Shown: piece by piece, positions 1-64,000 of the stretch
Numbering within the stretch: the stretch's first letter is position 1
Layout of the letters: each line of letters opens with the position of its first letter
Position numbers and translations under genes: made by a program
Origin: a virus
Lineage: Duplodnaviria; Caudoviricetes
Length of the DNA: 64,000 nt
IMG/VR virus record: IMGVR_UViG_3300033475_000009
Coordinates: 26,550 to 90,549 of that record
Direction: 5' to 3' (one strand)
The notes under the pieces: model-generated
The model's database searches: none
The model's input: the letters and a program-made list of their open reading frames with translations, nothing else
Told to the model about the DNA's origin: nothing

Positions 1-2
1 CT

Positions 3-1046
3 ACTTTAGAAGATCTAACTGCTTCAGCAGCTTTCTTTACTGAAAGTAATTCTAAAGCTAATGTATCTTCTAATTCAGCTATAGAGAATGAGCAGGGGTT
101 AGTAGTTTTAGCTAATGATACTCAAGCTAGGTCTAATAGCTCACAACCGTCTGATAGATCTATAGTAGTACAACCCTCTCAATTACCTACAGTAGAACAG
201 ATAAATATTACAGGTATACAAGATATGCCTGATAGTCAACTACAAATAGGTACTAGTGGATTAACTAGTACTAGAAATAGATATATAGTAGGAATGAATA
301 CTAGCTGGATTAATTGGTTAATATCAAGAATATTTAAACAAGGAGGAGTATCTGGAGATGTACCTATAAAAAATAGTTCTACTAATTATGACTGGTCTTA
401 TGGTAATGTGGGTAATAATCCTGCTACTATAAGTGCTTTATTAGCTAATACTACTTTCATAAATAATTTAACCACTACTATTATAAATAATAATCCTAGT
501 GCTATCTCTGATGCATTACCTGTAGGTACTACTTTAGATTGGTTAGTAACTACTATGCCTAGCTCTAAGTGGCTAAGAATGGATGGTAGTGCTATTTCAA
601 GAACTACTTATTCAGATTTATTTACTTTGTTAGGTACTACTTATGGAGTAGGAGATGGATCTACTACTTTTAATTTACCTGATTTTAGAGATAGACAATC
701 TACTGGATATTCAGGTACTAAAAGTATTGCAAGTAGTGGTGGAGCAGACTCCCAAGTAATAGGTACTACTAATCTTCCTCCTCACACACATGATGTAGGA
801 TCAATATCTGTAGGTAATCACACCCATACAATAGGTTATAATAATCTTCCATTACTAGATGGAGGTAGTGGTTCTCTAGTACATGTTATGAGTCAAACTG
901 ATGGTGTATTAGCTAGTTATAATACAGGTTTAGCAGGTGCTGGTTCAGCAAGTGGAAATACAGGAGATGGAGGATTTGCTAATACTGCTCTTAGTACTAT
1001 GGATAAATATTTAGCTATAAATAAAATAGTAAAGGTTCTACCTTAA
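3..1046 (+). CDS. Tail/virion protein with C-terminal phage tail-collar domain (5' partial, runs off the window edge)
   Basis: The frame of ORF 225..1046 is open back to base 3 (TLEDLTASAAFF...EQGLVVLAND...QPSQLPTV), so ATG225 is internal. The C-terminal LPVGTTLDW..WLRMDGSAISRTTYSDLFTLLGTTYGVGDGSTTFNLPD is the tail-collar signature. Confidence 0.85.
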   Translation, partial: TLEDLTASAAFFTESNSKANVSSNSAIENEQGLVVLANDTQARSNSSQPSDRSIVVQPSQLPTVEQINITGIQDMPDSQLQIGTSGLTSTRNRYIVGMNTSWINWLISRIFKQGGVSGDVPIKNSSTNYDWSYGNVGNNPATISALLANTTFINNLTTTIINNNPSAISDALPVGTTLDWLVTTMPSSKWLRMDGSAISRTTYSDLFTLLGTTYGVGDGSTTFNLPDFRDRQSTGYSGTKSIASSGGADSQVIGTTNLPPHTHDVGSISVGNHTHTIGYNNLPLLDGGSGSLVHVMSQTDGVLASYNTGLAGAGSASGNTGDGGFANTALSTMDKYLAINKIVKVLP

Positions 1047-4000
1047 ATGATAGATCAAAATAATTCTTTTGAAAAAGGTTTAGTAACAGATGTAAATGCT
1101 GTAAAACAACCTGAAAATTCTTATATGTATGCATTAAATTTTGTAAGACTTTCAGAGAAAGGAGACTATTATTCTTTTACTAATGAAAAAGGTACTGAAA
1201 TCTATTGTGATTTATCTTCTATAAACGGGTATTCAATAATAGGTCAAACAGTATTAGAATCAGATATAATATTATTTTTAGTAAAAAATGATTTAACAAC
1301 TTCTCAAATAGGTATAGTAGATAGTAATGGTACGTATACCACTAAATTAAATGATATTAATAATGAGTTACATTTAGACTTAGATCATCCTATAGATGCA
1401 CAAGGTAGGGTATTAATTAATTCTAATAGAATAGTTTACTTTGTAGATAATAAAAATCCAGCAAGAACTATAGATCTGGATGATGTACCTCCAGTTGGTT
1501 CTATAGATAAATTATCTTCTCTAGTACCTAAATCTAATTTTCCTACTATAGATAATTTTACTGTTAAAGATTCTTCTACATCTTTAACTTGTGGTGCTTA
1601 CCAATTTGCCTTCAGATATCTAGATAGAAAAGGTAATATAACTAATATTAGTTTACCTTCTGCTTTAGTATCTATAGGTCAAAATTCAGTGTCTTCTGGA
1701 GATCAATATGAAGGAGGTTATCCTGATATTATTGCAGCTAAATCTATTTTATTAAATATTAATAATGTAGATACAGATTATTTTAAATTAGAAGTAATAG
1801 CAATTAATTATGCAGGTACTACTAATACTTTAACTGCTAATGTAGCAGCTCAAATAGATATTAATAGCAATACTATTATTTATGAATATAAGGGAGAAAT
1901 ACTGTATAATGTAACTATAGAAGAATTACAAGGTTCTATTACTAATTATAGTACTGCTAAAGCTATACAACAAAAAGATGGTAGATTAATTATTTCTAAT
2001 TTAAAAGAAGATATTAATATAGAAGCTAACCTTCAGACTATAGCTAATAATATTACTCTAAAATACGATATTACTGAAGAACAAATACCTGCGTATAAAT
2101 CTGGTAATCATACAGCTTTAGAAGTAGGATATAAAAGAGGAGAAATTTATTCATTTGCTTTTGGTGTAATATATAAATCAGGTGCTAAATCTTTAGCTTA
2201 TCATATTCCCGCACCTTATAGTACAGGAATACCAGGAAGTATAGTTACTAATGCTAATACAGGAACTAAAGTATTAGGTACTTATCTATCTACTTTAACT
2301 TATCCTACAGGTCAGGGATATCCATTAGGTAATATTAGATACCATGTGATGCCTACTTTTCAACAAGAAGTACCTTATTCTATAGCTGATATTAATAATG
2401 GTACTATAAGAATATTAGGTATAAAAATAGATTTTCCTACTGGTGTAATAGCTGAGTGGGAAGCTATAAAAGACCAGATTCAAGGTATTTATCTAGTAAG
2501 AAGAAGTAGAAATAGTATAGAAAATATGTCTATCTTTTCTCAGGGTATTAGTAATTATCTAATGGATGGGTTTTATATTAATACTGATAGTAATGAAGAT
2601 GAAGTAGCTACTGCTAATAATGGTACATATGATTTTAGAGTATATGGTTTTACAGGAAAATATTTAACTAAAACACCTTTTCTTGGCGGTATAAGTCTTA
2701 AAGGTTATATGCCAGATAAAGATGGAAGTTATGATGGAAGTAGTTCAGGTGGAGATGCCTTACAACCTATTAATCAACCTTTAGCCTATACATATGTAAA
2801 TTCTGATTCAGTACAAGAATCTTTAAATAGTTTACCTGTAAACAATATAAACACTAATAGCTATGGTACAGATAAAACTATAGCTATAGGTCAGTTATAT
2901 AAAAGATTAATGGTATTTTATTCTCCTGAGTCTGAACTATTACCTAAAATAGATGCTGGTACTTTTACTAAAGTCAAAAGAGTAGGACAACTTACTTTTT
3001 CAGATACTTTAAATGTAAGATGGCAGCATTCAGAATATCAAAATGAATCAGGTTCTGGAGATGGAGAATCTGAATTAATAAGACCTCCCCTATATTGGAA
3101 TTATTTTACAAGTACTTCTGTGGATACTTCATTATACTCTAATGATGAGGTACAAATAACTAGAAACTTCTATATACCTAGAAATTCTGTTATACCTTCT
3201 AATTACTCTACTTTAAATATAGTAAATACAGATCAAGAAGAATTCTTATTAATAGAGACTGAAAATAATGATATATTCACTAATAATGAAAATACATTTA
3301 AGAAGTACCAAGTACAAAATGTAGATGAAAGTGGGGGAGCTACTAAAAATGATAAGATAACTACTTTAGATCTTACTAAAAATATATATGAACTAACTAG
3401 TGATAATACTAGTCAGTATGGAGGAGTATCAGGTCAAGAATATATCCTATGTAAATATATAGTATATGATCAAACTACTACTCCTAATTTAGATAATTAT
3501 AATGACACTATTTTCTTTGGTGGAGACACTTATATTACAAGAGTAGCTTTTACTAATAAAACACCTATTAAATCTAAAGCTTATTTCTTTGCTAGTGCTA
3601 ATAATTCATTTAGGTATGCAGAAAATGCTCAAGATAATTCTTTTGGTAAAGAGTATTTAGATTTTAGAAGTGTTATAGAATTTTATGTAGAGACTAGTAA
3701 AAATACAGATCTAAGACATTCCTTAGTAGGAGGTAATGGATTCTATAGATATTCTTCTTTAGAGAATACTCTTATTACAGATCCTAGTTTAGTAGATGAT
3801 GCTAAATCATATAATAACCAGTATGATTTTGAAAATGATGTACAATTGTTCTTTTCAAAATCTGATATAGCTAGTTCTACTAATAGCCACTACAAAACAA
3901 GAACTATATGGTCAGATCAAACTATTCTAGGTGAATTAAGAGACAGATATAGAGATATTAGACCTGATAATTTCTATGATATTCCTTTTAATACAGGAGA

Positions 4001-5102
4001 GATATGGGATACTTTTGTATTTAATAATATATTATACTTACATACACCTAAAACTCTTTGGAGAACTTTCTTTAATGCTATAGAACAAACAGCTTCTACA
4101 GCAGGACAAGTAACATTAGGTACGGGTGGAGTGTTTCCAGTAGATTTACCTCCTCAGCAAGTTATTAATCAAGAAGGTGGATATAGTGGAACTATAAGCC
4201 AGTGGGGTGGGTGTAATACTCCTTTTGGGTATATATTTCCTGATGCTTTACAAGGTAAAATATTTCTATTAAGTGGAGAAGGATTAGCTGAAATATCTAA
4301 TCAAGGAATGCAAAGATTCTTTCAGGATAATTTATCAGTACTTGAAAATAAATATACTAATTATATAGATAATCCTTATAAATACAATAGTAGAGGTATA
4401 CTATCTTGTTATGATTATGAATTAAAAAGATGGGTATTAGTTAAAAATCATGAAGATCCTTTACAAAGGTTTACTATATCTTATGATTTATTAGGTAACC
4501 AATGGAGTAGCTATCATTCTTATAATCCTAATTTATTAGTTGCTAGAGATAATAAACTATTTGGATTAATGAATAATAATTTAACTTATCTATATCAACA
4601 TAATGTAGGAGATTATGGTAAGTTTTATAATAATGATCCTCAAAATTCTATAATCACTTTTATAGTTAATAAAGGATTTAATATTGAAAAAGTATTTGAT
4701 AATATAGTTTTAAGTGCTGGCTCAGATAGTAATACTAAAATACAGGCTTATAGAGGTACAGGAGATACTATAACTATATATAATGATAGACAGCATACAG
4801 GTGTAACTAATTTAGTATGGAATAATACTTATGGCTATACTCCTGCTAGAAATGAATGTAGAGTTCAGATGTTAAGAAATAACTATAACATTAAAGTACC
4901 TCTAAATAGTCTTATATCTGATGCTAATGCTATATTTGATTCTAATGGAAATTTAATTACTGGTAATATAGATCAGAATAAACTGTTTAGAGATAGATTA
5001 AAAGGTAATTATTGTGTAATACAATTTAGTTTTAGTAATCAAGATAATTATAGATTGACTTTAAACCAAATAAGTACTACATTTAGAGAGTATTATAGAT
5101 AA
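1047..5102 (+). CDS. Tail stabilization / muzzle protein (crAss-type, P22 gp10-like)
   Basis: 1351 aa, beta-rich. The N-terminus NSFEKGLVTDVN..QPENSYMYALN, the size and the position just before the ejection/RNAP genes match crAss-like gene order. Confidence 0.75.
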   Translation: MIDQNNSFEKGLVTDVNAVKQPENSYMYALNFVRLSEKGDYYSFTNEKGTEIYCDLSSINGYSIIGQTVLESDIILFLVKNDLTTSQIGIVDSNGTYTTKLNDINNELHLDLDHPIDAQGRVLINSNRIVYFVDNKNPARTIDLDDVPPVGSIDKLSSLVPKSNFPTIDNFTVKDSSTSLTCGAYQFAFRYLDRKGNITNISLPSALVSIGQNSVSSGDQYEGGYPDIIAAKSILLNINNVDTDYFKLEVIAINYAGTTNTLTANVAAQIDINSNTIIYEYKGEILYNVTIEELQGSITNYSTAKAIQQKDGRLIISNLKEDINIEANLQTIANNITLKYDITEEQIPAYKSGNHTALEVGYKRGEIYSFAFGVIYKSGAKSLAYHIPAPYSTGIPGSIVTNANTGTKVLGTYLSTLTYPTGQGYPLGNIRYHVMPTFQQEVPYSIADINNGTIRILGIKIDFPTGVIAEWEAIKDQIQGIYLVRRSRNSIENMSIFSQGISNYLMDGFYINTDSNEDEVATANNGTYDFRVYGFTGKYLTKTPFLGGISLKGYMPDKDGSYDGSSSGGDALQPINQPLAYTYVNSDSVQESLNSLPVNNINTNSYGTDKTIAIGQLYKRLMVFYSPESELLPKIDAGTFTKVKRVGQLTFSDTLNVRWQHSEYQNESGSGDGESELIRPPLYWNYFTSTSVDTSLYSNDEVQITRNFYIPRNSVIPSNYSTLNIVNTDQEEFLLIETENNDIFTNNENTFKKYQVQNVDESGGATKNDKITTLDLTKNIYELTSDNTSQYGGVSGQEYILCKYIVYDQTTTPNLDNYNDTIFFGGDTYITRVAFTNKTPIKSKAYFFASANNSFRYAENAQDNSFGKEYLDFRSVIEFYVETSKNTDLRHSLVGGNGFYRYSSLENTLITDPSLVDDAKSYNNQYDFENDVQLFFSKSDIASSTNSHYKTRTIWSDQTILGELRDRYRDIRPDNFYDIPFNTGEIWDTFVFNNILYLHTPKTLWRTFFNAIEQTASTAGQVTLGTGGVFPVDLPPQQVINQEGGYSGTISQWGGCNTPFGYIFPDALQGKIFLLSGEGLAEISNQGMQRFFQDNLSVLENKYTNYIDNPYKYNSRGILSCYDYELKRWVLVKNHEDPLQRFTISYDLLGNQWSSYHSYNPNLLVARDNKLFGLMNNNLTYLYQHNVGDYGKFYNNDPQNSIITFIVNKGFNIEKVFDNIVLSAGSDSNTKIQAYRGTGDTITIYNDRQHTGVTNLVWNNTYGYTPARNECRVQMLRNNYNIKVPLNSLISDANAIFDSNGNLITGNIDQNKLFRDRLKGNYCVIQFSFSNQDNYRLTLNQISTTFREYYR

Positions 5103-5106
5103 GACT

Positions 5107-7110
5107 ATGAAAAAAGTAAAAAAAATTAAAGTTAAAAGATATGCATCAGGTACTCAATTAGTAAGTAATACTGATCCTACAACTTTATATTCTACCAATA
5201 GACAGAATAGTATTAAAGATACTGAGTTCAATAACTCTCAACAAGCTCAATCTAATCAAGATTTAACTAAGTTAGGTTATAATGATAAATTTAATAGTTC
5301 TTTACAAAATGTAAGTCAGAATACTTCTAGTAGAGCTTCTGCACAAGGAACTATTCAAGGAGTAGCTGGAGCTATTAATCCTTTATATGGAGCTGCCTAT
5401 GGAGTAGCTAGCAAAGTAGGTAATTCTTTTTCTAATAAAGCTAGCCAGAATGAAGTTAATACAGGTAAAGCAGATACTAAAAATAATTTCTTATCTAGTG
5501 TAACTACAGATACAGGCAGTAAATTATTGTCCGCTAAAAGTGGTAATGATGTATTAAATGCTTTTGTTCCTTTCTTAGGAGTAAATAGTACTACAGCAGC
5601 TAAAGATGCTCTTAAAGCTAATTATAATAAGAAAAGACAAGACTATGCTAATGGTCAAATAGCTAATTATGGAGCTATAGATACTACAGTACAGAATACT
5701 CAACTAAAGTCTGGTACTTCTGGTATTCATATAAAACCAGAGAATAAAGGTAAGTTTAATGCGCTTAAAGCTAGAACAGGTAAATCTACAGAAGAACTAA
5801 CTCATTCTAAAAATCCTCTTACTAGAAAAAGAGCTATATTTGCTCAAAATGCAGCTAAGTGGAAACATGAGGATGGCTCTAAAGATATTACCTTAGATAA
5901 TCTTATAAAAATACATGAACTTCCTTATAATCAAATTGAAAAGAAAGAAGGCACTAAGATTGAAAAAGATGAACTTAAGGAATTTAAAAAGTTAAAGAAA
6001 TATGAAACTTCTAAACTAAAGTCAGGTACTAGAATGATAGAAACTGAAGGTAGAGAACCTATATTCTCTCCTAAGAAATCTGATGGAAGTAGAGATCTGT
6101 TATATTATAATCCTAATGCTCCTACACATAAAGAAGGAGGAGTTAAAGCTTTAGTTACTAAAACTAATAAATTTAAAGTAAATGGACTACTAAATATACC
6201 TGAGGGATCAGCTATTGTTACAGCTAATAAAGGTAAGAATAAGGAAGCTATTAATGCTTATAAAAAAGGAGATGTTAGTAAATTAGAAAAAGTAATTAAA
6301 CAAATGCCTTCTGATAAATCTAATAAAAAAGCTGGAGGTACTAGTAATCTATTAGATCCTTCTAATAAATATAATCCTTATGGTAAATTAGATCCTAATC
6401 AATCTAATCCTTCAGATAAATGGGGTAATGTAGCTACACAAGATTTAGACTTTAGTAATTCTAATCAAGTAACTTCTACTACTAATACTAATAATACAGG
6501 CTCTAAGCTAAATAATTATTTATTAGAGGGAGTACAAGCAGCTCCTAGTTTATATAATTTAGGAAGAGGTCTTTATGATAAACCTTATAAGACTAATAGA
6601 AGATATATTAATAATCAATCTTATCAATATCAGGATTTATCAGCCCCTTCAAAAAGAGCAGCTAATGAGGCTTATTTAATGGATTCTCAGAATATTAGAA
6701 ATGCTACAGGAGGTGCAGGTGCTACTTATCTAGCTAACCAAAACTTAGCTTCAGCTAATAGATTTAAGAATCTATCAGATATTAATAATCAGCAAGCTGA
6801 GCTTAGAATGAATATTAATAATACTAATACAGATCTTAGAAATCAACAGAATTCTGCTAACTTAAATCTAGCTAATCAATATGATGATATGGATTTGCAG
6901 AATAGAGCTAGAAAAAATGATTTTATAGGATCAGGTTTAACAGGTCTTTCAGATCTAGCTTACCATAAACAAAGAGATGCTAATATGGTAAATGCTGATA
7001 ATATTAGATTACAAACTCTACAATCTAATAACTATAGATATGATCCTAATAAAGGATATATGTTCAAGTCTAAAAAAGGTATTAAGAATATTAAGACTAA
7101 GAAGAAATAA
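5107..7110 (+). CDS. Virion cargo/ejection protein
   Basis: 667 aa, low-complexity N/Q/A/G-rich. Contains the basic module GIHIKPENKGKF..RKRAIFAQNAAKWKH and an ETEGREPI..APTHKEGGV segment typical of crAss-like cargo proteins. Lies between the muzzle and RNAP genes. Confidence 0.65.
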   Translation: MKKVKKIKVKRYASGTQLVSNTDPTTLYSTNRQNSIKDTEFNNSQQAQSNQDLTKLGYNDKFNSSLQNVSQNTSSRASAQGTIQGVAGAINPLYGAAYGVASKVGNSFSNKASQNEVNTGKADTKNNFLSSVTTDTGSKLLSAKSGNDVLNAFVPFLGVNSTTAAKDALKANYNKKRQDYANGQIANYGAIDTTVQNTQLKSGTSGIHIKPENKGKFNALKARTGKSTEELTHSKNPLTRKRAIFAQNAAKWKHEDGSKDITLDNLIKIHELPYNQIEKKEGTKIEKDELKEFKKLKKYETSKLKSGTRMIETEGREPIFSPKKSDGSRDLLYYNPNAPTHKEGGVKALVTKTNKFKVNGLLNIPEGSAIVTANKGKNKEAINAYKKGDVSKLEKVIKQMPSDKSNKKAGGTSNLLDPSNKYNPYGKLDPNQSNPSDKWGNVATQDLDFSNSNQVTSTTNTNNTGSKLNNYLLEGVQAAPSLYNLGRGLYDKPYKTNRRYINNQSYQYQDLSAPSKRAANEAYLMDSQNIRNATGGAGATYLANQNLASANRFKNLSDINNQQAELRMNINNTNTDLRNQQNSANLNLANQYDDMDLQNRARKNDFIGSGLTGLSDLAYHKQRDANMVNADNIRLQTLQSNNYRYDPNKGYMFKSKKGIKNIKTKKK

Positions 7111-7141
7111 TTTGTCTTTAATATAATTAAAGGTATATTTG
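7111..7141 (+). promoter_or_regulatory. Bacteroidota primary-sigma promoter (-33 TTTG / -7 TAnnTTTG)
   Basis: TTTG at 7111-7114, a 19-nt spacer, then TATATTTG at 7134-7141, directly upstream of the GIY-YIG gene. The spacer holds the palindrome CTTTAAT-ata-ATTAAAG. Confidence 0.7.
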
Positions 7142-7142
7142 T

Positions 7143-7175
7143 AATAGCTAGTAAATCAATAAGTTACTAGCTATT
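7143..7175 (+). promoter_or_regulatory. 12-bp leader hairpin upstream of the homing endonuclease
   Basis: AATAGCTAGTAA (7143-7154), a 9-nt loop, then TTACTAGCTATT (7164-7175): a perfect inverted repeat immediately after the predicted transcription start. Confidence 0.6.
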
Positions 7176-7208
7176 TCTATTATAGATATAATTATAAATA
7201 TTATATAA

Positions 7209-7919
7209 ATGATAATAAGTACATTAGCTGGTAATATAGAAGTAGTTAATAAATATCCTTTTATCTTACCAGAAGATTATAATTTTCATACAAGAATTTA
7301 TTGTAAAGAACCCTGTATATATTTAATTAAATTTCCAAACAATAAAATTTATATAGGTTCTGCTATAGATCTAAGAAAAAGAATAAAATTACACAGACAA
7401 AGTACAGATAAAAATAGTCACTTTAATAAAATGATTATAAGATCAATAAATAAATATGGTATTAAAGATATTGAAATTTATACTCTTGAAGAAAATATAT
7501 CTAGAGAAATACTACTAAGTAGAGAACAATATCATTTAGATTTATATAAACCATATAGTAGAGAAATAGGTTATAATATATGTACTATAGCAGGATCTAG
7601 ATTAGGAACTAAACAATCATTAGAAACTATCGAAAAAAGAAGGAAATCTTTAATTGGTAGGACTTTATCTAAAGAACATAAAGAAAAAATATCAAAGAAT
7701 AGATTAGGTAAAATAGGAAACCTATCTAATAATCCTAGATTAAGACCTATAATTCAGAAAGATTTATTAGGAAATATAGTTGTTGAATATGATTGTATTG
7801 CTGATACTTTTAGAAAACTAAGTAGAAAAAATAATTTATCTTGTATAGGAAATTGTCTAAGAGGTAGAAGTAATACAGCTCTAGGATATAAATGGGAATA
7901 TAAAAATATTATAAAATAA
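7209..7919 (+). CDS. Free-standing GIY-YIG homing endonuclease with NUMOD3/NUMOD1-like DNA-binding repeats
   Basis: CIYLIKFPNNKIYIGSAIDLRKRIKLH, ..SREQYHLD..GYNI, followed by ETIEKRRKS/SKEHKEKIS repeats and a C-terminal CIGNCLRGRSNTALGYKWEY. Confidence 0.9.
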   Translation: MIISTLAGNIEVVNKYPFILPEDYNFHTRIYCKEPCIYLIKFPNNKIYIGSAIDLRKRIKLHRQSTDKNSHFNKMIIRSINKYGIKDIEIYTLEENISREILLSREQYHLDLYKPYSREIGYNICTIAGSRLGTKQSLETIEKRRKSLIGRTLSKEHKEKISKNRLGKIGNLSNNPRLRPIIQKDLLGNIVVEYDCIADTFRKLSRKNNLSCIGNCLRGRSNTALGYKWEYKNIIK

Positions 7920-7920
7920 A

Positions 7921-9885
7921 ATGATTTCTCGCTACGATAATCCTGCACAACAACCAGTATATGACACATATGTACCTATTCCTTATCAGGAATTAGCATA
8001 TGGTCTAAGAAATAAACAGAATGAATATGATGTTCTTAAGAATACTGCTGATCAAGCTGATAATGCTATAGCTGCTTTAAAAGCTCCAAGCTTCATTAGA
8101 ACCTCTACTGATTATTCTCCTACTGGAACTATAGAGAATCCTCAAGCTATGTTACTAAAACAAGCGCAGGAACAGTTTGCACAGCAAAAACAAGATCTAT
8201 TAGAATCAGGTCTAGATTTTACTACTCCTGAAGGTAAACAAAAGATTAGTCAATATGTAAGAAATGCTTCTAACTTCTATAATACTCATGGAAGACAGAT
8301 ACAACAGGATTCACAAAATATAGAACAGCATAATAAAAACTTTGATGAATATCTTAAGAAAGGTGTAGGTTACCAAGGTAATGCTTATTATGCTGATAGT
8401 AATGTAGATAAATTTCTTAATAATGGTGCTGGATTTGAAGTTACTTCTTTAAATCCTTATCAAGAAAGAAATAAGATAGTAGGTGATGCTCTAGATAAAA
8501 TAAAATCTCAGGTTATCACTACTAGGGATAAGAATGGTTTAGTTTCTTTAACTGATAAAGAGACAGGTCAAAGATTAGCTACTATACAGAACGGTAGAAC
8601 TATTTGGGAAGGAGTTAGTAAACAAAGAGTATTAGATGCTTTAAAAGGAGTAGTAGGTACAGAATTAGAAGGAGGTATCCAAAATGAAGCTAAGTCATAC
8701 ATGGAATATTTACTAGGTAAAAACTCTGATAAAGTATATGATGAAAATGGTAAGATAAAAAGAGTAGAATATGAAACTAAAGATTCTAAAGGTAATAAAA
8801 TAAAATTATCCGAAGATGCTGATAAGTATTACTATAATAAAAAATATAGTCAACTTAATAAAGATCTAGAAGATTATGCTTTAAATACATTTGTATCTTC
8901 TAAAGTTAATGATACTCAAACTAATAAATTATTACCAGATGATTATCAATTAGGTAAAGAAAATATAGCTGGAGGTATACCTACAACAGTTACAGGATAT
9001 GCTAATGTAGAACAGAATAGTTCCTCTACTCCAGCTAAAGATGCCTATAATAGTTTTAGAGAAAAAACTAAACAAAATCCTGTAGTTACTCACAACTATG
9101 GAGGAGGCACTGTAGTAGGTGGTTATGATAAAATGCCTTATAAAGAAAAACTAAAAGATTTTAAAAGTACTGTTATTAGTTCTTTTAATGATCCTAATGA
9201 TCGTAAGAAAGCTGAAGTATTACTAAATCAGATAGCTAATGATATGCCTAGAGGTCATCTGGAAACAGATAAAGAAATTATAAACCAAATAGCTGATGAT
9301 TTTGATTCTAGATGGAAAAATGTAAAAGCTGATAAACTAGTAAATTTTGTACCTACTAAAAATACAGCACAGGTAGAAAAAGCATTTACTAACTTTGTTA
9401 AAAATACTGCTGCTGGTTCTATAGTAAGTACTCCTAATGGAGAAGAAACTGACTTTGATCCAGATAGTGATTATACTTTCTCTGGTATTATAGTAGGAGA
9501 TAATGGAGTATCTTTTAATATGAGAAATACTAAGAATCCTAAAGATGTTATTAAAGTATATAATAGAAGTAATATAGGAGCTAATAATATTGGTGTAGCT
9601 AGAAATGATCTTAAGCAGATAGATAATGCAGGTCATGTACAAGATAATCCTTTATTAAGAAATTTAGTATCTGCTGTATATGGAGATAAAGGAAGCAATT
9701 ATACCTATAAGGTAGTAACTGATCCTGATTCTCCTTCATTATCTTCAGTAGTATTATTGAATAGTGATGGTAGAATTATTGAATCTATACCTGATGAAGT
9801 ATTAGATAATCTTACATTAGAATCAGTAGCTGCTAGTATGGGAAGTGTAGGATTAGGAGCAGCTCCTAAACATAAATTAAAATAA
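7921..9885 (+). CDS. Ejection protein adjacent to the virion RNAP
   Basis: N-terminus MISRYDNPAQQPVYDTYVPIPYQEL is typical of the crAss-like protein immediately upstream of the RNAP gene; 654 aa, helical. Confidence 0.65.
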   Translation: MISRYDNPAQQPVYDTYVPIPYQELAYGLRNKQNEYDVLKNTADQADNAIAALKAPSFIRTSTDYSPTGTIENPQAMLLKQAQEQFAQQKQDLLESGLDFTTPEGKQKISQYVRNASNFYNTHGRQIQQDSQNIEQHNKNFDEYLKKGVGYQGNAYYADSNVDKFLNNGAGFEVTSLNPYQERNKIVGDALDKIKSQVITTRDKNGLVSLTDKETGQRLATIQNGRTIWEGVSKQRVLDALKGVVGTELEGGIQNEAKSYMEYLLGKNSDKVYDENGKIKRVEYETKDSKGNKIKLSEDADKYYYNKKYSQLNKDLEDYALNTFVSSKVNDTQTNKLLPDDYQLGKENIAGGIPTTVTGYANVEQNSSSTPAKDAYNSFREKTKQNPVVTHNYGGGTVVGGYDKMPYKEKLKDFKSTVISSFNDPNDRKKAEVLLNQIANDMPRGHLETDKEIINQIADDFDSRWKNVKADKLVNFVPTKNTAQVEKAFTNFVKNTAAGSIVSTPNGEETDFDPDSDYTFSGIIVGDNGVSFNMRNTKNPKDVIKVYNRSNIGANNIGVARNDLKQIDNAGHVQDNPLLRNLVSAVYGDKGSNYTYKVVTDPDSPSLSSVVLLNSDGRIIESIPDEVLDNLTLESVAASMGSVGLGAAPKHKLK

Positions 9886-9898
9886 ATTAACTTTCAAT

Positions 9899-12800
9899 AT
9901 GCCAGATCCAAAAGAAAAGAAATCTTCTTTTAATAATATAGATTATAAATCTATAGCTAATAATATAGTTTCTAGTGATCCTGCTTTTAATCCTTCTCAA
10001 TACGAAGGAAAACTTGATTTAAAAAGTTCTACTTTAGAAGGTGGAGTACCTGCTGCTTTAGTAGGTAATCCTTCTGCTGATGAATATCTAGCAGAATTAA
10101 AAGCTAAGAGACAAGGACTGTTAGATAAGTTTGCTAATGGTACTTTACAGGCAGCTAATACTGCTGTGGTAGGTACTATAGGTAATACTGCTGGAGTTAT
10201 AAATGGTTTGGTAGATTTAGCAGATAATAAATCTTTCTTTGATAACCCTACATTTAAATTTATGGATGAATGGGATGAATCAGTTAAAGAAGCTTTCCCT
10301 CTTTATAGATCTAAGAAAGAAATGATAGGATCTGTAGGTGATAGAGTATTAGATAAAGATTTTCTTTTTGGTGATATTTTTCAAGGTTTAGGGTTTGTAG
10401 GTTCTTCTTTAATACCTGGTGCTGGATGGAGTAGAGCAGGTAAAGTAGCCAGAGGTGCTATATTAGCCAATAGACTAAATAGACTAGAACAATTAGTAGC
10501 TAAAGGAGCTGTAACTACAGCTGAATATAATAATCTATCTAAGTTCATTAAAACTACTGATGATATTATTAGTACAACTTCTAACTTAGGAGCTGCTACT
10601 ATGGGTAGAATGTATGAAAGTAGACTAGAAGCTAAAGATGTATATGATCAAACTTATAATTCTTCTTATGATAAAAAGCTAGATGAATTAAGAACTTCAG
10701 GGTTATCAGATGATCAAGCTATGATACAGGCTGATAATTATGCTACTAAGAAAGCAACTGATGCTAGAAATTATTCTTTTGGAGCTAATATGTTATTATC
10801 TATACCTGATTTCTATCAGTATACTAAGATATTTGGAGGTATAGGAAATAAAGTAAATACTGTTAATAAAATAGCTTCTAAGACTGCTTCAGAGACTATT
10901 GAACAAGGATCTAAGGGTTTACTAGGTAAAGCAACTAATCTTCTTGGAAAAGCTATTAAAAATGAAAAACTTGCAGTAGCAGGTACTGAAGCTTTAGAAG
11001 AAGGTACTCAATATAATATCGCTGAAACTGCTAAGAAATTAGCTGAAAGAGATTATGATTTTAATGTTTCTAATTTTGTAGACGAGTTTATAAATCAGTC
11101 TATTCAGAATATATCTTCTCCTGAGTTTTTAACTTCTTCATTAGCTGGAGCAGTAATAGGAGGAGGTTTAGGCTTTATAGGTAATAACAATAATACAGAT
11201 AATCCAAATCTTAAAAATAGTATTCAAGCAGTACAAGAAAATTCAGATCTACTAAAATCTACTGAAAAGGCTAGAGATGGATTTTCTAAATTCACTCAGC
11301 TAGAACAGAATAAAACAGAATTAGCTGAAAAGATAGCTAATAAAGATACTAAAGAAGAAGATAAAGTAAGAGCTGAAGTATCACATAGACAATTAGATAA
11401 TTTATCTTTTGCTCAATCAGTTAAACAAAATGTTGAATCTGGTAAATTAGATAATTATCTAATGGAACTAGAAACTATAGGTAATAATACTAAGGAACAA
11501 ATTACTAGTGATTTTGGTACTACTTCTTTTGAGTATAAATCTAATGGAGATGAACTTAGTCCAAAAGAAGTTATTGATAAAAAGATTCAAAGAGCTAAAA
11601 GACAAGCAGCCGTTTATCAGGATATACAAACTAAATTTAATAATTTATCTCAGGTAAGTAAAGATGAACTGTACAATCTTCAAGTAACTACTGATTATAA
11701 TAGAGAAAAATTAGGAGTAGTTACAGGTATGATAGATAGATTAACTCTAGAAAAACAAAATTCAGAGTTATCTAAAATTCCTTTTACTGCTGAAAAACAA
11801 TCAGATCTTAATAATTTAAATAAAGAAAAAGAGTATCTAATTGAAGATCAAAAGAAAATAGACGAAAGATTTCTAGATATTAAATCAGGTAAAGCAGAAG
11901 ATAGAAAGTTAAAAACTGACAATCTTCCTACTCCTTCAATCCCTAAAGTAAAACAAGAACAAGTAGAAACTCCTATAGAGACTATTAAAGCTTCTAAAGA
12001 AGGTAAATACAAAGGTTCAAATATTGAGGTGTTAAGTAAAACTCCTATAGGAGATAGAATTACTTTTAGAGTAGAAGGTAATAACTCTAAAATATCTTTA
12101 TCAGAAGAAGAATTTAATAAACAAGTATTATCTAAAGGATCAGATACTAATTATAATACAGGAGATACAGTTATACTTTCCGATGGTAAAAATGTAATAG
12201 ATACTAGTAAGTTGTCTAATAATAGAAAAGAATTAGGTACAGTTTCTTTCTTTAATAGCCCTATAGAATTTAAGTCTAATACTATACTAGATAGAAAAAA
12301 TGAAATATTATCTGATCCTAATTGGAAATCTAAGTTTAGAATTAAAGTTACAGATTTCTATGCTAAGAATAAACCTTTAGCTACTAAAGCTTATTCTAAT
12401 AGTGAAGTACACACATATACTAATGGAGGAGATAATGCTATAGATATTATATTGGAATATAATGATACTATAGATGATAAAGATAATTGGGTTACTTATG
12501 GATCTTTACCTTATTCTGGTATGATTAGAGATTCTAAAGGTAAACCTTATGATTTATCTACTATGAATTATTCTGATTTTGTTAGTAAATTTTATATAGC
12601 AAAAATCATAGATAGTAATGGAGTAGAGCAAACTATAGAATATACTCCTGATCAATTTAGCCAGCTTAAAATAGAACAATCTAAATTTAATGAATTTGAA
12701 GAGTTGCTAAAACAACAGTTTAATAAAAATAACAAAGAAGAAGCTATACTACCTACTAATGTAGTAGATACCAGAATATCCTATTTCGTTAATTCTGTAG

Positions 12801-15800
12801 ATACTTTATTAAACAATATTCTAACTAATCCTGAATTTACTAATAGTAAATTATTAGTTATTTCAGATGGTAAAATAAATAAGGATCTTACTAATACAGA
12901 TAGAAGATTAGCTATACCTGATTATTTAACAGAAACTTATGGTACTAACAATAAAACATTTATAAATGTAGAACTACCTAATGGAGTATCTTTCTGGACT
13001 ATAGCTTATGTAAAAGGTAATAATAAAAAATTAGAATCAGAAATCATAGCTGATCTAATTGGGCTTATTACTAATTATAGTAAGATTTCAGTGAATCCTG
13101 AAAATGATAATAAAGTAAATAATATAATTAAAGATATAAATAGCAAACTATTTATAAGTAATAGTTTATCTAGCTATCTAAGTTTTAGAGCTTATCCTTT
13201 AGAAGATAAAACAGGATATAAGATAAAAGTACAATTAAAAACAGATGCAGGTACTAAATATATAGATATTTTTAATCCTGAAATTACAGTTAAATCTGAT
13301 GGTACTTCTTTAACTATAAATGACTTAAATTCTTACTTTAGTTTTGATAATTTATCTACTTTAATAAATAGTGGATTTAGTAAATTAGGTTCTCCTATTA
13401 ATATTAATGCTGAGAATTTTATATCCAATAATACTAAAGGTAATCCTAAGTTAGAGGATTTAACAGTACCTATAGGTTCTCTAAATTATAATATTAAATT
13501 AGAATATAATAGTAATAATTTACCTACATTAACTTCTTCTGAAACTTTAGATAAATCTACTAATAAGGATTTAGATAATGAAGTAGAGAATGATGTAGCT
13601 GATTTAGTAGCTAAGAGCAAAGAGAAAAAGAAAACTAAATTTAGTTTAGAATATAATAGTATTGATAATACTAAAGTATCTAGGCAGTATTTAGAAAATA
13701 TAGCTACTAAGATTAATTCTCAATACAATTTAAATGTATCTATAGAACCAGTATTTGATAATTCAGGTAGACCAGTTAAAGGTAAATTTGAAAATGGTAC
13801 TGTTTATCTAAATCCTCAGTTTGCTACAGAAGATACTCCTATACATGAAGTAATTCACCCTTTTATCTCTATTATAGAGGATAAGAATCCTTTACTATAT
13901 AAGAACCTTATTAAAGAAATGAAGGCTTCTAGTATAGGTAAAAGAGTATTACAGTCAGTCACTGATAATTATTCAGATCTTACAGATACAGAATTAGAAC
14001 AAGAAGCTTTAGTTTCATTAATAGGATACTATGCTTCAGGAGTTATACCTAATGAAGAAAGAGACTTAATATCTGTTATAAAAGCTTTATTTAAGAAAAT
14101 AGCTTCTTATATTAAATCTATATTTAATAGAGATATAGATCCTTCTGATATAGCTACAACTACTACTATTTCTGATCTATCAGATATTATAGTTAATTCT
14201 AATATAGATTTAGGTACAGTAATAACTAGAGATTCTAAAGAAGCTAAATTAGACTTATTGTCGGCTAATGATAGTAATAAGCTAATAAATACTGTAGGAG
14301 CTAAAACAGTATTAAGAATTGATACTAGACCTACTAAAGAGAATCTTAAACCTATTATTAATTCTATTATAGAACAAACTAAGCTAGAAAATAATACTAG
14401 AAATATAGATGCTTCTAATATAGAAGATTTAGAGGAAAGAAAAGCTTATAAATTAAAAAGACACTTAGTTTATGAAGCTTTAAATATTCAGGATAATGTA
14501 GATAGTATTATTAAATCAGTCACTGAAGATATACTTAAAATGCATTACTCAGAAGAAGGTACTTATTCTGAAGAAGATGATACTGTACAGAATGTAAATG
14601 ATGAAGCTGATATTAGAGATTATGAAGAAGGAGTAGAAAATTCAGGCGGTTGGAATAATGTAGATCCTGAAGTAAGAAACTTTATATATTATAATACTTA
14701 TACTTATATAGATGAAGCAGGATATGAAATTACTGAAGCTATAGATGGAGTAAATGTATATAAAACAATACAATCTTCTTTAGCTGATAAAGATCCTTCA
14801 GAATTTATTTCTATACTAGAGGTTATTAGTAAATATGATTTACAGCTTAAATCAGTATTAGATAATTTTAAAGTAAAAACAGGTTATGGTATAGAAGGTA
14901 CTAAAACTTTATCTCAATCTAATTTCTATAATAAATTCTTTAAAGCTTTTGAAAACTCAAAACTTGAATATGTACAAGTATTTGAAAGTAAAAAAGGTGA
15001 TCTTATAGTAAATTCTGCTAATAAATCTATGACAGCAGGTAGACTATTTAGTAGATGGAAAAATAATTTTATAGTTAATAAAGATACTTTAAAAGTAAAT
15101 TCTGATAAATTAAACAAGATTATAAATGATATAGGTTCAGAAGTAATTTCTTCTCCTATAGATATAGTTAATAGTTTATATACAGGTTTAAATAATATTG
15201 GTATAGGAGTATCTAAACCTTTCATAGAATATTCCTTTATATCCGAATCTCCTTTATCTACTTTTGAAAAAGAAGGAGTAATTAAACTAGATATTAATAC
15301 TATAAAGAGGCTTTTAACTTCCATTAAAAAAGATATAGATATTTTTGATAAAGGAGAAAAAGGAAGTACTGGATTATTATATGAAATAGCTGAAGCTGAC
15401 GCTATATTTAGAACTGATGCTATTGAAGATACTTATAGAGATTCCAGAGGTAAACTAAGAAATAGTTTTACTAAACAAAATCTAATAACTAAAGCTATTA
15501 GTACCTGGAAAAGAAATATACAAGATTCAGATTTTATTAGATCTATTAAAGGAGATAAAAATAATTATTATCATTATAATTATTTATTTAATAATAAATT
15601 ATTTGATTCAGAAGCACAACTTAAAGAAGTATTTAAGAATGCTGATTTAGCTCTTATAGGTGATATAAGATCGGGTAAAGATAAATATACCACTAGAAAT
15701 ATAGTTACAGATGCTTTCTCTAAGATGCAAATAGCCTTATTTAGAAATGCTACTTCTCCTAAAGATATCTCTGATAATAGTTCTTTTAAGTTTGATCCTA

Positions 15801-18800
15801 GAACTGATTCAAGACAAAAATTTGCTTTTGTAGACTTTGGTAAAATATCAGATAAGAATACAGAAATAGCTTTAAGATTACCTATAGATAATAGATTCTT
15901 TGATGGTAAAGAGTTTACAAGTTGGTATATAGATCAATTATATGATACTATATTCCTACAAGAATATAATAAGCTTAAGAACTATGAAACTAAAGGAAGA
16001 TTATATTATTCTAAAGATAAACCTCTTACTTTAAATCCTAATGTAATTAAAAATAATAAATTGGGTAATGGCTGGATGAATCTATCAGTATTAAATAATT
16101 CAGTAATAGATCAATTTAGTACTACTAATAATAAACCTGAATATCTAGAATTAAAGGACTTACTTAAAGTAGAAGATTTATCTACTAAAAAAGAATTAGT
16201 TAAGAAATATCTTAATGAAACATTTACCAAAAGCTTTAAAGATTATCTAAATATATTACTAAGTGAAGGCTCTATTAATAAAGATTCTGATTTAGTAGAG
16301 TTAGGTAATATGTATGCTAATAATTATATACTGAGGACTTCTTTTCAACAATTAGTTAAAGGAGATTTAGCAGTATCTAAAGATTTAGATGATGACTTAA
16401 AAAGAAATGGTAGAGTTACAGCTTATGGAGATTCAGGAATAGACTTTACAGGAGATAAAACTAATACTTATAAAGTATTGTATATGACTGAAGCTATTAA
16501 CTATAAGATTAAAGAAGATAATAACTTTAGAGATTTAACTCCAGAAGAAAATAAACTTAGAGAAGAAGGTAAAGAAGTAAAAGGTTTAATAGAAATAAAT
16601 TCAGATGATGCTGGAGTTAGAATGACAGTTAAACATTTTATAGATACTTTACAGAGATTAGGCAGGCTAGATGATAATACTTTAAAGATATTAACTAAAC
16701 TAGATAATGGAGAACACCTAACTCCTGGAGAAATTAATAAGATAGACTTAATACCTCTTAAAGGAGTACATGGAGGATTAGATAAATATTTTAAAATGTC
16801 TCAACTTTGTCTTACTAAAGAACTTACTTCAGTTAAAGATAAAGATGGTAATTGGATACCTAGATTAGGCAGAGAACAATTACATAATATGAGAGAATTA
16901 ATGGAAAGAAATAATATAGGTTTGGCTATGCCTAAATCTGCTTCTAAATCTATTAGTAAATCTTTATTTAATCAAAAACAATTATTTGAGTCTAGTGATT
17001 TTGATATAACTGAACATTCAGAAGATGTTAGTTGGGAAGATTGGAGGTTACAAGTAGAAAACCAATCTGGTAAAATAGAAATTTCTCAACCTGTGCAGAT
17101 TTTACAAATGATTGATGGATCTTCTAAAATATCTCAGGATATTAAAGATAAACTTCAAACATTATATGAACAACAGAGAGAAGCTGATATTAATGATGCT
17201 ATGAATATAGCTACAGGTAATACAGTTTTTGGTAAACAAGCTTTAGTAGATAAGTTTTATGATAATGCTATATCTTCAGCTGCTGATGCTAATACTCTAG
17301 AGTATTTATCAGGTAATGAAGGAGAATTTAAATATAATCCTAACTTACCTCATATAGCATTTACCTTTGAAAATTATTACACTTCTCATTTTAATAAAGG
17401 AGTATTAGCGCAGAAAGTAGCTGGTTATAAATGTACATTAGCTCCTTCTACAGGCATTAAAGTTTTAAGGAATACTCAGACAGGAGATATAGTAAGATCT
17501 GATGCCTATGAAGCTAATAAAACAGAATTTAAAGGTAAAGAATACCAAGTATCAGAATTAAGAATTCATTCAGGCATTTCTCCTTATGCTGAATGTTTAA
17601 TGACTAAATCTCAAGCTCAGAAATTAGGGCTAGTTATTGGAGATAGTATAGATCAGGAAGTATTTAAAATGGTAGGAACTAGATTACCTTGTCAAGGTTA
17701 CAGTTCTATGATACCAATTAAAATAGTAGATTTCTTACCAGAATATTATGGTTCTACTATTATAGCTCCAGAAGAAATAGTTTATATAGCTGGTTCAGAT
17801 TATGATGTGGATAGTCTTTTTATAATGAGAAAAGAAGCTTATTTAGATAAAGAAGGTAATACTAGATATTATACTTATAATGAGTCTAATAATGATCTTA
17901 GATGGAATGATTATTACAACTATTTAACTACAGCTAATAAGAATGTAGTTTCTAAGATTAGGCAAGGTATGCCAGTAGAAGAAGCTTTAAAAGCTTATAA
18001 TTATTCTTCTACTAAAGAAGAGTTCTTAGCTAAAGAAAAAGAAACTGGTAAGTTTTTTAACTCTAAGTATTCAGTAACTAATGAGATAGTTAATATCTAT
18101 GAACAAATATTAACTGATCCTAAGATGTTACCTGACCTTCAGGAACCAGTTACTACATCAGGATTTGATATTATAGGTAAGGCTATTTACTTTGGATTAT
18201 TTAATGAAGGTAGTAAAATGAATTACTTCCATAATTCAGACAAAGCCCTTAAAAAACATTTTGAATTAGCTACACAAGGTAAAAGAGATGTAGGTCCAGC
18301 AGCTTTAGGATCTAGTATTAGTAGTTTCTTTAAAAAACATAAAGTTACTTTAAATGAAGGAGATGAAAAAAGAAATATCCCTTCATGGCATTTTATGTTT
18401 AATAATAAACTAGTTAATAATTTCTATGAAGATGATGTAATAGATTTTGATTTTGTATATAAAGATGGTAAACCAGTATTAAATGAAGAAGGCATGCCTC
18501 TTACTACAGATATAGCTACTGTATCTAAACAGGAAGTACATTCAGGATTAATATCTATTACAGTAGATAACCAGAAAGATCCTGTTTGCTTTATGCTTAA
18601 TTTAGATGAAACTAATACAGCTATAGCCTCTACAATGATACATTTAGGTATAGGAGGTAAAGGATTTATAGCTACTTTAATGAACTCAGGACCAGTTAAA
18701 TATGGTATAGGTAATCCTTTTGAAGGAAATAGAAACCAAGTTACTAAAGAATCTTTAGTTAAATCTATGATGGGTAAAGCTTCTGAAAAAGAAGAAAATG

Positions 18801-20440
18801 ATATAGCTGCTCTATATAAACATTTATCTAATATATCCTCTTCTACTTTTAAAGTTAGTACTTTACTAGCTACTAATAAGGGTATAGGATCTACCTTTGA
18901 TGATCTGGATAGAATATATAATGCTTTTAATGCATTAAAAAATCCTTTAAATAATGCTTTTGGTAATATCTTTAAAGCCATTAAAGAAAATAAGAATTTA
19001 TCTTTTAATTTAAATTCTATTGATAAAATAGATACTGAAGTACTATCTAAAGTATTCTTAAGTAGATCAGGATTTATGACTAATTTAAGAGAATTATTTA
19101 CTCCTTCTCTAAAGAAAAATGACATAAATTTAGATAAAGACTTTAGTGGTTTCTTAATAAGTAATATATTAAAACATAATAGAAATACTGATTTATTTGC
19201 AGCTACAGAATTAGCTTTACCTAATAATCAAAGTAGTATAGTTAGTAAGTACTATAACTTATTAAAACAATATCCCGAATTTAAGAATAATATTCTAGTT
19301 AAGTTCTTAACTACTGAAAGAGGAGATAATGTAAAACCTGATTTATTATACTTTAATCAAAGTATTAAGCTAAATGGCAAATCTCTTGAAAATTTAACAG
19401 ATGGTTATAGAGAATTACTACAATCAGATAATGAAGAAATTTCTTCCTTTGCTAAAGATATGTTTTATTATCTATTAGTTAAAGATAATATGAAATTTAC
19501 AGTTAATAGTTTTGGTAGACTAGTAGCTCCTGAAGTATTTGAACAGCTTTCTAATGAGCTTAAAGTAGCTGTAGAAGGTATTATGGAACAGGATGATACT
19601 AAACTAAAATCTATAACTGGAAAGAGTTTTAATACTCTTAGAAATGAATTTATAGATACTTATACCAGATGGATAGGTAATATAGATAAATTTGAAAACT
19701 ATCATCCAAAAATCTTAAAAGGTATGGGATTATCCACTACTAGAACAGAGAATAAAGAATTAATATTAGGAGTTAAAGATGAATCTAAATTTACTAAAAG
19801 TAAATTCTTTATGAATGGATTTCCTGAATTTTTAAGATCTGATAGTTCTATGTATAGATTAATAGAAAATAACGATTATTCAGCTAAATATGCTTATAAA
19901 TCTCCTATTGGATTATCTATTATATCTCCTTATCATTTAGATTTAGAGACTAATAAAACTTTATTTAATCATAGAAATGAATTATTAAACACTCCTAAGA
20001 CAGATAATCAGGATGTGGATTTTACTCCTAATGTAAATATGAGAACTTCTATAGTAGGAGATTCAGAAGCTGTTAAACCTGAAGAATATATAGATGATAC
20101 TACAATAGATGATCAGCCTATAATAATTACAGATAATACAGAACCTAATTATAAATATAGTCTAGATCAACCTATAAATATTTTAGAAAGTAATGTCTTA
20201 ACTAAGCCTTCAGACAAGTTAGAAGGAAGTATAAATGAAGCTCTAGAACAGAATATCACTAAATATTTTGAAAATTTCTATTATAACTTAAGTAATGAAG
20301 ATAAATCTAGATTAGCCAATAAAGGAGTACCTAGATTATCTAGTCCTGGAGATATTATTAAAGATTTTAATAAAGTTAAAAGTGCTTATAATAATGATTA
20401 TAATAAGTATTTAGAGTATATTCGTAATTGTAGATTATAA
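9899..20440 (+). CDS. Giant virion-packaged DNA-dependent RNA polymerase (crAss-type) with embedded zincin-like motif
   Basis: 3513 aa. Catalytic loop GTRLPCQGYSSM..AGSDYDVDSLF (DxDxD at 17798-17812), KYFKMSQ and QxSGK..QP segments, and HEVIH (HExxH) at 13844-13858. Confidence 0.9.
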   Translation: MPDPKEKKSSFNNIDYKSIANNIVSSDPAFNPSQYEGKLDLKSSTLEGGVPAALVGNPSADEYLAELKAKRQGLLDKFANGTLQAANTAVVGTIGNTAGVINGLVDLADNKSFFDNPTFKFMDEWDESVKEAFPLYRSKKEMIGSVGDRVLDKDFLFGDIFQGLGFVGSSLIPGAGWSRAGKVARGAILANRLNRLEQLVAKGAVTTAEYNNLSKFIKTTDDIISTTSNLGAATMGRMYESRLEAKDVYDQTYNSSYDKKLDELRTSGLSDDQAMIQADNYATKKATDARNYSFGANMLLSIPDFYQYTKIFGGIGNKVNTVNKIASKTASETIEQGSKGLLGKATNLLGKAIKNEKLAVAGTEALEEGTQYNIAETAKKLAERDYDFNVSNFVDEFINQSIQNISSPEFLTSSLAGAVIGGGLGFIGNNNNTDNPNLKNSIQAVQENSDLLKSTEKARDGFSKFTQLEQNKTELAEKIANKDTKEEDKVRAEVSHRQLDNLSFAQSVKQNVESGKLDNYLMELETIGNNTKEQITSDFGTTSFEYKSNGDELSPKEVIDKKIQRAKRQAAVYQDIQTKFNNLSQVSKDELYNLQVTTDYNREKLGVVTGMIDRLTLEKQNSELSKIPFTAEKQSDLNNLNKEKEYLIEDQKKIDERFLDIKSGKAEDRKLKTDNLPTPSIPKVKQEQVETPIETIKASKEGKYKGSNIEVLSKTPIGDRITFRVEGNNSKISLSEEEFNKQVLSKGSDTNYNTGDTVILSDGKNVIDTSKLSNNRKELGTVSFFNSPIEFKSNTILDRKNEILSDPNWKSKFRIKVTDFYAKNKPLATKAYSNSEVHTYTNGGDNAIDIILEYNDTIDDKDNWVTYGSLPYSGMIRDSKGKPYDLSTMNYSDFVSKFYIAKIIDSNGVEQTIEYTPDQFSQLKIEQSKFNEFEELLKQQFNKNNKEEAILPTNVVDTRISYFVNSVDTLLNNILTNPEFTNSKLLVISDGKINKDLTNTDRRLAIPDYLTETYGTNNKTFINVELPNGVSFWTIAYVKGNNKKLESEIIADLIGLITNYSKISVNPENDNKVNNIIKDINSKLFISNSLSSYLSFRAYPLEDKTGYKIKVQLKTDAGTKYIDIFNPEITVKSDGTSLTINDLNSYFSFDNLSTLINSGFSKLGSPININAENFISNNTKGNPKLEDLTVPIGSLNYNIKLEYNSNNLPTLTSSETLDKSTNKDLDNEVENDVADLVAKSKEKKKTKFSLEYNSIDNTKVSRQYLENIATKINSQYNLNVSIEPVFDNSGRPVKGKFENGTVYLNPQFATEDTPIHEVIHPFISIIEDKNPLLYKNLIKEMKASSIGKRVLQSVTDNYSDLTDTELEQEALVSLIGYYASGVIPNEERDLISVIKALFKKIASYIKSIFNRDIDPSDIATTTTISDLSDIIVNSNIDLGTVITRDSKEAKLDLLSANDSNKLINTVGAKTVLRIDTRPTKENLKPIINSIIEQTKLENNTRNIDASNIEDLEERKAYKLKRHLVYEALNIQDNVDSIIKSVTEDILKMHYSEEGTYSEEDDTVQNVNDEADIRDYEEGVENSGGWNNVDPEVRNFIYYNTYTYIDEAGYEITEAIDGVNVYKTIQSSLADKDPSEFISILEVISKYDLQLKSVLDNFKVKTGYGIEGTKTLSQSNFYNKFFKAFENSKLEYVQVFESKKGDLIVNSANKSMTAGRLFSRWKNNFIVNKDTLKVNSDKLNKIINDIGSEVISSPIDIVNSLYTGLNNIGIGVSKPFIEYSFISESPLSTFEKEGVIKLDINTIKRLLTSIKKDIDIFDKGEKGSTGLLYEIAEADAIFRTDAIEDTYRDSRGKLRNSFTKQNLITKAISTWKRNIQDSDFIRSIKGDKNNYYHYNYLFNNKLFDSEAQLKEVFKNADLALIGDIRSGKDKYTTRNIVTDAFSKMQIALFRNATSPKDISDNSSFKFDPRTDSRQKFAFVDFGKISDKNTEIALRLPIDNRFFDGKEFTSWYIDQLYDTIFLQEYNKLKNYETKGRLYYSKDKPLTLNPNVIKNNKLGNGWMNLSVLNNSVIDQFSTTNNKPEYLELKDLLKVEDLSTKKELVKKYLNETFTKSFKDYLNILLSEGSINKDSDLVELGNMYANNYILRTSFQQLVKGDLAVSKDLDDDLKRNGRVTAYGDSGIDFTGDKTNTYKVLYMTEAINYKIKEDNNFRDLTPEENKLREEGKEVKGLIEINSDDAGVRMTVKHFIDTLQRLGRLDDNTLKILTKLDNGEHLTPGEINKIDLIPLKGVHGGLDKYFKMSQLCLTKELTSVKDKDGNWIPRLGREQLHNMRELMERNNIGLAMPKSASKSISKSLFNQKQLFESSDFDITEHSEDVSWEDWRLQVENQSGKIEISQPVQILQMIDGSSKISQDIKDKLQTLYEQQREADINDAMNIATGNTVFGKQALVDKFYDNAISSAADANTLEYLSGNEGEFKYNPNLPHIAFTFENYYTSHFNKGVLAQKVAGYKCTLAPSTGIKVLRNTQTGDIVRSDAYEANKTEFKGKEYQVSELRIHSGISPYAECLMTKSQAQKLGLVIGDSIDQEVFKMVGTRLPCQGYSSMIPIKIVDFLPEYYGSTIIAPEEIVYIAGSDYDVDSLFIMRKEAYLDKEGNTRYYTYNESNNDLRWNDYYNYLTTANKNVVSKIRQGMPVEEALKAYNYSSTKEEFLAKEKETGKFFNSKYSVTNEIVNIYEQILTDPKMLPDLQEPVTTSGFDIIGKAIYFGLFNEGSKMNYFHNSDKALKKHFELATQGKRDVGPAALGSSISSFFKKHKVTLNEGDEKRNIPSWHFMFNNKLVNNFYEDDVIDFDFVYKDGKPVLNEEGMPLTTDIATVSKQEVHSGLISITVDNQKDPVCFMLNLDETNTAIASTMIHLGIGGKGFIATLMNSGPVKYGIGNPFEGNRNQVTKESLVKSMMGKASEKEENDIAALYKHLSNISSSTFKVSTLLATNKGIGSTFDDLDRIYNAFNALKNPLNNAFGNIFKAIKENKNLSFNLNSIDKIDTEVLSKVFLSRSGFMTNLRELFTPSLKKNDINLDKDFSGFLISNILKHNRNTDLFAATELALPNNQSSIVSKYYNLLKQYPEFKNNILVKFLTTERGDNVKPDLLYFNQSIKLNGKSLENLTDGYRELLQSDNEEISSFAKDMFYYLLVKDNMKFTVNSFGRLVAPEVFEQLSNELKVAVEGIMEQDDTKLKSITGKSFNTLRNEFIDTYTRWIGNIDKFENYHPKILKGMGLSTTRTENKELILGVKDESKFTKSKFFMNGFPEFLRSDSSMYRLIENNDYSAKYAYKSPIGLSIISPYHLDLETNKTLFNHRNELLNTPKTDNQDVDFTPNVNMRTSIVGDSEAVKPEEYIDDTTIDDQPIIITDNTEPNYKYSLDQPINILESNVLTKPSDKLEGSINEALEQNITKYFENFYYNLSNEDKSRLANKGVPRLSSPGDIIKDFNKVKSAYNNDYNKYLEYIRNCRL

Positions 20441-20452
20441 AATATAAAACAT

Positions 20453-20857
20453 ATGCTATTAATAGAAACATATCTTAGAGAAGTATCAGGTAAAGGTATA
20501 GGACTCTTTACTAAAAATGATTTATTTGAAGGTCAAATAATTTATGAAGACTGTAATATATTTTCAAAAACATTTACAGCGGAAGAATTTAGCTCTCTAT
20601 CTATTAATCATCAGAATTTTATTAAAATTTATGGTTGTTATATAGAAAAACATAATACTTGGTATTTAGATACAGATAATGGTAGATTTATGAATCATTC
20701 TGAAAATCCAAATGTATCTTATGATTGGGGAACATATCTAGAAGGAGGTAAAGGTACTATGGTAGCACTAAAAAATATTCCAGCAGGTACAGAATTATGT
20801 TCTAATTATAGACTACATAGTGATCAATATAAAGATACTCTATTAACATTTAAATAA
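20453..20857 (+). CDS. Stand-alone SET-domain protein lysine methyltransferase
   Basis: GKGIGLF (motif I), YLDTDNGRFMNHSENPNV (RFxNHSxxPN) and ALKNIPAGTELCSNY (ELxxxY) within 134 aa. Confidence 0.88.
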   Translation: MLLIETYLREVSGKGIGLFTKNDLFEGQIIYEDCNIFSKTFTAEEFSSLSINHQNFIKIYGCYIEKHNTWYLDTDNGRFMNHSENPNVSYDWGTYLEGGKGTMVALKNIPAGTELCSNYRLHSDQYKDTLLTFK

Positions 20858-20858
20858 A

Positions 20859-23800
20859 ATGACTAAATGTTTTAATAAAAATCTAAAAGAGTATAAAGTA
20901 TTACTTAATAAATATAAGTCAGATGCTTTAGTTAATGCTATTATAGAAAAACATCAATATAATAAAGGTGATGATACTTATCCTACTATAGAAGAAGCTG
21001 AAGAAATATCTAAGGATAAATCTTTTACTAACTATAGTTTAATTAATAATCTTAAAAAATCATTAGCTATTAGAGTTAAAACTCTTAGAGATGAATTAAG
21101 TAAAAGAGAGATTAGTAATAAAATCTATATAGTTAATAAAACTAAAATAGATAGGCTTCTTAGACAGATAAATAATTCTCAAGACGAACAAAGCTTTGTA
21201 TACTCAGTAGAATTTGCTAATCAATATTTAAAAGATATTAAGGACTCCTTAGAAGATGGAAGATTTGATAAAGCCTCTTTATCTAATAAAGCTAGGTTTT
21301 TATCTGATGCTAGTAGATATGTCAAAACTTATGACTCTTTAAGATATATAGATACTACTGATTTTTCAGAAAAATCTAAAAAATTGAAAGCAGATTTTAA
21401 TAATGAGATAGTTATTTTAGAAAAGAAATTACAAGAGTATAAAAAAGAGACTGCTATAAATATTGTAGAAGCTCCTTTAACTTCTGAAGAAAAAGAATTT
21501 ACAGATTTCTCTGATCTACTTACTAATGAGATACAGGATATAAACTCTTTAGAATTTAGTTTTGGAGCGTTAGCTACTTCTACGAATCCAATACTTGCCA
21601 GTATTGATAGAACTTATAAAGCAGAATCAGATAAATCCAGATTAGATACTGAAGTAGATTATAAAGAACTAGTAGAATTAGATAAAGAACTTACCAAGTT
21701 ACATGGTTCAGATAAATCCTTTATGTATAATATTTCTTCTGATAATAAAGTACAAAATAAATATATAGTATCTGAAATACAACCAGAATTCTATGAACAA
21801 AGAGCCAATCTATCTAATCAGTTTCCTACAGTAGATGATAATGGAGATAGAATAGAATACAAGTTTGTAGCTAAAGAAGATAATACATCTGAAGCTAATT
21901 CTAATAGATTACATAATTTATCTTTAAAGGATAATAAGAAAAAGAAAGGAAGTTGGTATAAAGAAAACACAGAATACACTAAAGAATTTAAAGATGAACT
22001 AGATAAATTTACTAAAGCTAAATATATACTAGTTAATACAGTAAAAGATCCTAAAGGAAATTCTTTATTTGAGGAATATAGTATTAATCCTAACTTATCT
22101 CAACATCAGTATGAACAAATAGAGTACTTTATAGAAACTCAGTTTGATGCAAGTACCTATTATAGTATAGATAAAGAAGGTAATATTATAGATATAGTAG
22201 ATCCTTATGATGAAGAAGGTAAGATTAATAATAATTTAGCTGCCTGGAGACCCAAAACTAATAATTTTAAACCTAAAGATAAATGGAATGATAGTAGATA
22301 TAAAGAGTTAATGTCTGGAAGAGATGTTAAATCTGTATATTATCAAACTTATAGGAAACTATATGAGAAATACGGTAATAAAGTACCTGAATATTCTTAT
22401 AAGAATAATGAACTTATAGCTATGCAAAGAAATTGGATTGATAATTTAATAGATAATCCAAGTTTAAAAAGATTAGGTATTGGTTTATTTCCTGAATGGA
22501 AAAGTTCTAATATAAGTAATATAAAAAGAGATGAAAATGGTAATATTATACCTATTGGACTAAAACTATTATATACAGGTAGTATAGATACTAATATACA
22601 AGATAAAATTAATGCTTTAGAAACTCAGAAACAAAAAGCTTCTACTCAGGAAGAAATAGATTCTATAGATCTTAAACTTAGTAAATTATATAGTTCAGTT
22701 GAGCTTGGTGAAATAAATACTAATCTAACAGAGTCTTTACTTAACTATATGAATATGGCTAGTAAGTATGAACTTAAAAGTAAATTAGAAAGACAGTTTA
22801 GCTTAGTACAGGATGTAGTAGAAGATTCTCAATCTTTTTCTAAAGATTATTTTACAGGTAAAATTAGACCTACTAATAATAGAATAGCTACTAGATTACA
22901 GGATTTTATTAATACTAGAATATATGATGAAGTAAGAGCTGATAGAGATTTAATTTCTACTAAAATAGCTGATACTATAAGTAAAGTAACTTCTATATCA
23001 GGTATAGGATTAGCTATTAGACCTGCATTAGGTAACACTATTACAGCTACTTTTAATAACTTTATAGAAGGGTTTGGAGGACAGTTCTATTCTACTAATA
23101 ATTATCTTAAAGGTAAAAAAATAGCGACAGGTAACATTAAACAATTACTTAATAGTTTATCTAATGGAGAACAGACTAAAGTTAATGCTCTTATAGATAG
23201 ATTAGGATTGTTTGAAAAATTTAATCCTGTAAATCCTAATGATGTAGTAGAGAAACTAGATTGGAAGAGAAAAATGACTTCTGATATATTTTTTATTATG
23301 CAAAATGCCTCAGAATACTACGTACAATCTTCTGTAGCTCTAGCTATGACGCACTCTCACAGAGTAGTAGATGGTAAAATATTAACTGAGTTAGAATATA
23401 AAGATTTATATAAAAATAATGAATTTGAAAATTATCCTACCTTTTATGATAGTATAGATTTTATTGATAATGATATAAAATTTAAAAATGGTTTAGAGGT
23501 AAATAATGATAAAACAAAAGATGAAATATTTTTATTTAGTCAAAGAATAATAGGTGTTAATCAAAAGATTCATGGTAGATACACTACAGATGATGCTAAT
23601 AGGTTACAACAATTTGCTTTGGGTAGAATCTTTCAACAATTTAAAAGATGGATCTCAGCAGCAGTAGAAGAAAGATTTACTAAGAAACATTATGATTATA
23701 GATTACGTTCAGATATAGAAGGTAGATATGTAACTATGTATAGAGTACTCTCTAATCTAAAGAAAGAAGGTTTAAAAATATTATGGGATTGGAAAAATTT

Positions 23801-24245
23801 AAATGAATTAGAAAAATCTAATATAAGAAAGATATATATAGAATTATCAGCTATTATGACTACTGGTATATTAGCTTATTTAGCTAAAAAAGCTGGAGAT
23901 AATTTTGATGATGAAGATGAATATTATCTTAGAAAATTAGCTCATTTTGGTGCTTATATGAGTAATAGAACCTATAGTGAATTAACTACTTTCTATCAAC
24001 CTAATGTATTATTAACAGCTTCTAATGCTCCAGTATTAGGTACTATTAAAGAGATGGGTGAATTTGGTAATGCTGTACTTATGTATCCTTTTAGAGATGA
24101 AGATACTAATCATTATAGTAGAGGTACTAATAAAGGTAGATTAAAAGTAGAAAAAGAGTTTGGAGATTTAGTACCTATATGGAAAGATATTAGTTTCTAT
24201 AACTCTTTAGATGTACAGGGTAATTATTACTTTAGTATAAAATAG
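20859..24245 (+). CDS. Large ejection protein downstream of RNAP
   Basis: 1128 aa, helical, N-terminus MTKCFNKNLKEYKVLL, hydrophobic C-terminal helices. Occupies the third position of the crAss-like ejection trio. Confidence 0.65.
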   Translation: MTKCFNKNLKEYKVLLNKYKSDALVNAIIEKHQYNKGDDTYPTIEEAEEISKDKSFTNYSLINNLKKSLAIRVKTLRDELSKREISNKIYIVNKTKIDRLLRQINNSQDEQSFVYSVEFANQYLKDIKDSLEDGRFDKASLSNKARFLSDASRYVKTYDSLRYIDTTDFSEKSKKLKADFNNEIVILEKKLQEYKKETAINIVEAPLTSEEKEFTDFSDLLTNEIQDINSLEFSFGALATSTNPILASIDRTYKAESDKSRLDTEVDYKELVELDKELTKLHGSDKSFMYNISSDNKVQNKYIVSEIQPEFYEQRANLSNQFPTVDDNGDRIEYKFVAKEDNTSEANSNRLHNLSLKDNKKKKGSWYKENTEYTKEFKDELDKFTKAKYILVNTVKDPKGNSLFEEYSINPNLSQHQYEQIEYFIETQFDASTYYSIDKEGNIIDIVDPYDEEGKINNNLAAWRPKTNNFKPKDKWNDSRYKELMSGRDVKSVYYQTYRKLYEKYGNKVPEYSYKNNELIAMQRNWIDNLIDNPSLKRLGIGLFPEWKSSNISNIKRDENGNIIPIGLKLLYTGSIDTNIQDKINALETQKQKASTQEEIDSIDLKLSKLYSSVELGEINTNLTESLLNYMNMASKYELKSKLERQFSLVQDVVEDSQSFSKDYFTGKIRPTNNRIATRLQDFINTRIYDEVRADRDLISTKIADTISKVTSISGIGLAIRPALGNTITATFNNFIEGFGGQFYSTNNYLKGKKIATGNIKQLLNSLSNGEQTKVNALIDRLGLFEKFNPVNPNDVVEKLDWKRKMTSDIFFIMQNASEYYVQSSVALAMTHSHRVVDGKILTELEYKDLYKNNEFENYPTFYDSIDFIDNDIKFKNGLEVNNDKTKDEIFLFSQRIIGVNQKIHGRYTTDDANRLQQFALGRIFQQFKRWISAAVEERFTKKHYDYRLRSDIEGRYVTMYRVLSNLKKEGLKILWDWKNLNELEKSNIRKIYIELSAIMTTGILAYLAKKAGDNFDDEDEYYLRKLAHFGAYMSNRTYSELTTFYQPNVLLTASNAPVLGTIKEMGEFGNAVLMYPFRDEDTNHYSRGTNKGRLKVEKEFGDLVPIWKDISFYNSLDVQGNYYFSIK

Positions 24246-24331
24246 TGGCTAAATTACTTATAGTTAATTATTTATACTAATATATAGAATATATTATTTA
24301 ATTTTACTAGTTTTATAAAAAAATTACAGCT

Positions 24332-24661
24332 ATGTATGGATGGGATTCTTTCGCCAAGGGTTTAAATGAATTAATAAGAGCTTTTAAAGGAGGTACTAGT
24401 CTTGCAGATGAAGTAACTACTTCTACTACAGGTGCTAACTTTGTACAGTTAGCTGATCACAAATGTTATACAGTTACTATAATAAATGATTCAGGTCAAG
24501 ATATTAAAGTAAAAGTAAAAACATCTACTGCTTTAATAACAGTATTTAATGGTTCTTACTTTACCTTTGATGGTATTGAAAACAGTACTAATTTATCTAT
24601 AAGAAGAAAAGACTCAGTTGGTACAGGAGTTACTGTTCAGTATATTTGTAATTCTTATTAA
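24332..24661 (+). CDS. Small beta-rich virion/tail-associated protein
   Basis: 109 aa of alternating beta-strand pattern, first gene of the tail-fibre block. Confidence 0.45.
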   Translation: MYGWDSFAKGLNELIRAFKGGTSLADEVTTSTTGANFVQLADHKCYTVTIINDSGQDIKVKVKTSTALITVFNGSYFTFDGIENSTNLSIRRKDSVGTGVTVQYICNSY

Positions 24662-24674
24662 TCTTTAACAAGCT

Positions 24675-26597
24675 ATGGTTACAGGACAAAAAGGAGGCTT
24701 ACTTAAAACTGAGTCAAGTAATGATGTATTAAATACTGGATTAGCAGGTTTTGTAGCTAGTCCTAATACTCCTATAACTAGCTCTGATACTATTTTAACT
24801 GCTTTTGATAAAACTCAAGCTCAGTTAAACTCTATAGGTGTAGGCCCATTTGTAAAAACTGATGGAACCACTCCTCTAACAGGTAATTGGGCTGCTGGTA
24901 ATTTTTATATATCCGCTCAAACTATAGGTATTAATACAGATGGTACTATTCCTATTGGTAGTTTACAAGTAGCAGGTAATCTTACTTCTACCATTAGAGG
25001 TATAGTTAATGATCAGTATTCTACTGATACTTTATCAGCTAAAATATACAATAGAAAAGCTAGAGGTACATTTGCTTCTCCTTCTACTATAATAACTGGA
25101 GATGTAATAAGTAATTGGACTTCTTCAGCATATGATGGTACTTCATTTGTAGATACTGCCGATACAAGAATATTAAGTGCTGGCACTATAAGTACTGGAA
25201 TAATACCTTCTCAGATGATGTTTAGGACGACTAATAGCTTGGGTACATTAACCCAAGCATTAACTATAGATGAAAATCAAAATATATCTGTAGGAAATAT
25301 CAATCCAGTTACTGGAATGGGAAGAGTTATACATTTGTATAATACTTCTAACGTTGCAACATCAGCAGATAATGCATCTTTTTTAGCACAGTCAGTTAAT
25401 AGAAATTCTTTATTTATAGCAAGAACTTCAGCCACTGGTACTTCATCTTTTCAACATCAATCTAATGATGGGTTAACAACTTATGGAAGTATGTTATGGT
25501 TTGCTTTAGGTGGATCCCATGTTTGGCAAATTAATTCAGATAATACTCAAAAATTAGCTATAGATACTACTGGATTTTTTTCATTAGGAACTGTAGCCAC
25601 TCCAACAGCATTACTAGATGTTAATGGTGTATCTACAGCATTTTCTAAAACTGCATGGACTACTAATGGAACTATTTTAAGAATCCGACCTTTTACTATT
25701 ACAGACACAAATTCTTCTGGTACAGTTCCAGCACAATATGTAAATGTTTTTGGCGCACCAACAATTGCTGCTTCATCAACTACTGCTTATACGTTAAGTG
25801 CTAATACATTTATTGCTGGACCTACTGCTGGAACAAATGTAACTCAGACTAATACAGCAGCTTTAGTATTAGGAGGAAATTTGTATTTTAATGCTAGTGC
25901 GACTGTTGTTGTGGGTACTTTTGATGCACAAACATTAAGTTTAAGAACAAATAATACTACTAGACAGTCCATAACTTCAGCGGGAGCATTTACATTTTCA
26001 TCTTCTGCATTTTCAGGTACACAAGCTTTCATGACCTTTACACCTGGTACATCATCATCAGGTACATCATCGGGATTAATTTGGACAGGCGCACCTCATA
26101 CTGGTCAAACTGCAAGTACTGAGATAATTGATATTAACTATGCTCTTAACAGAACTATTACATGGTCTACAGGAGCGTTGACTACTCAAAGATTCTTTTT
26201 AGTTCAAGCACCTACTATAGCATTTGCAGGAGCTAGTACAGTAACACAAGCAGCTACATTTGTTATTAGTGCAGCACCTATTGCTGGGGCTAATGCTACT
26301 ATAACAGAAAGTAATGCTTTTTGGGTACAAAGTGGGCAAAGTAGATTTGACGGAGCTATCAAAATAATTGATAATAATATTATTTTAAGCACAGTAACAG
26401 GTACTATACTTGGTACATCCACTACTCAGAAATTATCTTTCTGGAATAAAACACCAGTAGTTCAACCTACAACATCTATAACAGCGTCTACATTTGCAGC
26501 TAACACTTCTGGAATATTGAATGATACAGCTACTTGGGATAGTTATACAATAGGAAAAGTAGTAGCAGCTTTAAGACAAGTAGGAATTCTAGCATAA
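24675..26597 (+). CDS. Tail fibre / receptor-binding protein
   Basis: 640 aa, T/S/G/A-rich beta-repeat sequence. FVKTDGTTPLTGNW and VVGTFDAQTLSLRTNNTTR fibre-type motifs. Confidence 0.7.
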   Translation: MVTGQKGGLLKTESSNDVLNTGLAGFVASPNTPITSSDTILTAFDKTQAQLNSIGVGPFVKTDGTTPLTGNWAAGNFYISAQTIGINTDGTIPIGSLQVAGNLTSTIRGIVNDQYSTDTLSAKIYNRKARGTFASPSTIITGDVISNWTSSAYDGTSFVDTADTRILSAGTISTGIIPSQMMFRTTNSLGTLTQALTIDENQNISVGNINPVTGMGRVIHLYNTSNVATSADNASFLAQSVNRNSLFIARTSATGTSSFQHQSNDGLTTYGSMLWFALGGSHVWQINSDNTQKLAIDTTGFFSLGTVATPTALLDVNGVSTAFSKTAWTTNGTILRIRPFTITDTNSSGTVPAQYVNVFGAPTIAASSTTAYTLSANTFIAGPTAGTNVTQTNTAALVLGGNLYFNASATVVVGTFDAQTLSLRTNNTTRQSITSAGAFTFSSSAFSGTQAFMTFTPGTSSSGTSSGLIWTGAPHTGQTASTEIIDINYALNRTITWSTGALTTQRFFLVQAPTIAFAGASTVTQAATFVISAAPIAGANATITESNAFWVQSGQSRFDGAIKIIDNNIILSTVTGTILGTSTTQKLSFWNKTPVVQPTTSITASTFAANTSGILNDTATWDSYTIGKVVAALRQVGILA

Positions 26598-26621
26598 TAA
26601 CCATATAAATAAACTATATTC

Positions 26622-27689
26622 ATGAAAAAAATAATATTTTCCTTATTATTAACACTATATTTTACAAATTTAAAAGCTCAAAGCTATGGTGGTATTATAG
26701 CCTATATAGCAAATTTCAATGATAGTACGTATAGTCTATATCAACAAAATTCACCAACAAATTTTTATGGTAATAGATTAGAATATATGTGGGTTAGTAG
26801 AAAACAAACTCACTTATATGCAAATACTATTTATTTTGATTCATCTAAATATAGATCTGATACTCAAATATTAGGCAAACTAATGTGGGTAGATAATAAC
26901 GGATTAATTAATTATAGTATTATAGATTCACTTAAATTAGGGTATAATAGTTTACCTTTTACATCTACTACCTTTTTAACTAAAGCTATAGCAGATGGAT
27001 ATTATTATCCTTTAAATACTAATCCTTCTGGATACTTAACTTCTATTACTAATTCTCAAGTAATAGGTGCTATTGGATATATTCCTTATAATGGTACTTC
27101 TAATTCATTAGGATTTCTTACTAGTTCTTCACTAACTCCTTATCAATTAGTTTCTAACTTACAAAGTAATTTAATTTCTTCTTCTACTAAATACCCTTCT
27201 ATAGATGCTGTAAATACAGGACTAGCTACAAAACAAAATACTATAACAGTTACTACTATTGGAAATAGTGGAAATGCTACATTTTCAGGTAATACTCTAA
27301 ATATTCCTAATTATACATATACTCCAATTACCCCTACATTTAATAATAATGTTTCTAGATCTATAAGTAATTCTACAGGTAGTATTAATCAATATACTAT
27401 ATCTACTACTCAAAATTCTAGAGTAACTTATACTATAACTATAACTTGGAGTATTACAGCTTTATTAGCTACCTCAGGTACAATATTTTTAGAATATTCT
27501 ACTAATTCTGGTTCTACTTGGAATATTGTAGCCTCTCCAGGTAAAAGTATTAATTTAGGATTAGTGCAGTCAGGAACTGATGATTTAAGTGTATCTGGAG
27601 ATATTCCAGCTAATGCTTTAGTTAGACTTAGACCTTCTAATACTAATTCTTCTTTTACTTATGTGAGAGGACAAGAAATACTATATTAA
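26622..27689 (+). CDS. Tail-fibre-like protein with N-terminal signal-peptide-like segment
   Basis: MKKIIFSLLLTLYFTNLKA|Q leader, YYPLNTNPSGYLTS stalk-like repeat and a beta-sandwich C-terminus. Confidence 0.5.
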   Translation: MKKIIFSLLLTLYFTNLKAQSYGGIIAYIANFNDSTYSLYQQNSPTNFYGNRLEYMWVSRKQTHLYANTIYFDSSKYRSDTQILGKLMWVDNNGLINYSIIDSLKLGYNSLPFTSTTFLTKAIADGYYYPLNTNPSGYLTSITNSQVIGAIGYIPYNGTSNSLGFLTSSSLTPYQLVSNLQSNLISSSTKYPSIDAVNTGLATKQNTITVTTIGNSGNATFSGNTLNIPNYTYTPITPTFNNNVSRSISNSTGSINQYTISTTQNSRVTYTITITWSITALLATSGTIFLEYSTNSGSTWNIVASPGKSINLGLVQSGTDDLSVSGDIPANALVRLRPSNTNSSFTYVRGQEILY

Positions 27690-27712
27690 TACATTATTAA
27701 AATATATTTATT

Positions 27713-27937
27713 ATGAAAATACACTTAAAATTTAAAGAAGAAGACAAACCTCTACAGATGGGTTTAAATCAAATATTTAATTCAGAAGAATTAGATAAAT
27801 TTCTATTAGATCGTTCTGAAATATTAGTAGGATATACTATCTTTGAAGATAGATCTCAAATTAATTTCACTAAAGAAGATGGTTCTATAGGAGTAGCCTA
27901 TTTGACTGAAGTACCTGATGATTTTAAATTAAATTAA
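27713..27937 (+). CDS. Hypothetical protein
   Basis: 74-aa ORF collinear with the tail block, AT-rich leader. Confidence 0.55.
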   Translation: MKIHLKFKEEDKPLQMGLNQIFNSEELDKFLLDRSEILVGYTIFEDRSQINFTKEDGSIGVAYLTEVPDDFKLN

Positions 27938-27958
27938 TTCAATAAAACCAAAACAATT

Positions 27959-28243
27959 ATGTTATTAGATTTTAATAAAGACTTAAAAAGTCTAGATGGA
28001 ATTAAAGGAGAAACTCCTATTAATTTAGGACAAGCTCTAGCTAATTTATTAGTAAATCAACCTAAAGGAGATGCTATTAAGTATTGGGGCTGGGCTTCAA
28101 AACTTTATAATAAAGAAGCTATTAATGTAGATGAATCTGATTACAATACTTTAAAAGATTTTATTAAAAATAATGAATCAGCTTATATTATATTTAAAGC
28201 TCAATTATTAGAAGTATTAGGAAGTGAATTTATTAAAGATTAA
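27959..28243 (+). CDS. Putative tail fibre assembly chaperone
   Basis: 94 aa, acidic and helical (LKSLDG..LGQALANLL..KYWGWASKLYNKEAINVDESDYNTLKDFI), directly after the fibre genes. Confidence 0.4.
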   Translation: MLLDFNKDLKSLDGIKGETPINLGQALANLLVNQPKGDAIKYWGWASKLYNKEAINVDESDYNTLKDFIKNNESAYIIFKAQLLEVLGSEFIKD

Positions 28244-28246
28244 GTA

Positions 28247-28627
28247 ATGATAATATCCTCTATTATATTTATTTTACTTCAATTAACTGTAGCTGGAGCT
28301 TCTACTATACAAATAGGTAATTTTATACTATTTATATTTAACACTTTATATAGTATAATTATAACAGCTTTAGTTATACCTACATATAAGGAACATAAAC
28401 TTATAATGAAAGACTATGAACAAAGAAATAGTCCTCAAGCTAAAATACTGGCTGATAGAGAAGCTGAAGTAATAAAGAAATATGGTAGTGATATAGCTGA
28501 AATAAAACATAGTTTAAATAATCTTACTAATCAATTACAAGTAGCTCTTAAGAGAAAAGAAGATGAACCTGAATGGGTAGATGTTCTTAAAGCTATAAAT
28601 AAACTTAATGATAGATTAGATAATTAA
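28247..28627 (+). CDS. Putative holin / membrane protein
   Basis: Two N-terminal hydrophobic helices followed by a charged coiled coil. Confidence 0.5.
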   Translation: MIISSIIFILLQLTVAGASTIQIGNFILFIFNTLYSIIITALVIPTYKEHKLIMKDYEQRNSPQAKILADREAEVIKKYGSDIAEIKHSLNNLTNQLQVALKRKEDEPEWVDVLKAINKLNDRLDN

Positions 28628-28653
28628 TTTATTTATTTTAAAATTATAAATAG

Positions 28654-28887
28654 ATGAAAAAGTATAAACTTTATTTCTCTATATTTAATGCTGTACAAGA
28701 GACACAAAAAGAAATAACCAGACTACAAGTAGCTAATAAAACTCTTATGGCTGCTTTATTAGGTACTTCTTTTATTTCTGGTTCTCATATTAGTACATTT
28801 ATAATAGCAGCTGTAGGAGCATCAATAGATTTTATACTTTCATGTTGTTGGTTAGAAGAGATAAATGGAATTCCTGAAAAACAATAG
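28654..28887 (+). CDS. Small membrane protein (holin/antiholin candidate)
   Basis: 77 aa with two hydrophobic segments in the C-terminal half. Confidence 0.4.
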   Translation: MKKYKLYFSIFNAVQETQKEITRLQVANKTLMAALLGTSFISGSHISTFIIAAVGASIDFILSCCWLEEINGIPEKQ

Positions 28888-29146
28888 TCTTACTATAGTA
28901 GTTATTATACTATTACTAATAATTATCTTCTTAGATAATAGGCATAAACCTATTAATTCTATAACTCCTATACTTAATAGAGATTCTATAGAATCTAGTA
29001 TTAAAGAGCAGTATAGAGTTAAACTAGATAGTGCTATAAAAGACCATAATACTAAAATAATTCAATTAAAAGCTAAAAATAAAAAGATTGAAAAAGATAT
29101 TAATAATCTTGATAGTATTATTGGTCAACTTCCTGACTTTAAATAA
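28865..29146 (+). CDS. Inner-membrane spanin-like protein
   Basis: N-terminal TM (LTIVVIILLLIIIFL) plus a periplasmic coiled coil; overlaps the next gene by 59 nt. Confidence 0.5.
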   Translation: MEFLKNNSLTIVVIILLLIIIFLDNRHKPINSITPILNRDSIESSIKEQYRVKLDSAIKDHNTKIIQLKAKNKKIEKDINNLDSIIGQLPDFK

Positions 29147-29489
29147 AAGTGTTGCTCAAATTTTTTTAGATAGCAACACTCAACAGGTATATATGCCTAA
29201 AACTATCTATAAGGCTATTAGGAGTAAGCTTATATTAAAGGATAGTATTATTAGTATACAAAAAGAAATAATAGCTCAGAAAGACTCCATAATTGAAATA
29301 GATAGTCTAGAATCTTTAAGCTATAAAACTGAATTATTACAAAAGAATTTTACTATAGATACTTTAGCTACTAACTATAATAAACTACAAAAAGACTATA
29401 ATAAAGAAAAAACCTCTGTAATATCTAACTTTAAATTATGGTTAGGTATTACAGTAGGTCTTGTATTTGGAGTACTAATAGCTAATTAA
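29088..29489 (+). CDS. Spanin-like secreted coiled-coil protein with C-terminal TM
   Basis: Signal peptide ..NKSVA|Q, coiled coil, C-terminal WLGITVGLVFGVLIA; no lipobox Cys. Confidence 0.45.
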   Translation: MKKILIILIVLLVNFLTLNKSVAQIFLDSNTQQVYMPKTIYKAIRSKLILKDSIISIQKEIIAQKDSIIEIDSLESLSYKTELLQKNFTIDTLATNYNKLQKDYNKEKTSVISNFKLWLGITVGLVFGVLIAN

Positions 29490-29491
29490 CA

Positions 29492-29833
29492 CTATTTTCT
29501 TCTTGCTCTATCTCTTTTATTATACTTTTTTTGATACTTAATAGTACTTACTCTTCTAAGTTTTATATTAGTATCTCTATAATCTTTTGCCATAGCAAAT
29601 ACTAATAATTGGGTAGTTAGTTTCTCCCTAAGTTGAGGAATTGTATACTTTGTTTTATATTCTCTTATACTTTCTTCAAAAGAACCAGCCTCTATTTTAT
29701 AAAGCATATAATCTATATGAGTTAATTGTTTAGAAAAATAATGCATTATTTCTCTTTCCTGATTAATTAACTCTCTAGATTCTAATGTATATAATTCTGT
29801 ACTTAAACAGCTTCTACCTCCAGTATAACTCAT
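29492..29833 (-). CDS. Hypothetical protein (last gene of the - arm)
   Basis: 113-aa ORF with a basic C-terminus; its stop lies 2 nt from the stop of the + arm. Confidence 0.55.
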   Translation of the reverse strand: MSYTGGRSCLSTELYTLESRELINQEREIMHYFSKQLTHIDYMLYKIEAGSFEESIREYKTKYTIPQLREKLTTQLLVFAMAKDYRDTNIKLRRVSTIKYQKKYNKRDRARRK

Positions 29834-29846
29834 TTATAATAATTAT

Positions 29847-30311
29847 TTAAAATCCAGCTTCACTAAACTTACTAGTTATTATTTTCTTATATTTAATACC
29901 ATATTTACTAGCTTTTAAGGTATTATCTCTAGGCTCTAATACTTTTATTAAAACTTCTTCTAAAGTACATACATCTTCTATACTTTTACATAATACTACT
30001 TTAATAAGATATTTAGATAAATCTAATCCATGATAAGTGATTCTAGCAATTCCATTACTAGTTTTATCAGATCTTAAATCTATCCATTTTTGAAAATGTC
30101 TATATAGAGTTTTCTTAACATCTGTTTTACTTCTACCTATATATACTACTATATCATTTTCTTTAATAAGATATACTCCTGGTCCTGTATAAGATAGAGA
30201 ACAAATTCTTTTATTATTCTCTATCTTATATGGAGGAAACCATTTACTATAAATTCTATCCCTCTTTGGCATATTCTCTAATATAGTATTTAAGAAGTTT
30301 CTCACAATCAT
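29847..30311 (-). CDS. GIY-YIG-family nuclease
   Basis: GPGVYLIKENDIVVYIGRSKTDVKKTLYRH ... LEEVLIKVLEPRDN. The true start is probably the ATG of MPKRDR. Confidence 0.75.
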   Translation of the reverse strand: MIVRNFLNTILENMPKRDRIYSKWFPPYKIENNKRICSLSYTGPGVYLIKENDIVVYIGRSKTDVKKTLYRHFQKWIDLRSDKTSNGIARITYHGLDLSKYLIKVVLCKSIEDVCTLEEVLIKVLEPRDNTLKASKYGIKYKKIITSKFSEAGF

Positions 30312-30495
30312 CTGAATTAAACTCTTCTCTTAAATATTCTTCAAACTGTAATAGATTACTAAAATTTAAAGCTTCTCTAATTTGATCTTCAGTAAAAGAT
30401 ATAAACCTACTTTTGCTATAAAAATAGTAATCTATATTTACTGAATTCTCATTAGTAATAGTATAATCTTCAATAGTAAATTCTTTCATATACAA
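30256..30495 (-). CDS. Hypothetical protein
   Basis: 79-aa ORF overlapping its neighbours as expected in an operon. Confidence 0.5.
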   Translation of the reverse strand: MYMKEFTIEDYTITNENSVNIDYYFYSKSRFISFTEDQIREALNFSNLLQFEEYLREEFNSDDCEKLLKYYIREYAKEG

Positions 30496-30683
30496 GTTAT
30501 TAATAAAGTACCTTTAAATTCTTCAAAGTTATTATGTCCTATTGTTACAAATTCTACCTTACCAGTATGTTTTCTTTTTATAGGATTATATAAAATAATA
30601 CCTCTACTAAAATAAGGAGTATATTCTATTAATATAAATAATTCTCCAGTTTCTATATTTCTATATATTTTACCTTCTTTCAT
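30486..30683 (-). CDS. Hypothetical protein
   Basis: 65-aa ORF, translationally coupled. Confidence 0.5.
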   Translation of the reverse strand: MKEGKIYRNIETGELFILIEYTPYFSRGIILYNPIKRKHTGKVEFVTIGHNNFEEFKGTLLITCI

Positions 30684-30797
30684 TTATTTATCTTTTTCTA
30701 TAAACATAATAGTTAAGCATATTATTATCCATATACCTACAAATAAAGAAGTCCAAGGATATTCATTAATTATTTGAAATATTTCTTTTAGCCACAT
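30684..30797 (-). CDS. Small membrane peptide (not in ORF track)
   Basis: Manual translation MWLKEIFQIINEYPWTSLFVGIWIIICLTIMFIEKDK*; fills the gap exactly. Confidence 0.5.
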   Translation of the reverse strand: MWLKEIFQIINEYPWTSLFVGIWIIICLTIMFIEKDK

Positions 30798-30798
30798 A

Positions 30799-30966
30799 TT
30801 ATTTTAGATTATCTAATTCTTCTTGAACTCTATTAAGTTCATTTTCACAATTTTCTAATTCCTTAGTAAGATTTATAATAGCATCTCTCAAATTAGAATT
30901 TTCTTCTTCTAACTCTTCTATCTTATTAACAATAGAATCTACTATTTTTTGACTATCTAAATTCAT
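30799..30966 (-). CDS. Small coiled-coil protein (not in ORF track)
   Basis: Manual translation MNLDSQKIVDSIVNKIEELEEENSNLRDAIINLTKELENCENELNRVQEELDNLK*; its ATG overlaps the upstream stop. Confidence 0.6.
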   Translation of the reverse strand: MNLDSQKIVDSIVNKIEELEEENSNLRDAIINLTKELENCENELNRVQEELDNLK

Positions 30967-31475
30967 ATCTCTAGTTTATAATTATTACTAATACTAAATG
31001 TCTCTTCTATTTCATCAGGTATAGGAAATACTTCATTAATATCTTCTATCTTTACATCAAATTTATCTGCTAATGCTTTTCTATCTTCAGGAAGAGAGTT
31101 AAGAATTTTATTTAATTCTCCTTTCTTTATTTTATAAGTTTTTAATAATACTTCTTTAAACCTAGTACTAAAACTATTATACTTACCATTATAAAATAAT
31201 TTAAAGTCATCTGTATATTCATTAGGAATTTTAAATATATATACTTTGAATCCATCTACATCATAATTAGTTATATAAAATCTACTTCTACTAATAATAT
31301 TATTAGTATCAATAGAAATGTCTTTATATACTACATATATTCTTTCGTCATTATTAAATATAGTTTTATAGTATACATTATAAAAATTAGAAAATGCATT
31401 TAGATTTATATCTAACATTGGTAATAGAAAGATAGCTGATTTATTATATTGTTTATCTTTACTTTCTATAATCAT
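30963..31475 (-). CDS. Conserved crAss-like hypothetical protein
   Basis: 170 aa, SAIFLLPML..YNVY..FYNGKYNSFS; adjacent to the exonuclease. Confidence 0.55.
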   Translation of the reverse strand: MIIESKDKQYNKSAIFLLPMLDINLNAFSNFYNVYYKTIFNNDERIYVVYKDISIDTNNIISRSRFYITNYDVDGFKVYIFKIPNEYTDDFKLFYNGKYNSFSTRFKEVLLKTYKIKKGELNKILNSLPEDRKALADKFDVKIEDINEVFPIPDEIEETFSISNNYKLEI

Positions 31476-32428
31476 AAACTTATTATTTTTCTATACTCTA
31501 TATATTTTGACTTATCTAAAGTCCAATTATTACTTATAATACAATATTCTAAATCAGTTAAAGCATTAGTCCATTTATTATAGGCTATATCTTCATCTTT
31601 TGAATGTATTTCTACAAAATCTATTATATTAAAAGGATAACTAGTTCTTTGAGGTATAAATACAAATTTAATATTACTATAAGGTATAATTATTCCAAAT
31701 CTTTCTTCTATCCATGACTGTACAGCTAATTTATAGAAGCTCTGCTGTATATCATATCCATACTTCTTAATAGAATAAATAAATTCAGATAAATTATAAA
31801 CACTACAGGTTTTTAAGTCTTCTATATACACTTCAGTAAAATTAGGACTAATATAAATACAGTCGATCTTTGCTTTAAGTAGTAAATTAGTAAAATTACT
31901 TCTCCAGAAAATAATTTGTTCTCTATAAATGGACCACTCCTTATTTCTAGCCATCTCTAAAATATGATTATCTCTTTGATAAATCATTTTCATAGAATTA
32001 GCAGTACTAAACCATTCCTGAGATATTATTTGCTTACCAGAAGCTTCTAATAAAGAATTATAATAGTTTTTATATAAAGCTGCTTTAGTACCATTTTCAA
32101 AGTCTTCCTTAACCCTACTATGAGATATTTTAAATCCTGAATTAGTATAAGCTTCTTCAGGTGTCATAGTAATAAGGTATTTAATATAATCTCCCATCAT
32201 ACCACCTATCATAGATGAATCAGGTATAGAAATATATTCTCTATCTACCAAATAATTTTCATAATATACTGTATGACAGAATCTACCAAAAGACATATCT
32301 TCAGTATCTTGGTGAGGTATATTTTTATCTATATAAAGACCTTTATAAAGATATTTATCTTTAATAAAAGTTTTTATCATAGATTGACTAATTCCTTCTT
32401 CTTGATAATAATTACTCATTAGCTTCAA
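31472..32428 (-). CDS. PD-(D/E)XK exonuclease (RecE/ExoVIII-like)
   Basis: ISQSMIKTF..FGRFCH..LKAKIDC..EDLKT..YGYDIQQSFY. Confidence 0.85.
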   Translation of the reverse strand: MKLMSNYYQEEGISQSMIKTFIKDKYLYKGLYIDKNIPHQDTEDMSFGRFCHTVYYENYLVDREYISIPDSSMIGGMMGDYIKYLITMTPEEAYTNSGFKISHSRVKEDFENGTKAALYKNYYNSLLEASGKQIISQEWFSTANSMKMIYQRDNHILEMARNKEWSIYREQIIFWRSNFTNLLLKAKIDCIYISPNFTEVYIEDLKTCSVYNLSEFIYSIKKYGYDIQQSFYKLAVQSWIEERFGIIIPYSNIKFVFIPQRTSYPFNIIDFVEIHSKDEDIAYNKWTNALTDLEYCIISNNWTLDKSKYIEYRKIISL

Positions 32429-32828
32429 CTATTTCTTTAAGATCAGGTATATTTTCTTCTTCTATTGTTCTAAACTTAATACTAAGTTCCATAATATTAA
32501 AATTTAAATCTATATTATCGGTTATCTTATTCATAGGATTATAATCTATTATTATAGTAAATAAATATTTTCTATCAAAAAAGAATCTTTCTTTTATTAT
32601 AGTATAAGGATCTCCAGCTAATATAGCTGAAGCAATTCTTTTAGATTCTTTCCTGAGAATAGTTTCAAATTGACTATCCCTAAGATCTAATTTATTTTTT
32701 AATTTATCTGTAACTAATTTATTTTTAGTTACAATTATATTACTAAATAGAAGATTTATTTTCTCAGATAGGTGAGCATTAACTACTCCTTCTACTGTAA
32801 TAGGGCTTTTTGTTTCTTTATTACTCAT
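32412..32828 (-). CDS. Hypothetical protein
   Basis: 138-aa ORF in a coupled operon. Confidence 0.55.
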   Translation of the reverse strand: MSNKETKSPITVEGVVNAHLSEKINLLFSNIIVTKNKLVTDKLKNKLDLRDSQFETILRKESKRIASAILAGDPYTIIKERFFFDRKYLFTIIIDYNPMNKITDNIDLNFNIMELSIKFRTIEEENIPDLKEIVEANE

Positions 32829-33405
32829 TATATACTATTTTACTTATATGAAATTCCATCTTTTCTTTATGTCTTGGAGTAGGTATCCATTCAGTACCTC
32901 CTGAAGCTCTTATATACTCTACTGAATCATCAGGTATAATATTCTTTTTAACTAATAAATCAGTAAATACCTTAAAATAAATCGGACCTTTGTTATCAAT
33001 GTCCACCGGCATCTCGTTAGAATATATAAATAATTGCAATCTTAAAGGAAACTCGGTAATAGGTTCTATATTAATCCAATCATCTAAATGGGCTTTTATA
33101 ATGTTCATATAATTAGATCTTTGTATTGGTTTAATATAGCCATTATATATAGATTGAAAATTAATAACCCAATATCTTTCTTTACCAACTATTATAGGAT
33201 TAGAAATTATTTTTTCTTCTGTAAGTACGTTTATTAGTATACCTTGATTATTAAAAGTATAATTATTATTATTATATTTTTTTGGAAGAGACTTACCATT
33301 AATATTAAATGGTTTATATTTAGATTTTAGATAATATTTAGGTCTAATTTTTTGACTTATTGTTATCTTATCTAGATAAGGCATCTGTATTATTATCTTT
33401 TCCAT
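32821..33405 (-). CDS. RusA-like Holliday junction resolvase
   Basis: C-terminal VDIDNKG..KVFTDLLVKKNIIPDDS (DxDN...D...DD acidic pattern). Confidence 0.65.
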   Translation of the reverse strand: MEKIIIQMPYLDKITISQKIRPKYYLKSKYKPFNINGKSLPKKYNNNNYTFNNQGILINVLTEEKIISNPIIVGKERYWVINFQSIYNGYIKPIQRSNYMNIIKAHLDDWINIEPITEFPLRLQLFIYSNEMPVDIDNKGPIYFKVFTDLLVKKNIIPDDSVEYIRASGGTEWIPTPRHKEKMEFHISKIVYNE

Positions 33406-34150
33406 TATTAATCATTAAACTATTTAAAAATCCTTCTTTTACATCTACTAACCAATTATTATAATCTCTAATAGTATTAAACTTAGGTATATTAAGAGTT
33501 TTAGATATTTCAGCTTCTATAGAATCTACGAATATAGTAGGAATACTATAGTCTTTAATTAGCTTAGTTATCTTATTATAAGTTATTAACTCGTTACCTA
33601 AACATCTATTCTTACCATCTTTTATAGCTAATATATAGAAACAATCAAATTCTGGTTCTACTTTAGCTAATATACAAAGTTTAATATAATAAATATATTC
33701 TGGTTTAATACAACATAAATATATAAATCCATTATCATTACCTAAAGTATAAAAAGATAATATACCAAAAGAAGATCTATGTAATGAATTACTTAAACAA
33801 GTAATCATTTGTGATAAATATTTAAGACTAGTATAAGTATTAGCTATAAATATATTATTAGTTCTATAATTAGATAAAAAAGTATTTAAGTTAGCTTTAT
33901 TAAATTTATCTATTTCTACAAAACTACTTAAATTATAATATTTTTTATTTATAGTAATATTATTGATTACACTAGATTCAAAATAAAAAGTATCTTCTAT
34001 TAAGTTAGTAAAGTCTAATAATTTAAATACAGGATAATGTTTATTAAGATCCAAATAATAATTTAAATCTGGAAAATCTTGATTTATTTTAGAACTTATA
34101 AAACTTTTATCTATGGATATTAGCATATTGTTGTCTTGTATAGTTTTCAA
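33368..34150 (-). CDS. Hypothetical protein directly downstream of the E1 gene
   Basis: 260-aa ORF overlapping the E1 3' end; the start position is uncertain. Confidence 0.55.
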   Translation of the reverse strand: MKTIQDNNMLISIDKSFISSKINQDFPDLNYYLDLNKHYPVFKLLDFTNLIEDTFYFESSVINNITINKKYYNLSSFVEIDKFNKANLNTFLSNYRTNNIFIANTYTSLKYLSQMITCLSNSLHRSSFGILSFYTLGNDNGFIYLCCIKPEYIYYIKLCILAKVEPEFDCFYILAIKDGKNRCLGNELITYNKITKLIKDYSIPTIFVDSIEAEISKTLNIPKFNTIRDYNNWLVDVKEGFLNSLMINNGKDNNTDALSR

Positions 34151-35093
34151 ATAACATCATAGGACTATTAAATGTAGTAGCAAAAGGTATTTCTCTAATA
34201 TCTATACCTTTCATTTTATTAGCTACAAAGTTTAAAAATCCTATAGATATAATACTAGCTATCATAGTACCTGTTTGACAAGTAGCTTTAAAACTACAAG
34301 GAGCATCAGGTACTTCTATATCTTCAAATAAAGTAGTCTTATATAGTTCTGCATCAGCTTTGTTTTTAATAAAGAATACTTGCATAGATTCAATATTCAT
34401 TCTACTATCAATGAAAATATTTATTTCATTAGGATTTGCTTCTCTATATTCAGGTGTTTTAGATAACTGATAAGAATACCATTTATCAAATAATATTTTT
34501 CTAGCATTCATATTATCAAAGCAACTAAATACAATATTATCTATAGGAGAATCTTCATCAAATCTACCTAAAGCAGTATAAGTACTATTACCATATTCTA
34601 AAGCAATTTCTTTAGCTTTCTGAGCTTTATTCTTACCTATATCTTTTATACCATACATTTGACTCAAATGTATAAACATATATACTTTCATATATAACTG
34701 GACTATACCTTAATCCTATAAGGATTCCCATTGGTAGTCTCTGAGAGCTTATCCTTTTTATAAGAATCTATCTCTGCTGATTGTCCAATCTTTTAAATTT
34801 TTAGATATTTTATACATTACTATATAAAATTACTATTAAAAGCTCTAAGGAGTTTCCAGCATATTCTGGGTTTGCTAATTAAATCACTTTAATTAGGGGC
34901 AGTCAACTTTACCCACATTAACAGTATCAATAGTATCAAAGTCATATAAATAAGTATCATATCCTTGTCTACTTAGTATATAAGATAGATGGCTACCTAT
35001 TCCTCCTAGTCCTGCTATAATAACTGATAAATTAGGATTAAAAAAAGGAGCGTCTTTAAAACGCTCCTGTGTTTGTTTAGCTTTTATTTCCAT
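34107..35093 (-). CDS. ThiF/MoeB/E1-like adenylyltransferase, spliced (exon1 35093-34911, exon2 34664-34107; 246 aa)
   Basis: Exon1 has AGLGGIGS and DFDTIDTVNVG. Exon2 has SQMYGIKDIGKNK, CFDNMNARK and DAPCS. The exons join in frame (183+558 nt) after removal of the group I intron. Confidence 0.9.
34665..34910 (-). mobile_element. Group I self-splicing intron (246 nt, no ORF) in the E1 gene
   Basis: 5' exon ends ..GGGU and pairs with IGS GCCC (U.G). P10 UUGACU pairs with 3' exon AGUCAA. P AUAUGCUGGAAA, Q AAUCAGCAG, R UCAGAGACUAC, S AAGGUAUAGUCC. P9 has a GAAA tetraloop; terminal G at 34665. Confidence 0.93.
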
Positions 35094-36205
35094 TCTTCTG
35101 TAATTTCTTGTTTAATTACATCTATTGTATCTTTAATAATGTCTTTAATAGCTACTTCACTTGGATGTTCTCCCATCATTATTTGAATATGATTTCTAAT
35201 TTCAAATAATTCAGTAGGGGTAGTATTTTCTCCAAATATTTTATAAAAAACATCTTCAGCAATAGCTTCTATATATTCTTTATATTGCTCTATTACTGAC
35301 ATACCTATTTCTTCATTCCAACTATCTTTAGCTTGAGAAAGTGTTAATAACTCACACTCTACACAATCTTCATCCTGCATAATTAAACTAATTAGAAAGT
35401 CAGCAGATTTGCCTTTAAGATCTCTCTTTTTACCATTATAAGTATCATATTTATTTAAAGATTTATTAAAGGATTGTTGATTTTGTGAAACTTGCCATTT
35501 ATAATTAGGTTGATAAGAAGTATTATAATTCAAATTTAAACTTAGTTGTTTAGCTTCTTCTTTAGCTATCTTAGCTTGAGTAAGTTTATTAAATTCTTCA
35601 TCTACGTCATTCTGTATATTTATAATACAATCATAGGTATAGATCACTTCTACTTTCTCTACTACAGCTACTTTCTCTACATACCCTTTTTTGAATTTAT
35701 AGCTATATTTAACGTTACCTTCTTTGAAACCATGTAAAGATACTTTAGCTATACAATCTCCTTGTATATTCACTATAACTGATAAAAAATAAGGATAATC
35801 CTGAGCTTTCTCTAATAGAGTATCCCAATCTGTGCCAGAAAAGAATACCTTCATATTATTGTGAGTATGTAGTAAACCTTGTTTTAATTCCATTAACTGA
35901 GGTCTTTTATCAAACATTTCTACTACTTGCTCTCCTGTAGGATCTATTTCTGTAAAAGCTGCTGTTCCTAAATCCATTAATACAAATTCTTCTACATTAA
36001 GAATTAAATTATCAGGATCTTCTATACTGCCTTCAGGTCTAAAGTATATATAACCTGAATACTCTTCTTTATACTTAGCATGTAAGTAATGAATATCAGA
36101 CCATATTTTCTGAGGTATATTAACTTTAATCTTTTCACTACATTCAATTTTGTTCTTTGTCGATGTAGTAGTCATAGACTCTGAAAAGGATGTATTTTTT
36201 TGCAT
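35084..36205 (-). CDS. JAB/MPN+ (JAMM) metalloprotease, deubiquitinase-like
   Basis: EYSG...HTHNNMKVFFSGTD = exact HxH-x7-S-x2-D motif, followed by a low-complexity linker and an acidic C-terminal domain. Confidence 0.9.
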   Translation of the reverse strand: MQKNTSFSESMTTTSTKNKIECSEKIKVNIPQKIWSDIHYLHAKYKEEYSGYIYFRPEGSIEDPDNLILNVEEFVLMDLGTAAFTEIDPTGEQVVEMFDKRPQLMELKQGLLHTHNNMKVFFSGTDWDTLLEKAQDYPYFLSVIVNIQGDCIAKVSLHGFKEGNVKYSYKFKKGYVEKVAVVEKVEVIYTYDCIINIQNDVDEEFNKLTQAKIAKEEAKQLSLNLNYNTSYQPNYKWQVSQNQQSFNKSLNKYDTYNGKKRDLKGKSADFLISLIMQDEDCVECELLTLSQAKDSWNEEIGMSVIEQYKEYIEAIAEDVFYKIFGENTTPTELFEIRNHIQIMMGEHPSEVAIKDIIKDTIDVIKQEITEEWK

Positions 36206-37619
36206 ATTCTGTTATATTAGGATGTACTACTTTTTTAAAATTAGTATTTTCACTACTAACTATATTTTCTATTTCTAAAAAAACTTTCTTATTACCTAAA
36301 GTACATAAAGGTTTTATATATTCAGATTCTAAAGGCTCTATATTATTATTAAGTTTAAAATATTGATTAAGCTCTGTATCTTTATAACAAAACTGTTTAT
36401 ATATAGTAGGGAAATTTAAAGCTAACTCAGTAATAGAATCTTCTAATAAATTAAAATCTAAACTAAAGTTATTATTAATCTTATCAAAAGTTAAGTTAAT
36501 ATTAACTTCATTATTAGCTATAGCTTCTGAAATTATTTTCTTTCCATTATTTTCTATACTATAATTATCTATAGATCTTTTTACTAATAATTGATCTATT
36601 CTTCTATGAGGACCACCTTCTATTGATTCCCAGCCTACATATATAGATAAAGTAGCAAAGAATATTTCATAATCTATTATATTATAATCTCTATATAACT
36701 TTCCTTTTAACTCTACTAATGGGCCTGATCCTAAACAGAAAGTATTTATAGAAAAATCATTATTATTAGGTAAATGAGAATGATGGTATTTATTATGTTT
36801 TTCTATATTAGTAAGCTTACTTCTAAAACCAAATGGACCTCTTAGTAATTTACCTTGTGTATTAATAGTAATACCTACATATAAATCTTTTATTGTATGG
36901 TTAATTTTATCGGCATTAGTAATATTTATTTCTGGAAATTTAATAATTAAAACTAGTGGAGCATTAAAGAAATCTAATTCACTATAATAAGTTCTTCTAG
37001 TTTGGCAATTTAAATCAAAAGTTTCACTAGTATTCTGTAACCACCAATTACCTGGATAGAATTTATCTATAGATTCTTTAAATTCTTTATAAAAAGATAA
37101 AGATTCAATATCTATCTTATTATATTTTCTTCTTTGCCATACACCATTAATTATAGCAAATCCATTAGAGAGAGCTACTTCTGTATTTATAAAATAATAT
37201 ACAACTTCTCCCTCTTCTACTATTTTTATTAGATTTTTTGTATCATCTGCTACACTTACTGTATCTTCAGAATCTATATACGCCTCTACTATTCTATGAA
37301 TATCTTCATATCTATTATTATAACTAACATAATAATATTCATATCTAGAAACCCAATAATTTCTATGGCTTACAAATTCATATTCTGAACTAGCTTCTAC
37401 AAAACTACCATCTCTTAATTGTATAAGATCTTTAGCTACACTTTCTTCTACTTCAATAGTATTATTTTCTATATATTCTATTTCTATTTCTTCTGTATCT
37501 TCATTAATATTCTCTTGATCTGAAATAGTACCATTAATCATTAAAGACATTAACTCAGATTCATTCTGTAAAGCTTGTCTTTCCTGTTCTGTTAATTGAG
37601 TTCTTCTTACTATATCCAT
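36144..37619 (-). CDS. Prokaryotic E2 (UBC)-like conjugating enzyme with acidic N-terminal extension
   Basis: IIKFPEINITN..HTIKDLYV..YHHSHLP..FCLGSG (candidate catalytic Cys at 36735-36737)..YVGWESIEGGP. Confidence 0.7.
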   Translation of the reverse strand: MDIVRRTQLTEQERQALQNESELMSLMINGTISDQENINEDTEEIEIEYIENNTIEVEESVAKDLIQLRDGSFVEASSEYEFVSHRNYWVSRYEYYYVSYNNRYEDIHRIVEAYIDSEDTVSVADDTKNLIKIVEEGEVVYYFINTEVALSNGFAIINGVWQRRKYNKIDIESLSFYKEFKESIDKFYPGNWWLQNTSETFDLNCQTRRTYYSELDFFNAPLVLIIKFPEINITNADKINHTIKDLYVGITINTQGKLLRGPFGFRSKLTNIEKHNKYHHSHLPNNNDFSINTFCLGSGPLVELKGKLYRDYNIIDYEIFFATLSIYVGWESIEGGPHRRIDQLLVKRSIDNYSIENNGKKIISEAIANNEVNINLTFDKINNNFSLDFNLLEDSITELALNFPTIYKQFCYKDTELNQYFKLNNNIEPLESEYIKPLCTLGNKKVFLEIENIVSSENTNFKKVVHPNITEYAKKYILFRVYDYYIDKEQN

Positions 37620-37629
37620 AAGATAAAAT

Positions 37630-37657
37630 AGGTAGTATTAGTTATCTAATACTACCT
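37630..37657 (-). terminator. Intrinsic terminator-like hairpin between the Ubl and E2 genes
   Basis: 12-bp perfect stem AGGTAGTATTAG-ataa-CTAATACTACCT followed by ATTTT on the - strand. Confidence 0.7.
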
Positions 37658-37669
37658 TTAAAGTTTAAT

Positions 37670-38386
37670 TTATAAACCTAATTTCTTAAAATCCTTAGCC
37701 AGATCTTCTTCTGATAGAAGTTTAGATTCACTAGGTAAAATGGTTTTACCTTCTTCTATATTAGTTATAACTTTTGTTTTAGCTAATTTAGCTTCTTCTT
37801 TAGTCATTTTCTGCTTAGGAAATACATTATTAAGCACTTCAGAGAATCCTTCAAGCAAAGTACCTAGTGTACTTTCAAGAGCTTCTATTCTTTCTAGTAG
37901 ATCAGGAGTATTTTCTTTAACAGATTTTTCTACTTTCTCCTTAATTTCTTTTCTCTTTTCTTTAGCTACTTTAGAAGTACCTTTAACTTCTGATAAGCCT
38001 GTATACTTAGTAAGAATAGCAATTAGATCTTTAGTTTTAGGATTACTACCAATAGCAGGAATATCAGGATTAGTTTCTCTAAGTTTAGCTACTTCTTTTC
38101 TAAGTTCATTATACTTTAAGTTTTCAAAGTCTTTAGTAGCTCCAGATTTCATTTTATCTTGTACTAGATAAATTACTTGATTACCTTCTGGTACTAAAGC
38201 ATCGGGTAACTGAAGAATTCCTTTAGTTGATCTAAGAACAGCTTTTCTATTATGAAGACTCATATCTGCTTCTTCAATTAGAGGTATGATATCTGACCAT
38301 TTAGTAGCTCCTGTTTCAACCGTAATAGTTTCTCCAGTTACTCCATCATAGATTTGTACTGTTCTTATAGTTTGTAATTGTGACAT
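37670..38386 (-). CDS. Ubiquitin-like (beta-grasp) domain ending in KMKSG82, fused to a SAP/HeH-like motif and a coiled-coil tail
   Basis: RTVQIYD..TITVETGATKWSDII..KAVLR..DALVPEGNQVIYLVQDKMKSG fits a beta-grasp pattern. It is followed by LKYNELRKEVAKL..GSNPKTKDLIAIL. Context is E2/JAB/E1. Confidence 0.65.
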   Translation of the reverse strand: MSQLQTIRTVQIYDGVTGETITVETGATKWSDIIPLIEEADMSLHNRKAVLRSTKGILQLPDALVPEGNQVIYLVQDKMKSGATKDFENLKYNELRKEVAKLRETNPDIPAIGSNPKTKDLIAILTKYTGLSEVKGTSKVAKEKRKEIKEKVEKSVKENTPDLLERIEALESTLGTLLEGFSEVLNNVFPKQKMTKEEAKLAKTKVITNIEEGKTILPSESKLLSEEDLAKDFKKLGL

Positions 38387-38411
38387 TTTATTATATTATT
38401 TTAGGTTAAAA

Positions 38412-39050
38412 TTATTCTACTGTATATTTAACTCCTTTATAAACTAGCCAAGATATGGTGTTTATATTTACCGGTCTTATTGCCTTAGATAGATCATTAG
38501 TATCAGTTACTAAGTCCATATCTATACAATTATATTTACCATCTCTAGAAGAGAATTGTACCTTATATCCTCTAAGTATTCTTTCTTCTCCTAATTCAAT
38601 AGGTAGAATAGGATTAGCTTGAATTTCTTGAATAACTTTCTTAGCTTCTTCTGCTACACCTTTCTTAGACTTAGCAGCAGATTCTATTTTACCCACTGCT
38701 TCTAATATTTGAGCGTCTCTAAGCTCCTTTAGTTTCTTAGTACTAAGCGGAGTATCTTGTTTTCTAAAGCATACAGTAAATACTTGACTATCATAAATTT
38801 CTTCAAATAAACTTCTTATGCCTTTTTTAGTACCATCTTTACTATCTTCTTTAGTTACTTTTTCTTCAGAAAAATATTGATCAGCTGTAGTTAATAGATC
38901 AGATACATATTTTTCATCTAAAGAGATAGTATTACCTGATTCAAGATGCTCAAATTTATAAGCTTTACCATCTATTTTAGTAAATTTATAATGACTTACT
39001 TCACTAAATATATCTCCAGCTTTAATATCTTTTACTTTATTAGAATTCAT
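38412..39050 (-). CDS. Conserved crAss-like hypothetical protein
   Basis: 212 aa, FSEVSHY..VFTVCFRKQ..ERILRGYK..RPVNINTISWLVYKGVKY. Confidence 0.6.
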   Translation of the reverse strand: MNSNKVKDIKAGDIFSEVSHYKFTKIDGKAYKFEHLESGNTISLDEKYVSDLLTTADQYFSEEKVTKEDSKDGTKKGIRSLFEEIYDSQVFTVCFRKQDTPLSTKKLKELRDAQILEAVGKIESAAKSKKGVAEEAKKVIQEIQANPILPIELGEERILRGYKVQFSSRDGKYNCIDMDLVTDTNDLSKAIRPVNINTISWLVYKGVKYTVE

Positions 39051-39729
39051 TATCTATTGATTTAGTATAAAAATTATTTGTTAATGTATCTACACTTACT
39101 CCTATAGAGACAGATTTAGAATATAACATAGTAGAAGCAGTTCTATATTTGGCTACTCTTTCTATATCTTCAGCTGTGTTATTATGTGCTAAAATATTAG
39201 ATTCTGGAATACCTATATTAATTAATCTAAACTTATCTTGCTCTGTACAGTTAAATGTAATAGTCCACTTATTTACATTAATTAATTTATCAATATAAGT
39301 AGCTATCTTACTAGAACCATATTTACCGCTACCTCTTTCTGTATCATCACCATCAGTAAATATTTTAACTAAAACTCTTTCCCCTTCTTTTATCATAGGT
39401 TCTAGTTCTTCAAACAGTTTACCCATTGAATTATACAATGGAGTACCTCCTGAAGCTAGAATAGGTCTAAAGGACTTTAGCTCTTTATCTACAAACATAT
39501 GTCTTGTAAATCTGCTACTATCAAATTCTACTAATGTATATAGGAAATCACTGTTAGTATCTTTAGATAGTATATCTAACTCTTCTCTAATAGATTTAAT
39601 AGCACTATCATACTTACTTCCAGCCATACTACCACTAGCATCAGTCAGGATAATATTATGTATAATAGGCTTAGTAGAACTATTAGGTTTATTAGTTTTA
39701 TTTTCTTTATTGATTTGATCTACTCTCAT
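39040..39729 (-). CDS. von Willebrand factor A (vWA) domain protein
   Basis: MIDAS motif ILTDASGSM..GGTPLY..IFTDGDD. Confidence 0.85.
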   Translation of the reverse strand: MRVDQINKENKTNKPNSSTKPIIHNIILTDASGSMAGSKYDSAIKSIREELDILSKDTNSDFLYTLVEFDSSRFTRHMFVDKELKSFRPILASGGTPLYNSMGKLFEELEPMIKEGERVLVKIFTDGDDTERGSGKYGSSKIATYIDKLINVNKWTITFNCTEQDKFRLINIGIPESNILAHNNTAEDIERVAKYRTASTMLYSKSVSIGVSVDTLTNNFYTKSIDNEF

Positions 39730-40748
39730 ATTAATTTTTTTATTTCTACATCACTAAAAATTAAATCTTCTTTAAGATCTTCAAAGCTTATTCCTCCATA
39801 TACAGATATATAATCTGATATATCTTTTACTTTAAATTCTAATAATTCTTTTTTCAAGTAAAAATATTCAAATCCGTATACTTCCTTATTTCTAATCATA
39901 TAATTTATACCTGCTTCATCATTATCATAGAAGCAAATTATATTTTTAAATCTAGTTTTAAAGTACTCTAAAATTTTATCAGGTATGTTATTACCTTCAG
40001 CATTAAGAGCTATACTAGATTTATTATAGAATTCATTAAGTATAATAACATCTTTATAGGATTTAGTAATTATTAATGTATCATTATTATAATTTAACTG
40101 ATTAAATCCTTGTACACTATTAATATCATAATTACTTAACCATTTATTTTTACCTAATGGACAGTATATCTTACAAAGATTATCTATTCTATATCTATAG
40201 GCTGGATTAGATTCAGAATAACTATAGTATAATTCATTATTAAGCCAAACTTCCTGACAGGCTCTTATATTATATTTATTGAGTATAGTATTATCTATAT
40301 AAAATTGGTTCCAATATTTATAGTCAATATCATTAAATTCTCTTAATACTACTTCAATTATAGCTTTTTTAGTATCATTAGCTTCTAGTTTTTTATAAGT
40401 AACTACTTTACTATCAACTGTAACTGATTTAATATCCTTACAAATTCTTTTAATAGCTTCCTTATACTCTAAAGAATATAACTGTTTAACTAATTCTACT
40501 GAGTCACCAAATTTACCAGTACTAAAACATTTAAATAATATTTTACTATTTTTTATATAGAAACAGAATGAAGGATCTTTTTCCTCTTTAAAAGGAGATT
40601 TAAATTTTTTATTTAAACTTGGATAGTATCCAAGGTAAAAATTATATATAAATTCATCAGGTATATCTTTTACTATTTTAAAATAATCAGGAAGACCTTC
40701 CTGTATATCCTTGAAAGTAAATAATGCCTTATTTTTATTAGATTCCAT
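39726..40748 (-). CDS. dnaG: DnaG-like primase
   Basis: N-terminal SPFKEEKDPSF..FKCFSTGKFGD zinc-finger-like region; TOPRIM motifs IITKSYKDV and YDNDEAG. Confidence 0.85.
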   Translation of the reverse strand: MESNKNKALFTFKDIQEGLPDYFKIVKDIPDEFIYNFYLGYYPSLNKKFKSPFKEEKDPSFCFYIKNSKILFKCFSTGKFGDSVELVKQLYSLEYKEAIKRICKDIKSVTVDSKVVTYKKLEANDTKKAIIEVVLREFNDIDYKYWNQFYIDNTILNKYNIRACQEVWLNNELYYSYSESNPAYRYRIDNLCKIYCPLGKNKWLSNYDINSVQGFNQLNYNNDTLIITKSYKDVIILNEFYNKSSIALNAEGNNIPDKILEYFKTRFKNIICFYDNDEAGINYMIRNKEVYGFEYFYLKKELLEFKVKDISDYISVYGGISFEDLKEDLIFSDVEIKKLI

Positions 40749-40798
40749 AAATATACTGAGAAGATTTCCTGATTATAATACTATTTTAGAATAGATTA

Positions 40799-41386
40799 TT
40801 AATCCCAAGGTAGACTATTATTAGTACCTGCTTCAGTAGATTCTGTCTTACTAGAATCTTTTTTAGGCATACCATCTTTAGCTTCATCCCAAATAAGTTT
40901 AGAAGGATTAACATCTACTGATTCAGCCCATCCAGAAAGGAAATTAGGAACACTAGTATAATATTTACCTGATCTTTCAGTAGCTACAAATTTAATTCTA
41001 ACACTCTTTCCTGTAAATCTTTTAGAGAAAATATCAATAAGTTCTTTAAAGTCTTTAGCTTCAATAGTTTGAATTTTAGCTTTAAGAGCTTCTACCTCAG
41101 AAGATTTTCCTGTTTTACTAAGAAAATGCATCATTCTTTTCATCATTTTCTCAGCTTTTTCAGGAGAATCAGGATTAAGAACGTCATAATTAAAACTAGC
41201 ACCGTCTTTAGTAGTTAGTACAAATACTCCTTTTTCTACAGTACTATTTTCAGGCTTTTGACCTTCTTTAACATTAGGACCAATAGGTTGATAATAGATT
41301 TCTTTAATATCTACTTCTTGAATACCTGGTCTCACATACTGACTATTACTCTGATCTTCTTGTGTGTTTTTAAATGAAAAACTCAT
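40799..41386 (-). CDS. Single-stranded DNA-binding protein (crAss-type)
   Basis: OB-like core and an acidic tail ending NSLPWD; sits between the primase and the AAA recombinase. Confidence 0.65.
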   Translation of the reverse strand: MSFSFKNTQEDQSNSQYVRPGIQEVDIKEIYYQPIGPNVKEGQKPENSTVEKGVFVLTTKDGASFNYDVLNPDSPEKAEKMMKRMMHFLSKTGKSSEVEALKAKIQTIEAKDFKELIDIFSKRFTGKSVRIKFVATERSGKYYTSVPNFLSGWAESVDVNPSKLIWDEAKDGMPKKDSSKTESTEAGTNNSLPWD

Positions 41387-41412
41387 ATTTTATTATTTAT
41401 TTATATAGTTAA

Positions 41413-42087
41413 TTAATTATAGTATTCTCTTACTTTATCACTTACTAGTTTTAAATCATTAGGAATTAAAAATGAATCAAACATTCCCATTGGAGATTTT
41501 CCAGTAGAAGAACTAGCTTGAGTTTCAAAGAAATACTCATTTTTACCCTCAGCTCCATATTTTACATGTGTAAATAGAACAATTGGAAACTTACTTTCTA
41601 AATGAATCTTTTCAAGCTTTCTTCCATTAGTTACAATACATTTCTTTTCTAATCCATTTACATCTGTATAATTAGTAGTATGAAACATAACAAAAATATT
41701 TAAATCCTTTTTAAGACTGTTACATTTTAAAATAAGATCATATATTTCAGCTGCTAAATCCATCCATTTTGTCATAGCTTCACCTCCAGCTTTTCTATTT
41801 CTAAAGTTATTAGACATTTCTATATCTAACATTATACCATTAGCAGTATCTATAATAACATCTTTAACTTCAGTTCTATTATTAATTTCATTAAGAACTT
41901 TATTAATCATATCAAGTTTAGATGTTTCTATATAATTTTTATTAGCTAATGTATAAAATTTACTTTCTTTAAATGGAAGGGTTTTACCATCAGCATTAAT
42001 ATATACTGTAGTCTTAGGATCTAATGTTCTAGCTGCTGTAGATTTACCATCTCCTGATGTACCACAAATTGCTATAGTATTAGCCAT
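41413..42087 (-). CDS. AAA_24/Sak4-like ATPase (ssDNA annealing/recombination)
   Basis: Walker A GTSGDGKS, YINADGK, Walker B VIIDT, IFVMFHT. Confidence 0.8.
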   Translation of the reverse strand: MANTIAICGTSGDGKSTAARTLDPKTTVYINADGKTLPFKESKFYTLANKNYIETSKLDMINKVLNEINNRTEVKDVIIDTANGIMLDIEMSNNFRNRKAGGEAMTKWMDLAAEIYDLILKCNSLKKDLNIFVMFHTTNYTDVNGLEKKCIVTNGRKLEKIHLESKFPIVLFTHVKYGAEGKNEYFFETQASSSTGKSPMGMFDSFLIPNDLKLVSDKVREYYN

Positions 42088-42090
42088 ATA

Positions 42091-42441
42091 TTACCAATCT
42101 TTAGAGTCTTCACTAGTTTCTGGAAGGTCTTCAGCTCCTTTGGTAGGTACTGAAATCATATCTTCATCACTAGATTTATTAGGTTTTGTAGTATTTACAT
42201 GTAGATCACCAATATCTACTTTAATTAGTAGAAATGCAGGAACTACTTTTCTTTTAGGTTTAAGAATAGGTAAAGAAGCTGCTTGTAATGTATTATTTGC
42301 TTCTTTAATTAGTTTAGTAGTAGCTGAGGCGCTAAGATTAAATTCTTTACCAATTTCTTCTTTAGTTTTACCTGCATCTACTAATTCTTTTAATTTAGCC
42401 AATGTAATTACTACTGGCTCTTTTTTCTTTTGATCACTCAT
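42091..42441 (-). CDS. Helix-turn-helix protein
   Basis: LVDAGKTKEEIGKEFNLSASATTKLI; acidic tail ending DW. Confidence 0.55.
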   Translation of the reverse strand: MSDQKKKEPVVITLAKLKELVDAGKTKEEIGKEFNLSASATTKLIKEANNTLQAASLPILKPKRKVVPAFLLIKVDIGDLHVNTTKPNKSSDEDMISVPTKGAEDLPETSEDSKDW

Positions 42442-42471
42442 TTTTATTTGATTTTAAATTTAAAAAATTAA

Positions 42472-44421
42472 TTATTCTTCTATTTTAGATAGTCTTTCTA
42501 TAGCTTTATAATGAATATCTTTCATTTCTTTAGCTCTAGGTAATTCATGATAAGCACCTACTTCACCTATAAATCCCATACCTACTCTAACATTATCAGC
42601 ACCTTCTCTATTCTTTAGGACTCCGACACATCTGAACCTATCTCTTAAAACTGCTATATTATAATCCATAAATTTATCCATATCATTATTTGCATTCATA
42701 TAGGATAAAGGATTAAATATACACATTACTGTATTAGCATCTTGTCCAGGTTGATTAGAGTCTTTTATATCTGATAATGTATGAAAGATTTCACCGTATT
42801 TCACTTTATTAATATCATCTATACTCCGATTAGCATGAGATACTAAGACAGGTGAAAAGTTAAATCTATTTCTAAATATTCTAAAATATTCTGAACACTT
42901 ATCTATTGTTGATTTTGCATTATAATTATCTGCCACTTTTTCTAGAGATAAATTACCAGCAGTATCTCCTATTATTATAGTATATTTTTCAGGATCTTTA
43001 GGTACATAAGTTTTTCTACCTCTACTATCCTCTACTATACTACCATTAGCTAATGCATACTCATTAACTTTTTTCCATATACCTGTGGGATTCTGGGGAT
43101 CATCATATATATGTACTACATCTGACATTTCTTCAAAATAATCAGCAGTAGATACTACTCTCTTATATATATCATCACTTATTCTATTCTTACCTTTAGA
43201 TAATATATAATTAGTATCTACCAATAGTTTATAATCTTTATATATCTTCCAGCAAGCCCATTTAGCTATTTTACTTTGTCTGGATATCTCTAAACTATAA
43301 TATAATATTTCTAACTTATTTAGCTTATTTATCTTTTTAAGATAATCATAAGGATTTAATACATAAGAAGCATCTACAAAAGCAGACTTACCTGTCAATT
43401 TTGTTATCTATAAGACTCTTTATTCTTATATTCTACATATTACTATGTAGTTCAGACTATATCATCATCCTTTATAGAATGTTGGGCGCTCGTGGATATA
43501 TTATATTCTATATCAGGGTTTGTGTTTTAAATCTCACTTTATCTGATTTTTGTAGTAGTTGATTAATCTACTCTTTAACTAATAGTTTCAATATCTAGTC
43601 GTTGCACTTTTACTAGTCTTTTAAACTAGTACTTAGCTCAGGATTGTCCGTTGCAGGAGTTTCCCTGAATTCACCCAATTTAAAGAGGGCTATAGGAAAA
43701 TTTAAATTTTCTAGGTTTATGTAAACCATTTATTATTCTTCTAATTGTTGAGTAGCTCACTTTTGTAAATCTTTGAGCTTCACTAACACTCTCGAAACTG
43801 AATTTTTCATTAGTCTTAACATTTATACAAAATATAGGCTTCTTAGCAGTTCCTAGTTTTAAATTTCCACTAATATATTTTTGTTTTAATACATTTGAAA
43901 TTTTTATTTTTGTTTCTTCTGCTATTTTTACTCTAATAACATTTCTAACTACATTATAAATAGAATTAGAAACATTAATATAATATTGTTCTCTTTTGAT
44001 TAAATTTTCAATAGTAACTTCTTCCAATATATAACATCTAAAATTTTCAATTCCATTTTTATTTACAGAATTCTGCAAAATAGAATTTTTATGTTTATTT
44101 CTAATTAAGAATGTTCTATGTTTATGAAGTCTTTGATAAATATTTACTGAACTACCTATATATTTTTTATTATTTATTATATTTTCTATACAATAAATTC
44201 CGGACTTTTTGTAAAATTCATAATTAATTTTCATGGTAATAAAACTAAAGAAATTTAGTGACTTTTCCAAGTCAACCCTCTCTTCCAAAAACTACGTCAT
44301 ATCTACCTCTCTGTATTCCACAGATATAGGAATCTAATCTATCATATCCTGTAGGTAAACCTAAGTTTTTACCTTCTTTACCAGCATCTACAGATTCTAT
44401 TAATTCCTTATATAGACTCAT
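42472..44421 (-). CDS. dnaB: SF4 (DnaB-like) replicative helicase, spliced (exon1 44421-44275, exon2 43395-42472; 356 aa)
   Basis: Exon1 MSLYKELIESVDAGKEGKNLGLPTGYDRLD..VVFGREG joined to exon2 TGKSAF restores Walker A GREGTGKS. Later motifs are LVSHANR, IKDS..GQDAN and KNREG. Confidence 0.92.
43396..44274 (-). mobile_element. Group I intron (879 nt, IA2-like) with homing endonuclease in loop L1
   Basis: Exon end AGAGGGU pairs with IGS GCCCUCU located after the ORF. P3 UUGGGUG/CGCCCAA, P4 UUCAGG/CCUGAG, P7 GACUA/UAGUC, extra stems between P7 and P3', P9 CUACAU/AUGUAG; terminal G at 43396. Confidence 0.92.
43680..44234 (-). CDS. Intron-encoded GIY-YIG homing endonuclease
   Basis: KSGIYCIENIINNKKYIGSSVNIYQRLHKH..REQYYI..YN and a C-terminal NUMOD1-like FESVSEAQRF. 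Likely start is the ATG at 44234, not the TTG at 44288. Confidence 0.9.
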   Translation of the reverse strand: MKINYEFYKKSGIYCIENIINNKKYIGSSVNIYQRLHKHRTFLIRNKHKNSILQNSVNKNGIENFRCYILEEVTIENLIKREQYYINVSNSIYNVVRNVIRVKIAEETKIKISNVLKQKYISGNLKLGTAKKPIFCINVKTNEKFSFESVSEAQRFTKVSYSTIRRIINGLHKPRKFKFSYSPL

Positions 44422-45038
44422 AGTTCTTTAAATAAACTTTCTTGACTAATATTATTAGTAGTTTTATTAGTTACTTGCTCACAATATGAAGCTAAAATAG
44501 ATTCTCCCATCTTATCTATAAAATAATAAGCAGTCTTCATATAAGTATATCCTTGAGATTTACAAACTTTTATATAATTGTCTGTGGCTTCTAAAATTAC
44601 TTCATATGAATATTTATACTTCTTTATAAAAGCAATCATTTTAACTTTACATTTTTCAAGATTACTTTTAACTAAAAGATTTCCTGTTATTACTTTCTCT
44701 GGAAATTTATTATAATATTCTTCTACAAACTTATTGAAGTCCTCCTTTCTTTTACTTAAAATATCTTTTCCTCCTAAAACTTTTAATCCTTTATCAGTAA
44801 TAGCTAATTCAGAAAATTTAAAAGTATAATTAGTTATTCCTGCATTAGATATATAATCTTTCTGATATAATGTAAATAGATCATCTTTTAATACATCCTT
44901 TCTACCTACATCTATATAGCTTATATATTCTACTTCATCACTATTAGCTATTATATTAAGAAGAAGAAACTGGTTAGCTGTTATTTCATATTTAATGAGG
45001 TTATTTACTTCTAATTCATAAACTTTTTTTTCTCTCAT
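44418..45038 (-). CDS. Replisome organizer / helicase-loader-like protein
   Basis: N-terminal winged-helix-like region and C-terminal FVEEYYNKFP..YMKTAYYFI; coupled to the helicase ATG. Confidence 0.5.
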   Translation of the reverse strand: MREKKVYELEVNNLIKYEITANQFLLLNIIANSDEVEYISYIDVGRKDVLKDDLFTLYQKDYISNAGITNYTFKFSELAITDKGLKVLGGKDILSKRKEDFNKFVEEYYNKFPEKVITGNLLVKSNLEKCKVKMIAFIKKYKYSYEVILEATDNYIKVCKSQGYTYMKTAYYFIDKMGESILASYCEQVTNKTTNNISQESLFKEL

Positions 45039-45547
45039 ATATGAGATCTTTTAATAATATTTAATTTTTTGTCTATATACTTTTTAGCTTCTACCAAATT
45101 TATAACTTGTCTTTCTTTATTATTAGTAGCATCTACTAAATATTCAAAAGCTCTTGTTATAAATGGATCAAAGCCTAATTCTATAGCTACGTTAGTTGTA
45201 TCTATACTCTTTCTATTGAGTATAGTTATAAAGTCCTCTTCATAAGGATTTATAAATTTTTTAAGTAATTGTGCTGAAACTCTTTTATTCTTATTACTAT
45301 TAGATTCTATTTCTTCTTTAAGTCTAAACTGATCTTCTACTGGTAAGATGTATAGATTTTTTCTATGCTCAGGTACTGAGTTTTTACCTATATCTACTAG
45401 TTGAAATATTAATAGTTTTTCTCTAGTAATTTCATCTCTATAAATCAAAATACTATCATCTAATTCTCTATAAGAATTAGGGATAAATTTATATTTTTCT
45501 TTATCGTACTTAGAATAAAATTGTTCTTTAGTTATAGCTGGATACAT
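45035..45547 (-). CDS. Hypothetical protein (C-terminus weakly DUF3310-like)
   Basis: 170 aa; RAFEYL..INLVEAKKYID. Confidence 0.45.
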   Translation of the reverse strand: MYPAITKEQFYSKYDKEKYKFIPNSYRELDDSILIYRDEITREKLLIFQLVDIGKNSVPEHRKNLYILPVEDQFRLKEEIESNSNKNKRVSAQLLKKFINPYEEDFITILNRKSIDTTNVAIELGFDPFITRAFEYLVDATNNKERQVINLVEAKKYIDKKLNIIKRSHI

Positions 45548-45550
45548 AGT

Positions 45551-45850
45551 TTATAGTACTTCTACCCCATAAAGTTTTAGAATATTATCTATAAAGTCAA
45601 TAGATTCTGTGGTACAAAGAGTTCTACCAGAAATTAATTCTATTAAGGTATTACCTTCTTCTATAACACTAGGATAGTAACTTATAATTTGATCTATTCT
45701 TAATCTAGAAACTCTATATTCAAAGGTTTCTTTCTGAGCTTTTTCTAGCTCCTCTCTTGTACACCCTTCTACTTCAACTTTATATCTAATTTCCTCTTCT
45801 GTAAGAGTATTAGTTGAGCCACATTTAATAGGAATTCTTATAAATTGCAT
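45551..45850 (-). CDS. Hypothetical protein
   Basis: 99-aa ORF in operon. Confidence 0.55.
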   Translation of the reverse strand: MQFIRIPIKCGSTNTLTEEEIRYKVEVEGCTREELEKAQKETFEYRVSRLRIDQIISYYPSVIEEGNTLIELISGRTLCTTESIDFIDNILKLYGVEVL

Positions 45851-45886
45851 AGGATTTCAAAATTACTAATTTTATAATATTTTAAA

Positions 45887-46114
45887 CTATTTTATGTGAG
45901 AATATATTAGTCTTACATCTTCTATTTCTGTCTCCAAACTTACATCTAAAGCTCTTTCCAGATCATACTGATCTACTTCAGTATTAAAATCCTGACAAAT
46001 TAATTTACTAGCTTCTATATAATTATTAATAACCTGGGGATACTTTAGAATAATTAACTGATACATTGTTTCTATATCTGATATAGAAGGTTTATTAATC
46101 TGTACTACTTTCAT
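45887..46114 (-). CDS. Hypothetical protein
   Basis: 75-aa ORF in operon. Confidence 0.55.
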   Translation of the reverse strand: MKVVQINKPSISDIETMYQLIILKYPQVINNYIEASKLICQDFNTEVDQYDLERALDVSLETEIEDVRLIYSHIK

Positions 46115-46116
46115 AA

Positions 46117-46326
46117 CTATTTTAATTTATGTATATTAATACCTAACTTATTTCCATTTCTATCACTAATTTCTATATTATAGTATAGAGGATTACTATT
46201 CTGAGTAGTTTGTATAAGCATAGATTCTCCAGTAAATTCATATAGATTATCTAAGCATTTAATAATTTCTATAGCTATATTTCTTTTCCTAGACTCTATT
46301 AGATCTTCTTTTGTTTCGTCATACAT
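46117..46326 (-). CDS. Hypothetical protein
   Basis: 69-aa ORF in operon. Confidence 0.5.
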   Translation of the reverse strand: MYDETKEDLIESRKRNIAIEIIKCLDNLYEFTGESMLIQTTQNSNPLYYNIEISDRNGNKLGINIHKLK

Positions 46327-46330
46327 AATA

Positions 46331-46552
46331 TTATAAATAAAAAATTGAGTATAATATAGAACCTAATAATAAACCTACTATAAAGTATATAAATTTTTGT
46401 CTTTGATATTCTAATTTATTAAGATTATTAATATACTTTTCTTTAGGTGTTTCTTTGTAATCTTTCATAATTTCTTTAAAATCTGATTTTAATTGTTCAG
46501 ATGTATTTTCTGAAAGATATTTATTTAACTTTTCAACTGATTTATTTTCCAT
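46331..46552 (-). CDS. Small protein with C-terminal TM
   Basis: FIYFIVGLLLGSILYSIFYL. Confidence 0.5.
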   Translation of the reverse strand: MENKSVEKLNKYLSENTSEQLKSDFKEIMKDYKETPKEKYINNLNKLEYQRQKFIYFIVGLLLGSILYSIFYL

Positions 46553-46913
46553 TTTGATTATACCATTTTATAAATTCTACAACTACGGGAAACGCTGCTT
46601 CAATTAAAGTTTCCTTATCACCATCCAATAGGTTTACTTTTTTCTCTCCGTTCTCCATTACCCATATACGACAGTTCCATCCAAGGCTTCCCCACATTTC
46701 AACTATAGCTCCATTTTTTTCTATCTTCTCCACTACTGGCATAAGCCAATCCCATGATGAATGGTATTTCATCATATCAAGAAATACTGACTTTTTGCCT
46801 GGAAATTCCATTACAATTCTACCTTTATTAGAATTTAAAGAATCTTGGTATTCTTTCCAGCCAATAAATTCAGCTATTAGCTTATTGCCTTCTAGTATTT
46901 CTTCGTCTGTCAT
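46542..46913 (-). CDS. Phage hypothetical protein
   Basis: EGNKLIAEFIGW..KYHSSWDWLMPVVEKIE motif. Confidence 0.6.
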   Translation of the reverse strand: MTDEEILEGNKLIAEFIGWKEYQDSLNSNKGRIVMEFPGKKSVFLDMMKYHSSWDWLMPVVEKIEKNGAIVEMWGSLGWNCRIWVMENGEKKVNLLDGDKETLIEAAFPVVVEFIKWYNQNGK

Positions 46914-47245
46914 TTCTTTATAATTCCTTTTTCGGTTAAGAATAATTTTACTAATTCACTGTCTGATTTTTCTTTTGAACCAATTACAAAAGGTTCATGA
47001 ATAAGTGTTTTTAATAAATCACAATTTTCTCGTAGCCATGTTGTGTAAAGTGTCATTAGTTCTTCTAAGGGAAGTTCACGGAACCAAAATTCTGGATATG
47101 CTGCACTCCCTCCCGGATACCTTACCCAAACATTATTTCTGAAACCAAGATTTCCTATCTCGGTCAAATAAAATACATTTTGTACCGTAGGGGGTTCATC
47201 TTTGGTGTTTATCTGTTGGTAGAATTTATTTTCAATGTTTATCAT
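46910..47245 (-). CDS. Hypothetical protein
   Basis: 111-aa ORF, coupled on both sides. Confidence 0.55.
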   Translation of the reverse strand: MINIENKFYQQINTKDEPPTVQNVFYLTEIGNLGFRNNVWVRYPGGSAAYPEFWFRELPLEELMTLYTTWLRENCDLLKTLIHEPFVIGSKEKSDSELVKLFLTEKGIIKK

Positions 47246-47610
47246 TTTTGAATTGTTGTTTTTAGATTTTTAACAGCCTCCCTTGGCGTATCTCCAAAGC
47301 CACAAACACTTGTTTGTATATCTATAAAATCATCATAGTATGCACACCATGAAGTGCCATCTATCTTTAAATTTATATTTTCATGCCACCAGCTTGGCTC
47401 TGGTCCAAAATTTGGCATGCTATTATTGGCGCTAAAACAACATAATGGTTGGGTACACCTCCATCCTCCTCCGTAGTTAAATGTTCTACATCCACATTCG
47501 GGGCATGGCCCAAGAAATATGTAATTATCTTGTGGGTCCTTTTCTCCATAAACCCACTTATCGTTTGGCCTTGTTTCAAATGTTTTCATTAATTTTAAAT
47601 TTAGGGACAC
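47242..47610 (-). CDS. Zn-ribbon-containing hypothetical protein
   Basis: CPECG..WRCTQPLC; C-terminal DGTSWCA..GFGDTPREAV. Confidence 0.55.
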   Translation of the reverse strand: MSLNLKLMKTFETRPNDKWVYGEKDPQDNYIFLGPCPECGCRTFNYGGGWRCTQPLCCFSANNSMPNFGPEPSWWHENINLKIDGTSWCAYYDDFIDIQTSVCGFGDTPREAVKNLKTTIQK

Positions 47611-47637
47611 ACTAATATTTTATCTGTTGGTAAAATT

Positions 47638-47958
47638 TCATAATAATTGATCATCAATATTTATAGGATTATAATTATGCACAGAGCATGATTCTGAAGC
47701 AAGACGTACTCCTTTTACTTCGTAATTTGGATTGAACTGACAATCACATTCAGGATCATGATCACATCTATCATGTTCAGAATAAGTAAGCTCTTCTCTT
47801 TCTAATGAGTCAGGAATAATAGATAGTAAAGAATTTAAATCATCACCATCCATGACAATTTGTTTTAACCAGTTGCCATTTATTGATATATCACAACAAA
47901 GGTAGTTTTGCCTAGATAATTCACTATATCTTTTTATTATATTAAGTTCTATCTTCAT
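47638..47958 (-). CDS. Hypothetical protein, Cys/His-rich C-terminus
   Basis: HDRCDHDPECDC..CSVH. Confidence 0.5.
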   Translation of the reverse strand: MKIELNIIKRYSELSRQNYLCCDISINGNWLKQIVMDGDDLNSLLSIIPDSLEREELTYSEHDRCDHDPECDCQFNPNYEVKGVRLASESCSVHNYNPINIDDQLL

Positions 47959-48232
47959 TTTCTATTAATAAATTATAGTAATTTTAGTAAACTTATTATA
48001 GTAAATAAAGTAATACTTAATATACTTCCTATAAATAGTCCTATATAGAAAAATAAAAATTTACTTTATTTTCCATTATTTAAATCTTTACAAACTATTT
48101 CTGCTTCTTCTTTTGTCTTTAACCCAGAATCTACGAGAGTTCTACAACTTTTACAATATACACCATAACCTTTTGGATAAGGCCATATTGTTCTTATTGG
48201 AGTAAAATGATGTTTGTGTTTAAATATATTTC

Positions 48233-48415
48233 TCATAAATTTATTAATTTAAGTGCCTTATATAACACCTTTTTATTAAAATTATATATTTTATTTTGGA
48301 AAGGACTAATAAATCTACCTTTCTTATTTCCAATAGGATCTAGATATTTATAGCAAACTATATCTTTCTTAGCAATTAATTCTCTATTATATTTAGGATG
48401 AATATTAAAGCACAT
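48233..48415 (-). CDS. Short hypothetical protein, possibly a truncated family member
   Basis: MC..AKKDIVCYK..FISPFQ; only 60 aa. Confidence 0.4.
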   Translation of the reverse strand: MCFNIHPKYNRELIAKKDIVCYKYLDPIGNKKGRFISPFQNKIYNFNKKVLYKALKLINL

Positions 48416-48947
48416 ATTTATTAAGGTCTACAGGTTTATAATTAATACTTTTAAGAACTTTATTATCAGAAAATCTAAATACTCCTATATAATCTAATCC
48501 ACAAGGTTTACAATATGTTTGAATGCCTTCAGAATTATATTTATTCATAGTATCTAAAGCTTCGTGTTGATTATTACATAATTCACTCATATTACTATCA
48601 TGAATATCTTGAAAAGCATTATCAAATACTTCTTGCTGACCATTTTCTAGTATAGTTCCAGATAGAATATATTGTAAATCACAAGTAGCATCTAATACTT
48701 CTTTTTTATTGAGTATTAAAGTGTCTTTTCCTACTTCAATCTCTCCCTGACCATATTCTAAATGAGAGGCTAATAATCTATTAAAAGTTTCTTGTAGTCC
48801 ATAAGCATCAGCTAACTCAGTTAGTTCTTCAAATAATAAACTTAATCTAAGCTCTCTTCTATCTATAGATATTTCACCTTCTTTATTTAATACAGGTTGT
48901 CCAAAGGCTTCATGAAATTCTTTAACTAATTCTAATTGTTTATTCAT
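48405..48947 (-). CDS. MazG-like / PRA-PH-family nucleoside triphosphate pyrophosphohydrolase
   Basis: VKEFHEAFG..LRLSLLFEELTEL..EVLDATCDLQYILSG..IHDSNMSE..KVLKS. Confidence 0.8.
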   Translation of the reverse strand: MNKQLELVKEFHEAFGQPVLNKEGEISIDRRELRLSLLFEELTELADAYGLQETFNRLLASHLEYGQGEIEVGKDTLILNKKEVLDATCDLQYILSGTILENGQQEVFDNAFQDIHDSNMSELCNNQHEALDTMNKYNSEGIQTYCKPCGLDYIGVFRFSDNKVLKSINYKPVDLNKYVL

Positions 48948-49327
48948 TTTGTAATTAATTCTAATGTTTCACTATTTTTTAATACTTCTTTAACTTCATC
49001 TATATTAATAGAATTAATATAAGATTCTGGAAGTGTTATTTCAAATTCTAACTCAGGAAGATTTAATCTTTCTATAGGATTTTCTACTAATTCATCAAAT
49101 TTATTTATAAAAAGTGATGCTTCTAAAGGTAAACTTATATTAGTAAAAGAATCATTTATATATATCAGTACACATCCCACTCTAGCTTTTGGAAATATTT
49201 CTCTAACTGCAATAGCTATAGCACAGTTTTCAGGAGGATAATTCAAACCTGGAATATTAGTACCACACATCATACTTTTCTTAAGTATATCTTTAGTAAC
49301 TTTTATTTTTAATTTATATTCTTTCAT
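48944..49327 (-). CDS. Hypothetical protein
   Basis: 127 aa; ENCAIAIAVREIFP. Confidence 0.55.
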   Translation of the reverse strand: MKEYKLKIKVTKDILKKSMMCGTNIPGLNYPPENCAIAIAVREIFPKARVGCVLIYINDSFTNISLPLEASLFINKFDELVENPIERLNLPELEFEITLPESYINSINIDEVKEVLKNSETLELITK

Positions 49328-49476
49328 ATTATCTTTATATTTCTTTAAATAGTCTATATAATCCTTTTATTATAATAGCACATACTCCTATACTAGCTAT
49401 AGAGAAGGGTAGTATAACCATTATAAATAACATTACTTCTTTTATAATAAATTTTTATTTAATAATAAATTAGAGT

Positions 49477-58622: not shown

Positions 58623-59207
58623 CTATCCTAGCATTCTAGCTAGAAAATTCATTTGAGCATCTCTTTCTTTATATCTTACTGTATGCTTGGTATATACTAC
58701 ATCTCCTTTTTTAGGAAATTTAAATGTACCAGGTACAAAAGATTCATATTTACTAAAGATCTCATTAATTTTCTCTTTAATACCTTCATTACAAGTAATA
58801 TCATAAGTTTCATTCCAAAGTTTATCTTTAGAATTGACCCATGATTTTAGCTGTTCTTTAGTAACAGGTTTATTACCTAAAGCTAGTACCATGGGATTTT
58901 CTATTCCTTTACAATCGAAATATAGAGAATCTATTTTTACTAGGAAATGCTGAAAAGGCATTGTATCTAATAGAGTTTTATTTCTAATATTAGTTTTCAT
59001 CTCTCTTTTCTCTTTTTCAGGAATGGGTATACCTATAATCTCATAAGGTATCTTTAGTTCATCTAACTTATCTGTTAGAAGTAATACAAATACTCCACAA
59101 CCACCAGAATTTATATCTGTAGGAGTCCAAGCATCAATATAAGGAAGTCCTTCTTCCAGAAAAGTAATGAATTTAAATGCTTCTTGTTTGTTTGTTGGAT
59201 AAAGCAT
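58623..59207 (-). CDS. Hypothetical protein, possible papain/transglutaminase-like Cys-His-Asp fold
   Basis: INSGGCGVF..QHFLVKI..YFDCKG spacing. Confidence 0.45.
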   Translation of the reverse strand: MLYPTNKQEAFKFITFLEEGLPYIDAWTPTDINSGGCGVFVLLLTDKLDELKIPYEIIGIPIPEKEKREMKTNIRNKTLLDTMPFQHFLVKIDSLYFDCKGIENPMVLALGNKPVTKEQLKSWVNSKDKLWNETYDITCNEGIKEKINEIFSKYESFVPGTFKFPKKGDVVYTKHTVRYKERDAQMNFLARMLG

Positions 59208-59461
59208 AGTTTTAATTGTTTAAGAGTTAATTTATTAATTTTGATTAAATTTCATTGGTATAGGAATTTGTCTACTTACATAGACTCCTTCTCTAGGTGA
59301 TATAAATCCAATTATATGGATCATTTGAGTAGGAACGTAAATAATTTGTTCTCTACCTGCAATAATAACTTTATTTTTCATAACTAATTGATTTTAAGTA
59401 TTGAACAAATTATTAAAGAGACTTAACGTATCTCTTATTTGAGTTATACAACGGGTAATTT

Positions 59462-59713
59462 CTATTTAGAACAACATTTCTTATACTTTAAACCTGATCC
59501 ACATGGGCATTTATCATTTCTATGTACTTTAGGTTCATTTCTAACTTCTATTGCTTTAGCATTTTTTAGATTCTTAGGTGTTTTATCGCTTTTACTATCT
59601 AATGGTTGGTACATTAAAGAAGTAGCTAAATGAGAATATCTAGATAATGAATATTTTTTCATTATTCTAGGTTCTTCTATATTGTCTACTAGTATAACTT
59701 TATTTTCTTCCAT
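59462..59713 (-). CDS. SEC-C metal-binding motif protein
   Basis: C-terminal KVHRNDKCPCGSGLKYKKCC. Confidence 0.85.
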   Translation of the reverse strand: MEENKVILVDNIEEPRIMKKYSLSRYSHLATSLMYQPLDSKSDKTPKNLKNAKAIEVRNEPKVHRNDKCPCGSGLKYKKCCSK

Positions 59714-59720
59714 AATCTTA

Positions 59721-59936
59721 TTATTTTAGATAACATTTAATATTATTACATTCTTTAGTATTCTTATAATTATTCCATATACCTAGTTTTTCAAGTACAG
59801 ATTTACCTAATTTCATATTTAAGTTACTATTATGTAACCAAATCAAGTAATTAGGATCTATTTTAAGTACTTGTTCTACTGTCTTACCTTTATACTTTTT
59901 AGTATTTAATGTGCTATTTAATGATAGATATCCCAT
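59721..59936 (-). CDS. Small protein, ExoX-C/DUF3820-like
   Basis: KKYKGKTVEQVLKIDPNYLIWL. Confidence 0.65.
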   Translation of the reverse strand: MGYLSLNSTLNTKKYKGKTVEQVLKIDPNYLIWLHNSNLNMKLGKSVLEKLGIWNNYKNTKECNNIKCYLK

Positions 59937-59951
59937 AGCTTTAGAGTTATA

Positions 59952-60182
59952 TTATTCTATTATTTTACATTCTTTTAATCTCTTTTTAGCTTTATTATTT
60001 AATTTTATCTTATAACCCTTACTTAGTAGTATATCTATTACTTCTTGAGTCGGATGACAATTAGTATTTTCAAAAGCCCAGATTAAATACTGAGGATCAA
60101 TTTCTATAATATCTATAACTTTTCTTCCTATATATTTACCAAAGTTTAGGTTAGAATATAATCTACATGTACAAAAGCTCAT
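59952..60182 (-). CDS. Small protein, ExoX-C/DUF3820-like (tandem paralog)
   Basis: LNFGKYIGRKVIDIIEIDPQYLIWA. Confidence 0.65.
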   Translation of the reverse strand: MSFCTCRLYSNLNFGKYIGRKVIDIIEIDPQYLIWAFENTNCHPTQEVIDILLSKGYKIKLNNKAKKRLKECKIIE

Positions 60183-60218
60183 ATTTGTGTAATTTAGTAT
60201 ATAGATAGCACCATTTAC

Positions 60219-60443
60219 TTATTTATCATAATAGTACATCCATTCTTTAATATATCTTGATCTTCCTGAACAGGTATTATCTTTATTTAATATTACATGT
60301 CCTACACAAGTTATCCAATAGACCCTACAATAGTTATTAAATTTACCTTTATTCTCTAAAGTAATATATTCTTGACCCCAATTATCTATTAGAATCACTA
60401 TTCTTCTTTTAGTTAGAAAAGATACTATATTTATTAATATCAT
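60219..60443 (-). CDS. Hypothetical protein
   Basis: 74-aa ORF. Confidence 0.5.
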   Translation of the reverse strand: MILINIVSFLTKRRIVILIDNWGQEYITLENKGKFNNYCRVYWITCVGHVILNKDNTCSGRSRYIKEWMYYYDK

Positions 60444-60447
60444 AATT

Positions 60448-60720
60448 TTACTTGTTTAAATCATTAATAAGACTATCTAATTCATAAGGATATATCCAAT
60501 CTAATCCTATAGTATCATTATCCTCTATATATACTACTGCATATAAGTTATTCTTTATATCATAAGTAGATTTAATAATTCTATTAGGATTAAAGTTAAT
60601 ATTAGTTTTTTCTACTCTTCTAATATTAGAGTATTCTGTAGTACCACTTACTAATAAAGCTATTATAAAAGGTAGTACTATTAACACAAAGAATGTGTTT
60701 AATATAAAGTTAAGTTTCAT
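60448..60720 (-). CDS. Membrane-anchored hypothetical protein
   Basis: N-terminal TM. Confidence 0.55.
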   Translation of the reverse strand: MKLNFILNTFFVLIVLPFIIALLVSGTTEYSNIRRVEKTNINFNPNRIIKSTYDIKNNLYAVVYIEDNDTIGLDWIYPYELDSLINDLNK

Positions 60721-60757
60721 AATTGTTTTGAGTTTAAAGTTTAATTGATTGATTTAG

Positions 60758-60831
60758 TGGACCCTATAGGATTTGAACCTATGACTTATTCATTATGAGT
60801 GAATTACTCTGACCAACTGAGTTAAGAGTCC
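60758..60831 (-). tRNA. tRNA with CAU anticodon (Ile2-like; Met not excluded); CCA not encoded
   Basis: GGACUCU/AGGGUCC acceptor, ACUC/GAGU D stem, AUUCA-CUCAUAA-UGAAU anticodon arm, AUAGG-UUCAAAU-CCUAU T arm, discriminator A. C4-G69 and A3-U70 favour Ile2. Confidence 0.92.
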
Positions 60832-60838
60832 TGTAATT

Positions 60839-61354
60839 TTATTTTAGACTATATTTTAGCCCTATTAATATAAAGTTACCAGAGTATTTATGTTTAGTAT
60901 TTTTATCCATATAACCATTAGTTAATCCTTTATCATACAAACACTTAATATCTAGTGTTACTTTACTAATTATTCTATATTGTATTCCAGCTAATAATGC
61001 TATAGATATATTAGTATGGTTTTGAATATTAGAGTGATGGATACAAGCATTATAGGAAGGATTAATTCCTGTAAATATTCCTATTTTATTACTAAAATAA
61101 CCTACATTACCCTGTAAGGAATATTTTATATAATCTGATTGTACTACTCTTTTATTAAGTGCTTGATAATAAATTACATTCGTTTCTAATCCAATATATT
61201 TATAATTATTAGACAAGGAAATACCATAAATAGGTTGGTAGTATTTAGTATTATTAATAGATATATTAGATAATCCTGTAATATATCCTATTTGTTGTGA
61301 ATGAATAGTATTACTAACTATTAGTAGTACTATAATTAGTAATATCTTTTTCAT
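60839..61354 (-). CDS. Outer-membrane beta-barrel (porin/PorT-like) protein
   Basis: Signal peptide ..TIHS|Q, alternating amphipathic strands, C-terminal FILIGLKYSL. Confidence 0.7.
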   Translation of the reverse strand: MKKILLIIVLLIVSNTIHSQQIGYITGLSNISINNTKYYQPIYGISLSNNYKYIGLETNVIYYQALNKRVVQSDYIKYSLQGNVGYFSNKIGIFTGINPSYNACIHHSNIQNHTNISIALLAGIQYRIISKVTLDIKCLYDKGLTNGYMDKNTKHKYSGNFILIGLKYSLK

Positions 61355-61520
61355 AATGAAGTTTTAAGTTTAATTTAATATTAAATACCTTAACCTAGTA
61401 TTCATGAGATTATATAACTATAAATAAAAATTCATCCCTTGCTGGATAACTTGTAGTAATTACTCTACTAACCTGACTTTGTTTAACTATCTATAATTAT
61501 ATGATGTACAAGGCTAGAAT

Positions 61521-62252
61521 TTAAAGATTTTCTTCAATCCATTTATTAACTTGTTCTAATTGATATTTATCAGCACCGTACAAATTAATATGCATTTCTG
61601 TTAAATTTTCAATAACTTCTTCTCTATTCCAACTATTCTTTACAGGTTTAATAGTAATGGTATTATCTTTTGTATTTATTTTTATTTCATGTATTATTTT
61701 GTCACTACTTATTTCTTTATCGGATTTAATGAATCCATTCATGCCTTCATATCCTCTTTCATATTCCACCATCACATGTTCAATCTTATTTTCTTTATTA
61801 TATTCGGAAATAAATTTATCAATAAATCCTTGTGAAGGTTCTGGAAGATTACTCCATATAGGAGTAGTCTTATCTAATTGTTTAATATATATAGTTAATG
61901 ATTTATCAGTAGTAGCAATTACTTTTAATAAATCATCTTCTAAATTCCTTTTCCAAGGTGTAGTAACACTGCCACCATTTTTATTAGGTAAAGTTTGAAA
62001 ACATTCTATCCCATGTTCTATTATTATTTTACCTGGGCCAAGTATCCAATGATAAGCATAATCTCCTGTTTTTATTTCTTCACGAGATAAAATATAAAGA
62101 TGTTGTGGCTGATAATATCCGGCATAAGCTGAATCATAAATCCTGTATTTATCTTTATCAGCTTTAGCTAAAAAATTACTACCAATCTTAATAATTCTGT
62201 TAGGGATTGCTTTTTCTGTAGGAAGCATAACTACTGATTTTTTCTTTAACAT
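61521..62252 (-). CDS. Conserved phage hypothetical protein
   Basis: VVMLPTEK..QHLYILSREEIKTGDY..KVIATTDKSL..LPEPSQGFIDKFISEYN. Confidence 0.65.
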   Translation of the reverse strand: MLKKKSVVMLPTEKAIPNRIIKIGSNFLAKADKDKYRIYDSAYAGYYQPQHLYILSREEIKTGDYAYHWILGPGKIIIEHGIECFQTLPNKNGGSVTTPWKRNLEDDLLKVIATTDKSLTIYIKQLDKTTPIWSNLPEPSQGFIDKFISEYNKENKIEHVMVEYERGYEGMNGFIKSDKEISSDKIIHEIKINTKDNTITIKPVKNSWNREEVIENLTEMHINLYGADKYQLEQVNKWIEENL

Positions 62253-62309
62253 AATCGTAATGATTTTTAGTTTTAGATATTATTTTAATAAGACCAAACA
62301 TTGATCCAA

Positions 62310-62822
62310 TACTAGGATTACTCCATTGGTGACTTTACTGTTAGTCCAGAAATTCAGGAGTTCTGCCCTCCTATTTCCAATACTTGTCAATTCAGTATTA
62401 GTATCTTTATGTAATATGTTTGTAGTTTTATTCAAGCAGTTCTACAACAAAGCTTCTCCTATCTTGAATTGAATATAGGGCTTATTACAAAAGATTAATG
62501 TTTAGCCTTTTACTTTAAATATAATAATAATTATCACTATATAACTCAGTGATTATATACTAAGAGTCCATGAGCGCCCATTTCTGGATTTTCTGACTAA
62601 TGATAATTAGATTTTAATAAAATTAATATAGCTTCTATTAGATTATCAATTCTAACGCTTTACACAGCTTAGCTATATTATTAAAATAACTCTTATAAGG
62701 TTGCAATCCTTTAGATCATACATGATTTCTACTTGTAGAGCATCCCTAACTTATCTACTAAGTTATGTATAATATTTTCATAAATTTAGAGGCGATTTCC
62801 TAGCACTGGATAAGAGTTATTT
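62310..62822 (-). ncRNA. Candidate large structured ncRNA (orientation tentative)
   Basis: ORF-free for ~570 nt. Has a 13-bp helix 62684-62696/62810-62822, a 10-bp helix 62624-62633/62671-62680, a long-range helix 62341-62353/62580-62600 and several local hairpins. Confidence 0.5.
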
Positions 62823-62823
62823 A

Positions 62824-63060
62824 TTATTTTAAATAATTTTTAGTAATATTAGTTTCAAATCTTTCTATTACCTTATCATCTACTTTATATTGTATAATAG
62901 ATATTATAGTTAAATTTATATACATCTTATGATCTTTCATAGTCTTATCTATAAATTCACTTATATCCTTATCTTCTATTTCAGTATCTGAATAAAAGTA
63001 ATAGTTATAACTACTATTACTATATAAAATAGTTAGTTTAATCTTATATTCTTTTTTCAT
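62824..63060 (-). CDS. Hypothetical protein
   Basis: 78-aa ORF. Confidence 0.5.
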   Translation of the reverse strand: MKKEYKIKLTILYSNSSYNYYFYSDTEIEDKDISEFIDKTMKDHKMYINLTIISIIQYKVDDKVIERFETNITKNYLK

Positions 63061-63229
63061 ATCTTTTCAAAAATAAGTAATAGTAATATTAATAATATAA
63101 TAACTAAACCAATAATAATATTTCTATTCTTATCTAATTTAATACTATATACTTCTATAATTAGATTAACTATTATAGTAATAATAGTAGCCACTACGAC
63201 TACTATTATTGTAAATAAGAAATTACTCA

Positions 63230-63496
63230 TTAGTCCTCACAATTCATTGTTACATTAGTATATAGGTTAGGATAACCTTGCATGTTTTGTGAGTTAATCC
63301 AAGCAGGATTATTATTAGAGTAATCATAATCTTTATACTCTTTCTTACTTAGATTAGAAGAACAGGATTTTTGTCCTTGTACATCTTTATTTTCCTTCAC
63401 ATCATGATAGGAATAAGAACAGCATCTACTGTATTTCTTACAGCTTGTAATACTAACTCCTAGAGATAGTATTAGAATAGATAGAACTAGTTTCAT
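63230..63496 (-). CDS. Cys-rich lipoprotein
   Basis: Lipobox-like ITS|C followed by KK; four additional Cys. Confidence 0.7.
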   Translation of the reverse strand: MKLVLSILILSLGVSITSCKKYSRCCSYSYHDVKENKDVQGQKSCSSNLSKKEYKDYDYSNNNPAWINSQNMQGYPNLYTNVTMNCED

Positions 63497-63672
63497 AGTC
63501 TTTAATATTTTAAAAGTTTTTAAATGGAGCTAGTAATACATCAAAGATTATAGTCTTTAATGCTACAAATACTAGTAGTATTACAATAATTATAAGTATT
63601 AACTTAGCTATTGTTTTAATGAATTCCCATATATCTTCAAACATAATATTGTTGGTTTAAGGTTAATTATAT

Positions 63673-63873
63673 TTATAGGTTTTTATTAAATATATCTATT
63701 GCATCTGATAAGTTACTACCATTATATAATGTACTTATTATAGACGGTTTATCTTTAGTTACTGTTATATTTGCTATAATAGGACTATTTAATTCTTTAT
63801 CATTATATTCTATATTAATGATAAGTTTTAATGTTTCATCATCATTAGAGAATATATTAGTTATCTTTTTCAT
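63673..63873 (-). CDS. Hypothetical protein
   Basis: 66-aa ORF. Confidence 0.5.
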   Translation of the reverse strand: MKKITNIFSNDDETLKLIINIEYNDKELNSPIIANITVTKDKPSIISTLYNGSNLSDAIDIFNKNL

Positions 63874-64000
63874 AGTTATATAGTTTTATATGATTCTCTT
63901 ATTCTATAGTTTTTAATCCAATCAAGATTAGATCTTAATTCTTCTATATGTTTATTAGCTTCTTCTATAGTATTATGTTTGGTAATATTAGTTGCTAATT

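Follow-up and report, generated by a model that had tools for sequence, protein, structure and literature searches.

A putative ubiquitin-like conjugation cassette in the replication module of crAss-like phages

Introduction

Can a phage bring its own ubiquitin-like tagging machinery into a bacterial cell? The question is raised by four adjacent genes that adjoin the DNA primase gene of a crAss-like phage, in a 64,000-nucleotide stretch of viral DNA (hereafter the window). A first-pass annotation, made from the letters of the sequence, had read these genes as a ubiquitin-like protein (Ubl), an E2, a JAB protease and an E1, and had interpreted them as phage-borne protein-conjugation machinery inside the replication module. 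The prokaryotic E1/E2/JAB pathways that have been characterised experimentally, namely type II CBASS, Bil and Bub, are all bacterial; here the genes belong to the phage's own replication module.

The same annotation knew of no functional description of a full cassette, and our search of the full-text literature, in which coverage of subscription journals is thin, likewise found no paper on one, nor any linking crAss-like phages to ThiF, JAB, E2 or Ubl conjugation. The main text of the crAss001 paper is silent on the cassette genes, and in GenBank annotation the E1 alone bears a name ("ThiF"), joined in crAss001 by the protease.

Results

All four genes are read from the minus strand. The Ubl precursor gene (37670..38386) encodes 238 amino acids, the E2-like gene (36144..37619) 491 and the JAB gene (35084..36205) 373; they are followed by the E1 gene (34107..35093), a ThiF/MoeB-type gene made up of exons and an intron. 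The E2 and JAB genes overlap by 62 nt and the JAB and E1 genes by 10 nt, which suggests coupled translation of the three. As a 50-nt gap sets the Ubl gene apart from the E2-like gene, the early description of four adjacent minus-strand genes with three of them overlapping was correct. The gap contains a 12-bp hairpin followed by a T-rich tract (37630..37657, minus strand), picked up by a consensus scan only, that may serve as a partial terminator or attenuator.

Synteny across related phages, which the first-pass annotation had put forward as a check, is strict. Family HMMs of the four genes (E-values between 1e-7 and 1e-92) placed Ubl, E2, JAB and E1 in this order on a single strand, after the primase gene, in 57 of the 61 related loci. 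Of the remaining four, three run into a contig end and one (L006) gave no Ubl match at the threshold used. The order is kept although the loci share only 25-40% identity, and ordered co-occurrence of the four genes is far beyond chance. Cultured phages are among the carriers: crAss001 (Gp79-Gp76), DAC15 and the Flavobacterium phage Fpv1. In different phages, different cassette genes are broken by group I introns or other insertions. Elements of this kind typically sit in phage genes that are conserved and functionally important, and their scatter across the cassette independently suggests that these genes matter to the phage. At the DNA level, blastn against 50,697 phage records found no relative of the locus, which is present in two soil-metagenome DNA runs only, one of which is probably where the sequence came from; no RNA run was among those containing it. 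Scans of Pfam, NCBIfam and PADLOC gave no match to the Ubl, E2-like or JAB protein of the window.

The Ubl precursor is predicted to begin with a ubiquitin-family beta-grasp domain, residues 1-82 (38141..38386), as the annotation had supposed. Its AF2 model (pLDDT 84.8 overall, >95 over residues 10-70) has beta-beta-alpha-beta-beta topology, with strands at 8-14, 20-25, 47-51 and 70-76 and a helix at 30-39, and Foldseek against the PDB matched the model to ubiquitin, UBX, SUMO, NEDD8 and ISG15 (probability 1.0, target TM 0.6-0.7, E about 2e-3). The domain terminates in K-M-K-S-G82, within the sequence ...DKMKSG82|ATK..., and the rest of the precursor (37670..38140) consists of a SAP/HeH-like helix-loop-helix, a long helix and a conserved acidic C-terminal helix. 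A representative search returned 106 relatives. Alignment A3 has an invariant P66 and G82 (G82 in 47 sequences) and a nearly invariant K78 and S81, and conservation drops abruptly right past G82. K-[SA]-G is retained in nearly all of 59 viral loci, where the tails range from 0 to 266 aa; some natural orthologues have no tail and end 0-3 residues past the Gly. From its position at the end of the predicted fold, the conserved Gly appears to be exposed or exposable by processing. An invariant Gly82, the break in conservation behind it and the near-tailless orthologues are together what marks out a Ubl that is processed and then activated at its C-terminus.

In the E2-like protein, the motif originally noted (HSHLP..FCLG) lies at residues 280-284 and around C295 (codon 36735-36737), and 41 sequences keep H280, S281, H282 and C295 without exception; a W-E-S-I-E-G-x-P motif at residues 330-337 is invariant too. 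The H-S-H stands 13 residues upstream of the invariant Cys, which is placed in a loop just before a modelled helix (300-310), an arrangement that reads as a catalytic Cys preceded by a conserved, HPN-like His motif. Whether the 491-aa protein has a UBC fold received a divided answer. Residues 169-345 (36585..37115) resemble UBC, UEV and RWD folds weakly but consistently, the top structural matches being non-catalytic UEV and RWD domains and not active E2s. Foldseek with the whole 491-aa model returned nothing at E <= 1e-3, since the full-length model probably hides the domain. A profile search of PDB sequences with the family (alignment A2) gave no usable match, and no fold was assigned to the N- and C-terminal flanking domains. 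The family occurs in phage records, and in only 2 MAG contigs among 185,579 prokaryote genomes.

The JAMM protease motif of the third gene was likewise confirmed (H113-T-H115-x7-S123-x2-D126). Together with E48 these residues, all invariant in the 20 sequences of alignment A4, make up what by sequence is a full JAB/JAMM (MPN+) motif, E...H-x-H-x7-S-x2-D. The catalytic domain spans about residues 20-215 and is followed by a helical C-terminal region. Prok-JAB (PF14464) was matched weakly by 13 of 20 family members (best E 6.5e-4), the window protein being unmatched, and PHROGs 16107 and 21448 match the JAB protein; a profile search of PDB sequences with alignment A4 gave no usable match. The database copy (P0176, 363 aa) uses an alternative start at M11 (36175).

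The E1 gene carries the ThiF/E1 motifs that had been recognised in it (GLGGIG, DN..AR, PCS), but it is not the single reading frame that had been assumed: a straight translation of 34107..35093 is riddled with stop codons. Exon 1 (34911..35093, minus strand) has 61 codons, ends in ...DTVNVG and holds the GLGGIG nucleotide-binding loop; it covers positions 20-60 of the Pfam ThiF profile (21.5 bits) and positions 3-61 of PHROG 15670, and can be aligned to intron-less orthologues up to ...VN(I/V)G. Exon 2 (34107..34664, minus strand), whose 185 codons start SQMYGIKDIGKNKA..., holds FDN..AR and the Cys in APCS and corresponds to positions 62-226 of PHROG 15670. Scored separately against Pfam ThiF, the exons reach 21.5 and 13.8 bits against a cut-off of 28.1.

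Between them lies a 246-nt element with no ORF (34665..34910, minus strand) that matches the group I intron family RF00028 of Rfam over its full length (positions 1-253) at 43 bits (E 1.2e-9), below the gathering score of 50. Read directly from the sequence, P1 is formed by GGGU/GCCC with a U.G wobble at the 5' splice site, P10 pairs AGUCAA of exon 2 with UUGACU of the guide sequence, and the terminal base is a G at 34665. These features identify the element as a predicted group I intron, whose removal would restore a colinear E1. The spliced frame is stop-free and 246 aa long, its junction VNVG|SQMY is exact against intron-less orthologues, and it aligns continuously with the Fpv1 ThiF (E 3e-49) and the DAC15 E1. 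Most of 35 E1 homologues are about 245 aa long, and 29 of the 35 carry a precomputed PF00899 assignment. The motifs in alignment A5 are GLGGIG, DFDTIDTVNVG|SQ (D-x-D...N-x-G-x-Q), GKNKA and FDN..AR, which point to a minimal ThiF/MoeB/E1 adenylating enzyme of the PF00899 type. It consists of the adenylation domain only, with no separate CYS domain. The Cys of APCS is nearly invariant in the same alignment and is a candidate crossover-loop cysteine.

Discussion

Predicted folds, motifs and fixed gene order thus support the original interpretation of the locus as phage-borne conjugation machinery. We think it probable, with real room for doubt, that the four genes form a ubiquitin-like conjugation module specific to this phage lineage and co-transcribed with replication genes. 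The chemical steps, the direction of transfer and the targets we infer as follows. The E1 pre-mRNA would self-splice its 246-nt group I intron to yield the 246-aa ThiF-type adenylating enzyme. The JAB metalloprotease would cut the Ubl precursor past Gly82 (K-S-G|A), freeing the 82-residue beta-grasp domain and shedding the SAP-like and coiled-coil part as the tail. E1 would then adenylate the Gly82 carboxylate and probably load the Ubl on the conserved APCS Cys, from which the E2-like protein would accept it at C295, H280 and H282 standing in for the canonical HPN motif. Transfer to lysines of phage or host proteins would take place during the replication phase, and the JAB enzyme may also reverse conjugation.

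A broader reading, which we advance tentatively and would not put at an even chance, is that a conserved crAss-like branch, with crAss001, DAC15 and the Flavobacterium Fpv phages among its members, runs its own Ubl conjugation within its core replication programme, a SAP-like, DNA-binding precursor releasing Ubl onto replisome or host proteins. The cassette would then be the first virus-encoded prokaryotic E1-E2-DUB-Ubl system, of a lineage independent of Bil, Bub and CBASS.

The annotation had likened the locus to Bil and PRTRC-type cassettes. The same four components are indeed present, but membership in either did not hold: the cassette is a phage-specific variant that falls outside Bil, Bub, CBASS and PRTRC. 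In Bil, a JAB enzyme processes the Ubl precursor to expose its C-terminal Gly, and separate E1 and E2 proteins conjugate it via Cys thioesters (PMC10557695). BilA (Ubl), BilB (E2), BilC (JAB DUB) and BilD (E1) resemble the phage proteins as products of four separate genes with the same activities. However, the Bil E1 is multidomain and eukaryote-like with a mobile CYS domain, whereas the phage E1 is a 246-aa, minimal ThiF-like protein; the phage Ubl differs in its single domain and S-G end; and Bil resides in bacterial defence loci, the cassette in a core replication module. No sequence model ties the cassette proteins to Bil.

PRTRC, or type 6d (Iyer, Burroughs and Aravind 2006), combines a Ubl, a JAB, an E1-like, an E2-like and an alpha-helical protein on plasmids and ICEs (PMC1779556). 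The phage resembles it in that the four components are separate and carried by a mobile element, that the Ubl is small and has a conserved C-terminal Gly, and that the E1 is minimal. The sole system-specific sequence signal is also of PRTRC. The NCBIfam model PRTRC_ThiF was matched by 18 of 20 E1 orthologues (best E 5.7e-11) and PRTRC_A by 5 of 20 JAB relatives (E 0.015), every PRTRC match lying far below curated cut-offs (144.75 bits for PRTRC_ThiF). In type 6d, the E2-like proteins have no His upstream and rely on one downstream (PMC1779556); in contrast, the upstream H-x-H of the phage E2-like protein is invariant. The phage Ubl also differs in its long tail. PRTRC_B had no match in this phage genome, and general family scans of ORFs between 31 and 42 kb turned up no ParB-type partner.

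Bub (type 6E/DUF6527) forms Tyr/Ser oxyesters without catalytic cysteines and uses a serine protease, BubE (PMC11601596), whereas a Cys is invariant in the phage E2-like protein and nearly invariant in the phage E1; none of the ORFs scanned against Pfam matched DUF6527. A phage-encoded precedent is TAPI of lambda and T1, a beta-grasp protein whose conserved C-terminal Gly is followed by an extra domain; beside it lies the JAB + NlpC/P60 protein TAPK, its predicted cleaver (PMC1779556). The pair resembles the present Gly-ended Ubl with an extra domain beside a JAB peptidase, but belongs to a tail module with no E1 or E2 and with processing only, whereas the cassette belongs to a replication module.

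Phages frequently encode mimics of host immune parts, and the cassette might mainly disrupt Ubl-like immunity of the host (Bil, type II CBASS/Cap2-Cap3, Bub), its JAB stripping host conjugates, its Ubl acting as a decoy or its enzymes tagging and inactivating host defence proteins. This proposal, which we consider unlikely, is about what the cassette is for and would fit the same chemistry. It draws on the fact that every characterised bacterial E1/E2/JAB system with a tested role acts against phages (PMC11601596; PMC10557695), and a 2026 preprint raises the possibility that a gut-phage E1-like family is homologous to defence proteins. The cassette, however, occupies a fixed site among the core replication genes of every one of the 57 complete loci, bears introns as core genes do, and is not close in sequence to any defence model. 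Anti-defence genes, as a rule, are variable and accessory.

Two further proposals dispense with protein tagging. E1 might adenylate and thiocarboxylate the Ubl, as in ThiF-ThiS and MoeB-MoaD, with JAB exposing the Gly, and so supply sulfur for a modified nucleotide, a tRNA or a cofactor. The E1 is a minimal ThiF/MoeB-type protein labelled "thiamine biosynthesis protein" in GenBank, and sulfur-assimilation clusters of JAB, Ubl and E1 are known in prokaryotes (PMC1779556). Yet the ThiF and MoeB models that are its best NCBIfam matches were all matched far under curated cut-offs, the Ubl ends in S-G and not G-G, the neighbours examined include no rhodanese, cysteine desulfurase or sulfurtransferase, and an E2-like gene with invariant His and Cys always stands between Ubl and JAB; we judge a sulfur carrier less likely still. 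Least likely of all, in our estimate, is a complex that conjugates nothing, in which an inert UEV/RWD-type E2-like core would join an uncleaved Ubl-SAP protein serving as a DNA-bound adaptor, E1 adenylating some other carboxylate of a peptide or nucleotide substrate. The non-catalytic UEV/RWD domains at the top of the structural matches and the conserved SAP-like tail behind the Ubl domain of most orthologues agree with such a complex, and ThiF-like enzymes are also reported from RiPP and secondary metabolism. Invariant C295, H280 and H282 are nevertheless hard to explain in an inert domain, some orthologues end tailless at K-S-G plus 0-3 residues, and a JAB with a complete catalytic motif is always present.

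The conjugation module is our preferred reading. Very divergent crAss-like phages keep the cassette, among them members of the phage group that is most abundant in the human gut. Should it be active, viruses would use Ubl tagging of proteins as a strategy in bacteria and not just in eukaryotes, and four conserved genes now "hypothetical" or mislabelled "thiamine biosynthesis" would gain a function. The hypothesis can be tested directly, as there are cultured phages with the cassette.

The module may have a further partner. A fast-diverging ORF of 260 aa (33368..34150, minus strand), with no recognisable domain and no Pfam match, overlaps the end of the E1 gene. With a locally built HMM it was found directly past E1 in at least 33 of the 57 loci (window copy E 5e-28), and the alignment of its family has almost no invariant residues; it is a possible fifth cassette member, adaptor or target. 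The vWA-like and 212-aa genes on the other side (38412..39729) were rejected as module members, being present in only 1-2 other loci.

Giant proteins (1,589-3,295 aa, plus one of 816 aa) that each matched the Ubl query repeatedly had no family-HMM match and were set aside as spurious. No second Ubl domain was found elsewhere in the window, including a 667-aa virion protein (5107..7110). The four K[SA]G motifs of that protein against 0.84 expected (P about 0.013) lost significance on correction for 29 ORFs; they sit in repeats of ~103 aa.

An intact cassette with a split E1 gene

The ORF listing places four consecutive genes on the minus strand at 34107..38386, and the motifs and coordinates assigned to them in the first-pass annotation were all correct. 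The Ubl precursor (37670..38386, minus strand; 238 aa), in which DKMKSG ends at residue 82, leaving a tail of 156 residues, precedes an E2-like protein (36144..37619, minus strand; 491 aa) with HSHLP at residues 280-284 and an FCLG motif containing C295. These are followed by a JAB protease (35084..36205, minus strand; 373 aa) bearing H113-T-H115-x7-S123-x2-D126 and, last of the four, a ThiF-like E1 gene (34107..35093, minus strand). The overlap is 62 nt between the E2-like and JAB genes and 10 nt between JAB and E1. The only intergenic gap, between Ubl and E2, holds a 12-bp hairpin with a T-rich tail (37630-37657, minus strand), which could raise the amount of Ubl mRNA relative to the enzyme mRNAs.

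For E1, the place and motifs stood, but the uninterrupted ORF did not. Translated straight through, 34107..35093 runs into many stops from ...VNVG to SQMY..., so E1 is not a single ORF. An Rfam scan of 34500..35100 returned a full-length group I intron match (model positions 1-253; E 1.2e-9), whose 43 bits lie below the gathering score of 50. At the 5' splice site, GGGU at the end of exon 1 pairs with the internal guide GCCC to form a U.G wobble. UUGACU, the hexamer immediately 5' of the guide segment, is perfectly complementary to AGUCAA, which comes right after the G at 34665, thus providing P10 and the terminal G. These splice features therefore define an intron of 246 nt, 34665..34910, with no ORF inside it.

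The predicted spliced E1 is a stop-free protein of 246 aa that aligns without a break to the ThiF protein of Flavobacterium phage Fpv1 (E 3e-49) and to the DAC15 E1. Exon 1 (34911..35093) covers positions 3-61 of the PHROG 15670 profile and exon 2 (34107..34664) positions 62-226, and the exons abut exactly against intron-less orthologues of ~245 aa. Across the E1 alignment the glycine loop, D-x-D...N-x-G-x-Q, GKNKA, FDN..AR and the Cys of APCS are nearly invariant. Matches to NCBIfam were to the generic ThiF and MoeB models and to PRTRC_ThiF, each far under its cut-off. Within the first 50 nt of exon 1, a GC-rich 8-10-bp hairpin followed by T7 (35046-35068, both strands) looks like a terminator, yet lies inside coding sequence.

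Overlapping the end of E1 is a 260-aa ORF (33368-34150, minus strand) of a very fast-diverging family, which lies directly 3' of E1 in at least 33 of 57 loci. Pfam returns nothing for the ORF and hardly any residue of the family is invariant; a role as a fifth cassette component (an adaptor, an E3-like protein or a target) is conceivable.

The Ubl, E2-like and JAB proteins

The N-terminal domain of the Ubl precursor had been called beta-grasp-like, and its AlphaFold model indeed has predicted beta-grasp topology (pLDDT 84.8, and >95 across residues 10-70). In Foldseek the top PDB matches of the model were FAF1 UBX, ubiquitin, SUMO, NEDD8 and ISG15, with probability 1.0, target TM 0.6-0.7 and rmsd 2.1-3.4 A over 74-84 residues, at an E of only ~2e-3. 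Residues 1-100, used as query in an exhaustive HMMER search, retrieved 106 relatives. P66 and G82 do not vary across an alignment of 47 sequences, K78 and S81 are nearly invariant, and conservation ends abruptly past K-S-G; some relatives terminate one to a few residues past the glycine. K-[SA]-G closes the domain at nearly all of 59 viral loci, and tails range from 0 to 266 residues.

The tail in our phage (37670-38140, minus strand) is predicted to be helical, with a SAP/HeH-like helix-loop-helix at residues ~92-129, and it ends in a conserved acidic C-terminal helix. Both segments recur in crAss001 Gp79 and DAC15. Relatives gave weak, isolated SAP, Rho_N and Ish1 matches, and we treat the SAP/HeH character as a lead only. 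The precursor may be DNA-bound prior to cleavage.

Among 69 homologues of the E2-like protein, G264, Y278, H280, S281, H282, C295, G297, E331, S332, G335 and P337 are invariant. The model (pLDDT 82.6) has three parts, of which the central one (169-345) is predicted to comprise a helix, a beta-meander, a loop with H-S-H and C295, and then helices. Foldseek with the whole model gave no match at E <= 1e-3. Of 31 weak matches covering the central domain, 18 were E2, UEV or RWD proteins as judged by their titles; a second look added UFC1 and Atg3. Prok-E2_D and UQ_con clusters in the ESM Atlas count as leads only. In the JAB protein, E48, H113, H115, S123 and D126, a complete JAMM motif, are invariant in 20 homologues, 13 of which show weak Prok-JAB matches.

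Distribution and insertions

The genome, a virus record from a soil metagenome, spans 90,549 bp and carries direct terminal repeats; its PolA is closest to that of crAss-like phages (~30% identity). Primase, a RusA-like resolvase, an exonuclease VIII-like protein and PolA neighbour the cassette. A pattern scan of IMG/VR yielded 59 loci. The first-pass annotation's four-gene cassette is syntenic among related phages: HMMs built locally place Ubl, E2, JAB and E1 in this order and on a single strand at 57 of 61 loci, the other four being three cut by contig ends and one (L006) without a Ubl match. Primase lies upstream in all 61. GenBank holds the E2-like and E1 genes in 72-74 phage records, namely Steigviridae (crAss001 and DAC15/17 among them), PhiCrAssBcn isolates, cr-series genomes and 29 Flavobacterium psychrophilum phages. 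In crAss001 the cassette comprises Gp79 ('hypothetical', with KIKSG), Gp78 ('hypothetical'), Gp77 ('metalloprotease domain') and Gp76 ('ThiF').

A scan of 185,579 prokaryote genomes found the E2-like gene in only two MAG contigs, so the family is, within the sensitivity of that scan, essentially phage-restricted. The two contigs (L062 and L063) are labelled Nitrososphaerota and Metamycoplasmataceae. Since L062 has the whole phage-type cassette of four genes, both look like phage contigs binned into MAGs; the other, of 3.4 kb, has Ubl and E2-like genes.

Insertions are found elsewhere in related cassettes. E1 is split at a second site (HMM position ~145-152) in loci L003, L004 and L020, the JAB gene in Fpv1 (L002), L008, L048 and L049, and the E2-like gene in L037 and L050. 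The JAB insertion at L048:7207-7431 (plus strand) is a group I intron scoring above gathering (Rfam, 59.5 bits); that in Fpv1 is ~1 kb and includes an ORF on the opposite strand (L002:6101-6850). The cassette seems to be a hot spot for introns or mobile elements. Two features point indirectly to a core role rather than that of an accessory anti-defence gene: the unchanging place of the cassette in the replication block, and the introns and other insertions in different cassette genes of different phages.

Relation to known systems

Bil and operon type 6d/PRTRC (Iyer et al. 2006; PMC1779556) have the same parts list as the phage cassette. However, the phage E1 is without the CYS domain of Bil, the phage E2-like protein has an upstream H-x-H that 6d does not, and all PRTRC model scores are far under cut-offs. 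The cassette thus has the defining features of neither, and among prokaryotic Ubl-E1-E2-JAB systems it is most aptly classed as a new variant specific to phages. A full-text search, of incomplete coverage, found no description of it, and earlier mention elsewhere is possible; the nearest literature is a passing remark in a 2026 preprint on a gut-phage E1-like family.

In Bil, the Ubl is pre-processed by the JAB enzyme BilC and conjugated by a separate E1 and E2 (PMC10557695). A cascade of this kind is the most economical reading of the phage cassette, although we infer every chemical step. JAB would expose Gly82, which E1 would adenylate and then probably bind as a thioester; the Ubl would be handed on to C295 of the E2-like protein and finally attached to target lysines. 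S281 is invariant too, so an oxyester route like that of Bub (PMC11601596) is possible.

Other features of the window

Between primase and Ubl (38412-39729, minus strand) lie genes for a vWA-like protein (DASGS MIDAS-type motif, PHROG 7371) and a 212-aa protein, whose presence in just 1-2 related loci (L022, L051) marks them as lineage-specific additions. In the virion block, a 667-aa protein (5107-7110, plus strand) without a Ubl-like domain carries the K[SA]G motif four times where 0.84 occurrences would be expected, an excess (P ~0.013 uncorrected) that loses significance once all 29 ORFs are considered; with three of the motifs spaced at ~103 aa, the protein probably contains an internal repeat. 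Rfam also detected a clear tRNA at 60758-60831 (minus strand; 71 bits) and a weak, truncated tRNA-like match at 49616-49677 (minus strand; 36.6 bits).

Follow-up and report, generated by a model that had tools for sequence, protein, structure and literature searches.

A probable minimal group I intron in the E1/ThiF-like gene of a distant crAss-like phage

Is a phage E1/ThiF-like gene that public gene calls present as two products a broken gene, or is it a single gene interrupted by an RNA that would remove itself by splicing? We addressed this question in a 64,000-nt stretch of viral DNA (hereafter the window; positions 26,550 to 90,549 of IMG/VR record IMGVR_UViG_3300033475_000009). The source record, a viral contig of 90.5 kb, bears direct terminal repeats; the one DNA sequencing run listed with its full length is labelled a soil metagenome and may represent the source sample. 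A 3513-aa ORF of the contig has its matches among the virion RNA polymerases of crAss-like phages, and the named relatives of the E1 gene belong to Crassvirales and FpV4-like phages; on these two grounds we regard the phage as a distant crAss-like phage. In the public gene calls for an identical contig, the E1 gene is given as products of 66 and 190 aa. The ORF list of the window, in which a preliminary description of the locus had noticed two broken ORFs, does hold ORFs of 66 aa (35093-34893) and 194 aa (34691-34107) on the minus strand, on either side of a stretch free of long ORFs. We find that this stretch is very probably a functional-looking group I self-splicing intron at window positions 34665-34910 (minus strand), whose endonuclease gene was lost or never present. 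An ORF-less minimal intron had been proposed at this place, and its coordinates, its junction and the length of its product all proved exact against the sequence, the ORF list and the alignment of homologues.

The interrupted E1 gene and its junction

The 246-nt intron (34910-34665) has no ORF and a G+C content of 28%. Its first base is an A that directly follows the GGU of the exon, and its final base is a G at 34665 (omega-G). An in-frame UAA stop codon (34895-34893) lies in the 5' strand of helix P2, five codons inside the intron, and an early in-frame stop is usual in phage introns. The coordinates of the exons and of the intron parts are collected in Table 1.

Table 1. Features of the interrupted E1/ThiF-like gene and of its probable intron, in window coordinates.
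Feature	Position	Strand	Description	Evidence or remark
E1/ThiF-like exon 1	34911..35093	minus	61 codons, MEIK...DTVNVG, ends GTG GGT	ORF list, Pfam ThiF, homologue alignment
Probable group I intron	34665..34910	minus	246 nt	RF00028 match, covariation, helix coordinates
P1 and internal guide sequence	34897..34914	minus	exon GGGU (34914-34911) with GCCC (34900-34897)	U·G at 5' splice site
P10 5' strand UUGACU	34901..34906	minus	directly 5' of P1 guide	pairs with exon-2 AGUCAA (34664-34659)
P2 hairpin	34875..34896	minus	9 bp, GUGA tetraloop	8/9 pairs change on both sides
P3 5' strand and P4-P5-P5a-P5b domain	34775..34870	minus		14-intron alignment
P6 and P6a hairpin	34745..34774	minus		both-side changes: P6 2/3 pairs, P6a 6/6 pairs
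P7 GACUA/UAGUC, P3 3' strand UGGG, P8 hairpin, J8/7 AAGGUA	34701..34739	minus		catalytic core, P3/P7 pseudoknot
P9 hairpin and tail	34665..34696	minus	7 bp, GAAA tetraloop; 14-nt tail ending in terminal G	
E1/ThiF-like exon 2	34107..34664	minus	185 codons and stop, begins AGT CAA ATG (SQMYGIKDIGKNKA...)	ORF list, homologues

When the two exons are joined (35093-34911 and 34664-34107), they encode a ThiF/E1-like protein of 246 aa with no frameshift or stop. This protein aligns without a gap at the junction DTVNVG/SQMYGIKDIGKNKA (a slash marks the splice junction here and below) with its counterparts in bajarodcaudo virus 1, uncultured phage cr85_1, Flavobacterium phage FpV4 and Bacteroides phage PhiCrAssBcn13, and about 30 uninterrupted metagenomic homologues of 234-252 aa are continuous through HN[VI]G/SQ[ML]Y. 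The set of E1 homologues comprises 35 members, most of which are 234-252 aa long and uninterrupted. The preliminary description had stated that removal of the intron would join DTVNVG to SQMYG at a GGU/AGU junction and restore one 246-aa E1, and colinearity with the uninterrupted homologues confirms this. It had also pointed to intron-less alleles in related phages as an informative comparison, and such alleles were found, namely homologue P0002 and the approximately 30 uninterrupted proteins.

Upon comparison with the Pfam ThiF profile (PF00899, cut-off 28.1 bits), exon 1 covers profile positions 20-60 with 21.5 bits, and positions 66-196 are covered with 13.8 bits by the part of the second ORF that lies downstream of 34664, both scores being below the cut-off; since successive segments of the profile are matched, the two ORFs are consecutive parts of one E1/ThiF-like protein. 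The closest homologue, the intron-less P0002 (73% identical), matches the same profile with 44.3 bits, in a single stretch that spans the insertion site. Exon 1 encodes the nucleotide-binding loop GLGGIG (Rossmann GxGxxG), and the closest relatives of known structure are MccB and UBA5, with similarity limited to the N-terminal part.

The gene stands in a compact context, with the start of exon 1 overlapping the upstream JAB gene by 10 nt and the neighbouring genes overlapping the exons. Window positions 34107-38386 (minus strand) hold an overlapping gene set composed of a Ubl-like gene, an E2-like gene (HSHL…FC.GSG), a JAB peptidase gene (H.H-x7-S-xx-D) and, last, E1; this Ubl/E2-like/JAB/E1 order recurs in L022 (2867-6835), a very divergent contig. 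The E1 protein of PhiCrAssBcn13 (L004:2425-3528) is annotated with 367 aa, that is, with about 120 extra N-terminal residues relative to the other homologues, which may reflect translation from an earlier start codon or fusion to the terminal part of the gene before it. From the presence of an intron it had been argued that this cassette is conserved and functionally important; the conservation itself is shown by the homologues, but not by the intron. Homing endonucleases normally select conserved motifs as insertion sites.

Structure and covariation of the ribozyme

The preliminary description had reported complete P1, P10 and P3-P9 helices and a terminal omega-G, and every one of the listed helices was found, together with a P2 that it had not listed. 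P1 comprises 4 bp and is closed in the window copy by a loop (L1) of 10 nt; its U·G column is kept in 9/9 informative rows of an alignment of 14 related introns, which were found by pattern searches and protein-guided look-ups. The position of the P10 strand directly 5' of the P1 guide is the canonical intron arrangement, and all six pairs between UUGACU and AGUCAA are Watson-Crick in the window intron. P10 is weaker in some relatives, with 44.6% of cells paired across the 14-intron alignment; in L022, UUGUCU stands against GGACAA, and the pairing of other copies is poorer. Within the large central domain, P4 and P5 are invariant and 100% paired, and changes on both sides are seen in 3/4 pairs of P3 and 6/7 pairs of P5a. 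P7 is likewise 100% paired and invariant in 14/14 rows, P8 covaries, and P3, P6 and P8 are 94-100% paired in this alignment with changes on both sides. The core segment that contains P7 and P8 fits the Rfam consensus at ...AGACUA... and ...GAUAUAGUC... An assignment to subgroup IA2 was rejected, as P7.1 and P7.2 are missing and CCAA alone lies between P7 (34739-34735) and the P3 3' strand (34730-34727).

Group I identity, which the preliminary description had proposed to check with Infernal, finds support in a full-length alignment to Rfam model RF00028. In an 801-nt slice, the model aligns over 34920-34679 at model positions 1-253 with 43.0 bits (E 1.6e-9), a score that falls under the gathering score of 50 bits, although such a threshold belongs to the database and is no biological criterion. 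Scans of the whole window (with gathering and E-value thresholds) and of the whole genome did not report the intron at 34665-34910. This miss is due to speed filters acting on DNA of 28-30% G+C, and slices of about 1 kb recover the match. For two close relatives, in contigs L006 and L031, Rfam reported nothing at E <= 0.1, which indicates that Rfam is only marginally sensitive to this intron lineage. Because the window match is sub-threshold and these relatives are unmatched, the family assignment rests mainly on the hand-built structure and its covariation.

Across the 14 introns, 84.2% of cells are paired, compared with 71.5% for shuffled columns and 34-43% after displacement of the partners by 1-3 columns. 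The window sequence itself served to derive the structure, so that the paired-cell figure is biased upward relative to the displaced controls; the counts of double changes suffer less from this bias. Both sides change in 42 pairs, and none of 500 shuffles reaches the observed values. The covarying helices are P2, P3, P5a, P6, P6a and P8, and the covariation thus supports the proposed structure.

Same-site introns, the endonuclease gene and distribution

The E1-like gene had been described as an unusual target for a phage intron. This stands for the searchable literature, but not within the phage group itself, in which exactly the same E1 codon boundary has been hit repeatedly, with introns in contigs L005, L006, L021/L022 and L030-L032. 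Nucleotide identity to the window intron is 87% for L006, 78% for L005 and 73% for L022, and 75% for the core of L030. The copies in L030-L032, L005 and L006 share with the window intron the boundary (N-x-G / S/C-Q-M-Y), a homologous core (75-87%) and the JAB-E1 context, with the JAB peptidase gene directly upstream of E1 in L030 as well as in L022. They differ in size: the endonuclease-bearing copies are about 1.2 kb long, compared with 246 nt in the window, and their L1 holds a gene of 963 nt where the window intron has its short loop. The layout of L030 is exon 1 (…AAU UUA GGU), 40 nt, a 320-aa ORF (P0036), the guide with the ribozyme core, and exon 2. P0036 is a double-motif LAGLIDADG protein with C-terminal Cys-rich repeats or a zinc ribbon (PF14528, 37.2 bits, cut-off 22.5), and ORFs of its type sit in the P1 loop, between the 5' splice site and the guide, with their last codons overlapping the guide and P2. 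In L030 (2461-3693), and also in L031, L032, L005 and L006, the stop codon of the endonuclease ORF lies inside P2, so that translation of this ORF would compete with formation of P1 and P2. The contigs L005 and L006 end inside the endonuclease ORF, which hints that the ORF is repeated in those samples.

No LAGLIDADG homologue was found in the window's genome by tblastn of the protein, and none is present in the window intron. The most economical reading is a once-mobile intron from which the endonuclease gene has disappeared; a later invasion of a bare intron by an endonuclease gene is a possible alternative to such a loss. The intron of L021/L022 resembles that of the window in its site (NMG/GQMF), in being ORF-less and in the Ubl/E2-like/JAB/E1 gene order, and differs in its length of 319 nt, to which L1 contributes about 100 nt of additional non-coding sequence, and in its very divergent host E1, which forms the longest branch of the E1 tree.

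In a maximum-likelihood tree of 36 E1 proteins (leaving out P0010, which duplicates L006, P0024, which duplicates L005, and the fragment P0030), the five intron-bearing alleles need 5 changes, of which well-supported branches force at least 4, and each intron-bearing allele adjoins intron-less alleles. Such a scatter speaks for gain and/or loss on repeated occasions. In each pair compared, the ribozyme core shows higher conservation than exon 2 (L006, 87% vs 75%; L022, 74% vs 58%), for which either structural constraint or lateral movement could be the explanation. Judged by its site and core, the window intron is a member of a lineage that occupies this E1 site in several related crAss-like phages, and the pattern points to a spread of the lineage by homing and/or repeated loss; the lineage appears to be mobile and specific to this site of the E1 gene among crAss-like phages.

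More distant members of the family (L010-L027) reside in other genes of low-G+C phages. They show 70-77% nucleotide identity over P3-P8 and share with the window intron the invariant P4, P5 and P7 and the covarying peripheral helices; their host genes differ, for example an NrdD-like C-terminus in L023 and L027, and some carry ORFs in P8 or P9. In L018 (2750-3950), L020 (2018-3174), L026 (220-1941) and L017, two to three tandem group I introns lie within about 1.2 kb of one gene; these viral contigs are 20-136 kb long, and one of the tandem introns belongs to the lineage of the window intron. Searches with exon 2 alone as query against viral contigs gave no relatives, and blastn of the intron against named phages returned four weak partial hits only. 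A DNA pattern for the core motif had its sole matches in L008 and L009, both of which were rejected as unrelated introns.

The same genome holds a second group I intron, indicating that this phage tolerates introns. It lies at window 43396-44274 (minus strand; about 879 nt; RF00028, 77.8 bits in a 1.2-kb slice) and splits the gene of a DnaB-like replicative helicase in the Walker A motif, between …VVFGREG (ending at 44275) and TGKSAF… (starting at 43395). A GIY-YIG and NUMOD1 endonuclease ORF occupies 43680-44288, in the 5' part, and the first three bases of the intron form a UGA stop. This intron, too, was unreported in the whole-window Rfam scans of the 64 kb, on account of the speed filters, and further introns of unrelated subfamilies could be undetected in the genome. 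Two other candidates were discarded: a weak nhmmer match at genome 22061-22111 gave no Rfam match, and a motif match near genome position 6994 falls within a tRNA array and is not an intron.

Proposed splicing, competing readings and comparison with known introns

We propose that the pre-mRNA of the JAB-E1 operon would fold into a P1-P10 ribozyme, in which the first step would be the attack of an external guanosine directly 3' of the GGU, whose U is held in the U·G pair of P1. In the second step, the liberated 3'-OH would attack behind the terminal G while P10 keeps the 3' exon in position, and the ligated message (GUG GGU/AGU CAA AUG) would encode one 246-aa ThiF/E1-like enzyme. On unspliced RNA, ribosomes would stop at the UAA and release a 66-aa fragment. 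Catalysis, splicing in vivo and homing are all steps that we infer from sequence. A search of sequencing runs listed no RNA run that contains the sequence, and the contigs of the two DNA runs did not extend over the intron.

A variant of this reading, rather than an alternative to it, holds that the intron is real but needs an RNA chaperone or a maturase-like factor of the host or the phage, for which relatives may use their LAGLIDADG protein. We consider such a dependence rather unlikely. With a P1 of only 4 bp and a very A+U-rich sequence (28% G+C), efficient folding may need a chaperone, and the minimum-free-energy fold of the single sequence consists of local hairpins only (z = -2.35), an outcome that is expected of a pseudoknotted ribozyme. 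Relatives carry the LAGLIDADG ORF, and some LAGLIDADG proteins are maturases in organelles. However, the window's genome has both exons intact without a homologue of this ORF, and the intron has GNRA tetraloops in L2 and L9 and the full core helices, as in self-sufficient phage introns.

If the intron were instead a dead relic in an E1 pseudogene, only fragments of 66 and about 190 aa, or nothing at all, would be made, and the missing endonuclease gene and the Rfam score under the cut-off would be in keeping with such decay. We judge this very unlikely, as no core helix is disrupted and the U·G pair, the terminal G and a perfect P10 are all preserved. Both exons are open, their joined product shares 73% identity with the intron-less P0002 and is free of frameshifts and stops, and the overlaps between the exons and the adjacent genes resemble those of an intact operon.

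The preliminary description had suggested that splicing could gate E1 production. We consider it very unlikely that, as a regulatory reading would have it, an endonuclease-free intron has been kept because its splicing controls when, or how much, E1 is made and thereby how active the ubiquitin-like Ubl/E2-like/JAB/E1 cassette is. Splicing would compete with translation under that reading, because the UAA stop lies in P2, five codons into the intron; were splicing to regulate E1 in this way, the intron would be a regulatory element and not only a selfish remnant. That there is no intron, and that E1 is naturally made of two polypeptides with a structured intergenic RNA between their genes, agrees with the two products predicted by gene callers but is extremely improbable, given that the break interrupts a conserved motif without loss or duplication of any residue, that no credible start codon is available to the second piece, whose ATG falls within P9, that the spacer has every group I hallmark as well as covariation, and that about 30 homologues are single-chain.

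A functional-looking intron in an intact gene therefore remains the preferred reading, and it bears on annotation, in that the phage E1 gene would be whole and not broken despite the split public gene calls, and on detection, in that default Rfam scans of long A+U-rich sequence miss such introns. Since such scans overlooked both introns of this window, and endonuclease-based surveys would pass over introns that have no endonuclease gene, intron counts in crAss-like phages are probably too low. The E1 site also offers a series of intron-less alleles, alleles with an intron and endonuclease gene, and a minimal intron, which suits the study of the homing cycle of gain and loss.

Group I introns have already been described in crAss-like phages (Yutin et al. 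2021, Nat Commun, PMC7886860). The window phage resembles those hosts in being crAss-like and in also having an endonuclease-bearing intron, in its DnaB-like helicase gene; ThiF/E1 is absent from the whole text of that paper, whose survey relies on endonuclease domains, so that an ORF-less intron would escape it (PMC7886860). Our literature search for a group I intron combined with a phage ThiF gene found nothing relevant. We regard the window intron as a real addition to a familiar class of mobile ribozymes, and a new mechanism is not indicated.

The classical phage group I introns are those of T4 td, nrdB and nrdD, of the SPO1 DNA polymerase gene and of Twort orf142. Like the window intron, they lie in conserved motifs, carry an early in-frame stop and occur sporadically among related phages, and their cores at J6/7-P7 (CAGAGACU..) and J8/7-P7' (..AUAGUC) are similar to that of the window intron. 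They differ from it in that P7 is separated from P3' by P7.1/P7.2 in the classical IA2 introns (T4 td and Twort type) but not in the window intron, in that their ORFs lie in other loops, and in that their host genes serve nucleotide metabolism or replication and are not E1-like. The E1-like enzyme of a phage ubiquitin-like cassette would thus join the known targets of phage group I introns, among which an E1-like gene is not previously listed.
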